A stretch of DNA of 64,000 nt from the NCBI RefSeq assembly GCF_058153355.1, contig NZ_CM177019.1; one strand, given 5' to 3'. The notes beneath the pieces were generated by a model. That model saw only the letters and a program-made list of their open reading frames with translations, did no database searches and had not been told where the DNA came from. The stretch's first letter is position 1; each line of letters starts with the position of its first letter. This document shows positions 1 to 64,000 of the stretch, one piece after another. A program made the position numbers and the translations under genes.

Positions 1-2313
1 ATGGCCGTTAAAGCCTCCGGGCGTTTTGTCCCTCCGTCAGCATTTGCTGCAGGCACCGGTAAGGCGTTTACCGGTGCTTATGCATGGAACGCGCCACGCG
101 AGGCTGTCGGGCGCGAAAGACCCCTTACACGTGACGAGATGCGTCAGGTGCAAGGTGTTTTATCCACGATTAACCGCCTGCCTTACTTTTTGCGCTCGCT
201 GTTTACTTCACGCTATGACTACATCCGGCGCAATAAAAGCCCGGTGCACGGGTTTTATTTCCTCACATCCACTTTTCAGCGTCGTTTATGGCCGCGCATT
301 GAGCGTGTGAATCAGCGCCATGAAATGAACACCGACGCGTCGTTGCTGTTTCTGGCAGAGCGTGACCACTATGCGCGCCTGCCGGGAATGAATGACAAGG
401 AGCTGAAAAAGTTTGCCGCCCGTATCTCATCACAGCTTTTCATGATGTATGAGGAACTCTGCGATGCCTGGGTGGATGCGCATGGCGAGAAAGAATCGCT
501 GTTTACGGATGAGGCGCAGGCTCACCTCTATGGTCATGTTGCTGGCGCTGCACGTGCTTTCAATATTTCCCCGCTCTACTGGAAAAAATACCGTAAAGGA
601 CAGATGACCACGAGGCAGGCATATTCTGCCATTGCCCGCCTGTTTAACGATGAGTGGTGGACTCATCAGCTTAAAGGCCAGCGTATGCGCTGGCATGAGG
701 CGTTACTGATTGCTGTCGGGGAGGTCAATAAAGACCGTTCTCCTTATGCCAGTAAACATGCCATTCGTGATGTGCGTGCGCGCCGCCAGGCAAATCTGGA
801 ATTTCTTAAATCGTGTGACCTTGAAAACAGGGAAACCGGCGAACGCATCGACCTTATCAGTAAGGTGATGGGCAGTATTTCTAATCCTGAAATTCGCCGG
901 ATGGAGCTGATGAACACCATTGCCGGTATTGAGCGTTACGCCGCCGCAGAGGGTGATGTGGGGATGTTTATCACGCTGACCGCGCCGTCAAAGTATCACC
1001 CGACACGTCAGGTCGGAAAAGGCGAAAGTAAAACCGTCCAGCTAAATCACGGCTGGAATGATGAGGCATTTAATCCAAAGGATGCTCAGCGTTATCTCTG
1101 CCGCATCTGGAGCCTGATGCGCACGGCATTCAAGGATAATGATTTACAGGCCTACGGTTTGCGAGTCGTCGAGCCACACCACGACGGAACGCCGCACTGG
1201 CATATGATGCTTTTTTGTAATCCACGCCAGCGTAACCAGATTATTGAAATCATGCGTCGCTACGCGCTCAAAGAGGATGGCGACGAAAGAGGAGCCGCGC
1301 GAAACCGTTTTCAGGCGAAACACCTTAACCGGGGCGGTGCTGCGGGGTATATCGCGAAATACATCTCAAAAAATATCGACGGATATGCACTGGATGGTCA
1401 GCTCGATAATGATACCGGCAGACCGCTGAAAGACACTGCCGCGGCTGTTACCGCATGGGCGTCAACGTGGCGCATCCCGCAATTTAAAACGGTTGGTCTG
1501 CCGACAATGGGGGCTTACCGTGAACTACGCAAATTGCCTCGCGGCGTCAGCATTGCTGATGAGTTTGACGAGCGCGTCGAGGCTGCACGCGCCGCCGCAG
1601 ACAGTGGTGATTTTGCGTTGTATATCAGCGCGCAGGGTGGGGCAAATGTCCCGCGCGATTGTCAGACTGTCAGGGTCGCCCGTAGCCCGTCGGATGACGT
1701 TAACGAGTATGAGGAAGAAGTCGAGAGAGTGGTCGGCATTTACGCGCCGCATCTCGGCGCGCGTCATATTCATATCACCAGAACGACGGACTGGCGCATT
1801 GTTCCGAAAGTGCCGGTCTTTGAGCCTTTGACTTTAAAAAGCGGCATCGCCGCGCCTCGGAGTCCTGTCAATAACTGTGGAAAGCCTGCCAGCAGTGATA
1901 CTTCGTTACCGGCTCCCACACCTTCTGAACATGCCGCAGCAGTGCTTAATCTGGTAGATGACGGTGTTATCGAATGGAGTGACCCGGAGGTTGTGAGGGC
2001 GCTCAGGGATGCATTAAAACACGGCCTGAAAACACCAAATCGTCAGCAAAGAAACGGAAGCCCGTTAAAACTACATGAAATAGCACCGTCGGCCAGACTG
2101 ACCAGGTCGGAACGAATGCAAATCACCCGTATCCGCGTTGACCTTGTTCAGAATGGTATCAGGCCTCAGCGATGGGAGCTTGAGGCGTTGGTTCGAGGAG
2201 CGAGAGTAAATTATGGTGATATGTCATTCAAATTTCCAATTGATGATCGATTTTATGATGATGTTAACTCTTTGAATTTATGGAGTATTGAGTCTCGTGT
2301 GAACTTCACATAA
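1..2313 (+). CDS. A: Phage replication initiation protein gpA (rolling-circle HUH endonuclease)
   Basis: 770-aa ORF; HxH motif (PHWHMML) and catalytic Tyr region (GYIAKYISKN); position before the A-cos cargo region as in P2. Last ~100 nt are AT-rich like the downstream cargo. Confidence 0.9.
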   Translation: MAVKASGRFVPPSAFAAGTGKAFTGAYAWNAPREAVGRERPLTRDEMRQVQGVLSTINRLPYFLRSLFTSRYDYIRRNKSPVHGFYFLTSTFQRRLWPRIERVNQRHEMNTDASLLFLAERDHYARLPGMNDKELKKFAARISSQLFMMYEELCDAWVDAHGEKESLFTDEAQAHLYGHVAGAARAFNISPLYWKKYRKGQMTTRQAYSAIARLFNDEWWTHQLKGQRMRWHEALLIAVGEVNKDRSPYASKHAIRDVRARRQANLEFLKSCDLENRETGERIDLISKVMGSISNPEIRRMELMNTIAGIERYAAAEGDVGMFITLTAPSKYHPTRQVGKGESKTVQLNHGWNDEAFNPKDAQRYLCRIWSLMRTAFKDNDLQAYGLRVVEPHHDGTPHWHMMLFCNPRQRNQIIEIMRRYALKEDGDERGAARNRFQAKHLNRGGAAGYIAKYISKNIDGYALDGQLDNDTGRPLKDTAAAVTAWASTWRIPQFKTVGLPTMGAYRELRKLPRGVSIADEFDERVEAARAAADSGDFALYISAQGGANVPRDCQTVRVARSPSDDVNEYEEEVERVVGIYAPHLGARHIHITRTTDWRIVPKVPVFEPLTLKSGIAAPRSPVNNCGKPASSDTSLPAPTPSEHAAAVLNLVDDGVIEWSDPEVVRALRDALKHGLKTPNRQQRNGSPLKLHEIAPSARLTRSERMQITRIRVDLVQNGIRPQRWELEALVRGARVNYGDMSFKFPIDDRFYDDVNSLNLWSIESRVNFT

Positions 2314-2367
2314 TATGGGGCCGTTGTAGGTGTTTGAATAATCAGACTTCAATTCAAAGGGATAATT

Positions 2368-3615
2368 ATGGTTATTTATCAAGGTGGTAAGATAATATCT
2401 GAAGATGATTTTTATTCTCATCTTTATTCGTTATGTCAGTTGGATAATGTAGGGGTTCTTTTAGGCGCGGGAGCATCGGTCGGATGTGGCGGCCAAACTA
2501 TGAAGCAGGTATGGCAGTTTTTTAAATATGAACATCCTGATCTATTGAATTTGTTACTAGAAAAATACTTATTGGTTGACAAAACTGAATCTGAACAAGA
2601 TATAGTTAATGTTGAGCTTCTAATTGATGAAGTAACTAAATTCTTGTCTGTGGCCAAAACAAGACGTAATGAAGACGAACAAAAAGAAATTAGTTTAATA
2701 TTAAGTGCTTTGTATAAACAAGTAACAAAGGCTGCATTGTTAACTGGAGAAGAGTTTGGTTGTAAAAATCAAGGGAAGAAAAAACAGTTTAAGTCTCATA
2801 AAGAATTAATTTCAAAGTTGATTTCAAATAGGCAGCCGGGACAATCGGCTCCGGCACTTTTTACTACCAACTATGATTTGGCATTAGAGTGGGCAGCTGA
2901 AGATTTAGGAATTCAGCTATTTAATGGTTTTTCAGGATTGCATACAAGACAATTTTATCCTCAAAATTTTGATTTGGCATTTAGAAATGTCAATGCAAAA
3001 GGGGAGGCTAGATTTGGTCATTATCACGCTTATCTATATAAATTGCATGGCTCTCTTACATGGTATCAGGATGATTTTTTAATAGTTAATGAGATAAGTG
3101 CATCTCAGGCATATGATAATTACATTAAAAATATTATTAATGGTGACGGTTTTTACTATGGTCAACATTTAATTTATCCGGGGGCTAATAAATATAGCCA
3201 TACAATTGGTTTTGTTTACGGTGAAATGTTTAGACGTTTTGGCGAGTTTTTGTCAAAACCTCAAACCGCTTTGTTTATTAATGGGTTTGGGTTTGGTGAT
3301 TATCATATAAACAGAATTGTTTTTGGTGCTTTGTTAAATCCGTCATTTCATGTTGTTATTTATTACCCTGATCTGGAGAATGCTTTAGATAAAGTTAGTA
3401 GAGGCGTTGCTTCTGAAGGTGAAAAGGCAATTGATGCTTTAAAAAATATGCAATTCAATCAAGTGACTATCGTGGGTGGGGGGGCAGATGCTTACTTTGA
3501 TAGTTTTGTGAAACATCTTCCTTATCCGGTGTTGTTCCCAAGAGAAAATACTGTTGATGACTTGGTTGAAGCTATTTCTAAATTGTCTAAAGGGGAAGGG
3601 AATGTCGCATTTTAA
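2368..3615 (+). CDS. SIR2-family (sirtuin-like, putative NAD+-consuming) protein, candidate defense effector
   Basis: 415 aa, AT-rich gene. Gly-rich dinucleotide-binding-like motif GAGASVGCGG (nt 2464-2493), TTNYD motif (nt 2863-2877), LHGS with candidate catalytic His (nt 3046-3048), matching SIR2_2-type signatures from memory. SD-like aagggataatt upstream. Confidence 0.7.
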   Translation: MVIYQGGKIISEDDFYSHLYSLCQLDNVGVLLGAGASVGCGGQTMKQVWQFFKYEHPDLLNLLLEKYLLVDKTESEQDIVNVELLIDEVTKFLSVAKTRRNEDEQKEISLILSALYKQVTKAALLTGEEFGCKNQGKKKQFKSHKELISKLISNRQPGQSAPALFTTNYDLALEWAAEDLGIQLFNGFSGLHTRQFYPQNFDLAFRNVNAKGEARFGHYHAYLYKLHGSLTWYQDDFLIVNEISASQAYDNYIKNIINGDGFYYGQHLIYPGANKYSHTIGFVYGEMFRRFGEFLSKPQTALFINGFGFGDYHINRIVFGALLNPSFHVVIYYPDLENALDKVSRGVASEGEKAIDALKNMQFNQVTIVGGGADAYFDSFVKHLPYPVLFPRENTVDDLVEAISKLSKGEGNVAF

Positions 3616-5422
3616 ACTATCTGAATTATCTGCTATTGGGTATGTCGTTGGTCTGGAGGGCGAAAAAATAAGGATAAATCTTCATGAAGGATTGCAAGGT
3701 AGGCTCGCCTCTCATAGGGATGGTGTTAGTTCTGTTACTCAGCCTGGAGATTTGATCGGTTTTGATGCCGGAAATATTCTGGTTGTGGCTCGAGTTACAG
3801 ATATGGCATTTGTCGAGGCTGATAAAGCACATAAGGCAAAAATAGGTACATCAGATATAGCAGATATGCCGTTAAGGCAAATAATAGCCTATGCAATAGG
3901 TTTTATTAGACGAGATATAGATGGATGTGTGTTTGTTTCGGAAGACTGGAGGTTACCTGCTCTGGGAGCATCCGCTGTCCCGTTAACATCTGATTTTTTA
4001 AATATCGTATATAGTATTGATAAAAATGATCTGGATAAAGCAATTGAGTTAGGAATAGATTCGAGGACTAAATCAGTTAAAATTTTAGCTAGCATTGATA
4101 AATTACTAACCAGGCATATGGCTGTTTTGGGCAGTACTGGATATGGTAAATCTAATTTTAATGCTTTACTTACACGCCGCATTTCAGAACAGTACCCTAA
4201 TGCAAGAATAGTAATTTTTGATATTAATGGCGAGTATTCTCAGGCTTTTGAAGGTGTTGCTAATGTTAAACATACTATTTTAGGTGAGTTACCAAAAGGA
4301 GAGTTTCCAAAACCACCTCTACAGAAAGGAGATATATTTTCTGAGAATGAACATTACTACTATAGAAAAATACCTTATCAAGCATTGGGATTTGCTGGGT
4401 TGATAAAATTACTACGCCCTAGTGATAAGACACAATTACCTGCATTAAGAAATGCGCTTAATGCTATAAATAGTGTTCATTTTTCCGATGATTCATTCTT
4501 TCTTAAGGATGAAGTAGGGGGCGTATTTAATATTTTTGATGATTGTAGAGATGAAGGGCAAGAGCTTTTATCTGCGTGGTTGAGTTTCTTAAGAAGAGGG
4601 ATGCTGTGTAAGGCAAATAAATGGCCGCCGTTTAAAAGTATTGCTAACTTGGTTGCGGAGTTTGGTTGCGTGGCGGCGGATTCGCGAAAAGCTGGATCTA
4701 GTAAACGAGATGCTTTTAGCTATGGTAATGTTCTGCCATTGATTAAGATAATTCAACAGTTATCAGAGGATTCTAGATTCAAGTATGTTGTTGATTTAAA
4801 TGGAGGTGGTGAATTATTAAGTGATGGCAAACATTGGGAATTAGCTATGAGACAGGAAGTTGATTATTTCTTTGGTAAAGAAAAGGGAGAGGAGAATGAC
4901 TGGAATATTCATATTGTTAATTTTAAGCATCTTTCACAAGATCATGCTCCAATGCTGTTAAGTGCATTATTAGAAATGTTTGCTGAAGTTCTCTTTCTTA
5001 GGGGGCAAAACAAAGCTTTTCCAACCGTGTTACTTCTTGAAGAGGCGCACCACTATTTAAGAGATCCTTATTCTGAAGTTGATGCACAAATTAAAGCTTA
5101 TGAAAGACTTGCTAAAGAAGGGCGTAAATTTAAATGTTCACTTATTGTGAGCACACAACGACCATCAGAGCTTTCATCAACAGTATTAGCAATGTGTGCA
5201 AATTGGTTTTCGTTGCGCCTGACAAATGAGCGTGATTTGCAGACTTTACGGTATGCGATGGAAAGTGGAAATGAGTTAATGATTCGGCAGATTTCTGGGC
5301 TTCCAAGAGGAGATGCAATAGCGTTTGGTGCTGCTTTTAATATACCCGTAAGAATTTCAATTCACCCTGCTGTACCCGGTCCGAGATCGTCTGACGCAAG
5401 TTATTCTCAAGAATGGCGATAA
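3602..5422 (+). CDS. HerA/FtsK-like P-loop ATPase, partner of the SIR2 protein
   Basis: About 606 aa from the ATG at 3602 (SD aggggaaggg just upstream; the track ORF starts at 3554). Walker A GSTGYGKS (nt 4130-4153), Walker B-like VLLLEEAHHY (about nt 5029-5058), STQRPSEL motif typical of HerA/VirB4-class ATPases. Start overlaps the SIR2 stop by 14 nt. Confidence 0.7.
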   Translation: MSHFKLSELSAIGYVVGLEGEKIRINLHEGLQGRLASHRDGVSSVTQPGDLIGFDAGNILVVARVTDMAFVEADKAHKAKIGTSDIADMPLRQIIAYAIGFIRRDIDGCVFVSEDWRLPALGASAVPLTSDFLNIVYSIDKNDLDKAIELGIDSRTKSVKILASIDKLLTRHMAVLGSTGYGKSNFNALLTRRISEQYPNARIVIFDINGEYSQAFEGVANVKHTILGELPKGEFPKPPLQKGDIFSENEHYYYRKIPYQALGFAGLIKLLRPSDKTQLPALRNALNAINSVHFSDDSFFLKDEVGGVFNIFDDCRDEGQELLSAWLSFLRRGMLCKANKWPPFKSIANLVAEFGCVAADSRKAGSSKRDAFSYGNVLPLIKIIQQLSEDSRFKYVVDLNGGGELLSDGKHWELAMRQEVDYFFGKEKGEENDWNIHIVNFKHLSQDHAPMLLSALLEMFAEVLFLRGQNKAFPTVLLLEEAHHYLRDPYSEVDAQIKAYERLAKEGRKFKCSLIVSTQRPSELSSTVLAMCANWFSLRLTNERDLQTLRYAMESGNELMIRQISGLPRGDAIAFGAAFNIPVRISIHPAVPGPRSSDASYSQEWR

Positions 5423-5576
5423 TCTTGTGGGAGAATGTAATAGGATAACGATAAGTGCATCTATCTGCATTAATTCGAATAAGGTTGAGAGGAGTTCAAA
5501 AACAAATTTAGACCGGCATTAGAGTGATTTAGATAGACATATGCAACTGCATTAAAACCGCCCCATGAAGCGGGCG

Positions 5577-5595
5577 GGCGAGGCGGGGAAAGCAC
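5577..5595. other. cos: Phage cos site (19-nt cohesive-end sequence)
   Basis: ggcgaggcggggaaagcac matches the P2 cohesive end as I recall it; lies next to the Q/P packaging genes as expected. Confidence 0.6.
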
Positions 5596-5737
5596 TGCGC
5601 GCTGGCGGTGGTGCTGATTTTATTTTTTCAGCGTCTGAGCGCGTCGTGATGGCGTTTAGATTGTTAGCCGGGGCGTTGGTGTGTCTGCGGGCTGTTTTGT
5701 GCGGTGGTGAGCGTGTGAGGGCGTGATGGCGGGGTGT

Positions 5738-5759
5738 AAAAAAGCCGCCCGCAGGCGGC
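5738..5759 (-). terminator. Rho-independent terminator downstream of Q
   Basis: On the minus strand: GC hairpin gccgcc-tgcg-ggcggc followed by a T-run, just past the Q stop. Confidence 0.55.
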
Positions 5760-5764
5760 GATGT

Positions 5765-6799
5765 TCAGCCGTTGTCAGTGTCCAGTGAGTAGTTTTTAAA
5801 GCGGATGACCTCCTGACCGAGCCAGCCGTTTATCTCGCGGATCCTGTCCTGTAACGGGATAAGCTCATTGCGGACAAAGACCTTTGCCACTTTCTCAATA
5901 TCACCCAGCGACCCGACGTTCTCCGGCTTGCCGCCCATCAACTGAAAGGGGATGCGGTGCGCGTCCAGCAGGTCAGCGGCGCTGGCTTTTTTGATATTAA
6001 AAAAATCGTCCTTCGTTGCCACTTCACTGAGCGGGATAATTTTAATGCCGTCAGCTTTCCCCTGCGGGGCATAGAGAAACAGGTTTTTAAAGTTGTTGCG
6101 GCCTTTCGACTTCACCATGTTTTCGCGAAGCATTTCGATATCGTTGCGATCCTGCACGGCATCGGTAACGTACATGATGTATCCGGCATGAGCGCCGTTT
6201 TCGTAATACTTGCGGCGGAACAGCGTGGCTGACTCATTCAGCCAGGCAGAGTTAAGGGCGCTGAGATATTCCGGCAGGCCGTACAGCTCCTGATTAATAT
6301 CCGGCTCCAGCAGATGAAACACGGAGCCAGGTGCGAAGGCTGTCGGCTCGTTGAAGGAAGGCACCCACCAGTAAACATCCTCCTCCACGCCACGGCGGGT
6401 ATATTTTGCCGGTGAGGTTTCCAGTCTGATGACCTTGCCGGTGGTGCTGTAACGCTTTTCCAGAAACGCATTGCCGAACACCAGAAAATCCAGCACAAAG
6501 CGGCTGAAATCCTGCTGGGAAAGCCACGGATGCGGGATAAATGTCGAGGCCAGAATATTGCGTTTGACGTAAATCGGGGAGCTGTGATGCACGGCAGCAC
6601 GCAGGCTTTTTGCCAGACCGGTAAAGCTGATTGGTGGCTCATACCATCTGCCGTTACTGATGCATTCGACGTAATCCAGAATGTCACGGCGGTCGAGTAC
6701 CGGCACCGGCTCACCAAAGGTGAATGCCTCCATTTTCGGGGCGCTGGCGGTCATTTTTTTTGCCGCAGGTTGCGGTGTTTTCCCTTTTTTCTTGCTCAT
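5765..6799 (-). CDS. Q: Portal protein gpQ
   Basis: 344 aa (P2 Q size); adjacent to cos; start overlaps the P stop (ATGA). Confidence 0.9.
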   Translation of the reverse strand: MSKKKGKTPQPAAKKMTASAPKMEAFTFGEPVPVLDRRDILDYVECISNGRWYEPPISFTGLAKSLRAAVHHSSPIYVKRNILASTFIPHPWLSQQDFSRFVLDFLVFGNAFLEKRYSTTGKVIRLETSPAKYTRRGVEEDVYWWVPSFNEPTAFAPGSVFHLLEPDINQELYGLPEYLSALNSAWLNESATLFRRKYYENGAHAGYIMYVTDAVQDRNDIEMLRENMVKSKGRNNFKNLFLYAPQGKADGIKIIPLSEVATKDDFFNIKKASAADLLDAHRIPFQLMGGKPENVGSLGDIEKVAKVFVRNELIPLQDRIREINGWLGQEVIRFKNYSLDTDNG

Positions 6800-8571
6800 C
6801 AGTAAAACTCCAGAATGGTGGATGTCAGCGGGGTGCTGATACCGGCGGTGAGTGGCTCATTTAACAGGGCGTGCATGGTCGCCCAGGCGAGGTCGGCGTG
6901 GCTGGCTTCCTCGCTGCGGCTGGCCTCATAGGTGGCGCTGCGCCCGCTGCTGGTCATGGTCTTGCGGATAGCCATAAACGAGCTGGTGATGTCGGTGGCG
7001 CTGACGTCGTATTCCAGACAGCCACGGCGGATAACGTCTTTTGCCTTGAGCACCATTGCGGTTTTCATTTCCGGTGTGTAGCGGATATCGCGCGCGGCGG
7101 GATAGAACGAGCGCACGAGCTGGAACACGCCGACACCGAGGCCGGTGGCATCAATACCGATGTATTCGACGTTGTATTTTTCGGTGAGTTTGCGGATGGA
7201 TTCTGCCTGAGTGGCAAAGTCCATGCCTTTCCACTGGTGACGCTCAAGGATCCTGAATTTGCCACCGGCCACCACCGGCGGTGCCAGCACCACGCATCCG
7301 GCGCTGTCGCCACGGTGTGACGGGTCGTAACCAATCCATACCGGACGTGAGCCGAACGGATTGGCGGCAAACGGCGCATAGTCTTCCCATTCTTCCAGCG
7401 TGTCGATCATGCAGCGTTGCAGCTCCTCGAACGGGAACACCGACGCCTTGTCGTCAACAAATTCACACATGAACAGGTTTTTAAAATCGTCGGCGCTGTT
7501 TTCGCGTTTGAGCTGCTCAATGTCGAACAGCGTGCAGCCGCCTTTCAGGGCGTCCTCAATGGTGACAATCTGCCGCCACTGGCCGTCCGCACAGAGAAGC
7601 CCACCGGCAAGGGCGTTATGACTGACGTCGATTTCCACGCGTTCAGCGGCGCTGGCGCGTCCCCGGTTAAACAGTTCACCCGACCAGAACGGGTAGGCGT
7701 CGTGCGCCAGCGTGGACGGGGTGGAGAAATAGGTCGAGCGCAGGTGACTCTGTGAGGCCATACCTGATGCCACCTTACGCAGTACCTGAAAATTCGGGAT
7801 CCAGAAAATCTCGTCGACGTACAGGTCGCCGTTATGGCTCTGTGCGGTGTTGGAGTTGGTGCCGAGAAAAATCAGTTTTGCGCCGTTATTGCCCAGGACA
7901 ATCGGGTCACCGGTCAGGTCAACGTCAACCAGCCGGGCAAAGGCGATGATGTATTCACGGAACACATACGCCTGCGTTTTACTGGCCGACAGAAAAATCT
8001 GGTTATGACCGGTTTTCAGGGCGCGCAGCAGCGCCTCGCGGGAAAAATAAAACGTCGCGCCAATCTGGCGGGATTTCAGGATATCGCGGATGCGGTGCTC
8101 AAGCCCGGCGCGATACCAGTGCAACTGATATTCGAAAGACTGCTCAAAGAAAATCTGCTCCAGCTTTTCGATGGCCTCGTCACTGAAAAAATTCTTTTTC
8201 GGTTTGCGACGCCCGCCTTTGTTGCGGTTAGCGACGTTCGGATTAAGGTCTGCCTCGTTGCCGGTCTGACTGTAACGGTTGACCCGTGCCAGTCGTTCAA
8301 TCTGGCGTCCGAGCAGGTCAATTTCCTTGAAGTCACCGCCGGTTTTCTGCGGTTTGATGATGAGCTGGGTCAGCCGCGCTTCCAGACTCATTTCGACACG
8401 GCTGATGGGGGCAACGCTGTCCCAGCCGTCGCGCTGTTTCCAGCTCTGCACCGTCGGGCGTTTCATCTGCAACATGGCGGCAATCTGCGGCACGGAAAAC
8501 CCCTGCCAGTACAGCAGCGCCGCCTGACGACGCGGGTCGTGTAAAAGAGTGGTGTCTGTGGTGATGGTCAT
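6799..8571 (-). CDS. P: Terminase large subunit (ATPase) gpP
   Basis: About 590 aa from the ATG at 8571 (SD gaggt); P2 synteny, divergent from O. Confidence 0.88.
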   Translation of the reverse strand: MTITTDTTLLHDPRRQAALLYWQGFSVPQIAAMLQMKRPTVQSWKQRDGWDSVAPISRVEMSLEARLTQLIIKPQKTGGDFKEIDLLGRQIERLARVNRYSQTGNEADLNPNVANRNKGGRRKPKKNFFSDEAIEKLEQIFFEQSFEYQLHWYRAGLEHRIRDILKSRQIGATFYFSREALLRALKTGHNQIFLSASKTQAYVFREYIIAFARLVDVDLTGDPIVLGNNGAKLIFLGTNSNTAQSHNGDLYVDEIFWIPNFQVLRKVASGMASQSHLRSTYFSTPSTLAHDAYPFWSGELFNRGRASAAERVEIDVSHNALAGGLLCADGQWRQIVTIEDALKGGCTLFDIEQLKRENSADDFKNLFMCEFVDDKASVFPFEELQRCMIDTLEEWEDYAPFAANPFGSRPVWIGYDPSHRGDSAGCVVLAPPVVAGGKFRILERHQWKGMDFATQAESIRKLTEKYNVEYIGIDATGLGVGVFQLVRSFYPAARDIRYTPEMKTAMVLKAKDVIRRGCLEYDVSATDITSSFMAIRKTMTSSGRSATYEASRSEEASHADLAWATMHALLNEPLTAGISTPLTSTILEFY

Positions 8572-8744
8572 GAATACCTCGCCGTGATGAATACACGGCA
8601 AGGCTACTGAGTCGCGCCCCGCGATTCGCTAAGGTGCTGTTGTGTCAGTGATAAGCCATCCGGGACTGATGGCGGAGGATGCGCATCGTCGGGAAACTGA
8701 TGCCGACATGTGACTCCTCTAATCACTATTCAGGACTCCTGACA

Positions 8745-9599
8745 ATGGCAAAAAAAGCATCAAAATTCTTTCGTATCGGCGTTGAGGGTGACACCTGTGA
8801 CGGGCGTGTCATCAGTGCGCAGGATATTCAGGAAATGGCCGAAACCTTTGACCCGCGAGTCTATGGTTGCCGCATTAACCTGGAACATCTGCGCGGCATC
8901 CTGCCTGACGGTATTTTTAAGCGTTATGGTGATGTGGTCGAACTGAAGGCCGAAAAGATTGACGATGATTCGGCGCTGAAAGGCAAATGGGCGCTGTTTG
9001 CGAAAATCACCCCGACCGATGACCTTATCGCGATGAACAAGGCCGCGCAGAAGGTCTATACCTCAATGGAAATTCAGCCGAACTTTGCCAATACAGGCAA
9101 ATGTTATCTGGTGGGTCTGGCCGTCACCGATGACCCGGCAAGCCTCGGCACGGAATACCTGGAATTCTGCCGCACGGCAAAACACAACCCTCTGAACCGC
9201 TTCAAATTAAGCCCTGAAAACCTGATTTCAGTGGCAACGCCTGTTGAGCTGGAATTTGAAGACCTGCCTGAAACCGTGTTCACAGCCCTGACCGAAAAGG
9301 TGAAATCCATTTTTGGCCGCAAACAGGCCAGCGATGACGCCCGTCTGAATGACGTGCATGAAGCGGTGACCGCTGTCGCTGAGCATGTGCAGGAAAAACT
9401 GAGCGCCACTGAGCAGCGCCTTGCTGAGATGGAAACCGCCTTTTCCGCACTTAAGCAGGATGTGACTGACAGGGCGGATGAAACCAGTCAGGCATTCACC
9501 CGCCTGAAAAACAGTCTCGACCACACCGAAAGTCTGACCCAGCAGCGCCGCAGCAAAGCCACCGGCGGTGGCGGTGACGCCCTGATGACGAACTGCTGA
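8745..9599 (+). CDS. O: Capsid scaffold protein gpO
   Basis: 284 aa from MAKKASKFF (track ORF starts at 8679); P2 size and position. Confidence 0.85.
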   Translation: MAKKASKFFRIGVEGDTCDGRVISAQDIQEMAETFDPRVYGCRINLEHLRGILPDGIFKRYGDVVELKAEKIDDDSALKGKWALFAKITPTDDLIAMNKAAQKVYTSMEIQPNFANTGKCYLVGLAVTDDPASLGTEYLEFCRTAKHNPLNRFKLSPENLISVATPVELEFEDLPETVFTALTEKVKSIFGRKQASDDARLNDVHEAVTAVAEHVQEKLSATEQRLAEMETAFSALKQDVTDRADETSQAFTRLKNSLDHTESLTQQRRSKATGGGGDALMTNC

Positions 9600-9657
9600 C
9601 CGGCGTCAGTCAGTCCGGGAAAACCTTCACGATTAACTCTTAATTTCAGGAAAAACT

Positions 9658-10731
9658 ATGCGCCAGGAAACCCGCTTTAAATTTAATGCCTACCTGTCCC
9701 GTGTTGCCGAACTGAACGGCATCGACGCCGGTGATGTGTCGAAAAAATTCACCGTTGAACCGTCGGTCACCCAGACCCTGATGAACACCATGCAGGAGTC
9801 CTCTGACTTTCTGACCCGCATCAACATTGTGCCGGTCAGCGAAATGAAAGGGGAAAAAATTGGTATTGGTGTCACCGGCTCCATCGCCAGCACCACCGAC
9901 ACCGCCGGTGGCACCGAGCGTCAGCCGAAGGACTTCTCGAAGCTGGCGTCCAACAAGTACGAATGCGACCAGGTTAACTTCGATTTTTATATCCGCTACA
10001 AAACGCTGGACCTGTGGGCGCGTTATCAGGATTTCCAGCTCCGTATCCGTAACGCCATTATCAAACGCCAGTCCCTTGATTTCATCATGGCCGGTTTTAA
10101 CGGCGTGAAGCGTGCCGAAACCTCTGACCGCAACAGTAATCCGATGCTGCAGGATGTGGCGGTCGGCTGGCTGCAGAAATACCGCAATGAAGCCCCGGCG
10201 CGCGTGATGAGCAAGGTCACTGACGAGGAAGGCCGCACCACCTCTGAGGTTATCCGCGTGGGTAAGGGCGGTGATTATGCCAGCCTTGATGCACTGGTGA
10301 TGGATGCGACCAACAACCTGATTGAACCGTGGTATCAGGAAGACCCTGACCTTGTGGTGATTGTGGGGCGTCAGCTACTGGCGGACAAGTATTTTCCCAT
10401 CGTCAACAAGGAGCAGGACAACAGCGAAATGCTGGCCGCTGACGTCATCATCAGCCAGAAACGCATCGGCAACCTGCCGGCGGTACGCGTCCCGTACTTC
10501 CCGGCGGATGCGATGCTCATCACGAAGCTGGAAAACCTGTCCATCTACTACATGGATGACAGCCATCGCCGCGTGATTGAGGAAAACCCGAAACTCGACC
10601 GCGTGGAGAACTACGAGTCAATGAACATTGATTACGTGGTGGAGGACTACGCCGCCGGTTGTCTGGTGGAAAAAATTAAAGTCGGTGATTTCTCCACACC
10701 GGCTAAAGCGACCGCAGAGCCGGGAGCGTAA
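9658..10731 (+). CDS. N: Major capsid protein gpN
   Basis: 357 aa; P2 size and position. Confidence 0.9.
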   Translation: MRQETRFKFNAYLSRVAELNGIDAGDVSKKFTVEPSVTQTLMNTMQESSDFLTRINIVPVSEMKGEKIGIGVTGSIASTTDTAGGTERQPKDFSKLASNKYECDQVNFDFYIRYKTLDLWARYQDFQLRIRNAIIKRQSLDFIMAGFNGVKRAETSDRNSNPMLQDVAVGWLQKYRNEAPARVMSKVTDEEGRTTSEVIRVGKGGDYASLDALVMDATNNLIEPWYQEDPDLVVIVGRQLLADKYFPIVNKEQDNSEMLAADVIISQKRIGNLPAVRVPYFPADAMLITKLENLSIYYMDDSHRRVIEENPKLDRVENYESMNIDYVVEDYAAGCLVEKIKVGDFSTPAKATAEPGA

Positions 10732-10734
10732 CCG

Positions 10735-11478
10735 ATGACGAGTCCCGCACAGCGCCACATGATGCGGGTCTCGGCAGCGATGACCGCGCAGCGGGAAGCC
10801 GCCCCGCTGCGACATGCAACTGTCTATGAGCAGATGCTGGTCAAGCTGGCCGCAGACCAGCGCACACTGAAAGCGATTTACTCAAAAGAGCTTAAGGCCG
10901 CGAAAAAACGCGAACTGCTGCCGTTCTGGTTGCCGTGGGTGAACGGCGTGCTGGAGCAGGGCAAAGGTGCACAGGATGACATTCTGATGACGGTCATGCT
11001 GTGGCGTCTGGATACCGGCGATATTGCCGGTGCGCTGGAGATTGCCCGTTATGCCCTGAAGTACGGTCTGACCATGCCGGGTAAACACCGCCGCACCCCG
11101 CCGTACATGTTCACCGAGGAGGTGGCGCTTGCGGCCATGCGCGCTCACGCTGCCGGTGAGTCTGTGGATCCCCGCCTGCTGATGGACACCCTCGAACTGA
11201 CCGCCACGGCTGACATGCCTGATGAAGTGCGCGCAAAACTGCACAAAATCACCGGTCTGTTTCTGCGTGACGCTGGTGATGCCGCAGGGGCGCTGGCTCA
11301 CCTGCAACGTGCGACACAGCTCGACTGTCAGGCAGGCGTCAAAAAAGAGATTGAACGACTGGAGCGGGAGCTGAAACCGAAGCCGGAGCCGCAGCCCAAA
11401 GCGGCCACCCGTACCCCGCGTAAGACCCGGAGCGTGACACCGGCAAAACGTGGACGCCCTAAAAAGAAAGCCAGTTAA
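10735..11478 (+). CDS. M: Terminase small (endonuclease) subunit gpM
   Basis: 247 aa, basic C-terminus; P2 synteny. Confidence 0.85.
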   Translation: MTSPAQRHMMRVSAAMTAQREAAPLRHATVYEQMLVKLAADQRTLKAIYSKELKAAKKRELLPFWLPWVNGVLEQGKGAQDDILMTVMLWRLDTGDIAGALEIARYALKYGLTMPGKHRRTPPYMFTEEVALAAMRAHAAGESVDPRLLMDTLELTATADMPDEVRAKLHKITGLFLRDAGDAAGALAHLQRATQLDCQAGVKKEIERLERELKPKPEPQPKAATRTPRKTRSVTPAKRGRPKKKAS

Positions 11479-11577
11479 CAACCGAATGCGCCCCGCGCCA
11501 GGGCGGCACGCCGGTCAGTGAGGGTGAATCACCTGACACTGCACCGGCGTCCACCGCCCGACTTTTCAGAGGTAGTC

Positions 11578-12087
11578 ATGATGACGCTGATTATTCCGCG
11601 AAAGGAGGCTCCCGTGTCCGGTGAGGGTACGGTGGTCATCCCGCAACCGGCAGGCGACGAGCCGGTGATTAAAAACACGTTCTTTTTTCCCGATATCGAC
11701 CCGAAGCGTGTCAGGGAACGTATGCGCCTTGAGCAGACCGTCGCCCCCGCCCGCCTGCGTGAGGCCATCAAGTCAGGCATGGCGGAAACGAATGCGGAGC
11801 TGTACGAGTACCGCGAACAGAAAATTGCCGCCGGTTTTACGCGTCTGGCGGACGTTCCGGCGGACGACATCGACGGTGAAAGCATCAAAGTTTTTTACTA
11901 CGAGCGCGCTGTGTGTGCGATGGCGACCGCGTCGCTTTATGAGCGTTACCGCGGCGTGGATGCCAGTGCGAAAGGCGACAAGAAGGCCGACAGCATTGAC
12001 AGCACCATTGATGAGCTGTGGCGGGATATGCGCTGGGCGGTGGCGCGCATCCAGGACAAGCCGCGCTGCATCGTGAGTCAAATCTGA
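11578..12087 (+). CDS. L: Head completion protein gpL
   Basis: 169 aa from MMTLIIPRKE (track ORF starts at 11518); P2 size. Confidence 0.8.
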   Translation: MMTLIIPRKEAPVSGEGTVVIPQPAGDEPVIKNTFFFPDIDPKRVRERMRLEQTVAPARLREAIKSGMAETNAELYEYREQKIAAGFTRLADVPADDIDGESIKVFYYERAVCAMATASLYERYRGVDASAKGDKKADSIDSTIDELWRDMRWAVARIQDKPRCIVSQI

Positions 12088-12290
12088 TGAAGACCTTTGC
12101 GCTACAGGGCGACACGCTCGACGCCATCTGTGTCCGGTATTACGGGCGCACTGAGGGCGTGGTCGAAGCCGTGCTCGCCGCAAATCCGGGACTGGCTGAA
12201 CTGGGCGCGGTGCTGCCGCACGGCACCGCCGTCGAACTGCCCGACGTTCAGACCGCGCCCGTGGCTGAAACTGTCAATCTGTGGGAGTAA
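12087..12290 (+). CDS. X: Tail protein gpX (LysM-like)
   Basis: 67 aa from MKTFALQGDTLDAICVRYYG; P2 size and position. Confidence 0.75.
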   Translation: MKTFALQGDTLDAICVRYYGRTEGVVEAVLAANPGLAELGAVLPHGTAVELPDVQTAPVAETVNLWE

Positions 12291-12293
12291 CGC

Positions 12294-12575
12294 ATGACAG
12301 CAGAAGAAAAAAGCGTCCTGTCGCTTTTCATGATTGGGGTGCTGATTGTTGTCGGCAAGGTGCTTGCCGGTGGTGAACCCATCACCCCGCGTCTGTTTAT
12401 CGGGCGCATGTTGCTCGGTGGTTTTGTCTCGATGGTTGCCGGTGTTGTTCTGGTGCAGTTTCCTGACCTGTCACTGCCTGCGGTGTGCGGCATCGGCTCC
12501 ATGCTGGGTATCGCCGGTTATCAGGTGATTGAGATTGCCATTCAGCGCCGCTTTAAGGGCAGGGGGAAACAGTAA
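12294..12575 (+). CDS. Y: Holin gpY
   Basis: 93 aa with hydrophobic transmembrane segments; first gene of the lysis cassette. Confidence 0.8.
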   Translation: MTAEEKSVLSLFMIGVLIVVGKVLAGGEPITPRLFIGRMLLGGFVSMVAGVVLVQFPDLSLPAVCGIGSMLGIAGYQVIEIAIQRRFKGRGKQ

Positions 12576-13072
12576 TGCCGGTAATTAACACGCATCAGAA
12601 TATCGCCGCCTTTCTCGACATGCTGGCCGTGTCCGAAGGGACGGCGAATCATCCGCTGACGAAAAACCGGGGCTATGACGTGATAGTCACCGGACTGGAC
12701 GGAAAGCCGGAAATTTTCACCGACTACAGTGACCACCCGTTCGCACATGGCCGACCGGCGAAGGTGTTTAACCGTCGCGGTGAAAAATCCACGGCCTCCG
12801 GTCGCTATCAGCAGCTTTACCTGTTCTGGCCGCACTACCGCAAACAGCTTGCCCTGCCGGATTTCAGTCCGTTGTCACAGGACAGACTTGCCATTCAGTT
12901 GATCCGCGAACGCGGTGCACTGGATGACATCCGGGCGGGACGTATTGAGCGCGCCATTTCACGCTGTCGCAATATCTGGGCGTCCCTGCCGGGTGCCGGT
13001 TACGGTCAGCGTGAGCATTCACTGGAAAAACTGGTCACCGTCTGGCGTACCGCCGGCGGCGTACCGGCTTAA
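12575..13072 (+). CDS. K: Endolysin gpK (lysozyme family)
   Basis: 165 aa; lambda R-like lysozyme signature (SEGT...GYDV); P2 position. Confidence 0.85.
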   Translation: MPVINTHQNIAAFLDMLAVSEGTANHPLTKNRGYDVIVTGLDGKPEIFTDYSDHPFAHGRPAKVFNRRGEKSTASGRYQQLYLFWPHYRKQLALPDFSPLSQDRLAIQLIRERGALDDIRAGRIERAISRCRNIWASLPGAGYGQREHSLEKLVTVWRTAGGVPA

Positions 13073-13086
13073 ACGGAGTAAACACC

Positions 13087-13512
13087 ATGAAGAAATTATC
13101 CCTTTCACTGATGCTGAACGTGTCGCTGGCGCTGATGCTGGCACTGTTCCTGATTTACCCGCAGAGCGTGGCCGTCAGTTTTGTCGCCACCTGGGCGATT
13201 CTGGCGACGGTTATCTGTGTGGTTGCCGGTGGTGTCGGCGTGTATGCCACTGAGTATGTACTTGAACGCTACGGGCGGGAGCTGCCGCCGGAATCGCTGG
13301 CCGTGAAGATTGTCACGTCGCTGTTTTTGCAGCCGGTGCCGTGGCGCAGACGGGCGGCGGCTCTGGTGGTGATGGTGGCGACATTTATCTCGCTGGTCGC
13401 CGCCGGGTGGATTTTTACCGCGCTGATTTACCTCGTGGCGTCGGTGTTCTTCTGGCTGATACGTACGGCCTGCCGTCAGCGTTTTGAGGGGCGGGAGCTA
13501 TGTCAAGGCTGA
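13087..13512 (+). CDS. lysA: Lysis timing membrane protein LysA
   Basis: 141 aa, multiple hydrophobic helices; P2 position. Confidence 0.7.
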   Translation: MKKLSLSLMLNVSLALMLALFLIYPQSVAVSFVATWAILATVICVVAGGVGVYATEYVLERYGRELPPESLAVKIVTSLFLQPVPWRRRAAALVVMVATFISLVAAGWIFTALIYLVASVFFWLIRTACRQRFEGRELCQG

Positions 13513-13925
13513 TGATTGTACTGATTGTGTTGTTATCGCTGGCGTTGGCGGGTCTGTTTCTGGTGAAACACAAAAATGCCAGCCTGCGCGCTTCGCTGGA
13601 CAGGGCGAACAGCGTCGCCAGCGGGCAGCAGACGACCATCACCATGCTGAAAAATCAGCTTCATGTTGCGCTCACCAGGGCAGACAAAAACGAGCTGGCG
13701 CAGGTGGCACTGCGTCAGGAACTGGAGAACGCCGCGAAGCGTGAAGCACAGCGCGAGAAAACCATCACGAGGTTACTCAATGAAAACGAAGATTTTCGCC
13801 GCTGGTACGGTGCTGACCTGCCTGATGCTGTGCGCCGGTTGCACCAGCGCCCGGCCTGCACTGACGCCAGTGATTGTCCCCAACGCCTGCCCGAAAGTGA
13901 GTCTTTGCCCGATGCCGGGCAGTGA
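13500..13925 (+). CDS. lysB: Rz-like spanin LysB
   Basis: 141 aa, N-terminal TM then coiled-coil-like region; P2 position. Confidence 0.75.
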   Translation: MSRLMIVLIVLLSLALAGLFLVKHKNASLRASLDRANSVASGQQTTITMLKNQLHVALTRADKNELAQVALRQELENAAKREAQREKTITRLLNENEDFRRWYGADLPDAVRRLHQRPACTDASDCPQRLPESESLPDAGQ

Positions 13926-14070
13926 CCCGGAGACGAACGGCGATTTAAGTGCCGATATCCGGCAGCTTGAGAACGCGCTGGCACGCTGTGCCAGCCAGGT
14001 AAAAATGATTAAACACTGTCAGGACGAAAACGATGCTCAAACCCGACAGCCTGCGCAGGGCGCTGACTGA
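13780..14070 (+). CDS. lysC: Rz1-like outer-membrane lipoprotein spanin LysC, out of frame, start embedded in lysB
   Basis: 96 aa from MKTKIFAAGTVLTCLMLCAGCTS (lipobox LCAGC), Pro-rich; start lies within lysB in another frame, as in P2. Confidence 0.65.
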   Translation: MKTKIFAAGTVLTCLMLCAGCTSARPALTPVIVPNACPKVSLCPMPGSDPETNGDLSADIRQLENALARCASQVKMIKHCQDENDAQTRQPAQGAD

Positions 14071-14500
14071 TGCCGTCACGGTGTTGAAAACTAACCCCGA
14101 TATGCTGCGGATATTCGTGGATAACGGGAGTATTGCCTCCACACTGGCGGCGTCGTTGTCATTCGAAAAGCGTTACACGCTCAATGTCATTGTGACCGAC
14201 TTTACCGGTGATTTTGACCTGCTCATCGTGCCGGTGCTGGCGTGGCTGCGGGAAAATCAGCCCGACATCATGACCACCGACGAAGGCCAGAAAAAGGGCT
14301 TCACGTTTTATGCGGACATCAACAATGACAGCAGCTTTGATATCAGTATCAGCCTGATGCTGACCGAGCGCACGCTGGTCAGTGAGGTTGACGGCGCGTT
14401 GTATGTGAAGAATATCCCGGAACCCACGCCGCCGGAGCCCGTCACCCGCCCGATGGAGCTTTATATCAATGGCGAACTGGTGAGCAAGTGGGATGAATGA
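14033..14500 (+). CDS. R: Tail completion protein gpR
   Basis: 155 aa; P2 size and position. Confidence 0.8.
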   Translation: MLKPDSLRRALTDAVTVLKTNPDMLRIFVDNGSIASTLAASLSFEKRYTLNVIVTDFTGDFDLLIVPVLAWLRENQPDIMTTDEGQKKGFTFYADINNDSSFDISISLMLTERTLVSEVDGALYVKNIPEPTPPEPVTRPMELYINGELVSKWDE

Positions 14501-14945
14501 GTTTAAGCGTTTTGAAGACCGGCTGACCGGACTTATTGAATCGCTGTCACCGTCAGGGCGTCGGCGACTGAGTGCCGAACTGGCGAAACGTCTGCGGCAG
14601 AGTCAGCAGCGTCGGGTGATGGCACAGAAAGCCCCGGACGGCACCCCCTACGTGCCACGCCAGCAGCAGAGCGCCAGAAAAAAGACCGGTCGCGTTAAGC
14701 GAAAAATGTTTGCGAAACTTATCACCAGTCGTTTTTTGCATATCCGCGCCAGCCCGGAACAGGCATCAATGGAGTTTTACGGCGGGAAGTCACCGAAAAT
14801 CGCCAGTGTGCATCAGTTCGGTCTGTCGGAAGAAAACCGGAAAGACGGTAAGAAAATTGATTATCCGGCGCGTCCCCTGCTCGGCTTTACCGGTGAGGAT
14901 GTGCAGATGATTGAAGAGATTATCCTGGCTCACCTCGACCGTTAG
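14493..14945 (+). CDS. S: Tail completion protein gpS
   Basis: 150 aa; P2 size and position. Confidence 0.8.
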   Translation: MNEFKRFEDRLTGLIESLSPSGRRRLSAELAKRLRQSQQRRVMAQKAPDGTPYVPRQQQSARKKTGRVKRKMFAKLITSRFLHIRASPEQASMEFYGGKSPKIASVHQFGLSEENRKDGKKIDYPARPLLGFTGEDVQMIEEIILAHLDR

Positions 14946-15011
14946 TTGTGCCATTCCCGACACCTCATCGTCACATTGCCGCCGGTATGACCCGGCGGCA
15001 TCCTTCCCGTT

Positions 15012-15647
15012 ATGAACACTCTCGCAAATATCCAGGAACTCGCGCGCGCACTGCGCAACATGATTCGCACCGGCCTTGTCGTCGAAACCAACCTTAAAGC
15101 CGGTCGCTGCCGTGTGCAGACCGGTGGCATGTGCACCGACTGGCTTCAGTGGCTGACCTGTCGTGCCGGTCGTTCGCGCACATGGTGGGCACCTTCCGTG
15201 GGGGAACAGGTGCTGATTCTGGCCGTGGGCGGTGAACTCGACACGGCGTTCGTTCTGCCGGGGATTTATTCCGGCGATAACCCTCCGCCGTCTGCGTCGG
15301 CGGATGCCCTGCATATCCGTTTCCCTGACGGGGCGGTGATTGAGTATGAACCTGAAACCAGTGCACTGACGGTAAGCGGAATTAAAACGGCCAGCGTGAC
15401 GGCTTCTGATTCTGTTACTGCCACGGTGCCGGTGGTCACGGTGAAAGCATCAACCCGCGTTACCCTGGACACACCGGAGGTGGTCTGCACCAACAGGCTG
15501 ATTACCGGCACGCTGGAAGTGCAGAAGGGCGGGACGATGCGCGGCAACATTGAACATACCGGCGGTGAACTTTCATCAAACGGGAAGGTACTGCATACCC
15601 ATAAACACCCCGGCGACAGCGGCGGCACAACCGGGAGTCCTTTATGA
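15012..15647 (+). CDS. V: Baseplate spike/assembly protein gpV
   Basis: 211 aa; P2 synteny. Confidence 0.85.
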   Translation: MNTLANIQELARALRNMIRTGLVVETNLKAGRCRVQTGGMCTDWLQWLTCRAGRSRTWWAPSVGEQVLILAVGGELDTAFVLPGIYSGDNPPPSASADALHIRFPDGAVIEYEPETSALTVSGIKTASVTASDSVTATVPVVTVKASTRVTLDTPEVVCTNRLITGTLEVQKGGTMRGNIEHTGGELSSNGKVLHTHKHPGDSGGTTGSPL

Positions 15648-15991
15648 CAGCGCGTTATCTCGGAATGAATCGCAGTGATGGCCTGACTGTCACTGACCTT
15701 GAGCATATCAGCCAGAGTATCGGCGATATCCTGCGTACGCCGGTCGGCTCGCGGGTGATGCGTCGTGATTACGGCTCGTTGCTGGCATCAATGATTGACC
15801 AGCCGCAGACCCCGGCGCTTGAGTTGCAGATTAAGGTTGCCTGTTACATGGCCGTGCTGAAATGGGAACCCCGCGTCACCCTGGCATCCGTCACCACGGC
15901 GCGCAGCTTTGACGGTCGAATGACAGTTACGTTAACCGGCCAGCATAACGACACCGGCCAGCCACTTTCGTTAACCATCCCTGTGAGTTGA
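15644..15991 (+). CDS. W: Baseplate protein gpW (GPW/gp25 lysozyme-like family)
   Basis: 115 aa; start overlaps the V stop. Confidence 0.85.
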   Translation: MTARYLGMNRSDGLTVTDLEHISQSIGDILRTPVGSRVMRRDYGSLLASMIDQPQTPALELQIKVACYMAVLKWEPRVTLASVTTARSFDGRMTVTLTGQHNDTGQPLSLTIPVS

Positions 15992-15995
15992 AACC

Positions 15996-16904
15996 ATGCC
16001 GATTATCGACCTGAACCAGCTACCCGCACCGGATGTGGTTGAGGAGCTGGACTTTGAAACCATTCTTGCCGAACGCAAGGCGACACTGATTTCCCTTTAC
16101 CCGGAAGACCAGCAGGAGGCGGTCGCCCGTACCCTGACGCTGGAATCCGAGCCTCTCGTCAAACTGCTGGAGGAAAATGCTTATCGCGAGCTTATCTGGC
16201 GTCAGCGTGTGAATGAGGCCGCACGGGCGGTAATGCTGGCCTGTGCCGCCGGTAATGACCTTGATGTGATTGGTGCCAATTACAACACCACGCGCCTGAT
16301 TATCACCCCGGCAGATGATTCGAACATTCCGCCGACACCGGCAGTGATGGAGTCTGACACTGATTATCGTCTGCGTATTCAGCAGGCGTTTGAGGGCTTA
16401 AGCGTCGCCGGGTCGGTGGGAGCCTATCAGTATCATGGTCGCAGTGCTGACGGGCGTGTCGCGGATATCTCTGTCACCAGTCCGTCTCCCGCCTGTGTCA
16501 CCATCTCTGTGCTGTCCCGCGAAAATAACGGTGTCGCATCCGAAGACCTGCTGGCTGTGGTACGTAACGCCCTTAATGGCGAGGACGTCAGGCCGGTGGC
16601 CGACCGCGTGACCGTGCAGTCTGCCGCCATTGTTGAATACCAGATAAACGCCACGCTTTACCTTTACCCTGGTCCCGAAAGCGAACCCATCCGCGCTGCC
16701 GCCGTGAAAAAGCTGGAAGCGTACATCACAGCACAGCACCGGCTGGGGCGCGACATCCGTCTGTCTGCCATTTATGCCGCCTTGCATGTGGAAGGCGTGC
16801 AGCGTGTCGAACTGACTGCACCACTGGCCGACATTGTGCTCAACAGTACGCAGGCGTCTTTCTGTACAGAATACCGCGTCGTGACCGGAGGCTCGGATGA
16901 GTGA
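15996..16904 (+). CDS. J: Baseplate protein gpJ
   Basis: 302 aa; P2 synteny. Confidence 0.85.
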   Translation: MPIIDLNQLPAPDVVEELDFETILAERKATLISLYPEDQQEAVARTLTLESEPLVKLLEENAYRELIWRQRVNEAARAVMLACAAGNDLDVIGANYNTTRLIITPADDSNIPPTPAVMESDTDYRLRIQQAFEGLSVAGSVGAYQYHGRSADGRVADISVTSPSPACVTISVLSRENNGVASEDLLAVVRNALNGEDVRPVADRVTVQSAAIVEYQINATLYLYPGPESEPIRAAAVKKLEAYITAQHRLGRDIRLSAIYAALHVEGVQRVELTAPLADIVLNSTQASFCTEYRVVTGGSDE

Positions 16905-17427
16905 TTCGCGACTGCTGCCGACCGGCTCATCACCGCTTGAAGTCGCCGCCGCAAAAGCCTGTGCGGAAATTGAAAAAACGCCGGTCAGTATTCGTGAGCT
17001 GTGGAACCCGGATACCTGTCCGGCAAATCTGCTGCCGTGGCTGGCGTGGGCGTTTTCGGTCGACAGGTGGGATGAAAAGTGGCCGGAAGCGACAAAACGC
17101 GCCGTTATCCGCGATGCCTATTTCATCCACTGTCATAAAGGCACTATCGGCGCAATCCGGCGTGTGGTGGAGCCGCTCGGCTATCTCATCAACGTGACGG
17201 AGTGGTGGGAAAACAGTGACCCGCCAGGCACCTTCAGGCTTGATATTGGTGTACTGGAAAGCGGCATCACAGAGGCAATGTATCAGGAAATGGAACGGCT
17301 GATTGCTGATGCCAAACCTGCAAGTCGCCACCTTATTGGCCTGAACATTACCCGGGACATTCCCGGCTACCTGTTCGCCGGTTGTGTGGCTTACGACGGC
17401 GATGTAATTACGGTTTACCCCGGATAA
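16897..17427 (+). CDS. I: Baseplate/tail protein gpI
   Basis: 176 aa; overlaps the J stop. Confidence 0.8.
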   Translation: MSDSRLLPTGSSPLEVAAAKACAEIEKTPVSIRELWNPDTCPANLLPWLAWAFSVDRWDEKWPEATKRAVIRDAYFIHCHKGTIGAIRRVVEPLGYLINVTEWWENSDPPGTFRLDIGVLESGITEAMYQEMERLIADAKPASRHLIGLNITRDIPGYLFAGCVAYDGDVITVYPG

Positions 17428-17437
17428 GTGAGGAATA

Positions 17438-19648
17438 ATGAGCACAAAATTCAGAACCGTTATCACCACTGCCGGTGCAGCAAAGCTGGCAGCGGCAACC
17501 GCGCCGGGAGGGCGGAAGGTCAACATTACCACGATGGCCGTCGGGGATGGCGGTGGTAAATTGCCTGTCCCGGATGCCGGACAGACCGGGCTTATCCACG
17601 AAGTCTGGCGACATGCGCTGAACAAAATCAGCCAGGACAAACGAAACAGTAATTATATTATCGCAGAGCTGGTTATTCCGCCGGAGGTGGGCGGTTTCTG
17701 GATGCGTGAGCTTGGCCTGTACGATGATGCGGGAACGTTAATTGCCGTGGCGAACATGGCCGAAAGTTATAAGCCTGCCCTTGCCGAAGGCTCAGGGCGT
17801 TCGCAGACCTGCCGTATGGTCATCATCGTCAGCAGTGTGGCCTCAGTGGAGCTGACCATTGACACCACAACGGTGATGGCAACGCAGGATTATGTTGATG
17901 ACAAAATTGCAGAGCACGAACAGTCACGACGTCACCCGGACGCCTCGCTGACCGCAAAAGGTTTTACTCAGTTAAGCAGCGCGACCAACAGCACGTCTGA
18001 AACACTGGCCGCAACGCCGAAAGCGGTAAAGGCCGCCTATGACCTTGCTAACGGGAAATATACCGCACAGGACGCCACCACAGCGCGAAAAGGGCTTGTC
18101 CAGCTCAGTAGCGCCACCAATAGCGATTCTGAAACGCTCGCCGCAACACCAAAAGCGGTAAAAGCAGCGTATGACCTTGCTAACGGGAAATATACCGCAC
18201 AGGACGCCACCACAGCGCGAAAAGGCCTTGTCCAGCTCAGTAGCGCCACCAACAGTGATTCTGAAACGCTTGCAGCAACGCCAAAGGCGGTAAAGGCAGC
18301 ATATGACCTTGCTAACGGGAAATACACTGCACAGGACGCCACCACAGCGCGAAAAGGTCTTGTCCAGCTCAGTAGCGTCACCAACAGTGATTCTGAAACC
18401 CTCGCGGCAACGCCAAAAGCAGTGAAGTCTGCCTATGACAATGCTGAAAAACGTCTTCAGAAAGATCAGAACGGTGCGGATATTCCGGGAAAGGATACCT
18501 TCACGAAAAATATCGGTGCCTGTCGTGCTTATAGCGGCGCTTTGAGCACTGAAGCCGGAAACTGGACAACCGCGCAGTTTATTGACTGGCTAGAGTCTCA
18601 GGGAGCCTTTAATCATCCCTACTGGATGTGCAAGTGTTCCTGGTCATACGGTAATAACAAAATTATTACCGATACTGACTGTGGGACGATTCATCTTGCA
18701 GGTTGCGTGATTGAGGTTATGGGTGTTAAAGCAGCAATGACCATTCGTGTGACCACTCCGAGTACATCAAGCAGTGGTGGTACCACCAGTGCGCAATTCA
18801 CGTATATCAATCACGGAGCTGATTATGCGCCGGGCTGGCGACGCGACTACAATACGAAAAATAAGCAACCGGCTTTTGCATTAGGGAAAACAGGAAATAC
18901 GGTTGCAAATAATAAAGCAGTAGGATGGAACTGGGACAGTGGTGCTTATTGTGCACAGGATGGCGGAGCATCAAAAATGGTGCTGCATTTTTACACGGGT
19001 GAGGGAAGTTGTCCGGCAATGCAGTTTCTTGTGGATTATAAAAACAGGGGGATTTTTTACAGGTCGGCACGTGATGGGTATGGATTTGAGGCTGACTGGT
19101 CAGAGTTTTATACCACATCACGAAAGCCAACACCTGCGGATATTCTTGCTCTGGCATTATCAGGCGGAAGCATGTCAGGCAGCATAAAATTTATCAATGA
19201 TGCCTTCCTGATTTGGGAAAGAAACACTGACTGGGCGAAAATTGGATTTAAAAATGATTCAGATGCTGATTCTGACTCATTCATGTGGTTTGAAACTGGT
19301 GATAATGGCAATGAATATTTTAAATGGCGCATCAGGTCTGGCAGCACAACAAAAGATCTGATGACGCTTAAGTCTGATGCACTACGGGTTACCGGGCAGG
19401 TGATACCATCAAATTTCAGCAATTTTGACTCCCGCTATGTCAGGGATCTCCGGCTTGGTGGTGCCGCCACATACAAACCTGCGAACAATGGCATGACATG
19501 GACACATCAGGCACCGTCCGGGTGTGTATATACCGGCATTATTGTTCAGGATACCGGCTCAAACTCTGCCGATAACATTGGTGGCGTATATTACAGACCG
19601 GTGCAGAAATACATTAACGGGACATGGTACAACGTGGCGCAGGTATAA
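17438..19648 (+). CDS. H: Tail fiber protein gpH, with internal tandem repeats and a lower-GC distal domain
   Basis: 736 aa; conserved N-terminus, about four copies of a ~44-aa repeat, then an AT-richer C-terminal receptor-binding region. Confidence 0.85.
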   Translation: MSTKFRTVITTAGAAKLAAATAPGGRKVNITTMAVGDGGGKLPVPDAGQTGLIHEVWRHALNKISQDKRNSNYIIAELVIPPEVGGFWMRELGLYDDAGTLIAVANMAESYKPALAEGSGRSQTCRMVIIVSSVASVELTIDTTTVMATQDYVDDKIAEHEQSRRHPDASLTAKGFTQLSSATNSTSETLAATPKAVKAAYDLANGKYTAQDATTARKGLVQLSSATNSDSETLAATPKAVKAAYDLANGKYTAQDATTARKGLVQLSSATNSDSETLAATPKAVKAAYDLANGKYTAQDATTARKGLVQLSSVTNSDSETLAATPKAVKSAYDNAEKRLQKDQNGADIPGKDTFTKNIGACRAYSGALSTEAGNWTTAQFIDWLESQGAFNHPYWMCKCSWSYGNNKIITDTDCGTIHLAGCVIEVMGVKAAMTIRVTTPSTSSSGGTTSAQFTYINHGADYAPGWRRDYNTKNKQPAFALGKTGNTVANNKAVGWNWDSGAYCAQDGGASKMVLHFYTGEGSCPAMQFLVDYKNRGIFYRSARDGYGFEADWSEFYTTSRKPTPADILALALSGGSMSGSIKFINDAFLIWERNTDWAKIGFKNDSDADSDSFMWFETGDNGNEYFKWRIRSGSTTKDLMTLKSDALRVTGQVIPSNFSNFDSRYVRDLRLGGAATYKPANNGMTWTHQAPSGCVYTGIIVQDTGSNSADNIGGVYYRPVQKYINGTWYNVAQV
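17950..18440 (+). repeat. In-frame tandem repeats (~132 bp x ~3.8) inside tail fiber gene H
   Basis: Repeated peptide GLVQLSSATNSxSETLAATPKAVKAAYDLANGKYTAQDATTARK; copies differ at synonymous sites, so the array is not a very recent duplication. Confidence 0.8.
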
Positions 19649-19651
19649 TTT

Positions 19652-20179
19652 ATGCAGCATTTGATAAATATAACGGCAGGTAATCCAAAAACGGTTGAAC
19701 AATATCAATTGACAAAGGACTTTGATGTTGTCTGGTTTTTTTCAGAAGATGGTAAGAACTGGTACGAAGAACAAAAGTATTTTGCTGATGACACGATAAA
19801 AATAGCGTACGACAAAGATAATATCATCCGCTATGTGGAAAAGGATGTGACAGCTATCAGACCGGATGGATTAAGTGTGGTTGAAGTGGCTGATATTACT
19901 GCTAATCGACGGGCGGACATTTCAGGGGGCTGGATGTTTAAGGACGGCAAAGTGATTAAACGCATTTATACGGCAGAGGAATTGCAGAAGCAGACAGAAA
20001 ATCGGAAAGCCAGACTTCTTGCAGATGCTGAATCCGTGATTTTGCCGCTGGAGCGCGCTGTCAGGCTGAATATGGCAACAGATGAGGAGCGTAGCCGACT
20101 GGAAGCATGGGAACGCTACAGTGTTCTGGTCAGCCGTGTGGATCCTGCAAATCCTGAATGGCCGGAAATGCCGCAATAA
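19652..20179 (+). CDS. G: Tail fiber assembly chaperone gpG
   Basis: 175 aa, AT-rich like the H distal domain; P2 position. Confidence 0.75.
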
Positions 20180-20459
20180 GTGATATGATCTCTTGTGTTA
20201 GTTAACATAGCTATAGTACAGAGTAAGGCCTAATCTGACAGTCCGCTCTGTGCTAGGAGCGGACATTATCAACATCATGCTATGTTAATGTATAAAGTGA
20301 AGATAAATTGATATAATAAGGCCACCATGAATATTTCAGAACCTTGTCAAAAGGTTTGCACATACTCTAGTCTTGCAATGTGTAGTTGATAGTTCCACTG
20401 AGGAGGTTCTTCGACATTCTTTATAAAAATGTACATTTTCATCAATAATAAGAGGTAAA

Positions 20460-20501
20460 ATGGCTTTAATAGTTTTTTGTGGATGTTATTTCTACTCATA
20501 A
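20460..20501 (+). CDS. 13-codon mini-ORF (MALIVFCGCYFYS) with strong SD, candidate leader peptide or small hydrophobic protein
   Basis: taagaggtaaa-ATG context; ends 67 nt upstream of the HEPN-like ORF. Very short, so speculative. Confidence 0.25.
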   Translation: MALIVFCGCYFYS

Positions 20502-20568
20502 ATTTTGAGATAAGTATTGAGTTGAGATAAAGTTAAACTCGTTAAATTCACTTTTAAAAGGATAAAGC

Positions 20569-21096
20569 ATGGACTGGAAAGATCTTGCATCAACCGCTGT
20601 GTATACAGGTATGACTGATGAAAATGAAAGCATATGGGAACGTGTTGATGGGGTTGACGTTGCCTTCATAGGTGCCTTTCTTACTGCGCACTTGAGCCTT
20701 GAAAAGTATATTACTGATTATCTTGGATTAAGATATCCTTCGTTAGCTTGGGGTGATGCAAAACTCACATTTTCACAAAAAATAGCTTTAATACAACATG
20801 AGCCTGCAAAATCCCCTTATGATGAAATATATTTAAGAATAAAAGACTTTAACAGCATAAGAAATAAAATCAGTCATCAATTGAATTATCAGATTACGGA
20901 TAAAGAAAAAAGTAAGTTTGTGGACTTCTACATGAAGATTACTAAAGCCAGTAAAACTAAACCAAATATTGATATTGATAACATGGCAGATTTGTTGGAT
21001 TTTTTCGTATCGATGACAAAATCCTATTTTGCTAGTGCTATTTCTTATTATCACTATAATAAAAAGGTTGCAGGTAAAAGTAATAAAATTGATTAA
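20569..21096 (+). CDS. Hypothetical protein with HEPN-like Rx4H motif; candidate single-gene anti-phage or abortive-infection cargo at the Z/fun hotspot
   Basis: 175 aa, strongly AT-rich, between G and FI. R98-N-K-I-S-H103 (nt 20860-20877) fits the Rx4-6H motif of HEPN RNase domains. SD aaaaggataaagc-ATG. Confidence 0.5.
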   Translation: MDWKDLASTAVYTGMTDENESIWERVDGVDVAFIGAFLTAHLSLEKYITDYLGLRYPSLAWGDAKLTFSQKIALIQHEPAKSPYDEIYLRIKDFNSIRNKISHQLNYQITDKEKSKFVDFYMKITKASKTKPNIDIDNMADLLDFFVSMTKSYFASAISYYHYNKKVAGKSNKID

Positions 21097-21271
21097 TAAA
21101 ACTGGACTTAGGGATAATTAATATATAGACGTTCTATCATTTTTAGAGTGTGCGGCAGCTCCATACATTCATGCGGATGTCAGCACCTCGCTCAAAGCAG
21201 ACAGTCAGATTTGATAGCGTTTGGACTATGTAAATAGTCAGTTGGAAAATGAGTGAGTACAAATCAGGACA

Positions 21272-21296
21272 GGCGGGCGAATTGCCCGCCTTTTCT
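21272..21296 (+). terminator. Rho-independent terminator at the end of the Z/fun cargo region
   Basis: ggcgggc-gaatt-gcccgcc hairpin followed by ttttctttat. Confidence 0.5.
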
Positions 21297-21394
21297 TTAT
21301 CTGTTGTTTCATCCACTGACCAGCCAGGTCAAATAGCGCCTCATACTCTGCACAACAGAAAATAATTGCACCCATTAACCACGGAGTTAAACGG

Positions 21395-22585
21395 ATGAGT
21401 GACTATCATCACGGCGTGCAGGTGCTGGAGATTAACGAGGGCACCCGCGTCATTTCCACTGTATCCACGGCCATTGTCGGCATGGTCTGCACGGCCAGCG
21501 ATGCGGATGCGGAAACCTTCCCCCTCAATAAACCTGTGCTGATTACCAATGTGCAGACCGCAATTGCAAAGGCCGGTAAAAAAGGCACGCTGGCGGCATC
21601 GTTGCAGGCCATCGCCGACCAGTCAAAACCGGTCACCGTTGTCGTGCGTGTGGAAGACGGCACCGGCGACGACGAGGAAACGAAACTCGCGCAGACCGTT
21701 TCCAATATCATCGGCACCACTGACGAAAACGGTCAGTACACCGGACTGAAAGCCCTGCTGGCCGCAGAGTCGGTAACCGGTGTTAAACCGCGTATTCTCG
21801 GTGTGCCGGGACTGGACACCAAAGAGGTGGCTGTTGCACTGGCATCAGTCTGTCAGAAGCTGCGCGCTTTCGGGTATATCAGCGCATGGGGCTGTAAAAC
21901 CATTTCCGAGGTGAAAGCCTACCGCCAGAATTTCAGCCAGCGTGAGCTGATGGTCATCTGGCCGGATTTCCTCGCATGGGATACGGTCGCCAGTACCACC
22001 GCCACCGCGTATGCCACCGCCCGTGCACTGGGCCTGCGCGCTAAAATCGACCAGGAGCAGGGCTGGCATAAAACGCTGTCCAACGTCGGGGTGAACGGTG
22101 TTACCGGCATCAGCGCGTCCGTATTCTGGGATTTGCAGGAGTCCGGCACCGATGCTGACCTGCTTAACGAGTCAGGCATCACAACGCTGATTCGCCGTGA
22201 CGGTTTCCGCTTCTGGGGTAACCGTACATGCTCTGATGACCCGCTGTTCCTCTTTGAAAACTACACCCGCACCGCGCAGGTGCTGGCCGACACGATGGCT
22301 GAGGCGCACATGTGGGCGGTGGACAAGCCCATCACCGCAACGCTGATTCGCGACATCGTTGACGGCATCAATGCCAAATTCCGTGAGCTGAAAACAAACG
22401 GCTATATCGTGGATGCGACCTGCTGGTTCAGCGAAGAATCCAACGATGCGGAAACCCTCAAGGCCGGAAAACTGTATATCGACTACGACTATACCCCGGT
22501 GCCTCCTCTTGAAAACCTGACCCTGCGCCAGCGTATTACCGATAAATACCTGGCAAATCTGGTCACCTCGGTTAACAGCAATTAA
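21395..22585 (+). CDS. FI: Tail sheath protein gpFI
   Basis: 396 aa; P2 size and position. Confidence 0.9.
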   Translation: MSDYHHGVQVLEINEGTRVISTVSTAIVGMVCTASDADAETFPLNKPVLITNVQTAIAKAGKKGTLAASLQAIADQSKPVTVVVRVEDGTGDDEETKLAQTVSNIIGTTDENGQYTGLKALLAAESVTGVKPRILGVPGLDTKEVAVALASVCQKLRAFGYISAWGCKTISEVKAYRQNFSQRELMVIWPDFLAWDTVASTTATAYATARALGLRAKIDQEQGWHKTLSNVGVNGVTGISASVFWDLQESGTDADLLNESGITTLIRRDGFRFWGNRTCSDDPLFLFENYTRTAQVLADTMAEAHMWAVDKPITATLIRDIVDGINAKFRELKTNGYIVDATCWFSEESNDAETLKAGKLYIDYDYTPVPPLENLTLRQRITDKYLANLVTSVNSN

Positions 22586-22597
22586 GGAGCCTGACCG

Positions 22598-23116
22598 ATG
22601 GCAATGCCGCGCAAACTCAAGTTAATGAACGTCTTTCTGAACGGCTACAGCTATCAGGGCGTTGCAAAGTCCGTCACGCTGCCAAAACTGACCCGTAAGC
22701 TCGAAAACTATCGCGGTGCGGGGATGAACGGCAGCGCACCGGTAGACCTCGGCCTTGATGACGATGCTCTGTCAATGGAGTGGTCGCTCGGTGGATTCCC
22801 GGATTCGGTTATCTGGGAGCTTTACGCTGCAACCAGTGCTGATGCCGTACCGATTCGTTTTGCAGGCTCTTACCAGCGCGACGATACCGGCGAAACGGTG
22901 GCCGTCGAAGTGGTCATGCGTGGACGTCAGAAAGAAATCGACACCGGCGAGGGTAAACAGGGAGAAGACACCGAGTCGAAAATCTCCGTGGTCTGCACCT
23001 ATTTCCGGCTGACGATGGACGGTAAGGAGCTGGTCGAAATCGACACCATCAACATGATTGAGAAGGTGAACGGCGTCGACCGGCTGGAGCAACACCGCCG
23101 CAATATCGGCCTGTAA
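22598..23116 (+). CDS. FII: Tail tube protein gpFII
   Basis: 172 aa; P2 size and position. Confidence 0.9.
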   Translation: MAMPRKLKLMNVFLNGYSYQGVAKSVTLPKLTRKLENYRGAGMNGSAPVDLGLDDDALSMEWSLGGFPDSVIWELYAATSADAVPIRFAGSYQRDDTGETVAVEVVMRGRQKEIDTGEGKQGEDTESKISVVCTYFRLTMDGKELVEIDTINMIEKVNGVDRLEQHRRNIGL

Positions 23117-23172
23117 TTTTCATCCGGTCAGCCAGGCTGACCGGTTAACCCCGATTCAGAAGTGAGGAAACC

Positions 23173-23448
23173 ATGAACAAAGAAAATGTCATTACCCTGG
23201 ACAATCCGGTCAAACGTGGTGAGCAGGTTATCGAACAGGTCACGCTGATGAAACCCAGTGCGGGGACGCTGCGCGGTGTCAGCCTGGCAGCGGTCGCGAA
23301 CTCCGAAGTCGATGCACTGATTAAGGTGCTGCCGCGCATGACGGCACCGATGCTGACCGAGCAGGAAGTCGCCGCGCTGGAACTGCCTGACCTTGTGGCG
23401 CTGGCCGGTAAGGTGGTCGGTTTTTTGTCGCCGAACTCGGTGCAGTGA
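23173..23448 (+). CDS. E: Tail assembly chaperone gpE (in-frame product)
   Basis: 91 aa; slippery run near the 3' end. Confidence 0.8.
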   Translation: MNKENVITLDNPVKRGEQVIEQVTLMKPSAGTLRGVSLAAVANSEVDALIKVLPRMTAPMLTEQEVAALELPDLVALAGKVVGFLSPNSVQ

Positions 23449-23600
23449 CGTTTCCAAAAAATCTCTCGGTCGATGACCTGATGGCGGATGTGGCAGTGAT
23501 ATTTCACTGGCCGCCATCAGAACTGTATCCCATGAGCCTGACCGAACTCATCACATGGCGCGAAAAGGCGCTCCGGCGAAGCGGAAACACGAATGAGTAA
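23173..23600 (+). CDS. E': gpE+E' extended product via -1 programmed frameshift at T6G
   Basis: Hand translation of the -1 frame from the ttttttg run gives ...FVAELGAVTFPKN...ELYPMSLTELITWREKALRRSGNTNE, stop at 23598-23600, overlapping the T start. Confidence 0.7.
23421..23427 (+). promoter_or_regulatory. -1 programmed ribosomal frameshift slippery site (TTTTTTG)
   Basis: ttttttg run in E, 21 nt before the E stop, with an open -1 frame downstream; the conserved G-T chaperone-type frameshift of tailed phages. Confidence 0.7.
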
Positions 23601-26040
23601 CAATGTAAAATTACAGGTATTGCTCAGGGCTGTTGACCAGGCATCCCGCCCGTTTAAATCCATCCGTACAGCGAGTAAGTCGCTGTCGGGGGAGATCCGG
23701 GAAACACAAAAATCACTGCGCGAGCTGAACGGTCACGCATCCCGTATTGAGGGATTCCGCAAGACCAGTGCACAGCTTGCCGTGACTGGTCATGCACTTG
23801 AAAAGGCACGGCAGGAAGCCGAAGCCCTTGCCACACAGTTTAAAAACACCGAACGTCCGACCCGTGCTCAGGCGAAAGTGCTGGAATCCGCAAAGCGTGC
23901 GGCGGAGGACTTACAGGCGAAATATAACCGCCTGACGGATTCCGTTAAACGCCAGCAGCGGGAACTGGCCGCTGTGGGAATTAATACCCGCAATCTTGCA
24001 CATGATGAGCAGGGACTGAAAAACCGTATCAGTGAAACCACCGCACAGCTTAACCGTCAGCGTGACGCGCTGGCGCGTGTCAGTGCGCAACAGGCCAAAC
24101 TTAACGCAGTCAAACAGCGTTATCAGGCCGGAAAAGAACTGGCAGGAAATATGGCCTCAGTGGGCGCTGCCGGTGTGGGGATTGCTGCTGCGGGAACGAT
24201 GGCCGGAGTTAAGTTGCTGATGCCCGGTTATGAGTTTGCGCAGAAAAACTCAGAATTGCAGGCCGTGCTAGGTGTGGCAAAAGACTCCGCCGAAATGACC
24301 GTACTACGCAAACAGGCGCGCCAGCTCGGCGACAATACCGCCGCCTCGGCGGATGATGCGGCCGGTGCACAGATAATCATCGCGAAAGCGGGTGGGGATG
24401 TTGATGCCATTCAGGCGACAACGCCGGTCACGCTGAATATGGCGCTGGCGAACCGCCGCACGATGGAAGAAAACGCCGCCCTGCTGATGGGGATGAAATC
24501 CGCCTTTCAGCTTTCAAACGATAAGGTCGCTCATATCGGGGATGTTCTCTCCATGACGATGAACAAAACCGCCGCTGATTTTGACGGCATGAGTGATGCG
24601 CTGACCTATGCCGCACCAGTGGCAAAAAATGCCGGTGTCAGCATTGAAGAAACCGCCGCAATGGTCGGGGCGCTGCATGATGCAAAAATCACAGGCTCAA
24701 TGGCGGGGACGGGAAGCCGTGCCGTGTTAAGTCGCCTGCAGGCACCGACTGGAAAAGCATGGGATGCACTCAAAGAGCTTGGCGTGAAAACCTCAGACAG
24801 TAAGGGAAACACCCGACCAGTATTTACCATTCTGAAAGAAATGCAGGCCAGCTTTGAGAAAAACCGGCTCGGTACTGCCCAGCAGGCCGAATACATGAAA
24901 ACCATTTTCGGGGAGGAGGCCAGCTCAGCCGCCGCTGTGCTGATGACTGCCGCGTCAACCGGAAAGCTGGACAAACTGACCGCTGCGTTTAAAGCCTCAG
25001 ACGGGAAGACCGCAGAGCTGGTAAATATCATGCAGGACAACCTCGGCGGTGACTTTAAGGAGTTTCAGTCCGCTTATGAGGCGGTGGGGACAGACCTGTT
25101 TGACCAGCAGGAAGGCGCACTGCGTAAGCTCACGCAGACGGCCACAAACTATGTGTTAAAACTCGACGGCTGGATCCAGAAAAACAAATCACTGGCGTCA
25201 ACCATCGGCCTCATTGTCGGTGGTGCACTGGCGCTGACTGCTGTCATCGGTGTCATTGGCCTCGTAGCCTGGCCGGTTATCACCGGCATCAATGCCATCA
25301 TCGCGGCAGCAGGCGCAATGGGGGCAATCTTCACGACGGTTGGTAGTGCCGTTATGACGGCCATCGGGGCGATTAGCTGGCCGGTTGTGGCTGTGGTGGC
25401 TGCCATTGTCGCCGGGGCGTTGCTTATCCGTAAATACTGGGAGCCTGTCAGCGCATTCTTTGGCGGTGTGGTTGAAGGGCTGAAAGCGGCATTTGCGCCG
25501 GTGGGGGAACTGTTCACGCCACTGAAGCCGGTGTTTGACTGGCTGGGCGAAAAGTTACAGGCCGCGTGGCAGTGGTTTAAAAACCTGATTGCCCCGGTTA
25601 AAGCCACACAGGACACCCTGAACCGTTGCCGTGATACGGGTGTCATGTTCGGGCAGGCACTGGCTGACGCGCTGATGCTGCCGCTTAATGTGTTTAACAA
25701 ACTGCGCAGCGGTATTGACTGGGTACTGGAAAAACTCGGCGTCATCAACAAAGAGTCTGACGCACTTGACCAGACTGCCGCCAGAACTCATGCCGCCACG
25801 TATGGCACAGGTGATTATATTCCGGCGACCAGCTCTTATGCGGGGTATCAGGCTTACCAGCCGGTCACGGCACCGGCTGGCCGCTCTTATGTGGACCAGA
25901 GTAAAAACGAATATCACATCAACCTGACGGGCGGTACTGCGCCGGGGACACAGCTTGACCGCCAGTTACAGGATGCGCTCGAAAAATACGAGCGGGATAA
26001 ACGTGCGCGCGCCCGTGCCAGCATGATGCATGACGGTTAA
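23593..26040 (+). CDS. T: Tail tape measure protein gpT
   Basis: 815 aa, coiled-coil N-terminal half and Gly/Ala-rich hydrophobic stretch; P2 position. Confidence 0.85.
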   Translation: MSNNVKLQVLLRAVDQASRPFKSIRTASKSLSGEIRETQKSLRELNGHASRIEGFRKTSAQLAVTGHALEKARQEAEALATQFKNTERPTRAQAKVLESAKRAAEDLQAKYNRLTDSVKRQQRELAAVGINTRNLAHDEQGLKNRISETTAQLNRQRDALARVSAQQAKLNAVKQRYQAGKELAGNMASVGAAGVGIAAAGTMAGVKLLMPGYEFAQKNSELQAVLGVAKDSAEMTVLRKQARQLGDNTAASADDAAGAQIIIAKAGGDVDAIQATTPVTLNMALANRRTMEENAALLMGMKSAFQLSNDKVAHIGDVLSMTMNKTAADFDGMSDALTYAAPVAKNAGVSIEETAAMVGALHDAKITGSMAGTGSRAVLSRLQAPTGKAWDALKELGVKTSDSKGNTRPVFTILKEMQASFEKNRLGTAQQAEYMKTIFGEEASSAAAVLMTAASTGKLDKLTAAFKASDGKTAELVNIMQDNLGGDFKEFQSAYEAVGTDLFDQQEGALRKLTQTATNYVLKLDGWIQKNKSLASTIGLIVGGALALTAVIGVIGLVAWPVITGINAIIAAAGAMGAIFTTVGSAVMTAIGAISWPVVAVVAAIVAGALLIRKYWEPVSAFFGGVVEGLKAAFAPVGELFTPLKPVFDWLGEKLQAAWQWFKNLIAPVKATQDTLNRCRDTGVMFGQALADALMLPLNVFNKLRSGIDWVLEKLGVINKESDALDQTAARTHAATYGTGDYIPATSSYAGYQAYQPVTAPAGRSYVDQSKNEYHINLTGGTAPGTQLDRQLQDALEKYERDKRARARASMMHDG

Positions 26041-26054
26041 GGAGGTGACGAAAA

Positions 26055-26534
26055 ATGATGCTCGCGTTAGGTATGTTTGTTTTTATGCGCCAGACGCTGC
26101 CACACCAGACCATGCAGCGTGAATCAGATTATCGCTGGCCGTCAAATTCCCGTATCGGCAAACGGGATGCCTTTCAGTTTCTCGGTGTGGGTGAGGAAAA
26201 CATTACGCTTGCCGGTGTGCTTTATCCCGAACTGACCGGCGGGAAGCTGACGATGACCACGCTCAGGCTGATGGCAGAGGAAGGCCGGGCGTGGCCGTTG
26301 CTGGATGGCTCCGGCATGATTTATGGCATGTATGTCATCAGCAGGGTGAATGAAACAGGGAGTATTTTCTTTGCAGACGGCACACCCCGGAAAATTGATT
26401 TTACGCTGTCGCTCACCCGCGTTGATGAATCACTGGCCGCGCTTTATGGCGATATCGGTAAACAGGCGGAGTCGCTCATCGGTAAGGCCGGCAGTCTGGC
26501 GACCAGATTCACAGGTATGACGGGGGCGGGATAA
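26055..26534 (+). CDS. U: Tail protein gpU
   Basis: 159 aa; P2 position. Confidence 0.8.
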   Translation: MMLALGMFVFMRQTLPHQTMQRESDYRWPSNSRIGKRDAFQFLGVGEENITLAGVLYPELTGGKLTMTTLRLMAEEGRAWPLLDGSGMIYGMYVISRVNETGSIFFADGTPRKIDFTLSLTRVDESLAALYGDIGKQAESLIGKAGSLATRFTGMTGAG

Positions 26535-27697
26535 TGCTGGATGCGCTGACATTTGATGCAGGCAGTACGCTGACGCCGGATTACATGCTGATGCTCGACA
26601 GCAGGGATATTACCGGCAATATCAGCGACCGTCTGATGAGCATGACCCTGACGGATAACCGGGGCTTTGAGGCTGACCAGCTTGATATTGAACTGAACGA
26701 TGCCGACGGGCAGGTCGGGCTGCCGGTTCGTGGCGCTGTCCTGACGGTGTATATCGGCTGGAAAGGTTTTGCCCTGGTATGCAAAGGAAAATTCACCGTT
26801 GATGAGGTAGAACACAGGGGCGCGCCGGATGTGGTCACCATCCGTGCCCGGAGTGCAGATTTTCGCGGGACGCTCAATTCCCGCCGGGAAGGCTCCTGGC
26901 ATGACACCACGCTCGGTGCGATTGTTGAAGCGATAGCCTCCCGTAACAGGCTGGAAGCCAGTGTCGCGCCGTCACTGGCAGGAATTAAAATCCCGCACAT
27001 CGACCAGTCGCAGGAGTCTGATGCGAAATTCCTGACCCGTCTTGCAGAACGCAACGGCGGTGAGGTGTCGGTAAAAATGGGAAAACTGTTGTTTCTCAAA
27101 GCGGGGCAGGGGGTGACGTCCAGCGGTAAAAAAATCCCGCAGATTACCATCACCCGCAGCGACGGCGACCGTCATCATTTTGCGATTGCTGACCGTGGAG
27201 CCTATACCGGCGTAACGGCAAAGTGGTTACACACCAAAGACCCGAAGCCGCAAAAGCAGAAGGTAAAACTGAAACGCAAAAAGAAAGAGAAACACCTGCG
27301 CGCACTGGAGCACCCGAAAGCGAAACCAGTCACGCAGAAGAAAGCGCCAAAAGTACCGGAAGCGCGCGAAGGTGAATACATGGCCGGTGAGGCTGACAAC
27401 GTTTTTGCACTGACCACGGTATATGCCACGAAAGCACAGGCCATGCGCGCCGCTCAGGCGAAGTGGGATAAACTGCAACGGGGCGTTGCGGAGTTCTCCA
27501 TCAGCCTGGCTACTGGTCGGGCAGATATTTACACGGAAACACCGGTCAAAGTGTCTGGCTTTAAGCGCGTCATAGACGAGCAGGACTGGACAATCACTAA
27601 GGTGACACACTTTCTGAATAATAGTGGCTTCACGACGTCCTTAGAACTTGAGGTAAGGCTTTCTGATGTGGAGTACGAAACAGAAGATGATGAGTGA
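26534..27697 (+). CDS. D: Late tail protein gpD
   Basis: 387 aa; P2 position (K-12 keeps a remnant of this gene as yegZ). Confidence 0.85.
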   Translation: MLDALTFDAGSTLTPDYMLMLDSRDITGNISDRLMSMTLTDNRGFEADQLDIELNDADGQVGLPVRGAVLTVYIGWKGFALVCKGKFTVDEVEHRGAPDVVTIRARSADFRGTLNSRREGSWHDTTLGAIVEAIASRNRLEASVAPSLAGIKIPHIDQSQESDAKFLTRLAERNGGEVSVKMGKLLFLKAGQGVTSSGKKIPQITITRSDGDRHHFAIADRGAYTGVTAKWLHTKDPKPQKQKVKLKRKKKEKHLRALEHPKAKPVTQKKAPKVPEAREGEYMAGEADNVFALTTVYATKAQAMRAAQAKWDKLQRGVAEFSISLATGRADIYTETPVKVSGFKRVIDEQDWTITKVTHFLNNSGFTTSLELEVRLSDVEYETEDDE

Positions 27698-27778
27698 TAT
27701 CTTTTATTTATCTGTTTGTTTTATAAGGATAAATTAACTAAAATGACACCATCAACAAAACCGGAAGAGGTGCTCGCG

Positions 27779-27997
27779 ATGTTTCATTGTCCTTTATGCC
27801 AGCATGCCGCACATGCGCGTACAAGTCGCTATATCACTGACACGACAAAAGAGCGTTATCACCAGTGCCAGAACGTGAATTGCAGCGCCACGTTCATCAC
27901 TTATGAGTCGGTACAGCGATACATCGTGAAGCCGGGAGAAGTCCACGCCGTAAGGCCGCACCCGTTGCCGTCAGGGCAGCAAATTATGTGGATGTAA
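27779..27997 (+). CDS. ogr: Late-gene transcriptional activator Ogr (zinc finger)
   Basis: 72 aa from MFHCPLCQHAAHARTSRY (track ORF starts at 27716); CxxC...CxxxxC zinc-binding pattern. Confidence 0.85.
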   Translation: MFHCPLCQHAAHARTSRYITDTTKERYHQCQNVNCSATFITYESVQRYIVKPGEVHAVRPHPLPSGQQIMWM

Positions 27998-28008
27998 TTA
28001 CATACAGG

Positions 28009-28034
28009 AAGCCCCTCAGTCGAGGGGCTTTTTT
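28009..28034 (+). terminator. Rho-independent terminator after ogr
   Basis: gcccctc-agtc-gaggggc hairpin followed by tttttt. Confidence 0.6.
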
Positions 28035-28098
28035 GTCGATGTGGTCAATGTGTGGACGTGACCAGAAATAAATCCTTTTATTTCATTGTATTACGCGT

Positions 28099-28125
28099 AA
28101 AAAATAAGCCCGTGTAAGGGAGATT
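28099..28125. other. attR: Prophage attR core (P2 att core sequence)
   Basis: aaaaaataagcccgtgtaagggagatt matches the P2 att core as I recall it; coincides with the cyaR terminator. Confidence 0.6.
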
Positions 28126-28185
28126 ACACAGGCTAAGGAGGTGGTTCCTGGTACAGCTAGCATTTTATGGGTTATGTTTTTCAGC
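28099..28185 (-). ncRNA. cyaR: Hfq-dependent sRNA CyaR (RyeE)
   Basis: Minus-strand sequence gctgaaaaacataacccataaaatgctagctgtaccaggaaccacctccttagcctgtgtaatctcccttacacgggcttatttttt matches CyaR from memory, with terminator hairpin and U-run; downstream of yegQ as in K-12. Confidence 0.8.
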
Positions 28186-28219
28186 GAAACGGATGATAAC
28201 CTTAATAAATGCAGCTGTA

Positions 28220-28235
28220 TGTGATCGGTTTCTAA
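28220..28235 (-). promoter_or_regulatory. Putative CRP site of the cyaR promoter (class II position)
   Basis: TGTGA-N6-TCTAA centred about 42 nt upstream of the inferred CyaR 5' end; CyaR is known to be CRP-activated. Confidence 0.4.
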
Positions 28236-28269
28236 GAATTTTCCATCCGGGAAAAATAATCGAAATTAA

Positions 28270-29631
28270 TCACTTACCGTGGGGGTTACGCGTGGTTTCC
28301 CCGGAGAAATTACGCATCAGCAGCGCGTAATTTAGCTCAAGATCCTGCGGGACCGGGATCCACACAGTATAACCATCGCCCGGTGCGACCGGCATTGCTT
28401 CGCCTTTGGCGTTTTCCATATGCTCAAGGGTAAAGTTAATGTTCCCTTGCGGCGTCATCAGCTCAAGGCTGTCGCCAACGGAGAATTTATTTTTCACCGC
28501 TACCGCCGCGAGGTCGCCCTTGCGCTCACCGGTAAACTCACCAACAAACTGCTGGCGGTCAGAAACTGAATAACCGTATTCGTAGTTCTGATAATCGTCG
28601 TGAGTATGACGACGCAGGAAACCTTCGGTATAGCCACGATGCGCCAGACCTTCCAGAGTTTCCAGCAGGCTGGTATCGAATGGTTTTCCCGCAGCTGCGT
28701 CATCGATAGCTTTACGGTAAACCTGCGCGGTGCGTGCGCAATAGTAGAAAGATTTTGTACGACCTTCGATTTTCAGCGAATGCACGCCCATTTTGGTCAG
28801 GCGTTCAACGTGGGCGATAGCGCGCAGATCTTTCGAGTTCATGATGTAAGTGCCGTGCTCATCTTCAAACGCGGTCATATACTCGCCCGGACGCTGAGCT
28901 TCTTCGATCATAAACACTTTGTCGGTTGGCGCGCCGATACCCAGCGTCGGCTCAACATTTTGCACCGGAATCGGCTCGTACTTGTGCACGATGTTGCCAA
29001 CGTCATCTTCTTTCCCTTCCTGGACGTTGTACTCCCAGCGGCAGGCGTTGGTGCAGGTGCCCTGGTTCGGGTCGCGCTTGTTGATATAGCCAGAGAGCAG
29101 GCAGCGACCGGAGTAGGCCATGCACAGCGCGCCGTGAACGAAGATCTCTACCTCCATATCCGGCACCTGATTGCGGATCTCTTCAATCTCTTCCAGCGAC
29201 AGCTCGCGAGAGAGGATCACGCGGGTCAGGCCCATTTGCTGCCAGAATTTCACCGTCGCCCAGTTCACGGCGTTAGCCTGTACCGAGAGATGGATCGGCA
29301 TTTCAGGGAAGTGCTCACGCACCAGCATAATCAGCCCTGGATCGGACATTATTAGCGCATCCGGCCCCATTTCCACCACCGGTTTCAGGTCACGGATAAA
29401 GGTTTTCAGCTTGGCGTTGTGCGGTGCAATGTTGACCACAACATAAAACTTTTTCCCCAGCGCATGGGCTTCATTAATGCCGAGCTGGAGATTTTCGTGG
29501 TTGAATTCGTTGTTTCGCACACGCAGGGAGTAACGCGGCTGGCCCGCATAAACAGCATCTGCGCCATAAGCGAAAGCGTAACGCATATTTTTCAGCGTTC
29601 CCGCCGGGGAAAGGAGTTCCGGTTTAAACAT
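28270..29631 (-). CDS. yegQ: Peptidase U32-family protein YegQ (TrhP)
   Basis: 453 aa, sequence recognised as YegQ; K-12 synteny. Confidence 0.9.
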   Translation of the reverse strand: MFKPELLSPAGTLKNMRYAFAYGADAVYAGQPRYSLRVRNNEFNHENLQLGINEAHALGKKFYVVVNIAPHNAKLKTFIRDLKPVVEMGPDALIMSDPGLIMLVREHFPEMPIHLSVQANAVNWATVKFWQQMGLTRVILSRELSLEEIEEIRNQVPDMEVEIFVHGALCMAYSGRCLLSGYINKRDPNQGTCTNACRWEYNVQEGKEDDVGNIVHKYEPIPVQNVEPTLGIGAPTDKVFMIEEAQRPGEYMTAFEDEHGTYIMNSKDLRAIAHVERLTKMGVHSLKIEGRTKSFYYCARTAQVYRKAIDDAAAGKPFDTSLLETLEGLAHRGYTEGFLRRHTHDDYQNYEYGYSVSDRQQFVGEFTGERKGDLAAVAVKNKFSVGDSLELMTPQGNINFTLEHMENAKGEAMPVAPGDGYTVWIPVPQDLELNYALLMRNFSGETTRNPHGK

Positions 29632-29836
29632 AATTCTCTCGTTCTGATGACAGGTCAGATCCGCTTCACCTGATGAAGCGGTTGGGGGAGTGCCCCCACT
29701 TTAAGGGCGGGCATTGTAGCGCAATCGGTGGGGTTGACTCCAGTGACAATGTTAAGGGAAAGACTGAGCGCATTTATTTCGTTTTGATTCCGATAGTCGT
29801 CAGGTTCAATTGTTATCAGTTGACCTTAATTTGGTG

Positions 29837-30574
29837 TTAAAGAAAGGGAATATAACCCCATAACTTGTTGTGAAGTTCCGGATTGCGGGTAAAAAGCGCC
29901 TGAAGTTGCTGACGCTGAGGAGCATTTGGTTGAATGCCCGAAAGATTGAATTTGCGTTGCCATATTGCGAGCTGTTTACCTGCAAATTCTTCAGTTAGCT
30001 TGTGTTGCGATTGCAGCAGAAGAATTAAACCGTCCCATTTGTTCAAACTATGATAAAGCCGACAATATGCGCAAGCATGTTTAACTGAAGGTGCGTTTTC
30101 CTGCAACTGCCGTATTTCCTCGAACGTGAGCGGAACGCGACACCATACACAGATGTTAACCATTAATCGCAGCCCGGTAGCGTCCGGGTTTGCCAGTGTG
30201 CTGAGAATAGTCTTTTTGACATCGCCATCAGGATTATCTTTTGCAAGAATGTGCATTGCGGCTAAACGCAGTGGGAATACATTCTGAGATAATCCCCATT
30301 CTGCCAGTTTTAAAATATTGGCATCATGAATGGAGTCCAGCCCGTATAAAGCTGCCCGGCGCTGTGAGGGAGTATATTCAGTCGAGGTGACAACATGACG
30401 CCAGAATTGCACAACATCCATGACGTCATTAAGCATGTTTTTAGCGCGTAGACGGATCAACATATTGTTATCCAGCAGTAATGCGCTGTACAACTCCGGA
30501 GGAATTTCTATAGCTCGGTCAGTAAGGCTAAACAACGTTGCTTGTCGAATTTGCGGGCGGTTATTTTCTGTCAA
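29837..30574 (-). CDS. Hypothetical protein, helical-repeat-like N-terminus and two CxxC pairs
   Basis: 245-aa ORF; CVWC and CAYC pairs near the C-terminus (CxxC-x30-CxxC); not recognised; lower GC than flanks by eye. Confidence 0.45.
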   Translation of the reverse strand: MTENNRPQIRQATLFSLTDRAIEIPPELYSALLLDNNMLIRLRAKNMLNDVMDVVQFWRHVVTSTEYTPSQRRAALYGLDSIHDANILKLAEWGLSQNVFPLRLAAMHILAKDNPDGDVKKTILSTLANPDATGLRLMVNICVWCRVPLTFEEIRQLQENAPSVKHACAYCRLYHSLNKWDGLILLLQSQHKLTEEFAGKQLAIWQRKFNLSGIQPNAPQRQQLQALFTRNPELHNKLWGYIPFL

Positions 30575-30614
30575 TAAGAATCTAAGTATCTTTAATCATT
30601 TCATCCCGGTCTGC

Positions 30615-31334
30615 TCAATCGACACGAAGGTAAGGGCCGTCTGCACTAACGTTGGCCCCGAAACCGCAGTCGTTCGGCGTATTGGTGCTTACTTCAAGCG
30701 TTTCGGTAGTAAGTTTGAGAGCAATATTGCAGTGAATCATATTGTCTGCATCATCACGCAATGCAATTACGCCTGTACCATTGTTCAGCGTTACAGATTC
30801 AGAAAACTCACCGATATTTGGCCCACTGTAAATGCCCATCATACCAAAGTAATAACCCTGAAAATCTACCTGCATCTTGCCTGTTAACCGCGCGGGTTTA
30901 AAGATGAACGTATTCCATGTCGCTTTGACCGCGTAGCTCCAGTATTCATTGGTTGTTGAAAAATCAGAGGGCAAAGCTGCGAGATTATCTTTGATAAGTT
31001 GCAAATTGTAGATGGATTTGGAATCTTGCGGTAGAAGCATGAGCCAGGCACGGGCTTTGCGCCATTGATTCTCACGCATCCAGGTTAGTGCGACATTGTT
31101 ATAAGCCGTGGCGATCGCTTTCTCATCATTAGCTTTACAGTCTTCACTCCATGCGGCTTGCTGTTCGAAGTATTTGCGTGCCGCAGGGTAGTTTTTCGCT
31201 TTATACAATGCCTGCCCCTGGCTTGCATACATGGTGATTTTCGCGCAATCAGCGTTAATTTGCTCGTCAGTTATCTCAGCATGTGCATTAGCCGACAATA
31301 GCAAAACTAAAGATATGACAAAGGGTAATTGCAT
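30615..31334 (-). CDS. Hypothetical secreted protein (signal peptide)
   Basis: About 239 aa from MQLPFVISLVLLLSANAHA (track ORF extends to 31427); not recognised. Confidence 0.45.
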   Translation of the reverse strand: MQLPFVISLVLLLSANAHAEITDEQINADCAKITMYASQGQALYKAKNYPAARKYFEQQAAWSEDCKANDEKAIATAYNNVALTWMRENQWRKARAWLMLLPQDSKSIYNLQLIKDNLAALPSDFSTTNEYWSYAVKATWNTFIFKPARLTGKMQVDFQGYYFGMMGIYSGPNIGEFSESVTLNNGTGVIALRDDADNMIHCNIALKLTTETLEVSTNTPNDCGFGANVSADGPYLRVD

Positions 31335-31432
31335 GTTAAATCCATTTAAAGTGAATAATTCCAGTCGTGATAGTATCGCCGTAAGAGGCGGAAATAAAGC
31401 CGGACGCCAACAACCCACGCCCGGCATCGTAA

Positions 31433-31765
31433 TTACGTATTGTCTTTCACCGTCTGGCTTGTGCCATTGGCTTTAACGGAGGCAATTCCGGTTTCACGAG
31501 ATTGCGCGGTGGCGTACATCTGGCTGGAGCCGATAATTTGATGATTGGCGGCTTTCAGATTGAAATAGAATTTGCCGTTGCTTGCCGTTTTTTTCTCATA
31601 GCGTTCTTCTTGCGGGCTGTTGCTACGTACCGACGCGATGCCCTTTTCCGCAGAGGCTTTTGAGGTATACAGCTCGCTGGTGAGGATAGTCTCACCATTG
31701 CCCGCTTTTAGCACAAACCGGAATTGATTATCACTGCTCTTACTGAGTTCAAACCAACCAGCCAT
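31433..31765 (-). CDS. yegP: DUF1508-family protein YegP
   Basis: 110 aa from MAGWFELSKSSDNQFRFVLKAGNGE with two internal repeats; K-12 synteny. Confidence 0.85.
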   Translation of the reverse strand: MAGWFELSKSSDNQFRFVLKAGNGETILTSELYTSKASAEKGIASVRSNSPQEERYEKKTASNGKFYFNLKAANHQIIGSSQMYATAQSRETGIASVKANGTSQTVKDNT

Positions 31766-31944
31766 AATGACTCCTTGATTGAAATTGCGTATCGAAAACA
31801 GCATCTAAAAGGACTGTTTGCCGATTAAAGTATGAGCGATTTTCAGGTGCTTGCCAGGGCGGAGAGATAATGTCAGATAGCCGACAATGCGCGGGATAAT
31901 GCTGCCGGATGTGGCGTGAATGCCCTCTCCGGCAGGTAAAAATG

Positions 31945-32667
31945 TTAAACGATGCGGCAGGCGTCGGCTTCCCAGCGATAACCGACACCGTAGACGGCGC
32001 GGATAAAAGACTGCTCTTCGTCCAGAGCTTCCAGCTTGCGACGCAGGTTTTTAATGTGGCTGTCGATGGTGCGGTCAGTTACTACGCGGTAGTCGTCATA
32101 AAGGTGGTTCAACAACTGCTCGCGGGAGAACACTTTTCCTGGTTCATGAGAGAGTGTTTTCAGCAGACGAAATTCCGCAGGCGTCAGGTCAAGCATTTTA
32201 CCGCGCCATGAAGCCTGAAAACGACCTTCGTCGATAATCAACGGGCTTTCAGCATCCTGTTGCTGCAACTCGCGCTGCGGTTTGCAACGGCGCAAAATGG
32301 TTTTGACGCGCGCTACCACTTCCCGTGGGCTGTACGGCTTGCAGATATAATCATCTGCGCCAATCTCCAGTCCGAGCAGGCGGTCTATCTCTTCGATTTT
32401 TGCCGTCACCATCACGACAGGAACATCGGAAAAACGACGAATCTCCCGACACAACGTCAGGCCATCGGTGCCAGGGAGCATCAGATCCAACAGGATCAGA
32501 TCCGGTGGTGTCTGGCGCACATATGGCAGTACCTGATCGCCGTGGCTGATAAGCGTCGGCGCATAGCTCGCAGCACGCAGATAATCAATAAGCAACTGCC
32601 CCAGCTTCGGTTCATCTTCCACGATCAAAATACGTGGCGTGTTTTCGTCGATTGGTAACTCGGTCAT
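31945..32667 (-). CDS. baeR: Response regulator BaeR (OmpR family)
   Basis: 240 aa, receiver domain plus winged-helix domain; overlaps baeS. Confidence 0.95.
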
Positions 32668-34067
32668 ACTTCTCTCTGTAAATCCCGTTCCAGCGGTAAC
32701 TCTACTGTAATGCTTACCCCGCCAAAAGGCGAATGAGCGGCAACAATGCGACCATTATGTGCTTCAACAATGTTAAGACAAATCGCTAGCCCCAAGCCGG
32801 AACCGCCGCTGGCACGGTTGCGGGAACCTTCGGTGCGATAAAAACGCTCAAACAATTTTTGCAGTTGATCGTCACTAACGCCCGGTGCACTGTCGGCAAA
32901 GGTCAGACGCACCGTTTTGTCATGTTGCTCGGCAGAGATATGCAGGCTGCCGCTGCTGTCGGTATAGCGCAGGCTGTTTTCCAGTAAGTTATTGAACAAC
33001 TGCATTAAACGATCGCGATCGCCAAATACGGTAATGCTGTCTGGCAGGGAAAATTGCAGTTTCAGCCCGCGGCTGGCGAAACGCTCACGAAATGCGCCAC
33101 CCGCGACTTCCAGTAGCGGGATCAGATCCACCGACGATTTCTGGTAGGCGAGAGCGCCTTCATCAGACATCGACAATTGATGAAGATCATCCACCAGTTT
33201 GGTCAGTGTACCGACCTCTGCCTGTAAAGAAGCCACCGTCTCCGGCGTGAATTTACGCACGCCATCCTGAATAGCTTCCAGTTCGCCGCGCAGTACTGCT
33301 AAAGGTGTGCGCAGCTCGTGGGAGATATCGGCCATAAAATCGCGGCGCATCTGTTGGTTTTTCTCCAGCGTGCTGGCGAGCTGGTTGAAGTCTTGCGCCA
33401 GTTTGCCCAATTCATCTTCACTGGTGGGCGTCACGCGAGTAGTGAAATCGCCCGCTGCCAGTTTGTGTGTACCGTCCACCAGTCGTTTGACCGGAGCCAG
33501 CAAACCGCGCGCCAGTGGGAATGTCGCCAGCGCCGCTAACAAGGTAGATAAAGCGACAATCAGCCAACTGGTTTGCCTCTGTTGTCTGTCAAAATTGATA
33601 TCGGTATTGCGGGTCAGTCGTTCAACAGGGGAGGCGATCACCGCACCCACTTCCGCCCCATTGACCATAATGGGCCGCCGTGTGCCGTCTGGTGGAATCG
33701 GTGCTCGCGGGCCAACCAGCACTTTGTTGTTTTGATCAACCACCCAGAATTGCGTGCGCCAACCGTGTGGCGGCATACCGGGGCCGGGCTTATCTTCGTT
33801 GTTATCATGCTCCAGCGAACGTAGGATCTGAAATACAAAGCGATCGTTATTACGCAGGAAGCGCCAGTTCCCGTGCTGGGCGTACTGCTCACCAAGCGCA
33901 TCGCCGAGCATTTGCAGCCGTTGTTCATTTCCATGCTTGATGTAATCGATAAAGCCGCGCTCAAAACTGATACGTACCGCCCAGTGCATCGTGATCAATA
34001 AGACAATGCAGGTGGCGAAAATCGCCAGAAACAGTTTGCCGGTAATACCGGGTCGCCAGAATTTCAT
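32664..34067 (-). CDS. baeS: Sensor histidine kinase BaeS
   Basis: 467 aa, H-box HELRTPL, HAMP and ATPase domains. Confidence 0.95.
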
Positions 34068-35479
34068 TGCGCGCTCCTTTTTCGCCGCGAAATAGCGACA
34101 TTTTGATGCGTATCGTTCGGCACTCTGGCAAAGACAAACGCCGGAAGGGCGATGATAAACGCCATGCTAAGCCAGGTGTACATAAAGACGGTTTGTGTGG
34201 TGCTGCTGTCTACACTGACATGCTGTGAACCAAAAAGCCCCAGCAACAGCCCGGCGATGGTGACGCCGATACTCATCGATAATTGCATAATCATCGACAG
34301 CAGGCTGTTGCCGCTGCTCGCCAGATTGTCTGGTAGATCTTTCAGCGTCAGGGTGTTCATGGAGGAGAAACGTGTCGAGTTGACCATTCCTTGTAAAAAC
34401 AGGACGAACGGCAAAACGTAGTACCAGCCCAGCAGAGCGGTAGTCATAAACAGCAGGGTGACCAGCGACAGGCCCAGCGTGGTCGCCACCAGTACCCGAC
34501 GGTAGCCAAAGCGATTCACCACCTGCACTACAATTCGCTTCATTCCCATGCTGCCGAGCACCATCGGGATCATCATCAGTCCGGCATGAAACGGTGAGAA
34601 GCCAAGGCCAATCTGTAAGAAAACCGGTGTCATAAAGGGCAACATGCCACTGCCGATACGTCCGGCAAAGCTCCCCGCCAGGCCCAGCGAAAAGGTACGA
34701 GTGCGGAACAGTTTCAGACTGAAAAGAGCGCGGTTGTTATTTCTGGCGTGCAGCAGATAAAGCACCAGTGCTACCACGCCAATTGCTGCCAGTCCGGCAA
34801 TCGCCAGCGGTGAAAGTCCCGTGCCTTTACTGCCATCCAGCGCCAGAGTTAATACCGCCATGCCAACCGCCAGCAATAAAAAGCCGGAGAGATCGAAGCG
34901 CCGCGTCTGCATGGTGTAGTTTGGCATTAACATCAGCGTGGCGATCGCACCGATAATCCCTACCGGTATGTTGATCAAAAAGATCCAATGCCAGGACGCG
35001 TATTCCACCAGCAGGCCGCCGAGCGCCGGACCCAATAGTGGGCCGACCTGACCGGGCAGCGTAACAAAGGTCATCGCCGCCATATATTGCTCGCGCGGTA
35101 CAATTTTCATCACCGTAAGCCTGCCGACCGGCACCATCATCGCGCCGCCAACGCCCTGTAACGCGCGTGCCAGCAACAGTTCGTTTAGCGTGGCAGAAAG
35201 CGCGCAAAACAGCGAACCGAGGGTAAACAGCACGATGGCGGTAAAGAAGATATTGCGTACGCCGACTTTGTCCGCCAGCCAGCCGCTGGCGGGCAGCATC
35301 ACCGCCACGGTCAGCACATAAGATACGATGACCATGTGCATATGTAGCGGACTTTCCCCAAGGCTTTGCGCCATTGAGGGAAGGGCGGTGTTTACGATGG
35401 TGGTGTCCAGCGACTGCATAAAGAAGCCGAAAGCCACAATCCACAATTGCCAGCGGGTGCTGTCGGGAAGATCTGTCAT
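34064..35479 (-). CDS. mdtD: MFS transporter MdtD
   Basis: 471 aa, 12-14 TM MFS-like. Confidence 0.93.
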
Positions 35480-38400
35480 TTACTCGGTTACCGTTTGTTT
35501 AGGTTTACGCGAAAAACGCAGCCGCAGACGGTCAAAAAAGAGATACACCACTGGCGTGGTATACAGCGTCAGAAGCTGGCTCATTACCAGACCTCCGACA
35601 ATGGTGATCCCCAGGGGTTGGCGCAGCTCCGAGCCGTCACCGCCCGCCAATACCAACGGCAGCGCACCAAACAGCGCCGCCAGGGTAGTCATCATAATCG
35701 GGCGAAAACGCAGCAGACAGGCCTGGAAAATAGCTTCCTGCGGCGTCAGGTTACCGTGCCGTTGGGCTTCGAGCGCAAAATCGACCATCATTATGGCGTT
35801 TTTCTTCACGATGCCGATTAATAGCATGATCCCTATCAGGGCGATTAGGCTGAACGGGGCATTGAATAGCTCCAGCGCCAACAGCGCTCCAACGCCCGCC
35901 GAGGGCAGGGTGGAGAGAATCGTGAGCGGATGTACGTAACTCTCGTAAAGGATACCCAGTACGATATACACCGTGGCGATGGCTGCGATAATCAGGATCA
36001 CCTGCGAGTTCATCGTCTCCTGGAATACCTGCGCTGTTCCGGCAAAACTGCCGCGCACCGTCGAAGGCACACCTAGCTGGGTCATTGCGCGGTCAATCGC
36101 CGCACTGGCGTCCGAGAGCGATTTTCCGGTCGGCAAGTTGAACGAGATGGTCGAGGCCGCCGATAATCCCTGATGATTCACCGACAGCGGGGCATTCGCC
36201 GGTTGCCATTTAGCGAAATATGACAGCGGGATCGCTTTTCCTTCGTTATTAATGACGAACATTTTTTCCAGTGCACTGATGTCCTGGGTATAGCGCGGAT
36301 CCACTTCCATCACCACTTTATACTGGTTCATGGGCTGGTAAATGGTCGAGATTTGCCGCTGCCCGAAGGCGTTATTCAACAGGCTGTTGGCGGCCTGCAC
36401 GTCGATTCCCAGTCGTGCCATAGTGTCGCGGTCGTAAACCAGATTCATCTCCGCGCCGTTATCCTGCTGGTCGGAATTCACGTCCGCCAGTTCCGGTAAC
36501 GTTGCCAGTTTTTTGCGGATTTTCGGCTCCCATTCGCGCAGCGCCGCCAGGTCGTCGGAGAGCAACGTATACTGGTAACTGGCGTTCGACTGACGTCCGC
36601 CAACGCGAATATCCTGCACTGCCATCAGGAACAGATTCGCCCCCGGTTCTTTCGCCAGCTTCACCCGCAAACGGTCGATAATTTGCTGCGCCGTTTCGCT
36701 GCGTTCGTCGCGTGGCTTGAGGGTGATAAACATCATCCCACTGTTCACCCGCGAGCCACCGGTAAAGCCGGTGACATTATCCACTGCCGGATCGTCACGG
36801 ATAATTTTCATGAAATCCTGCAATTTGCCGCGCATCGCCTGAAACGAAATACTCTGATCCGCCTGTATCCCGCCCATCAGTACACCAGTGTCCTGCTCCG
36901 GGAAGAAGGTTTTCGGGATCGAGATATACAGCCAGATATTCAAAGCAATGGTGCCAAGCAGCACCACGCCCACCAGACGGGTATGATTGAGCACCCATTT
37001 CAGCGACTTGCCGTAGCCTTGTTGCAGAGCAACCAACATGCGACCAAAACCACGCAGACGCTTTTGCTCGCGCGGCTTGCTGGCTTTTAGCATCCAGCCG
37101 CACATCATCGGCGTTAACGTCAGGGAAACCAGCAACGAAATACCAATGGCGACAGAAAGCGTCACGGCAAATTCGCGTAACAGTCGGCCCGGCAATCCGC
37201 CCATCAGCAGCAGCGGCAGGAACACCGCCACCAGTGACAGACTCATCGACAGTACCGTAAAGCCGACTTCGCGAGTACCTTGCAGCGCGGCTTGCAACGG
37301 TTTCATTCCCGCTTCCAGATGACGGGCAATGTTTTCCAGCACCACGATGGCATCATCCACCACAAAGCCTGTAGCGATGGTCAGCGCCATTAACGAAAGA
37401 TTATTGAGACTGAAACCGCACAGGTACATCGCCGCAAACGTACCAATCAGCGAAACCGGCACCGCAACGGCGGGAATAATAGTGGCGCGACCCGAGCGCA
37501 GGAATAAAAAGACCACCAGAATCACCAGCGCCACCGAGATAATCAGCGTTTGCTCGACTTCCTCCAGCGAGGCGCGAATGGTGGGAGAGCGATCCTGGGC
37601 AATTTGCAGATCAATCGCCGCCGGAATGGTCTCCTGCAACTCCGGTAATTTTGCCCGGATGCTGTCTACCGTCTGGATAATATTGGCTTCCGGCAGCTTG
37701 CGGATCATCAGCAAAATAGCCGGTTTAGCGTTGGTCATCCCGGCGTTGCGCACATCCTGCACCGAATCGGTCACCGTCGCCACATCACCCAGACGAACCG
37801 CGCCGCCGTTGTTGTAATGAACAATCAGCGGTTGGTATTCGGCTGCGGTTTTTAGTTCATCGTTAGTCTGGATCTGCCAGCGGTGAGTGCCATCTTCCAG
37901 CGCGCCCTGCGGTTTACGCACGTTGGCATTGCTGATGGCAGTGCGCACATCGTCCAGTGACACGCCCTGATTAAACAGCGCCTGCGGATTCAGCCCAACG
38001 CGCACGGCGGGCAGTGAGCTGCCGCCAACATCGACATCACCGACACCGTCGATTTGCGAAATCGTCGGAGCCAACTGCGTCGAGGCAAAATCGTACAGTT
38101 CACCCTGCGAATAAGTATCGGATGTCAGCGTGAGGATCATAATTGGCGCATCCGACGGGTTCGCTTTGCGATAGGTCGGATGGCTGGGCATCCCACTGGG
38201 CAGCAAACTTTGTGCAGCGTTGATCGCCGCCTGCACATCGCGCGCTGCGCCGTTGATATCCCGGTCAAAATCAAACTGCAAAATAATACGCGTGCTGCCA
38301 AGCGAACTGCTGGAGGTCATTTCACTGACCCCGGCGATGCGCCCAAGTGAGCGCTCCAGCGGCGTGGCGACGGAAGACGCCATTGTCTCCGGTGATGCAC

Positions 38401-38557
38401 CGGGCAGCGAGGCGCTGACCATAATCACCGGAAAATCGACCTGCGGCAGCGGGGCGACCGGCAGCATACGGAAACCCAGTATGCCGCACAGGGTAATGGC
38501 GACCGACAGTAAAATCGTCGCCACCGGGCGGTAAATGAAGAGGGCAAAAAACTTCAC
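35480..38557 (-). CDS. mdtC: RND multidrug efflux pump subunit MdtC
   Basis: 1025 aa RND transporter. Confidence 0.95.
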
Positions 38558-41500
38558 TTACGCCTCCTCTTCATGACGGACAAAGCGACTTTTGGTCCAC
38601 AATGCCAGGCGGTCGAATAGCAGATAAATCACAGGCGTGGTAAACAGCGTCAGCACCTGGCTAACAATCAGGCCGCCGACCATGCCGATGCCTAACGGAC
38701 GACGTAGTTCCGCGCCGACTCCGGTGCTCAACATCAGCGGCAGCGCGCCAAGCAGTGCCGCCAGAGTGGTCATCAGGATCGGACGAAAACGCAGCAAACA
38801 GGCCTGGTAAATTGCATCGCGCGGCGACATGCCTTGCTCGCGCTCGGCAGCCAGCGCGAAGTCGATCATCATGATGGCGTTTTTCTTCACAATACCGATC
38901 AGCAAAATAATGCCGATGATTGCGATCACATCCAGTTCGCTACCGGCAATCAGCAACGCCAGCAGTGCGCCAACACCTGCCGTTGGCAACGTCGAGAGAA
39001 TGGTGATCGGGTGAATAAAGCTCTCGTACAGAATGCCGAGCACGATGTACATCGCCACCACTGCCGCGACAATCAGCCAGACAGTGCTGCCCAATGCCGA
39101 CTGGAAGGCGAGGGGGCTACCCTGGAACTGCGTGGTGATATCCACCGGCAGATTCAGCGTCTTTTCGGTGTCCATAATCGCCTGCACCGCATCGCCCAGC
39201 GAATAGTTATCTGGCACGTTAAAGGAGATGGTCGTTACCGGGAACTGATCCAGATGGTTGATGGAGAGCGGCGCAAAACGCTGCTCAATTTTGGCAATTG
39301 AGCTTAGCGGCACCACGCCACCGTCGCTGCTGGTCAGGCGAATGGTATCCAGCGCCGCAAGCCCTGGGGTATTTTCGGTATTGTGCTCCAGCACCACGCG
39401 ATACTGGTTAGCCTGAGTATAAATGGTGGAAATCAGTCGCTGACCAAACGCGTTGTACAGGGCGTTATCGACGTCCGCCATGCTGATCCCCAGACGGCTG
39501 GCGCTGTCGCGATCAACATTGACATACGCCAGCAGCCCTTTGTCCTGCCAGTCACTGGAGACATCAGAAAGCTGTGGCAGCTGCTGGAGTTTTTCCACGA
39601 GTTGCGGAACCCAGGTGCTGAGCGCATCCAGCGATGTGGCCTGCAAGGTAAACTGGTACTGGGTGCGGCTGACCTGAGTATCAATCGTCAGGTCCTGCGT
39701 TGGTTGCAGGAAGAGATCGACGCCCGGCACTTTATCTACTGCTGTTTGCAAACGGGCGATGACTTTTTGCACCCGATCATCACGTTCATCCAACGGTTTG
39801 AGGTTGATCTGTAAACGCGCACTGTTCAGCGACGGGTTAGTGCCATCAACGCCAACAAATGAGGTCAGGCTTTGCACCGCCGGATCCTGCAATATCACGT
39901 CCGCGACCTGGCGTTGCCGCTGGGCCATATTGGCAAAGGAGCTGGATTGCGGTGCCTGCAAGGTGCCCTGAATAATGCCGTTGTCCTGTACCGGGAAGAA
40001 ACCTTTCGGAATGAACACCCACAATAGAACGCTCAGCAGCAGCGTGCTGAGCGCCACGCTTAAGGTCAGCCACGGATGATTCAGCACTTTCGCCAGTCCA
40101 CGACCATAGGCGGCAATTATCCTGTCGAACATTTTTTCCGAGGCCCGGGAGAAGCGGTTCTGTTTACGCAGCGACTCCTGGCTGAGCATCCGCGCGCACA
40201 TCATCGGTGTCAGGGTCAGCGACACCACGGCTGAGATCAAAATCGCTACCGCCAGGGTAATGGCAAATTCGCGGAACAGTCGCCCGACGATATCGCCCAT
40301 AAACAGCAGCGGGATCAGCACTGCAATCAGAGAGAAAGTCAGTGAGATAATGGTAAAACCGATTTCACCTGCGCCCTTGAGCGCCGCTGCCAGTGGTTTT
40401 TCGCCTTTTTCGATATAGCGGGAAATGTTTTCGATCACCACGATGGCGTCGTCGACAACGAATCCGGTGGCGATGGTTAACGCCATCAGCGTCAGGTTAT
40501 TGATTGAAAAATCGAGAAACACCATAACCGCAAAGGTGCCAATTAACGACAGCGGCACGGCGACGCCAGGAATGATAGTCGCCGGAATATTGCGCAAAAA
40601 AAGGTAGATAATCATGACTACCAGCGCGATAGCCATCATCAATTCAAACTGGGTATCGTTGACCGATGCGCGGATATTGGTGGTACGGTCAGAAAGTACC
40701 GTCACCTTCACCGATTTCGGCAGACTCTCGGTGAGCTGTGGCAGCATCTGCCGGATGCTGTCGGCGGTGGAGATAATGTTAGCACCAGGCTGGCGCTGAA
40801 CATTCATCACAATGGCCTGTTCTTTATTTGCCCACGCCCCAAGCCAGCTATTTTCTGCACCTTGCTCTACGGTTGCGACATCGCCCAGACGAATCGGCGC
40901 GCCGTTCTGGTAGGCAATAATTAGCTGGCGATACTCTTCGGCGGATTGCATCTGGTCGTTCGCGGAAAGGGTGACCGCGCGGGAAGGGCCGTCGAGGCTA
41001 CCTTTAGCCGAGTTAACGTTAGCGCCGGTAATGGCGGTGCGCACGGTTTCGCTGGTCAGGCCGAGGGCGGCAATCGCCTGGGCGTTAAGTTTGACGCGAA
41101 CAGCCGGACGCTGACCGCCGGAAAGCGTCACCAGCCCGACGCCGGAAATCTGCGAGATCTTCTGCGCGACGCGGGTTTCCACCATATCTTCCACTTGCGT
41201 CATCGGCATGGCGGTTGAGGTAACAGCGAGCGTCATGATCGGCGGATCTGCCGGGTTCACTTTGCTGTATACCGGAGGGTTAGGCAGATCGCTCGGCAAC
41301 AGGTTAGTGGCGGCGTTAATCGCGGCCTGCACTTCCTGCTCGGCGACATCCAGCGGCAATGTTAGCTGGAATTGCAAGGTGATAACTGACGCGCCGCCGG
41401 AACTTTGCGATGACATCTGTTTCAGGCCAGACATCTGCCCAAATTGGCGTTCGAGCGGCGCAGTAACGGCGGAGGTCATGACATCCGGGCTGGCACCTGG

Positions 41501-41680
41501 GTAGAGGGTGACCACCTGAATGGTTGGATAGTCCACTTCCGGCAGCGCCGAAACGGGCAGGGCGCGATAACCGATAATCCCGGCGAGTAAGATCGCCACC
41601 ATCAGCAGCGTGGTGGCAACAGGACGCATAATAAACAGGCGCGACGGACCGCCTGTGCTGCTCGGGGGTAACACCTGCAT
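38558..41680 (-). CDS. mdtB: RND multidrug efflux pump subunit MdtB
   Basis: 1040 aa RND transporter. Confidence 0.95.
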
Positions 41681-42927
41681 CAGGAGCGTGCTCCTTTTTT
41701 AGCGTATTCGCGGCTGGTGGCTTTCTCTTCCGAAGTGGTGGCGCTTTGAGCTTCAACCACTTCCACTTTCGCCCCTTCGGTCAGACGATCAATGCCATCC
41801 GTCACTACGCGGTCGCCTGCAGAAATACCTGCGCGGATCACCACTTTCTGACTGTCCTGAATGCCCGGCGTCACCAGATGTTTGCTGACCTTGTTTTCGC
41901 TATTCAGCACCCAGACAAAATGGCCTTCGTTGCCCATTTGCAGGGCGGCGGTGGGGATCACCACGGCGTTTTGTTCGGTGTCGACTAACATGCGCGCGTT
42001 AACAAACTGATTGGGAAACAGCGCATCATCCTGATTATTAAAGCGTGCTTTCACTTTAATCGTACCGGTAGTGGCATCGATTTGGTTATCGAGACTTAAC
42101 AGCGTGCCTTCACTTAATTTCTTCGAGTTGGTGCGATCCCAGGCTTCAACAACCAGCGGTTTTCCGGCTTTTTGCGCCTGTACTACGGTAGTGATATCGC
42201 TTTCCGGCAGGGTAAAGAGCAAATCGATAGGATGCGTCTGGGTGATCACCACAATTCCGGTGGTATCACCACTGGAGATTTGGTTACCAACATCAACCTG
42301 CTTGAGACCAACGCGACCATCGACTGGTGCGGTGATGCGGCTCCAGTCGAGTTGCAGCTGCGCACTGGCGACGCTCGCTTCATCAGCCTTAATGGTACCT
42401 TCGGTTTCACTGACCAGCGCCTGTTGGGCATCCAATTCCTGACGGGAGACGAGATTGGTTTTTGCCAGTTGCTGATAACGCGCTAAATCACGGCGGGCGT
42501 TGGCTAGTGTGGCTTTATCTTTTGCCAGTTGCCCCTGAGCTTGTGCTAATGCAACTTTGAACTGGCTGGGGTCAATTTCTGCCAGTAAATCGCCTGCTTT
42601 GACCTGCTGACCCTCCTGGAAATGTAATGCCATCAGTTGACCATCTACGCGACTGCGCACCGTAACGGTGTTAGCAGCGGTAATCGTACCAAGCCCGGTG
42701 AGGTAACGCGGAACCGCCTGTTCCACGGCAGTTGCTGCCTGAACCGGGGCCAATGGGCCGGAACGCATACCACGGCGGCCACCGGCTGGCGACTGCTGTG
42801 CTTGCTTCGTCGCACCTGGCGCTGCGCTCTGGGATTCATTGCGGCCTTGCCAGAACCAGAAAGCGGCGATGGCGGCGATAACCACCACGATTACGATTAC
42901 CCAACGGGATTTATAACTGCCTTTCAT
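41680..42927 (-). CDS. mdtA: Membrane fusion protein MdtA
   Basis: 415 aa from [16 protein letters not shown] (track ORF extends to 43074). Confidence 0.93.
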
Positions 42928-43124
42928 CGTTAAGAGTTTCTCTTCCTGAAACGTTTCGCGGAATGATACTAGTGTAGCCAGCCAATAAGGGAGAAAAATG
43001 GAGGAATTATGAAACACTGTCGGGAATCGTCTGAATGACGGGCACTTTTGCGAGCACGCATCCAGTAATAACACAGGAAACTATTTTATCTACGCGTTAG
43101 CGATAGACTGCATTAAGGGCAAAA

Positions 43125-43265
43125 GGAGGTAGGCCGACGATTTCAGCGGGACGCTGAAACGGGAAAGCCCCTCCCGAGGAAGGGGCCTTAAATAAGGAAA
43201 GGGTCATGATGAAGTGGATCATCATCGTGGTGCTCTTAGTCGTTAGCTACCCAGCTTACTAAGAC
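43125..43265 (-). ncRNA. sib: Sib antisense sRNA (antitoxin) overlapping ibs copy 1; ends approximate
   Basis: By established knowledge Sib RNAs (~140 nt) are encoded antisense to and fully overlap ibs; boundaries not determinable here. Confidence 0.35.
43206..43262 (+). CDS. ibs: Ibs-family small hydrophobic toxin peptide (MMKWIIIVVLLVVSYPAY)
   Basis: 18-aa ORF in repeat unit 1; resembles IbsA/IbsB of E. coli. Confidence 0.7.
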   Translation: MMKWIIIVVLLVVSYPAY

Positions 43266-43452
43266 TACCAGGGCGGGGGAAACCCCGCTCAACCCTCACT
43301 CCTGAAAATATGCCTTCACGGTCAGAATGTCAATCCGCAGGCTTTGCAGTCTGCGATCCTGCCAGCAAATATTCTTTGCGAGTCGTTACGCAATAATCAC
43401 AGATGAAACTATTTTATCTAAGCGTTAGCGATAGACTGCATTCAGGGCAAAA

Positions 43453-43593
43453 GGAGGTAGGCCGACGATTTCAGCGGGACGCTGAAACGGGAAAGCCCCT
43501 CCCGAGGAAGGGGCCTTAAATAAGGAAAGGGTCATGATGAAGATACTCATCATCGTGGTGCTCTTAGTCATTAGCTTACCGGCTTACTAAGAC
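43453..43593 (-). ncRNA. sib: Sib antisense sRNA overlapping ibs copy 2; ends approximate
   Basis: As for copy 1. Confidence 0.35.
43534..43590 (+). CDS. ibs: Ibs-family small hydrophobic toxin peptide (MMKILIIVVLLVISLPAY)
   Basis: 18-aa ORF in repeat unit 2. Confidence 0.7.
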   Translation: MMKILIIVVLLVISLPAY

Positions 43594-43780
43594 TACCAGG
43601 GCGGGGGAAACCCCGCTCTACCCTCACTCCTGAAAGTATGCCTTCACAATCAGATTGTCAATCCGCAGGCTTTGTAGTCTGCGATCCTGCCAGCAAATAT
43701 TCTTTGCGAGACGTTACGCAATAATCACATGTGAAACTATTTTATCTGCAAGTTAGCGATAGACTGCTTGCATGGCGAAA

Positions 43781-43921
43781 GGAGGTAGGCCGCCGATTTC
43801 AGCGGGACGCTGAAACGGGAAAGCCCCTCCCGAGGAAGGGGCCTTAAATAAGGAAAGGGTCATGATGAAGCTACTCATCATCGTGGTGCTCTTAGTTATT
43901 AGCTGGCCAGCTTACTAAGAC
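43781..43921 (-). ncRNA. sib: Sib antisense sRNA overlapping ibs copy 3; ends approximate
   Basis: As for copy 1. Confidence 0.35.
43862..43918 (+). CDS. ibs: Ibs-family small hydrophobic toxin peptide (MMKLLIIVVLLVISWPAY)
   Basis: 18-aa ORF in repeat unit 3. Confidence 0.7.
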   Translation: MMKLLIIVVLLVISWPAY

Positions 43922-44135
43922 TACCAGGGCGGGGGAAACCCCGCTCTACCCTCACTCCTGAAGTTATGTTACTCCACCCTTATTGTCAATCTGTAAGTCC
44001 ACGTTCTTGCGGGGCGAATAGCAAAACCCTCTGCGCTTATGGGCCGAATTCTGAAAGTTGCTTTGCCTGCTCTTATTTCATTATTGCAGTCGGTATGATA
44101 CCGGACCTCAATAATTCTCTAAGAAAGGATTTCTT

Positions 44136-44795
44136 ATGAGCGAACAAATCACGTTTGCCACCAGCGATTTTGCCAGTAACCCGGAACCACGTTGCCCCTG
44201 CATTTTGCTGTTGGATGTTTCTGGTTCGATGAGTGGTAGACCTATTAATGAACTTAACGCCGGATTGGTTACCTTTCGCGATGAACTGCTTGCCGATTCG
44301 CTGGCCTTAAAAAGAGTGGAACTCGGTATTGTGACGTTCGGCCCGGTGCATGTGGAACAACCATTTACCAGCGCCGCTAATTTTTTCCCGCCCATCCTGT
44401 TTGCCCAGGGCGATACACCAATGGGGGCCGCCATTACCAAAGCCCTGAATATGGTTGAGGAGCGCAAACGTGAGTATCGCGCCAATGGTATTTCCTATTA
44501 TCGTCCGTGGATTTTCCTGATTACCGATGGCGCACCAACCGATGAGTGGCAGGCTGCTGCCAACAAGGTGTTTCAGGGGGAAGAAGATAAGAAGTTTGCC
44601 TTCTTTTCCATCGGTGTTCAGGGGGCGGATATGAAGACGCTGGCCCAAATCAGCGTTCGTCAGCCTTTGCCACTGCAGGGATTACAATTCCGTGAACTGT
44701 TTAGCTGGTTATCCAGTTCGCTGCGTTCGGTTTCCCGCTCCACGCCGGGAACGGAAGTTGTACTGGAAGCGCCAAAAGGCTGGACGTCAGTGTGA
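44136..44795 (+). CDS. yegL: von Willebrand factor A-domain protein YegL
   Basis: 219 aa, MIDAS-like DVSGSMSG motif. Confidence 0.9.
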
Positions 44796-45553
44796 GCTGG
44801 CGTCTGGTTTATGCATCAGCCGTTGGAACGTCGCACATCAGCGCTGACTTGTCTTGCCAGGATGCCTGCCAGATGCAGGTTGCCTGGCTAGAAGACCAGC
44901 AGCCATTATTGTCGGTATTTGTCGCTGATGGCGCAGGCAGCGTCTCGCAGGGAGGCGAAGGTGCGAAGCTTGCCGTCAATGAAGCGATGGCTTATATATC
45001 GCAAAAAGTGCAGGGTGGGGAATTAGGGCTTAATGATGTTCTCGCCACGGATATTGTACTGACTATTCGTCAGCGACTTTTTGCCGAGGCAGAGGCCAAA
45101 GAATTAGCGGTTCGCGATTTTGCCTGCACATTTCTGGGACTGATTTCATCGCCTAACGGCACATTGATTATGCAGATTGGCGATGGTGGCGTGGTGGTAG
45201 ATTTGGGGCACGGTTTGCAATTGCCGCTCACGCCGATGGTGGGTGAATATGCCAACATGACGCATTTCATTACCGATGAAGATGCCGTTTCCAGACTGGA
45301 AACTTTCACCAGCACTGAGCGTGCGCATAGAGTTGCAGCATTTACGGATGGTATTCAGAGACTGGCGTTAAATATGCTGGATAATTCTCCGCATGTGCCT
45401 TTCTTTACCCCGTTTTTCAATGGACTGGCGTCAGCAACGCAGGAACAACTCGATTTATTACCTGAATTGTTAAAGCAGTTTTTGTCCAGCCCAGCGGTAA
45501 ACGAGCGTACCGATGATGATAAAACGTTAGCACTGGCTATGTGGACAGAATGA
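44792..45553 (+). CDS. yegK: PP2C-family protein phosphatase YegK (PphC)
   Basis: 253 aa; overlaps the yegL stop; K-12 synteny. Confidence 0.88.
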
Positions 45554-45617
45554 ACATCGCATGGCGGTTGAAGACAACGGTTCAACCGCCAGTTTAAGCA
45601 ATCAATATAATGGCTGG

Positions 45618-46079
45618 CTAGCGAACTAACTTTGCTCTTAGCTCGTCGGCTTCTTCTTTTGGATAGGTGACCAATAAAGGATCAATGGTATAACCACCGT
45701 AAATTTTATCCCCGCGCGTATACATCCAGTCTGAAATATCTTCTTTCTTGATTTTCCACTCCTGGCCATATTCTACGTTTGTAACAATACCAGGGTCATT
45801 GCTTATTATACCAATAAACATGCCGTTAGAATAAGTCACATCCGTGAGCCAGAAATGCTCGGTTTCTCCGCGATCGGTTATCGGGGCTTTGACTGCGAAA
45901 GTATCAGCATCTTTTTTATTCATAACTTCGATGAATTGATCGGTTTCTTTCCGCGCATGTTTAATCGCGTCAGACATCGCCTTTTTATCATAACCTCCCG
46001 TCACTAACGTATCCGAAACTTCACTAAAGCCCGCGGTAGTAAAAAATAGCAGACACAACATAAGTAATATCTTTTTCAT
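45618..46079 (-). CDS. yegJ: Secreted protein of unknown function YegJ
   Basis: 153 aa with signal peptide MKKILLMLCLLFFTTAGFS. Confidence 0.85.
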   Translation of the reverse strand: MKKILLMLCLLFFTTAGFSEVSDTLVTGGYDKKAMSDAIKHARKETDQFIEVMNKKDADTFAVKAPITDRGETEHFWLTDVTYSNGMFIGIISNDPGIVTNVEYGQEWKIKKEDISDWMYTRGDKIYGGYTIDPLLVTYPKEEADELRAKLVR

Positions 46080-46279
46080 TTTTTCTCCAGAATCCCTGTG
46101 TAGTAAAAGTTAGCAAAAAACCTGTGGAAGTGAATCATTATCAGGTTGGAATTGAATTGTATCCTGATGAAATTGCATTATCATTTTTATTCTTGAGTGG
46201 GACTCTTCCAATATGGAAATAATTATAATGGGCAGTGTTATTATTCATTGAAATATAATATGACTGCCCTTGAAACATT

Positions 46280-48226
46280 ATGAAGAAAAATATAAAAGTA
46301 TTTACATCGACAGGTGAATTGACCACTCTCGGGCGTGAACTGGGCAAAGGTGGCGAAGGCGCGGTTTATGATATCGAGGAGTTTGTCGATAGCGTCGCCA
46401 AGATTTATCACACGCCGCCACCCGCCTTAAAACAGGACAAACTTGCCTTTATGGCTGCGACAGTTGACGCGCAGTTGCTGAATTATGTCACCTGGCCGCA
46501 AGCAACGCTTCATAGTGGACGAGGTGGGAAGGTTATCGGTTTTATGATGCCAAAAGTTTCTGGTAAAGAACCGATTCATATGATCTATAGCCCGGCACAT
46601 CGTCGCCAGAGTTACCCTCATTGTGCGTGGGATTTTCTCCTCTATGTTGCGCGCAATATTGCTTCATCTTTTGCTACGGTTCATGAGCACGGGCACGTCG
46701 TGGGTGACGTAAACCAGAACAGCTTTATGGTAGGTCGCGACAGCAAAGTGGTGTTGATCGATAGTGACTCCTTTCAGATTAACGCCAATGGCACACTGCA
46801 TTTATGCGAAGTCGGCGTGTCGCATTTTACGCCGCCAGAGCTGCAAACCTTGTCGTCATTTGTTGGCTTTGAACGCACAGAAAATCACGATAATTTTGGC
46901 CTTGCATTGCTGATTTTTCACGTCTTGTTTGGTGGGCGGCATCCTTATTCTGGTGTGCCGCTTATCTCTGATGCGGGTAATGCGCTGGAGACGGATATTG
47001 CCCATTTTCGTTATGCCTACGCGTCAGACAATCAGAGACGTGGCTTAAAACCGCCGCCACGATCGATTCCGCTATCGATGTTACCGGGTGATGTTGCAGC
47101 CATGTTTCAGCAGGCATTCACGGAAAGTGGCGTGGCAACCTCGCGTCCGACGGCAAAAGCGTGGGTAGCGGCACTGGATTCTCTACGCCAACAGTTAAAG
47201 AAATGTACCGTTTCAGCAATGCATGTTTACCCTGGTCATTTAACCGACTGCCCGTGGTGTACACTGGATAATCAAGGCGTTATCTATTTTATTGATCTTG
47301 GCGAAGAGGTGATTACCACCGGCGGTGATTTTGTGCTGGCGAAAGTCTGGGCGATGGTGATGGCGTCAGTAGCACCGCCAGCACTACAGTTACCATTACC
47401 CGCTCATTTCCAACCAGCTGGCAGGCCGCTTCCTTTAGGCCTGTTACGGCGTGAATACATTATTCTGATTGAGATCGCACTGTCAGCGTTATCGCTGTTG
47501 CTTTGCGGTCTTCAGGCAGAACCGCGTTATATTATTTTGGTGCCTGTGCTGGCGGCTATCTGGATTATTGGCAGTCTGACAAGCAAAGCTTACAAAGCAG
47601 AAGTCCAGCACCGTCGTGAGGTATTTAATCGTGCGAAAATGGACTATGACCATTTAGTCAGCCAGATCCAACAGTTGGGCGGGTTGGAAGGTTTTATCGC
47701 CAAACGGACGATGCTCGAAAAAATGAAGGACGAAATTCTCGGTTTACCGGAAGAAGAAAAGCGCGCGGTGGCAGCACTTCATGACACCGCAAGGGAACGG
47801 CAGAAGCAGAAGTTTCTGGAGGGATTTTTTATTGATGTTGCCTCTATTCCCGGCGTTGGCCCTGCGCGTAAAGCGGCGTTACGGTCTTTTGGTATTGAAA
47901 CAGCAGCAGATGTTACCCGTCGTGGTGTTAAGCAAGTGAAAGGGTTTGGTGACCATCTGACCCAGGCGGTTATCGACTGGAAAGCGAGTTGCGAACGCCG
48001 TTTTGTGTTCAGGCCGAATGAAGCGGTAACGCCAGCAGACAGACAAGCGGTAATGGCGAAAATGACCGCCAAACGACATCGGCTGGAATCGGCGCTGACT
48101 GTCGGCGCGACAGAGTTGCAGCGATTCCGCCTTCATGCTCCTGCACGGACCATGCCGTTGATGGAACCATTACGTCAGGCAGCGGAGAAACTGGCTCAGG
48201 CGCAGGCTGATTTAAGCCGCTGCTGA
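46280..48226 (+). CDS. yegI: Protein kinase-like protein YegI
   Basis: 648 aa; N-terminal kinase-like fold, TM segments, C-terminal helical region. Confidence 0.88.
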   Translation: MKKNIKVFTSTGELTTLGRELGKGGEGAVYDIEEFVDSVAKIYHTPPPALKQDKLAFMAATVDAQLLNYVTWPQATLHSGRGGKVIGFMMPKVSGKEPIHMIYSPAHRRQSYPHCAWDFLLYVARNIASSFATVHEHGHVVGDVNQNSFMVGRDSKVVLIDSDSFQINANGTLHLCEVGVSHFTPPELQTLSSFVGFERTENHDNFGLALLIFHVLFGGRHPYSGVPLISDAGNALETDIAHFRYAYASDNQRRGLKPPPRSIPLSMLPGDVAAMFQQAFTESGVATSRPTAKAWVAALDSLRQQLKKCTVSAMHVYPGHLTDCPWCTLDNQGVIYFIDLGEEVITTGGDFVLAKVWAMVMASVAPPALQLPLPAHFQPAGRPLPLGLLRREYIILIEIALSALSLLLCGLQAEPRYIILVPVLAAIWIIGSLTSKAYKAEVQHRREVFNRAKMDYDHLVSQIQQLGGLEGFIAKRTMLEKMKDEILGLPEEEKRAVAALHDTARERQKQKFLEGFFIDVASIPGVGPARKAALRSFGIETAADVTRRGVKQVKGFGDHLTQAVIDWKASCERRFVFRPNEAVTPADRQAVMAKMTAKRHRLESALTVGATELQRFRLHAPARTMPLMEPLRQAAEKLAQAQADLSRC

Positions 48227-48238
48227 GCCATTTTTCAA

Positions 48239-49591
48239 TTAACGAAACACCACTTCTGCCCAACGTGCCAGCCCGGCGGTAACCGACCCAAAGTCATCGC
48301 CGCCTGCAATTGGAATGCCCGGCAACTGTTCTGCCAGCGCTTTTTTAATCAGCGGTGATCGGGCGCTACCACCAGTCAGATAGATGACATCCGGTTTTTC
48401 CTGGGCGTTATCCAGCGCCAGTTGCACCTGTTCCAGAATTCGCGCCAGCGGCTGACTGAGGGCGTTTTCCAGTCCTTGTTGGCTAATCAGTGTTGCCAGT
48501 TCATCGCTGATAAACGGCAGCGATGCGCGGGTTTCCGCTGCGCTGGAAAGGGCGATTTTGCTCTCTTCCGCGCTGCGTACCAGCCGATAACTTAAACGCT
48601 GACGCCAGACTTTCTGTAACAGGGCCACTTTCTCCGGTTCGCGGGCGTCGCGTACCAGGTCGTTAAGCAGACGACCGTTAGCACTACTGTAGAAATCACT
48701 CTGCGCTGGTACATCGTTGATGGCAACCGCATTCCACCACGGCAGGATCGGCAGGGCGATGCCTTTTTCGGTTTCGCCACCCATGCCCAGTAACGGCATC
48801 AGGTTTTTAAACGCCAGCGCGATATCCAGATCGTTACCACCAATACGGCAACCACTATGACCCAGCAGGCTGGCTTCACGATCGAGACGCGAACGCCACT
48901 GTGGCCCCATTAGCAGTAAAGAACAGTCAGTCGTACCACCACCAATATCCACCACCAGCACCCGTTTTTCTTCCTGCAAGGTGGCTTCGTAATCCAGCCC
49001 AGCCGCCACCGGCTCGTACTGGAATACCACATCCTTAAACCCGGCACGCTTCGCTGCGCGCTCCAGAATCCCTTGTGCCTGGGCGTTTGCTTCATCGCCG
49101 CCCAGCCCCTGGAAGTTGATCGGGCGACCAATCACCGCCTGGGTAATCGCTTCTGGCAATTGCGCCTGCGCCTGTTGGCGAATGTGCAGCATCATTGCGC
49201 AGACCAGATCCTCAAACAGCGCTACCTGCTGCGGTTTTAAGCCGCTGGCACCGAGGAACGATTTTGGTGATTTCACAAACCACACTTCTTCCGGATCATC
49301 AATGTATTGTGCCAGTGAAGAAAGACCGAACTGCACGCTTTTCGCCGTGACATCGATATCTTCTTCGCGGTTATAACGAATTGCCCGACGTAATAGCGCC
49401 TGCGTTTCATTGTCGTCTGCCGGAACATCATGATGGCGGTACAGCCATTCGCTTACCGCTTCACGCGTTGGCGCGCAAAGCATTGAAGGCAGCAGCGTGC
49501 TGTCGTTTTCCATTTTCAGTAATTGCGGTTTACCGTCACGCATGACCGCCACTGAACAGTTTGCTGTACCGTAATCAAAACCAATAAACAC
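48239..49591 (-). CDS. yegD: Hsp70/actin-fold ATPase YegD, probable GTG start
   Basis: 450 aa from a GTG start (MFIGFDYGTANCSVAV), preceded by gggga SD; the track ORF extends upstream without an in-frame ATG at the right place. Confidence 0.85.
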   Translation of the reverse strand: MFIGFDYGTANCSVAVMRDGKPQLLKMENDSTLLPSMLCAPTREAVSEWLYRHHDVPADDNETQALLRRAIRYNREEDIDVTAKSVQFGLSSLAQYIDDPEEVWFVKSPKSFLGASGLKPQQVALFEDLVCAMMLHIRQQAQAQLPEAITQAVIGRPINFQGLGGDEANAQAQGILERAAKRAGFKDVVFQYEPVAAGLDYEATLQEEKRVLVVDIGGGTTDCSLLLMGPQWRSRLDREASLLGHSGCRIGGNDLDIALAFKNLMPLLGMGGETEKGIALPILPWWNAVAINDVPAQSDFYSSANGRLLNDLVRDAREPEKVALLQKVWRQRLSYRLVRSAEESKIALSSAAETRASLPFISDELATLISQQGLENALSQPLARILEQVQLALDNAQEKPDVIYLTGGSARSPLIKKALAEQLPGIPIAGGDDFGSVTAGLARWAEVVFR

Positions 49592-49724
49592 GAAATAATC
49601 CCCATGCCGGTGAAGAAGGGGCGTGACTTTAGCGAAATGTTGCCGTCGCGACAACCGGAATATGAAAGCAAAGCGCAGCGTCTGAATAACGTTTATGCTG
49701 AAAGCGGATAAACAAGGAGAAGCG

Positions 49725-50573
49725 ATGTATACCCTGAACTGGCAGCCGCCATATGACTGGTCGTGGATGTTGGGATTTCTCGCCGCCCGCGCGGTGAGCG
49801 GCGTGGAAACGGTCGCTGACGATTTTTATGCCCGTAGTCTGGCGGTGGGCGAATATCGCGGCGTGGTGACTGCTATTCCGGATATAGCCAGCCATACTCT
49901 GCACATAAATTTAAGTGCAGGTTTAGAACCTGTTGCCGCTGAGTGTCTGGCGAAAATGAGCCGCCTGTTTGATCTGCAATGTCACCCGCAGATTGTTAAC
50001 GGTGCGTTGGGCAAGTTAGGCGCGGCGCGGCCCGGATTGCGTTTACCTGGTTGTGTTGATGCTTTTGAGCAGGGCGTGCGGGCGATTTTAGGCCAACTGG
50101 TGAGCGTGGCGATGGCGGCAAAATTGACCGCCAGAGTGGCACAGCTTTATGGCGAACGGCTGGATGATTTTCCGGATTATGTCTGCTTCCCCACGCCTCA
50201 GCGGCTGGCTGCAGCCGACCCGCAGGCATTAAAAGTGTTAGGTATGCCGTTGAAACGGGCAGAGGCGCTGATTCATCTGGCAAATGCGGCGCTGGAGGGC
50301 ACCTTACCAATGACAATACCGAGCGACGTAGAACAAGCGATGAAAACGCTGCAAACTTTTCCGGGTATCGGGCGCTGGACGGCGAATTATTTCGCCTTAC
50401 GTGGTTGGCAGGCGAAAGATGTTTTCCTGCCGGATGATTATCTGATTAAACAGCGATTTCCGGGAATGACACCGGCACAAATCCGCCGTTATGCCGAACG
50501 CTGGAAGCCCTGGCGTTCTTATGCGCTGTTGCATATCTGGTATACGGAAGGCTGGCAACCAGACGAAGCATGA
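49725..50573 (+). CDS. alkA: 3-methyladenine DNA glycosylase II AlkA
   Basis: 282 aa from MYTLNWQPPYDW; helix-hairpin-helix glycosylase. Confidence 0.95.
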   Translation: MYTLNWQPPYDWSWMLGFLAARAVSGVETVADDFYARSLAVGEYRGVVTAIPDIASHTLHINLSAGLEPVAAECLAKMSRLFDLQCHPQIVNGALGKLGAARPGLRLPGCVDAFEQGVRAILGQLVSVAMAAKLTARVAQLYGERLDDFPDYVCFPTPQRLAAADPQALKVLGMPLKRAEALIHLANAALEGTLPMTIPSDVEQAMKTLQTFPGIGRWTANYFALRGWQAKDVFLPDDYLIKQRFPGMTPAQIRRYAERWKPWRSYALLHIWYTEGWQPDEA

Positions 50574-50574
50574 C

Positions 50575-50682
50575 GTTGGTCGCCGGATGCGGTGCGAGCG
50601 CCTTATCCGGCCTGGGGAATGAGCGATTTGTAGGCATGATAAGACGCGTTAGCGTCGCATCAGGCAATGGGCAAACGCTCCC
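50575..50682. repeat. REP (repetitive extragenic palindrome) elements
   Basis: gccggatgcggtgcgagcgccttatccggcc and gcatgataagacgcgttagcgtcgcatcaggc motifs. Confidence 0.6.
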
Positions 50683-53600
50683 TCAGTTAATCGCGAAATA
50701 ACTGCTATTCACCAGCAAATCCAGCGGTTGGGCATCGGCAATCACATCGCCATAAATCAGATCGACGCCGATGCCAGAAAGCGTATCCATCACTAAGGGT
50801 AAAACAACTGGCCCGGCGATAGTCTTCACCCCGAGTCGCTGAGCGTGCCCCTGAATAATCGTAATCAGCATCTCATCCATCAAATTACCCTGCACGCTGG
50901 CGCATAGCTCACCGTCAAGTAGCAGGTAATCTGCCATATTCGCTTTCAGCGTGTTGAAAATTTGCAGATCGCGACCCACCTGGCTGAGCACTATCCGACA
51001 TCCCGCCAGCCGTAGTTTTTGCACGCTTTCTGCGTGATCGAAAACCGCTTCTGCCGGAATAATCAGATGTAATAACCGTGGTGGTAGAGGGTTATTTTCC
51101 AGTTGCTCAAGCAGTTCATTCACCAGCGCGGCGCTACTCAAGCCGGCAACAGAAAGGGGGAGGGCGATGCTTAAGCCTTTACTGGCAATCGCTTTTGCGG
51201 TCTGCTGGAAAAATTCATGGAGTACCCGGCGGTCAAGAGCATGGTTAAGCGCCGGATCACCGAAGCTACGACGAAATGTTTGTTCATCAAAAATCTCGCC
51301 TTCGCAACCCCAGAGTTTTAGTGATATCAACCACAAATTACGCGCTTCCGGGATCCGTGGCGAAGCGACGCCGTGGGCGATCATCATCAACTGATTCTCT
51401 TTAATCATCCGCCACTGTTCATCAATCGACATCGCCGCCCGTTCGCTATGTGCGTCAGCTTGCTGCGGTTCGTAAACTGTCACCCGGCCGCGGCCACCAT
51501 TTTTGGAGGCATAACAGGCGATGTCAGCCTGCGACATCACTTCAACCGCCTGATGATTGTTGTCATCAATCAAGGTAATCCCGGCACTGGCACCTACCCG
51601 ATGTACACGTCCTTCCCATATAAAGTGATAGTCATTCACGGCGCTGATAATGCGTGTAGCGATAAAACGCGCACTTTCGACATTACAATCTGGCAGCAGC
51701 AGACCAAATTCATCGCCACCGAGTCGCGCAAGTACGTCGCTGGAGCGCAGCATACTCAGCATCAATGACGCCAGTTCGCGCAACAAAGCGTCGCCAGCGG
51801 CGTGTCCGGCGCTGTCATTCACCGCTTTAAAGCGATCAAGATCGATAAACACCAGGGCATGTCGCTGATGTGTACTGTTTACCGTTTGCAGCAGGATGCG
51901 TAGTTGCTTCTCAAAACTGGCGCGATTGGCGAGATGCGTCAGTGCATCATGGGAGGCGCTGTAGCTCAGCTGGCGCAGCATTTTGCGTGATTCGGTGACG
52001 TCCTGAATCACCAGAACCGAGCCTATATTGCTGCCGTCCAGAGTACTTAACGGTGTAATACTGTAATGCACGTCGTAGCTGCCGCCGCTCCGGCAGTGCA
52101 ACACCACATCTTGTTCAATCGCAGAACGTGAGGTGTCGGCACTGTAAATGTTCTCCATTAATGGCCCGTTGTCGCCAAAAGTAATATGCAACACCGTCAG
52201 GAGCGGAACACCTAACGCTTCTTCCTGCGTCCAGCCGCTCATCTTCTCCGCCACTGGATTCATAAAGGTAATTTTCATCGCCATGTCAATACAGACCACG
52301 GCTTCGCCGATGGAGTCCAGCGTAATATGCAGGCGCTCTTTTTCCTGAAACAGTGCCTCGTTAAGCTGTTTCACTTCAGTCATATCCATATTGATGCCAA
52401 GCAGGCGTTCAACTTCGCCTTCTTTATTCAGTACCCGGTTAGCGAGGGCGCGGATATGGCGAATACCGTCTTTCACGGTAATGCGAAATTCCAGTTTAAA
52501 GGGAGAGCGCGATTGCAATGAATCGCGAATCACTTTTTCGGCGTGCTGGCGATCTTCCGGCAGCACGCACTCGTACCACACCTGCCAGTTCGGTTTGATA
52601 TGCGGAGGAATTTCATACAGCTCGAACATCCGCTTATCCCAGCTAAAAATATTCGGCTTTAGCTCCCACTCCCAGATGCCAATCCCGCCCGCTTCGTTAG
52701 CCAGCGTGATGCGCTCCATCAGTTGCTGGTTCACCTGTTCGGTGCGTTTTAGCTCGTTAATGTCTTCAATCTGAGCGATAAAATAGAGCGGCGTACCATC
52801 GGTGTGGCGCACTAGTGAGACGGCAAGCAACGCCCAGACAACATCGCCATTGCGGTTGTAGTAGCGTTTTTCCATTGAATAGGTGTTTATTTCACCGCTT
52901 ATCAGCTTTTCAACCTGTTGCAGATCTTTATTGAGATCCTCCGGCCAGGTCAGTTGCTGAAAGGTGAGTCCGCGCAGTTCTTCCTGACTGTAACCGAGAA
53001 ACTGGCAGAGCGCTTTGTTGGATTGCAGCCATTGCCCCTCGGTGCCCACTAATGCCATGCCGATGGCGGAATATTCCATCGCGTTCCGAAAACGGGTTTC
53101 GCTTTCGGAAATGTGTTTGCGTTCCGCACGAAAGGCATACATCACCATCGTCATGATGTTGGCGGGCAGCAGGATCAGTAAAAACGGTAGCCACGGCATA
53201 TGGCTCATCAGGTACGTCCGCGGCGTAGCAAGCAGGGAGGGATCCGCGGCCATCATCAGCGACACCATCATCACCGTGGTAAGGAAAATCAAAAAGGCTT
53301 CCATTCGTGGCAGGCGCACGGCGCTCCACATCAGCAGCACAATAATGAAAGTAAAAGGCCACGGTAGATACAGCATCGAAAGCCAGCTTAACGTCAGTGT
53401 GATGGCTAACGTGAGCAGTGACTCAAAAAGCAACCTTGGGTTGCGATGGCGCAGCAGATAGTGTGGTTTAAATAACAATCCCAGCGGCACCAGTGCCAGG
53501 GCGCCGATGGATTCTGACAGTACCCATATCAAAAATGCCCTGAGAGGATCGTCTCCGGGCGTCAGCAGGACAACCAGAACACCCCCTAACAGAGGTGGAA

Positions 53601-54000
53601 CAATGGCGCTGCCGAATGCCAGACGCAGCCAGTCAGCCAGATTTTGCAATGGGTTATACCACGGCAGCAATTTACGCAGTAGCACTGCCCCGACCACGGC
53701 TTCAACAATATTGATGGTCGTCCAGGTCATGTTCAGCGAGCTGGTGGAAAAAAGCAGGATGGATGCGGCGATATTTCCCAGCGAGCAGCTCAGCGCTATT
53801 CCCGGCCACATGCGCCCGGCATGGCGATAAAACGCCACCATCATGATGGACGTCGGGAACCACAGTGGGGCGAGTTGGGTGCCAAACTGCGAAAGCTCAA
53901 GCGAGAAAAGGGTAAAGATAAACGAGACTAAACCTAAACTGACCAGGTGAAGCAGCGGGTGGGGCAGGGCAATTAATACATGCTGTGATTGTTTGCTCAT
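50683..54000 (-). CDS. dgcE: Diguanylate cyclase DgcE (YegE): membrane MASE1, PAS, GGDEF and EAL domains
   Basis: 1105 aa, GGDEF motif (RLGGDEFGLLL), N-terminal multi-TM region. Confidence 0.9.
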   Translation of the reverse strand: MSKQSQHVLIALPHPLLHLVSLGLVSFIFTLFSLELSQFGTQLAPLWFPTSIMMVAFYRHAGRMWPGIALSCSLGNIAASILLFSTSSLNMTWTTINIVEAVVGAVLLRKLLPWYNPLQNLADWLRLAFGSAIVPPLLGGVLVVLLTPGDDPLRAFLIWVLSESIGALALVPLGLLFKPHYLLRHRNPRLLFESLLTLAITLTLSWLSMLYLPWPFTFIIVLLMWSAVRLPRMEAFLIFLTTVMMVSLMMAADPSLLATPRTYLMSHMPWLPFLLILLPANIMTMVMYAFRAERKHISESETRFRNAMEYSAIGMALVGTEGQWLQSNKALCQFLGYSQEELRGLTFQQLTWPEDLNKDLQQVEKLISGEINTYSMEKRYYNRNGDVVWALLAVSLVRHTDGTPLYFIAQIEDINELKRTEQVNQQLMERITLANEAGGIGIWEWELKPNIFSWDKRMFELYEIPPHIKPNWQVWYECVLPEDRQHAEKVIRDSLQSRSPFKLEFRITVKDGIRHIRALANRVLNKEGEVERLLGINMDMTEVKQLNEALFQEKERLHITLDSIGEAVVCIDMAMKITFMNPVAEKMSGWTQEEALGVPLLTVLHITFGDNGPLMENIYSADTSRSAIEQDVVLHCRSGGSYDVHYSITPLSTLDGSNIGSVLVIQDVTESRKMLRQLSYSASHDALTHLANRASFEKQLRILLQTVNSTHQRHALVFIDLDRFKAVNDSAGHAAGDALLRELASLMLSMLRSSDVLARLGGDEFGLLLPDCNVESARFIATRIISAVNDYHFIWEGRVHRVGASAGITLIDDNNHQAVEVMSQADIACYASKNGGRGRVTVYEPQQADAHSERAAMSIDEQWRMIKENQLMMIAHGVASPRIPEARNLWLISLKLWGCEGEIFDEQTFRRSFGDPALNHALDRRVLHEFFQQTAKAIASKGLSIALPLSVAGLSSAALVNELLEQLENNPLPPRLLHLIIPAEAVFDHAESVQKLRLAGCRIVLSQVGRDLQIFNTLKANMADYLLLDGELCASVQGNLMDEMLITIIQGHAQRLGVKTIAGPVVLPLVMDTLSGIGVDLIYGDVIADAQPLDLLVNSSYFAIN

Positions 54001-54317
54001 TACCGCTTTATCCGCAAGGCCTGGTCGCCAGTATTCGTTTCTGTGTTTATGCTAGTACAAAAGTTTTACATTTTATATGCGAATTGCTCATAAAGTGACG
54101 TAAAGGCGGATAATTTGCGCAACTGCGTATAACATTTTTTACCTTGTATAAAACTGATCAACGTAATTTGCCACCGGGAATTATTCGTCAACAATTAACT
54201 CTGAGCGCGCGGCAACGCTATTCGACTGGTATCAGGCGGATGAAATCCCTATAATTGCCGCGTTTGGCGCTTCGTCGCCCCCTTCCTAACATCCAGGTTA
54301 ATCAGGTCGCTAAATAT

Positions 54318-54959
54318 ATGACTGATCAGTCTCATCAGTGCGTCATTATCGGTATCGCTGGCGCATCGGCTTCCGGCAAGAGTCTTATTGCCAGTACCCT
54401 TTATCGTGAATTACGTGAGCAAGTCGGTGATGAACACATCGGCGTAATTCCCGAAGACTGCTATTACAAAGATCAAAGCCATCTGTCGATGGAAGAACGC
54501 GTTAAGACCAACTACGACCATCCCAGCGCGATGGATCACAGCCTGCTGCTTGAGCATTTACAAGCATTGAAACGCGGCTCGGCAATTGACCTGCCGGTTT
54601 ACAGCTATGTTGAACATACGCGAATGAAAGAAACGGTGACGGTTGAGCCGAAGAAAGTCATCATTCTCGAAGGCATTTTGCTGCTGACGGATGCGCGTTT
54701 GCGTGACGAACTTAACTTCTCAATTTTCGTTGATACCCCGCTGGATATCTGCCTGATGCGCCGCATCAAGCGTGATGTTAACGAGCGTGGGCGTTCAATG
54801 GATTCAGTGATGGCGCAATATCAAAAAACTGTGCGCCCGATGTTCCTGCAATTCATTGAGCCTTCTAAACAATATGCGGACATTATCGTGCCGCGCGGCG
54901 GGAAAAACCGCATTGCGATCGATATATTGAAAGCGAAAATAAGTCAGTTCTTTGAATAA
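54318..54959 (+). CDS. udk: Uridine/cytidine kinase
   Basis: 213 aa from [22 protein letters not shown] (P-loop); track ORF starts at 54255. Confidence 0.95.
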
Positions 54960-55050
54960 GCTTGATAAATTGTGTACCGTTCAGTGATAACCTGGTATGC
55001 CCTTGACGTAATTGGCGTTAAGGGAGTGATGCGCGAAAGGAGAAAATGCC

Positions 55051-55632
55051 ATGCGTCTGTGTGACCGAGATATTGAAGCCTGGCTTGATGAAGGCCGTTT
55101 GTCGATCAACCCACGTCCGCCAGTGGAGCGTATTAACGGCGCGACGGTGGATGTACGCCTGGGCAATAAATTTCGTACCTTCCGTGGTCACACGGCAGCG
55201 TTTATCGATCTGAGCGGTCCCAAAGATGAAGTGAGCGCCGCGCTTGACCGCGTGATGAGCGATGAGATCGTTCTCGACGAGGGCGAGGCGTTCTATCTTC
55301 ACCCAGGAGAGCTGGCGCTGGCGGTGACGCTGGAGTCGGTGACGCTGCCAGCCGATCTGGTGGGCTGGCTGGACGGGCGTTCCTCTTTGGCGCGTCTGGG
55401 GCTGATGGTGCACGTCACCGCGCACCGCATCGATCCGGGCTGGTCTGGCTGCATTGTGCTGGAGTTCTACAACTCCGGTAAGCTGCCGCTGGCGCTGCGT
55501 CCGGGCATGTTAATTGGTGCGCTGAGCTTTGAGCCGCTTTCCGGCCCGGCGGCGCGACCTTACAACCGCCGTGAAGATGCGAAATATCGCAACCAGCAGG
55601 GCGCGGTAGCCAGCCGAATCGATAAAGACTAA
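55051..55632 (+). CDS. dcd: dCTP deaminase
   Basis: 193 aa; K-12 synteny udk-dcd-asmA. Confidence 0.95.
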
Positions 55633-55653
55633 TTCAGGCCCATTGAGGATACC

Positions 55654-57507
55654 ATGAGACGATTTCTGACGACGCTGATGATACTCCTGGTCGTGCTGGT
55701 GGCCGGATTATCTGCGTTAGTGTTGCTGGTGAATCCGAATGATTTCCGCGACTATATGGTCAAGCAAGTTGCTGCACGTAGCGGTTATCAATTGCAGCTC
55801 GACGGGCCACTGCGTTGGCACGTCTGGCCGCAGCTTAGTATCCTCTCCGGGCGAATGTCTCTCACCGCCCAGGGCGCGACCCAGCCACTGGTTCGCGCCG
55901 ACAACATGCGCCTGGACGTGGCGCTTTTACCACTACTGAGTCATCAACTGAGCGTTAAGCAGGTGATGCTAAAAGGGGCAGTGATCCAACTGACGCCGCA
56001 GACGGAAGCGGTGCGCAGTGAAGACGCTCCGGTTGCACCTCGCGACAATACCTTGCCGGATCTGTCAGACGATCGCGGATGGTCGTTTGATATATCCAGT
56101 CTTAAGGTGGCGGACAGCGTTCTGGTGTTCCAGCATGAAGATGACGAGCAGGTGACAATCCGCAATATCCGCCTGCAAATGGAACAAGATCCCCAACATC
56201 GTGGCTCATTTGAGTTCTCCGGGCGGGTTAATCGCGATCAGCGCGATCTCACGATATCCCTTAACGGTACGGTAGATGCTTCTGATTATCCGCATGATTT
56301 AACGGCGGCTATTGAACAAATTAACTGGCAGTTGCAGGGTGCAGATTTACCAAAACAAGGTATTCAGGGGCAGGGGAGTTTCCAGGCCCAGTGGCAGGAG
56401 TCACATAAACGCCTTTCATTTAACCAAATTAGTTTGACCGCCAATGACAGTACGCTGAGCGGGCAAGCACAGGTTACGCTGACAGAGAAACCGGAATGGC
56501 AGCTGAGGCTGCAATTCCCGCAACTGAATCTTGACAACCTCATCCCGCTTAATGAAACCGCGAATGGTGAAAACGGTGCCGCGCAGCAGGGGCAGAGCCA
56601 ATCAACGTTGCCGCGCCCGGTTATTTCTTCGCGTATTGATGAACCGGCCTATCAGGGACTGCAAGGCTTTACGGCTGATATTTTGTTGCAGGCCAGTAAC
56701 GTGCGCTGGCGCGGAATGAATTTTACAGATGTTGCCACGCAAATGACCAACAAGTCGGGTCTGCTGGAAATTACTCAACTACAGGGCAAGCTTAACGGTG
56801 GACAGGTTTCACTGCCGGGCACGCTGGACGCGACATCAATAAATCCGCGGATAAACTTCCAGCCACGGCTGGAAAACGTTGAGATTGGTACCATTCTGAA
56901 GGCGTTTAACTATCCGATTTCGTTGACCGGAAAAATGTCACTGGCTGGTGATTTCTCCGGTGCTGACATAGATGCCGACGCATTCCGCCACAACTGGCAA
57001 GGACAGGCACATGTCGAAATGACCGACACGCGCATGGAAGGGATGAACTTCCAGCAGATGATTCAGCAAGCGGTAGAACGTAATGGTGGTGATGTGAAGG
57101 CCGCTGAAAACTTCGATAACGTAACGCGTCTTGACCGCTTTACCACCGATTTGACGTTGAAGGATGGCGTCGTGACGTTAAACGACATGCAAGGTCAATC
57201 GCCTGTGCTGGCGCTTACAGGGGAAGGCATGTTGAATCTGGCAGATCAAACCTGCGACACCCAGTTTGATATTCGGGTCGTGGGTGGCTGGAACGGGGAA
57301 AGCAAACTGATTGATTTCCTCAAAGAAACGCCAGTACCGCTGCGGGTTTATGGCAACTGGCAGCAACTCAATTACAGTCTGCAAGTGGATCAGTTACTGC
57401 GCAAACATCTACAGGACGAAGCGAAACGTCGCCTGAATGACTGGGCCGAGCGGAATAAAGATTCCCGCAATGGCAAAGATGTGAAGAAGTTGCTGGAGAA
57501 GATGTAG
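55654..57507 (+). CDS. asmA: Outer-membrane protein assembly factor AsmA
   Basis: 617 aa with N-terminal TM anchor. Confidence 0.92.
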   Translation: MRRFLTTLMILLVVLVAGLSALVLLVNPNDFRDYMVKQVAARSGYQLQLDGPLRWHVWPQLSILSGRMSLTAQGATQPLVRADNMRLDVALLPLLSHQLSVKQVMLKGAVIQLTPQTEAVRSEDAPVAPRDNTLPDLSDDRGWSFDISSLKVADSVLVFQHEDDEQVTIRNIRLQMEQDPQHRGSFEFSGRVNRDQRDLTISLNGTVDASDYPHDLTAAIEQINWQLQGADLPKQGIQGQGSFQAQWQESHKRLSFNQISLTANDSTLSGQAQVTLTEKPEWQLRLQFPQLNLDNLIPLNETANGENGAAQQGQSQSTLPRPVISSRIDEPAYQGLQGFTADILLQASNVRWRGMNFTDVATQMTNKSGLLEITQLQGKLNGGQVSLPGTLDATSINPRINFQPRLENVEIGTILKAFNYPISLTGKMSLAGDFSGADIDADAFRHNWQGQAHVEMTDTRMEGMNFQQMIQQAVERNGGDVKAAENFDNVTRLDRFTTDLTLKDGVVTLNDMQGQSPVLALTGEGMLNLADQTCDTQFDIRVVGGWNGESKLIDFLKETPVPLRVYGNWQQLNYSLQVDQLLRKHLQDEAKRRLNDWAERNKDSRNGKDVKKLLEKM

Positions 57508-57509
57508 GT

Positions 57510-57580
57510 TACCAGGTGACCTGTCCTGTAGGCCTGATAAGACGCGTAAAGCGTCGCATCAGGCGTTCGCGGCGGCACCA
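57510..57580. repeat. REP element
   Basis: cctgtaggcctgataagacgcgtaaagcgtcgcatcaggcg motif. Confidence 0.55.
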
Positions 57581-57958
57581 TTATATTCTGAATATGTAAG
57601 ATCGAAGGCTGTTCCGTTCACTTGATGTTCCTCGCTACTATGGAACGCTCAAGCCGGTGAACGTGCCAGGGTGGCTCAATCGCCACCACCCTGGCAACCC
57701 GGGCTCCCGGCGGTAAATCGCCGCTGGCGCGGTTCCCTCATCTTATTCCTTTCGGCTATCGGGTACGGGCGCGAGGTAACATCCCTGTAAAACGCGCCCT
57801 CAGCCCACATCCATGTGGGCTGCCCCGGCCTACAGGAAACGATTCGGCGATTTACAGCCGGACCCACACCCCCGCTGTAATGTCCATGTACCACAGACAA
57901 CGCTTCATTGCTGAAGTTATAAGGCGTCACGCAGCATCGGGTAAAATGACCGATACCA

Positions 57959-59542
57959 TCACACCTCGTACTCCATCTCGCCATCCTTACGCAGCGGTAT
58001 AATCTGCACCTTCTGCACGCGATGGCTTTCCACCTGCAACGTTTTAAGCAAATAATCCCCCACCTGAACTTCTTCGCCAGGTTTTGGAATACGCTGTAAA
58101 TATTCCATCAACAGCCCGGCAATGGTGTGATATTCACGTTTTTCATCCAGCGGCAGCGGCACATATTGCACCAGATCTTCCAGCGGCATATGACCATTCG
58201 CCGTCCAGGAACCGTCCGCATTCTTCTGAATATCATGGCGGGCGTCGATCTCTTCCACTTCGTTCGGTAAGTTACCGGCAATGGTTTCAGTGACGTCACT
58301 TAATGTCACAATCCCTTCCACCGAGCCAAACTCATCCACCACAAAAGCAAAGTGTGTGCGGGCATTACGGAACTGCTCCAGGGCAGGTAACAACGGCAAG
58401 GTTTCCGGGAACACCAGCGGCTGGCGAATCAACACCCGCAGGTTGAGCGGTTCGCCACGCAGTGACTGTTGTAGCAGGTCGATAACGTGAACAACACCGA
58501 GCAAATCTTCTGCGTCATCACCGTCGGTAACCACCAGCCGCGTATGCTGATTTCGCTCCAGCAACTGGCGGATCTCGTCTTCCGGCGCGTTGAGATCGAT
58601 ATGCTCAATATCGTGGCGCGACGTCATAATGCTGCTGACAGTACGCTGGTTAAGATTAAGTACCCGCTCAATCATCCGCCGTTCCTGCGGATTAAAGATC
58701 TGCTGGTTACCATGATCCACCAGCATGGACGCGGTTTCGGCGTCCAGTTCCGCATCTTCTTTTTGCCCGCTAAGCAGGCGCATTACCGCTTCGGTAGTCC
58801 GCTGGCGTAGCGTCTGGTTAGCGGAAAGAAAACGTCGCCGGTTAAAGATAGCCAACTGATTGAGCGCCTCGATCATCACCGAGAAACCAATGGCAGCGTA
58901 CAGGTAGCCTTTCGGAATGATGAAGCCGAAACCTTCTGCCACCAGGCTAAAGCCAATCATCAACAGGAAGCTTAAGCAGAGAATAACGATGGTCGGGTGA
59001 CTGTTAACAAATTGCGTTAACGGCTTGCTGGCCATCAACATCAGGCTGATAGCGATAACCACGGCGGCCATCATGACCAGTAAATGGTCGACCATCCCGA
59101 CGGCGGTAATCACTGAGTCGAGTGAGAAGATGGCGTCCAGTACCACAATTTGTGTCACCACCCCCCAGAACTTCGCACCTTTGCGTTGTGTGGGATTATT
59201 GCTGTCTTTCCCTTCCAGCCGTTCGTTCAGCTCCATCGTGGCTTTGAACAACAGGAAGAAACCACCAAACAGCATGATTAAGTCGCGGGCGCTAAAGGTA
59301 AACGAGCGGAAGCTGAACAGCGGTTGCGTCAGGGTGACCAGCCAGGAGATTGACGCCAGCAGTAACAGGCGCATTAACATCGCCAGCAACAGCCCGGTAA
59401 CCCGTGCGCGGTCGCGCTGCTTCGGCGGTAGTTTTTCGGCGAGGATGGCAATAAAGACCAGGTTATCAATGCCGAGGACCAGTTCGATCACAATCAGCGT
59501 GATTAACCCGGCCCAGATAGACGGATCGGCAATCCATTCCAT
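57959..59542 (-). CDS. yegH: TerC/CBS-domain membrane protein YegH
   Basis: 527 aa from [13 protein letters not shown] (track ORF extends to 59608). Confidence 0.9.
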
Positions 59543-60010
59543 AGTAAGTACAAAACCTATTCGTTGTATGACAAATGTCACAATTCGATCATGGATAAAT
59601 CGGGGCAAAAATGCAATGTTGCAGCACTATTTATCTCATATTATTTGAGGGTAATAACCTCACATTATCCCTGAATTAAAAGTGGTAATAATAAAACATT
59701 ATTTAAGAAATATCGCATGTGGAGGCGCAATATTAAATATTGTCAACCTAAAGAAACTCCTAAAAACCATATTGAATGACACTTAATATAATTCTTAAAA
59801 ATAGCCAATTGCCGAATTGTTACCTTGCCTGCTATTCCGTTAGCTGTAACACTTCCTCCTGCATTATTGGAGAGCCAATATTCAATTACCATAATGTCAC
59901 CTTATATTCGGAAGTTAATTTCCGCAATAACCCTTGCTCATCAACGATTGTATGCAGAGAGGGTTTGAAAAATTAAGCTAAATCAGTGTGTTGGTAGCTA
60001 AAAAGCCAGG

Positions 60011-60022
60011 GGCGGTAGCGTG
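60011..60022 (+). promoter_or_regulatory. ops element (GGCGGTAGnnTG) of a JUMPstart sequence in the wza leader, RfaH antitermination site
   Basis: ggcggtagcgtg about 180 nt upstream of wza. Confidence 0.65.
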
Positions 60023-60200
60023 TCTGGATGCCTGAAAGACCAGTCTGAATTATTCTGTCAATAGCCTGCGGATGAAATCAATTTTTTTAGGACTGATGCC
60101 AGTTAAATTTTTATTCAATTAACTGCAAGGTAAATGTGCATGGCGACATTGCTATTAATAGTGCACAGGATAATTACTCTGCCAAAGTGATAAATAAACA

Positions 60201-61340
60201 ATGATGAAATCCAAAATGAAATTGATGCCATTATTGGTGTCAGTAACCTTGATAAGCGGTTGCACAGTACTTCCGGGCAGCAATATGTCGACGATGGGGA
60301 AAGACGTCATCAAACAGCAGGACGCTGATTTCGATCTCGACAAAATGGTGAATGTTTATCCGCTGACCCCGCGCCTGATTGACCAATTACGCCCACGTCC
60401 GAATGTAGCGCGCCCTAATATGACGCTGGAAAGTGAGATCGCGAATTACCAGTATCGCGTCGGGCCGGGGGACGTTCTTAATGTCACCGTCTGGGATCAC
60501 CCGGAACTCACCACGCCAGCCGGTCAGTACCGCAGCTCCAGCGACACCGGCAACTGGGTACAGCCTGACGGCACCATGTTCTACCCGTATATCGGCAAGG
60601 TCCACGTCGTGGGGAAAACGCTCGCTGAAATCCGCAGTGATATTACCGGGCGCTTAGCGACGTACATCGCTGACCCGCAGGTGGACGTTAATATCGCCGC
60701 CTTCCGCTCGCAAAAAGCCTATATCTCCGGCCAGGTGAATAAATCCGGTCAACAGGCGATTACCAACGTACCACTGACCATTCTCGATGCCATCAACGCC
60801 GCAGGTGGCCTGACCGACACCGCTGACTGGCGCAACGTGGTGCTAACACACAATGGTCGTGAAGAGCGCATTTCTTTGCAGGCGCTGATGCAAAACGGCG
60901 ACCTCAACCAGAATCGCCTGCTTTACCCCGGCGATATTCTCTACGTGCCACGTAATGATGATCTGAAAGTATTTGTGATGGGTGAAGTGAAGAAACAGAG
61001 CACCCTGAAAATGGACTTTAGCGGCATGACCCTGACTGAAGCTCTGGGCAATGCCGAAGGTATCGACATGACCACCTCCAACGCCAGCGGCATCTTTGTC
61101 ATTCGTCCGCTGAAAGGCGAGGGCGGGCGTAACGGCAAGATTGCCAATATCTACCAGCTGGATATGTCCGATGCCACGTCGCTGGTGATGGCGACAGAAT
61201 TCCGCCTGCAACCTTATGACGTGGTGTATGTCACCACCGCCCCGGTTTCCCGCTGGAACCGTCTGATCAATCAGTTGCTGCCAACTATTAGCGGTGTCCG
61301 TTACATGACGGATACAGCCAGCGACATTCATAACTGGTAA
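60201..61340 (+). CDS. wza: Outer-membrane polysaccharide export lipoprotein Wza (colanic acid)
   Basis: 379 aa, lipobox LISGCTV. Confidence 0.95.
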
Positions 61341-61345
61341 TCGTC

Positions 61346-61789
61346 ATGTTTAACAACATCTTAGTTGTCTGTGTCGGCAATATTTGCCGTTCCCCGACGG
61401 CGGAACGCTTACTGCAACGTTATCACCCGGAGCTGAAAGTGGAGTCCGCTGGACTCGGCGCGCTGGTCGGTAAGGGCGCTGATCCTACCGCTATCAGCGT
61501 CGCCGCAGAACATCAACTGTCTCTGGAAGGTCACTGTGCCCGTCAAATCAGCCGCCGTCTGTGTCGCAACTACGACCTGATTTTGACCATGGAAAAGCGC
61601 CATATCGAACGCTTATGCGAGATGGCACCCGAGATGCGCGGCAAAGTGATGCTGTTTGGTCACTGGGATAACGAATGTGAAATCCCCGATCCGTATCGCA
61701 AAAGCCGGGAAACGTTTGCAGCGGTGTACACATTACTTGAACGGTCTGCCCGCCAGTGGGCGCAGGCATTGAACGCAGAGCAGGTATAA
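61346..61789 (+). CDS. wzb: Low-molecular-weight protein-tyrosine phosphatase Wzb
   Basis: 147 aa, CX5R motif CVGNICRS. Confidence 0.95.
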   Translation: MFNNILVVCVGNICRSPTAERLLQRYHPELKVESAGLGALVGKGADPTAISVAAEHQLSLEGHCARQISRRLCRNYDLILTMEKRHIERLCEMAPEMRGKVMLFGHWDNECEIPDPYRKSRETFAAVYTLLERSARQWAQALNAEQV

Positions 61790-61791
61790 GA

Positions 61792-63954
61792 ATGACAGAA
61801 AAAGTAAAACAACATGCCGCTCCGGTAACGGGCAGTGATGAAATCGATATTGGTCGCCTGGTCGGCACCGTCATTGAAGCGCGCTGGTGGGTGATTGGCA
61901 TCACCGCTGTATTTGCCCTCTGTGCCGTGGTTTACACCTTCTTCGCCACGCCGATTTATAGTGCCGACGCACTGGTACAAATCGAGCAAAACAGCGGCAA
62001 TTCGTTAGTGCAGGATATCGGATCGGCGTTAGCCAACAAACCGCCTGCATCGGACGCCGAGATCCAGTTGATTCGTTCGCGTCTGGTGCTTGGTAAAACG
62101 GTGGACGATCTCGACCTCGATATTGCAGTGAGCAAAAACACGTTCCCGATTTTCGGTGCGGGCTGGGATCGCCTGATGGGACGTCAGAACGAGACGGTGA
62201 AAGTGACCACCTTTAACCGCCCGAAAGAGATGGCGGATCAGGTGTTTACGCTTAATGTGCTGGACGATAAAAACTACACCCTGAGCAGCGACGGCGGCTT
62301 TAGCGCCCGTGGGCAAGCGGGCCAGATGCTGAAAAAAGAAGGCGTCACGCTGATGGTTGAAGCCATTCACGCCCGCCCGGGCAGTGAGTTTACCGTCACC
62401 AAATACTCCACGTTGGGGATGATCAACCAACTGCAAAACAGCCTGACGGTAACGGAGAACGGCAAAGACGCAGGCGTACTGAGCCTGACTTATACCGGTG
62501 AAGATCGCGAACAGATCCGCGACATTCTTAACAGCATCGCCCGTAACTATCAGGAACAAAATATTGAGCGCAAATCGGCGGAAGCGTCGAAAAGCCTCGC
62601 TTTCCTCGCGCAACAGTTACCGGAAGTACGTAGCCGCCTCGATGTTGCCGAAAACAAACTGAATGCCTTCCGTCAGGATAAAGATTCTGTTGATCTGCCG
62701 CTGGAAGCGAAAGCGGTGCTCGATTCGATGGTGAACATCGACGCGCAGTTGAACGAACTGACCTTTAAAGAGGCGGAAATCTCCAAGCTGTACACCAAAG
62801 TTCACCCGGCGTACCGCACGCTGCTGGAGAAACGTCAGGCGCTGGAAGAAGAGAAAGCCAAACTTAACGGTCGCGTAACGGCGATGCCGAAAACCCAGCA
62901 GGAGATTGTGCGCCTGACCCGCGATGTCGAGTCTGGTCAGCAGGTCTATATGCAACTGCTGAATAAAGAGCAGGAGCTGAAAATCACCGAAGCCAGCACC
63001 GTCGGCGATGTGCGCATTGTTGACCCGGCAATCACCCAGCCTGGCGTGCTGAAACCGAAGAAAGGGCTGATTATCCTCGGCGCGATTATCCTTGGCCTGA
63101 TGCTTTCTATCGTGGGTGTGCTGCTGCGCTCGTTGTTTAATCGCGGCATCGAAAGCCCGCAGGTGCTGGAAGAACACGGTATCAGCGTCTATGCCAGCAT
63201 CCCGCTGTCGGAATGGCAGAAAGCGCGCGATAGCGTCAAAACCATCAAAGGGATTAAACGCTATAAACAGAGCCAGCTACTGGCGATGGGGAATCCAACC
63301 GATCTGGCGATTGAAGCCATCCGCAGTCTGCGTACCAGTTTGCACTTCGCGATGATGCAGGCACAGAACAATGTGTTGATGATGACCGGGGTTAGCCCGT
63401 CAATCGGTAAAACCTTTGTCTGCGCCAACCTGGCGGCGGTGATCAGCCAGACCAATAAACGGGTGTTGTTGATCGACTGCGATATGCGCAAAGGCTACAC
63501 CCACGAGCTGCTGGGCACTAATAACGTTAATGGCCTGTCGGAAATTCTGATTGGTCAGGGCGATATTACTACCGCTGCTAAACCGACCTCTATTGCCAAA
63601 TTTGACCTGATCCCGCGCGGTCAGGTGCCGCCAAATCCTTCTGAACTGTTGATGAGCGAACGCTTTGCCGAACTGGTGAACTGGGCGAGTAAAAACTATG
63701 ACCTGGTGTTGATTGATACGCCGCCGATTCTGGCAGTGACCGATGCGGCAATTGTTGGTCGTCATGTTGGAACCACGTTAATGGTGGCGCGTTATGCGGT
63801 CAACACATTGAAAGAAGTGGAAACCAGTCTGAGCCGCTTTGAGCAAAACGGTATTCCGGTGAAAGGGGTGATTCTGAACTCCATCTTCCGCCGCGCCAGC
63901 GCGTATCAGGATTATGGCTATTACGAATACGAATATAAGTCGGATGCGAAATAA
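61792..63954 (+). CDS. wzc: Tyrosine autokinase / polysaccharide copolymerase Wzc
   Basis: 720 aa from MTEKVKQHAAP (track ORF starts at 61756); Walker A GVSPSIGKT; C-terminal tyrosine cluster YQDYGYYEYEYK. Confidence 0.95.
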   Translation: MTEKVKQHAAPVTGSDEIDIGRLVGTVIEARWWVIGITAVFALCAVVYTFFATPIYSADALVQIEQNSGNSLVQDIGSALANKPPASDAEIQLIRSRLVLGKTVDDLDLDIAVSKNTFPIFGAGWDRLMGRQNETVKVTTFNRPKEMADQVFTLNVLDDKNYTLSSDGGFSARGQAGQMLKKEGVTLMVEAIHARPGSEFTVTKYSTLGMINQLQNSLTVTENGKDAGVLSLTYTGEDREQIRDILNSIARNYQEQNIERKSAEASKSLAFLAQQLPEVRSRLDVAENKLNAFRQDKDSVDLPLEAKAVLDSMVNIDAQLNELTFKEAEISKLYTKVHPAYRTLLEKRQALEEEKAKLNGRVTAMPKTQQEIVRLTRDVESGQQVYMQLLNKEQELKITEASTVGDVRIVDPAITQPGVLKPKKGLIILGAIILGLMLSIVGVLLRSLFNRGIESPQVLEEHGISVYASIPLSEWQKARDSVKTIKGIKRYKQSQLLAMGNPTDLAIEAIRSLRTSLHFAMMQAQNNVLMMTGVSPSIGKTFVCANLAAVISQTNKRVLLIDCDMRKGYTHELLGTNNVNGLSEILIGQGDITTAAKPTSIAKFDLIPRGQVPPNPSELLMSERFAELVNWASKNYDLVLIDTPPILAVTDAAIVGRHVGTTLMVARYAVNTLKEVETSLSRFEQNGIPVKGVILNSIFRRASAYQDYGYYEYEYKSDAK

Positions 63955-63957
63955 TGA

Positions 63958-64000
63958 CGCCTGCATTCGCACCGCCCCGTAGGCCGGATAAGGCGCTCAC
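63958..64000. repeat. REP element (partial at window end)
   Basis: cgcctgcattcgcaccgccccgtaggccggataaggcgctcac. Confidence 0.5.

Follow-up and report, generated by a model that had tools for sequence, protein, structure and literature searches.

The recognition of ops by RfaH has been dissected base by base (Zuber et al. 2018, PMC5995543), and the published mechanism, supported by a crystal structure, is one in which RfaH recognises the non-template DNA (PMC5995543). Within the non-template strand, a small hairpin closed by the C3:G8 pair presents G5 and T6 to RfaH. In the single-base scan of that study, G4C, G5A, A7T and G8C abolished RfaH recruitment, C3G and T6A lowered it about three-fold, G2C was without effect, and G12C removed the pause at U11 with RfaH recruitment remaining (PMC5995543). 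T11-G12 is the pause-inducing dinucleotide and is common to all validated RfaH targets (PMC5995543).

For the colanic-acid operon, the ops/JUMPstart element in front of wza and a role of RfaH are already known. The wca operon has been treated as JUMPStart-RfaH controlled (PMC9976346, with reference to Hobbs & Reeves 1994 and Stout 1996), and colanic acid has been called RfaH-regulated (PMC3101779). Among 42 ops-like sites in the uropathogenic E. coli strain CFT073, only 8, including that of wza, are located in leaders, and RfaH bound every one of these (PMC9765446). The ChIP-seq signal at the wza ops was obtained in a delta-hns delta-stpA background and was lost in delta-rfaH, and a sigma-70 ChIP peak was found upstream of wza (PMC9765446). 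Wza-wcaM was termed a "cryptic" RfaH locus with a promoter that is silenced by H-NS in rich medium, and because of this silence RfaH was seen at wza only when both H-NS and StpA had been deleted (PMC9765446). Less documentation exists for a physiological contribution of RfaH at wza under Rcs induction than in the case of the operons rfa, rfb, hly and kps.

Position of the ops element and identity of the locus

The sequence GGCGGTAGCGTG at positions 60011-60022 of the plus strand is an exact match to the ops consensus GGCGGTAGnnTG, a 12-mer with two free positions, and the only exact match on either strand of the window, by which we mean the whole 64-kb stretch of DNA that was analysed. The bare 12-mer is by itself only modestly unlikely and not overwhelmingly so: 0.09 matches are expected per window, and at least one match was found in 9 of 100 dinucleotide-preserving shuffles. 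With one mismatch allowed, 9 ops-like sites were found in the window, including the true ops, versus 3.6 ± 1.7 in the shuffles, none of which attained 9; one of the other 8 sites is GGCGGTAGTTTT at 59424-59435. G+C-rich codon usage is the probable cause of this surplus, since the shuffles lose the codon structure.

The ops forms the 3' end of a complete JUMPstart element of 39 nt (59984-60022, plus strand), which is made up of a CAGTG motif on the 5' side, a small hairpin (arms, 59991-59995 and 60005-60009) and the ops itself. The Rfam covariance model RF01707 matched this element from model position 1 to 38 of 38 with 53.8 bits (gathering score, 35) and with E values of 2e-11 in a local search and 1.6e-9 for the whole window, in which it was the sole RF01707 match. 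The first-pass annotation had seen in 60011-60022 a fit to the ops consensus; the fit turned out to be exact, without a second one in the window, and to be the tip of a full JUMPstart. Two further RNA families are represented elsewhere in the window on the minus strand, namely, a gene for the small RNA CyaR/RyeE at 28102-28187 (RF00112, 100.7 bits) and three tandem genes for SIB (Sib antitoxin) RNAs at 43191-43989 (RF00113, 136 to 140 bits each). K-12 has two SIB genes at this locus, and relative to it the window strain appears to carry an extra copy.

The ops lies on the strand of wza, i.e., in sense orientation on the non-template strand, and its last base is 179 nt before the wza ATG (60201). 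All bases for the non-template hairpin and for RfaH contact (the C3:G8 pair, G4, G5, T6 and A7), which make up the core C3-G8 at 60013-60018, are present, and so are T11 and G12 for pausing at 60021-60022 (base roles from Zuber et al. 2018, PMC5995543). The first gene of the operon, wza (60201-61340, plus strand), encodes an outer-membrane polysaccharide export protein (NCBIfam NF011658, 729 bits; cut-off, 333) that is identical to WP_000978094.1, annotated as Wza. It is followed on the same strand by wzb (61346-61789), the gene for a low-molecular-weight protein-tyrosine phosphatase (equivalog NF007520, 329 bits; cut-off, 243), and by wzc (61792-63954), the gene for a tyrosine autokinase (equivalog NF008568, 1516.6 bits; cut-off, 1068). 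The paralogous Etp model on Wzb and the Etk-type model on Wzc stayed below their own cut-offs. With RF01707 far over its threshold and Wza, Wzb and Wzc equivalogs encoded downstream, the earlier placement of an ops/JUMPstart in a wza leader was borne out.

The divergent upstream neighbour is yegH, a TerC-family gene, which is preceded by asmA, and the order yegH, leader, wza is not interrupted by a wzi gene between JUMPstart and wza. Since Wzb and Wzc are of the colanic-acid type, yegH is the neighbour and wzi is absent, the gene content identifies the locus as the colanic-acid (cps/wca) operon rather than a group 1 capsule cluster. After the stop codon of wzc, 46 nt remain in the window. In an E. 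coli genome with a 100% identical yegH-wza intergenic region, 20 co-directional genes extend over about 24 kb from wza to wcaM, and wcaA-wcaM, gmd, fcl, cpsB, cpsG, wcaJ and wzxC were seen there; the next JUMPstart-bearing unit after wcaM is galF-rfb. The long polysaccharide operon that had been postulated downstream of the ops is thus found in the closest genome. This genome with the identical wza leader, that of E. coli MEI005, carries an IS621 between cpsB and cpsG (15074-16054 of locus L090), i.e., inside the colanic-acid operon, and another IS621 past the 3' end of yegH; the latter copy is absent from the window, so that the window does not come from this genome. The yegH-wza intergenic region has 655 nt and a GC content of 33 to 39%, compared to 51 to 58% in the flanking genes, and such an AT-rich leader fits the reported binding of H-NS. 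The rfaH gene maps elsewhere in E. coli and is not expected within the window.

Conservation within E. coli and across genera

Of 5426 complete E. coli genomes, 4831 contain the yegH-wza intergenic region, in nearly all cases with at least 95% identity, and that of K-12 is 97.9% identical to the window. The JUMPstart 39-mer is identical in 387 E. coli genomes and one base off in 4143. The comparison with the K-12 wza leader, which the first-pass annotation had named as a check, revealed the same base at 38 of the 39 JUMPstart positions, an identical ops and the same distance to wza; the single difference is at 59990 (JUMPstart position 7), outside the hairpin and the ops, where the window has G and where K-12 and every other sampled genome have A. 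The G at 59990 is a minority allele among complete E. coli genomes. A 55-mer (59991-60045) that includes the ops and leaves out this variable position was found without any change in 4241 of the 4821 E. coli genomes having the region. Conservation of the motif in other E. coli wza leaders, on which the earlier reading had been made to depend, is thus the rule. A variant class of the 55-mer comprises 576 genomes, and its three sampled members change only 60028 or 60036, 3' of the ops. The wza leader is missing from about 11% of the complete E. coli genomes, and an IS1-linked deletion of most of the cluster is one route to this state: in E. coli KE51 (locus L002, 5084-6105), an IS1 stands directly after yegH, and wza to most of wcaL is deleted.

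Across genera, a Wza protein scan with one genome per species yielded 80 loci, which belong to no fewer than 18 named genera of the Enterobacteriaceae, and the ops counts refer to the 79 loci with upstream sequence. An exact GGCGGTAGnnTG was found in 72 of the 79 wza leaders, with its last base 177 to 188 nt from the ATG; in one leader with an insertion the distance is 297 nt. In four leaders, the ops found there deviates from the consensus at one position (G12 to A in three, G2 to A in one). The remaining three, from Pseudescherichia vulneris, Escherichia sp. ESNIH1 and the metagenome-assembled genome UBA7338, are without the entire JUMPstart; here (L036, L037 and L040; about 2650-2990 in each) it is replaced by unrelated sequence, and the promoter block, the distal leader and wza are kept. 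By alignment, these Pseudescherichia-group leaders represent a natural loss of the putative RfaH loading site, and because the three lineages keep wza without JUMPstart, the element is not indispensable for retention of the operon. An RF01707 scan of a 20-locus panel gave the same picture: JUMPstart was detected, at the same place, in the wza leaders of 15 of the 18 loci from other genera and in both E. coli controls (the rfb locus of L002, and L089), and it was found in none of the three Pseudescherichia-group loci. With the ops kept in 76 of 79 wza leaders, the ops assignment holds beyond E. coli as well.

Within the 12-mer, positions 1, 3-9 and 11 are invariant in all 76 leaders, and changes are confined to positions 2 (one change), 10 (11 changes) and 12 (three changes). 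For comparison, third-codon sites of wza in the same genomes have a mean identity to the window of 58%, and 2.8% of them are invariant; the leader segment just 5' of JUMPstart (59860-59983) is not alignable between genera. This pattern shows very strong purifying selection on JUMPstart/ops that is focused on the RfaH-contact bases. It also bears on the idea that the ops match arose by chance or is a vestige without present function, an idea for which the occurrence of the bare 12-mer in shuffled windows leaves some room. Against it stand the full-length RF01707 match with an E value of about 1e-9 for the window, the constant position and almost perfect conservation in 76 of 79 leaders next to a segment that cannot be aligned, and the RfaH occupancy published for the orthologous site (PMC9765446). 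For practical purposes, the conservation data thus refute a chance or vestigial origin, to which we assign next to no probability.

Another function that could be maintained at this place is that of a consensus elemental pause which acts mainly independently of RfaH, for example, by providing loading time for the ribosome or another factor, with RfaH being of minor importance here. Such a role would agree with the finding that RfaH occupancy of wza was observed only on deletion of hns and stpA (PMC9765446) and with the three lineages that manage without JUMPstart. However, the central positions 3-8, all of them invariant here, vary in the general consensus for pausing; it is contact with RfaH, and not the pause, that requires them (PMC5995543). 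The pause base G12, in contrast, is among the few positions with natural variation, being changed from G to A in three lineages. The natural variation among wza leaders affects position 10 plus positions 2 and 12, the latter two of which were non-blocking in the published scan (PMC5995543), and never the contact core. Since the variation spares the RfaH-contact core and hits G12, selection tracks RfaH recognition rather than pausing alone, and we consider a predominantly RfaH-independent pause very improbable.

Predicted promoter, leader and RNA structure

The conservation profile and the alignment of the 80 leaders revealed a sole promoter-like sequence that is conserved across genera, 59825-59853 on the plus strand, which is the likely cps/wza promoter. 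It has a -35 element TTGCCT (59825-59830), a spacer of 17 nt to the -10 hexamer, and an extended -10 element TGTAACACT (59845-59853) with TG at 59845-59846 and the hexamer at 59848-59853; in other genera the hexamer reads AACAAT. A weak -10 element of this kind would fit an activator-dependent promoter. A scan with the promoter consensus had a single sigma-70 match, TGGAGA/CATAAT at 59868-59895, and we rejected it as the main promoter because the sequence is not conserved in other genera, giving preference to the TTGCCT / TGTAACACT block. From the latter, transcription is predicted to start near 59860, which would place the ops at about +150 of a leader of about 340 nt. The statement in the first-pass annotation that the ops marks the start of the transcript has to be corrected in this respect: with a predicted start about 150 nt 5' of it, the ops would mark the RfaH loading point inside the leader and not the transcript start. 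The start site of this transcript was reportedly mapped by Stout in 1996.

Upstream of the promoter, the sequence TAATATAATTCTTA (59784-59797, plus strand; reverse complement, TAAGAATTATATTA) agrees with the published RcsB pseudopalindrome TN(G/A)GAN4TC(T/C)NA (PMC7913699) at 7 of its 8 constrained positions and resembles the Klebsiella RcsAB box TAAGATTATTCTCA (PMC3438125). It is nearly invariant across genera, its centre lies about 70 nt 5' of the predicted transcription start, and conservation and consensus match together suggest an RcsAB-box-like operator. A second Rcs box may, tentatively, be seen in TAAAGAAACTCCTA (59749-59762, plus strand), part of a larger stretch of conserved sequence (59740-59766): the right half of TAAAGAAACTCCTA, TCCTA, has the sequence of the RcsAB-box half-site, and by manual count 10 of 14 positions agree with the RcsAB consensus TaAGaatatTCctA. 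In many E. coli genomes other than K-12, the NCBI pipeline calls a 49-aa "hypothetical protein" (WP_162829205.1) at about 59743-59892 on the minus strand. This open reading frame runs antisense over the RcsAB-box and promoter blocks, and part of it falls where conservation between genera is absent; the gene call is probably spurious. Annotation pipelines leave the intergenic region blank or put a doubtful 49-aa open reading frame there, and JUMPstart (59984-60022) with the ops (60011-60022) is worth annotating as a regulatory feature.

The rest of the 5' leader, 178 nt from the ops to the wza ATG (60023-60200, plus strand), was analysed by conservation profile and alignments. The blocks 60050-60064, 60085-60108, 60120-60128 and 60153-60200 are more than 90% conserved across at least 18 genera; they comprise ATTATTCTGTCAATA, TTTTTAGGACTGATGCCAGTTAAA, ATTAACTGC and, directly before the wza ATG, 45 nt that are almost invariant, and they persist in the lineage that lost JUMPstart. 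The blocks include an AGGA, followed by a mini-ORF of eight codons (ATG at 60094; MPVKFLFN). Its start codon is ATG in 59 of 80 leaders and ATA or ATT in 17, and it is eight codons long in 52; present in only about two thirds of the leaders and so not universal, this mini-uORF is a doubtful candidate for what keeps the blocks conserved. CsrA sites at the GGA-containing blocks were considered and discarded, as a published electrophoretic mobility shift assay on the wza 5' untranslated region was negative (PMC6333774). The leader was also compared with the 5' end of wza, of which it might have been a diverged copy, but the local alignment score was 18 and was equalled by 156 of 1000 shuffles. 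Likewise, the argument that a Shine-Dalgarno sequence is missing from RfaH targets was dismissed for wza as support for ribosome recruitment by RfaH: the best duplex of wza with the anti-Shine-Dalgarno sequence has -5.3 kcal/mol versus a mean of -4.7 for random 25-mers, with -5.9 for wzb and -6.5 for wzc, and these energies do not discriminate. The conserved blocks might constitute an undescribed control module, e.g., one at which ribosomes are loaded or coupled once RfaH has been recruited, or one that is bound by an unknown regulator. We regard this as a rather unlikely possibility, and the blocks are the only part of the locus with potential for novelty.

JUMPstart is filed by Rfam as a cis-regulatory RNA with a hairpin, and signs of RNA structure were looked for as well. 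The JUMPstart RNA folds with -7.4 kcal/mol (z = 0.28; 117 of 200 shuffles fold as well), and folding of the whole leader was no better than that of shuffles (z = 0.08). RNAalifold, applied to 40 diverse leaders, predicted 17 base pairs with zero compensatory changes, and no structure supported by covariation was found in the leader downstream of the ops. The sole change in the hairpin among these 40 leaders is a one-sided change from U.G to U-A at the closing pair. A long-range pairing proposed by RNAalifold between UUGGUA of JUMPstart and UGCCAG at 60096-60101 was not supported, and the downstream block is conserved where JUMPstart is absent. The 12-nt ops as single-stranded DNA forms a marginal hairpin of -0.9 kcal/mol.

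JUMPstart could also, or even mainly, act as RNA, either as a cis-regulatory RNA or as a short leader-derived RNA that titrates RfaH in the way of RirA. RirA ("RfaH interacting RNA") derives from the waaQ leader. It inhibits the effect of RfaH on expression of the waa operon (PMC11014345), and apart from this precedent and the Rfam classification, an action as RNA would account for the observation that the 5' half of JUMPstart (CAGTG and both hairpin arms) is nearly as conserved as the ops, although RfaH contacts only the ops. On the other hand, the hairpin has no thermodynamic signal, no compensatory change occurred among the 40 diverse leaders, and the published mechanism and crystal structure are those of non-template DNA recognition (PMC5995543). 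Altogether, a function as RNA appears improbable, and recognition of the ops as DNA by RfaH is the reading that we follow below.

Probable recruitment of RfaH and comparison with known systems

The element is very probably the ops/JUMPstart of the colanic-acid (cps/wca) operon leader, which loads RfaH for antitermination. Recruitment of RfaH, which the first-pass annotation had proposed, is supported by the conservation pattern of the ops and by ChIP, a check that it had suggested and that is published for the orthologous wza ops of CFT073, where the signal is gone in delta-rfaH (PMC9765446). That RfaH acts in this way in the strain analysed here, and how strongly it affects colanic-acid output, are inferences.

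The events at the leader would be as follows. Transcription would start at the Rcs-activated and H-NS-silenced promoter, putatively located about 150 nt 5' of the ops, and RNA polymerase reaching 60011-60022 would pause at T11-G12. The exposed non-template strand would then fold into the C3:G8 hairpin presenting G5 and T6, and RfaH would read this hairpin and replace NusG on the polymerase; with refolding of the C-terminal domain of RfaH, a contact to the ribosome would also be possible. The RfaH-modified polymerase is expected to resist pausing, Rho-dependent polarity and H-NS roadblocks, and because it withstands these obstacles, the promoter-distal genes of the wza-to-wcaM operon of about 24 kb would be expressed. 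The RfaH loading site would thus be the place at which the colanic-acid operon gains its resistance to premature termination and to H-NS roadblocks, which is of relevance for mucoidy, biofilm formation, resistance to phage and stress, and engineered production of colanic acid. The small addition made here to the known role of the element is the measurement across genera, by which selection is shown to act precisely on the RfaH-contact bases, and one lineage, the Pseudescherichia group, without JUMPstart.

Compared to the Rfam family RF01707, in which JUMPstart is modelled as an RNA hairpin, the wza orthologues have neither compensatory changes nor a stability signal. The operons for which control by RfaH is validated (rfa/waaQ, rfb/wzx, hlyCABD, kps and tra) share the 12-nt consensus, including T11-G12, with the ops of the window (PMC5995543, PMC9765446); they have it at the same position of the leader on the non-template strand, and the same mechanism is expected. 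The JUMPstart that precedes rfbB in one E. coli genome scores 61.1 bits with RF01707. Unlike the promoters of these operons, the wza promoter is silent in standard laboratory culture, being silenced by H-NS (PMC9765446), and is activated by RcsA/RcsB (PMC9976346).

The group 1 capsule (K-antigen cps) clusters of E. coli and Klebsiella likewise have a JUMPstart with ops before a wza-wzb-wzc export module (PMC3438125). In Klebsiella, however, the element lies in the promoter 5' of wzi, wzi precedes wza, and the cluster is located behind galF (PMC3438125), whereas in the window wza follows directly after the leader, with yegH as the neighbour, Wzb as well as Wzc being colanic-acid equivalogs and not Etp/Etk. 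E. coli 23CRST012 has a second export cluster of the wza/wzb/wzc type (L089, 3883-8038), which carries a JUMPstart of its own (60 bits) and adjoins remnants of IS26 and IS5 immediately behind P2-like phage genes; a setting of this kind suggests that the capsule module is mobile. The closest known counterpart of the element described here is the JUMPstart in the cps (wza-wcaM) leader of E. coli K-12, an orthologous element with the same neighbours, yegH and wza, from which that of the window differs in a sole base, the G in place of A at 59990.
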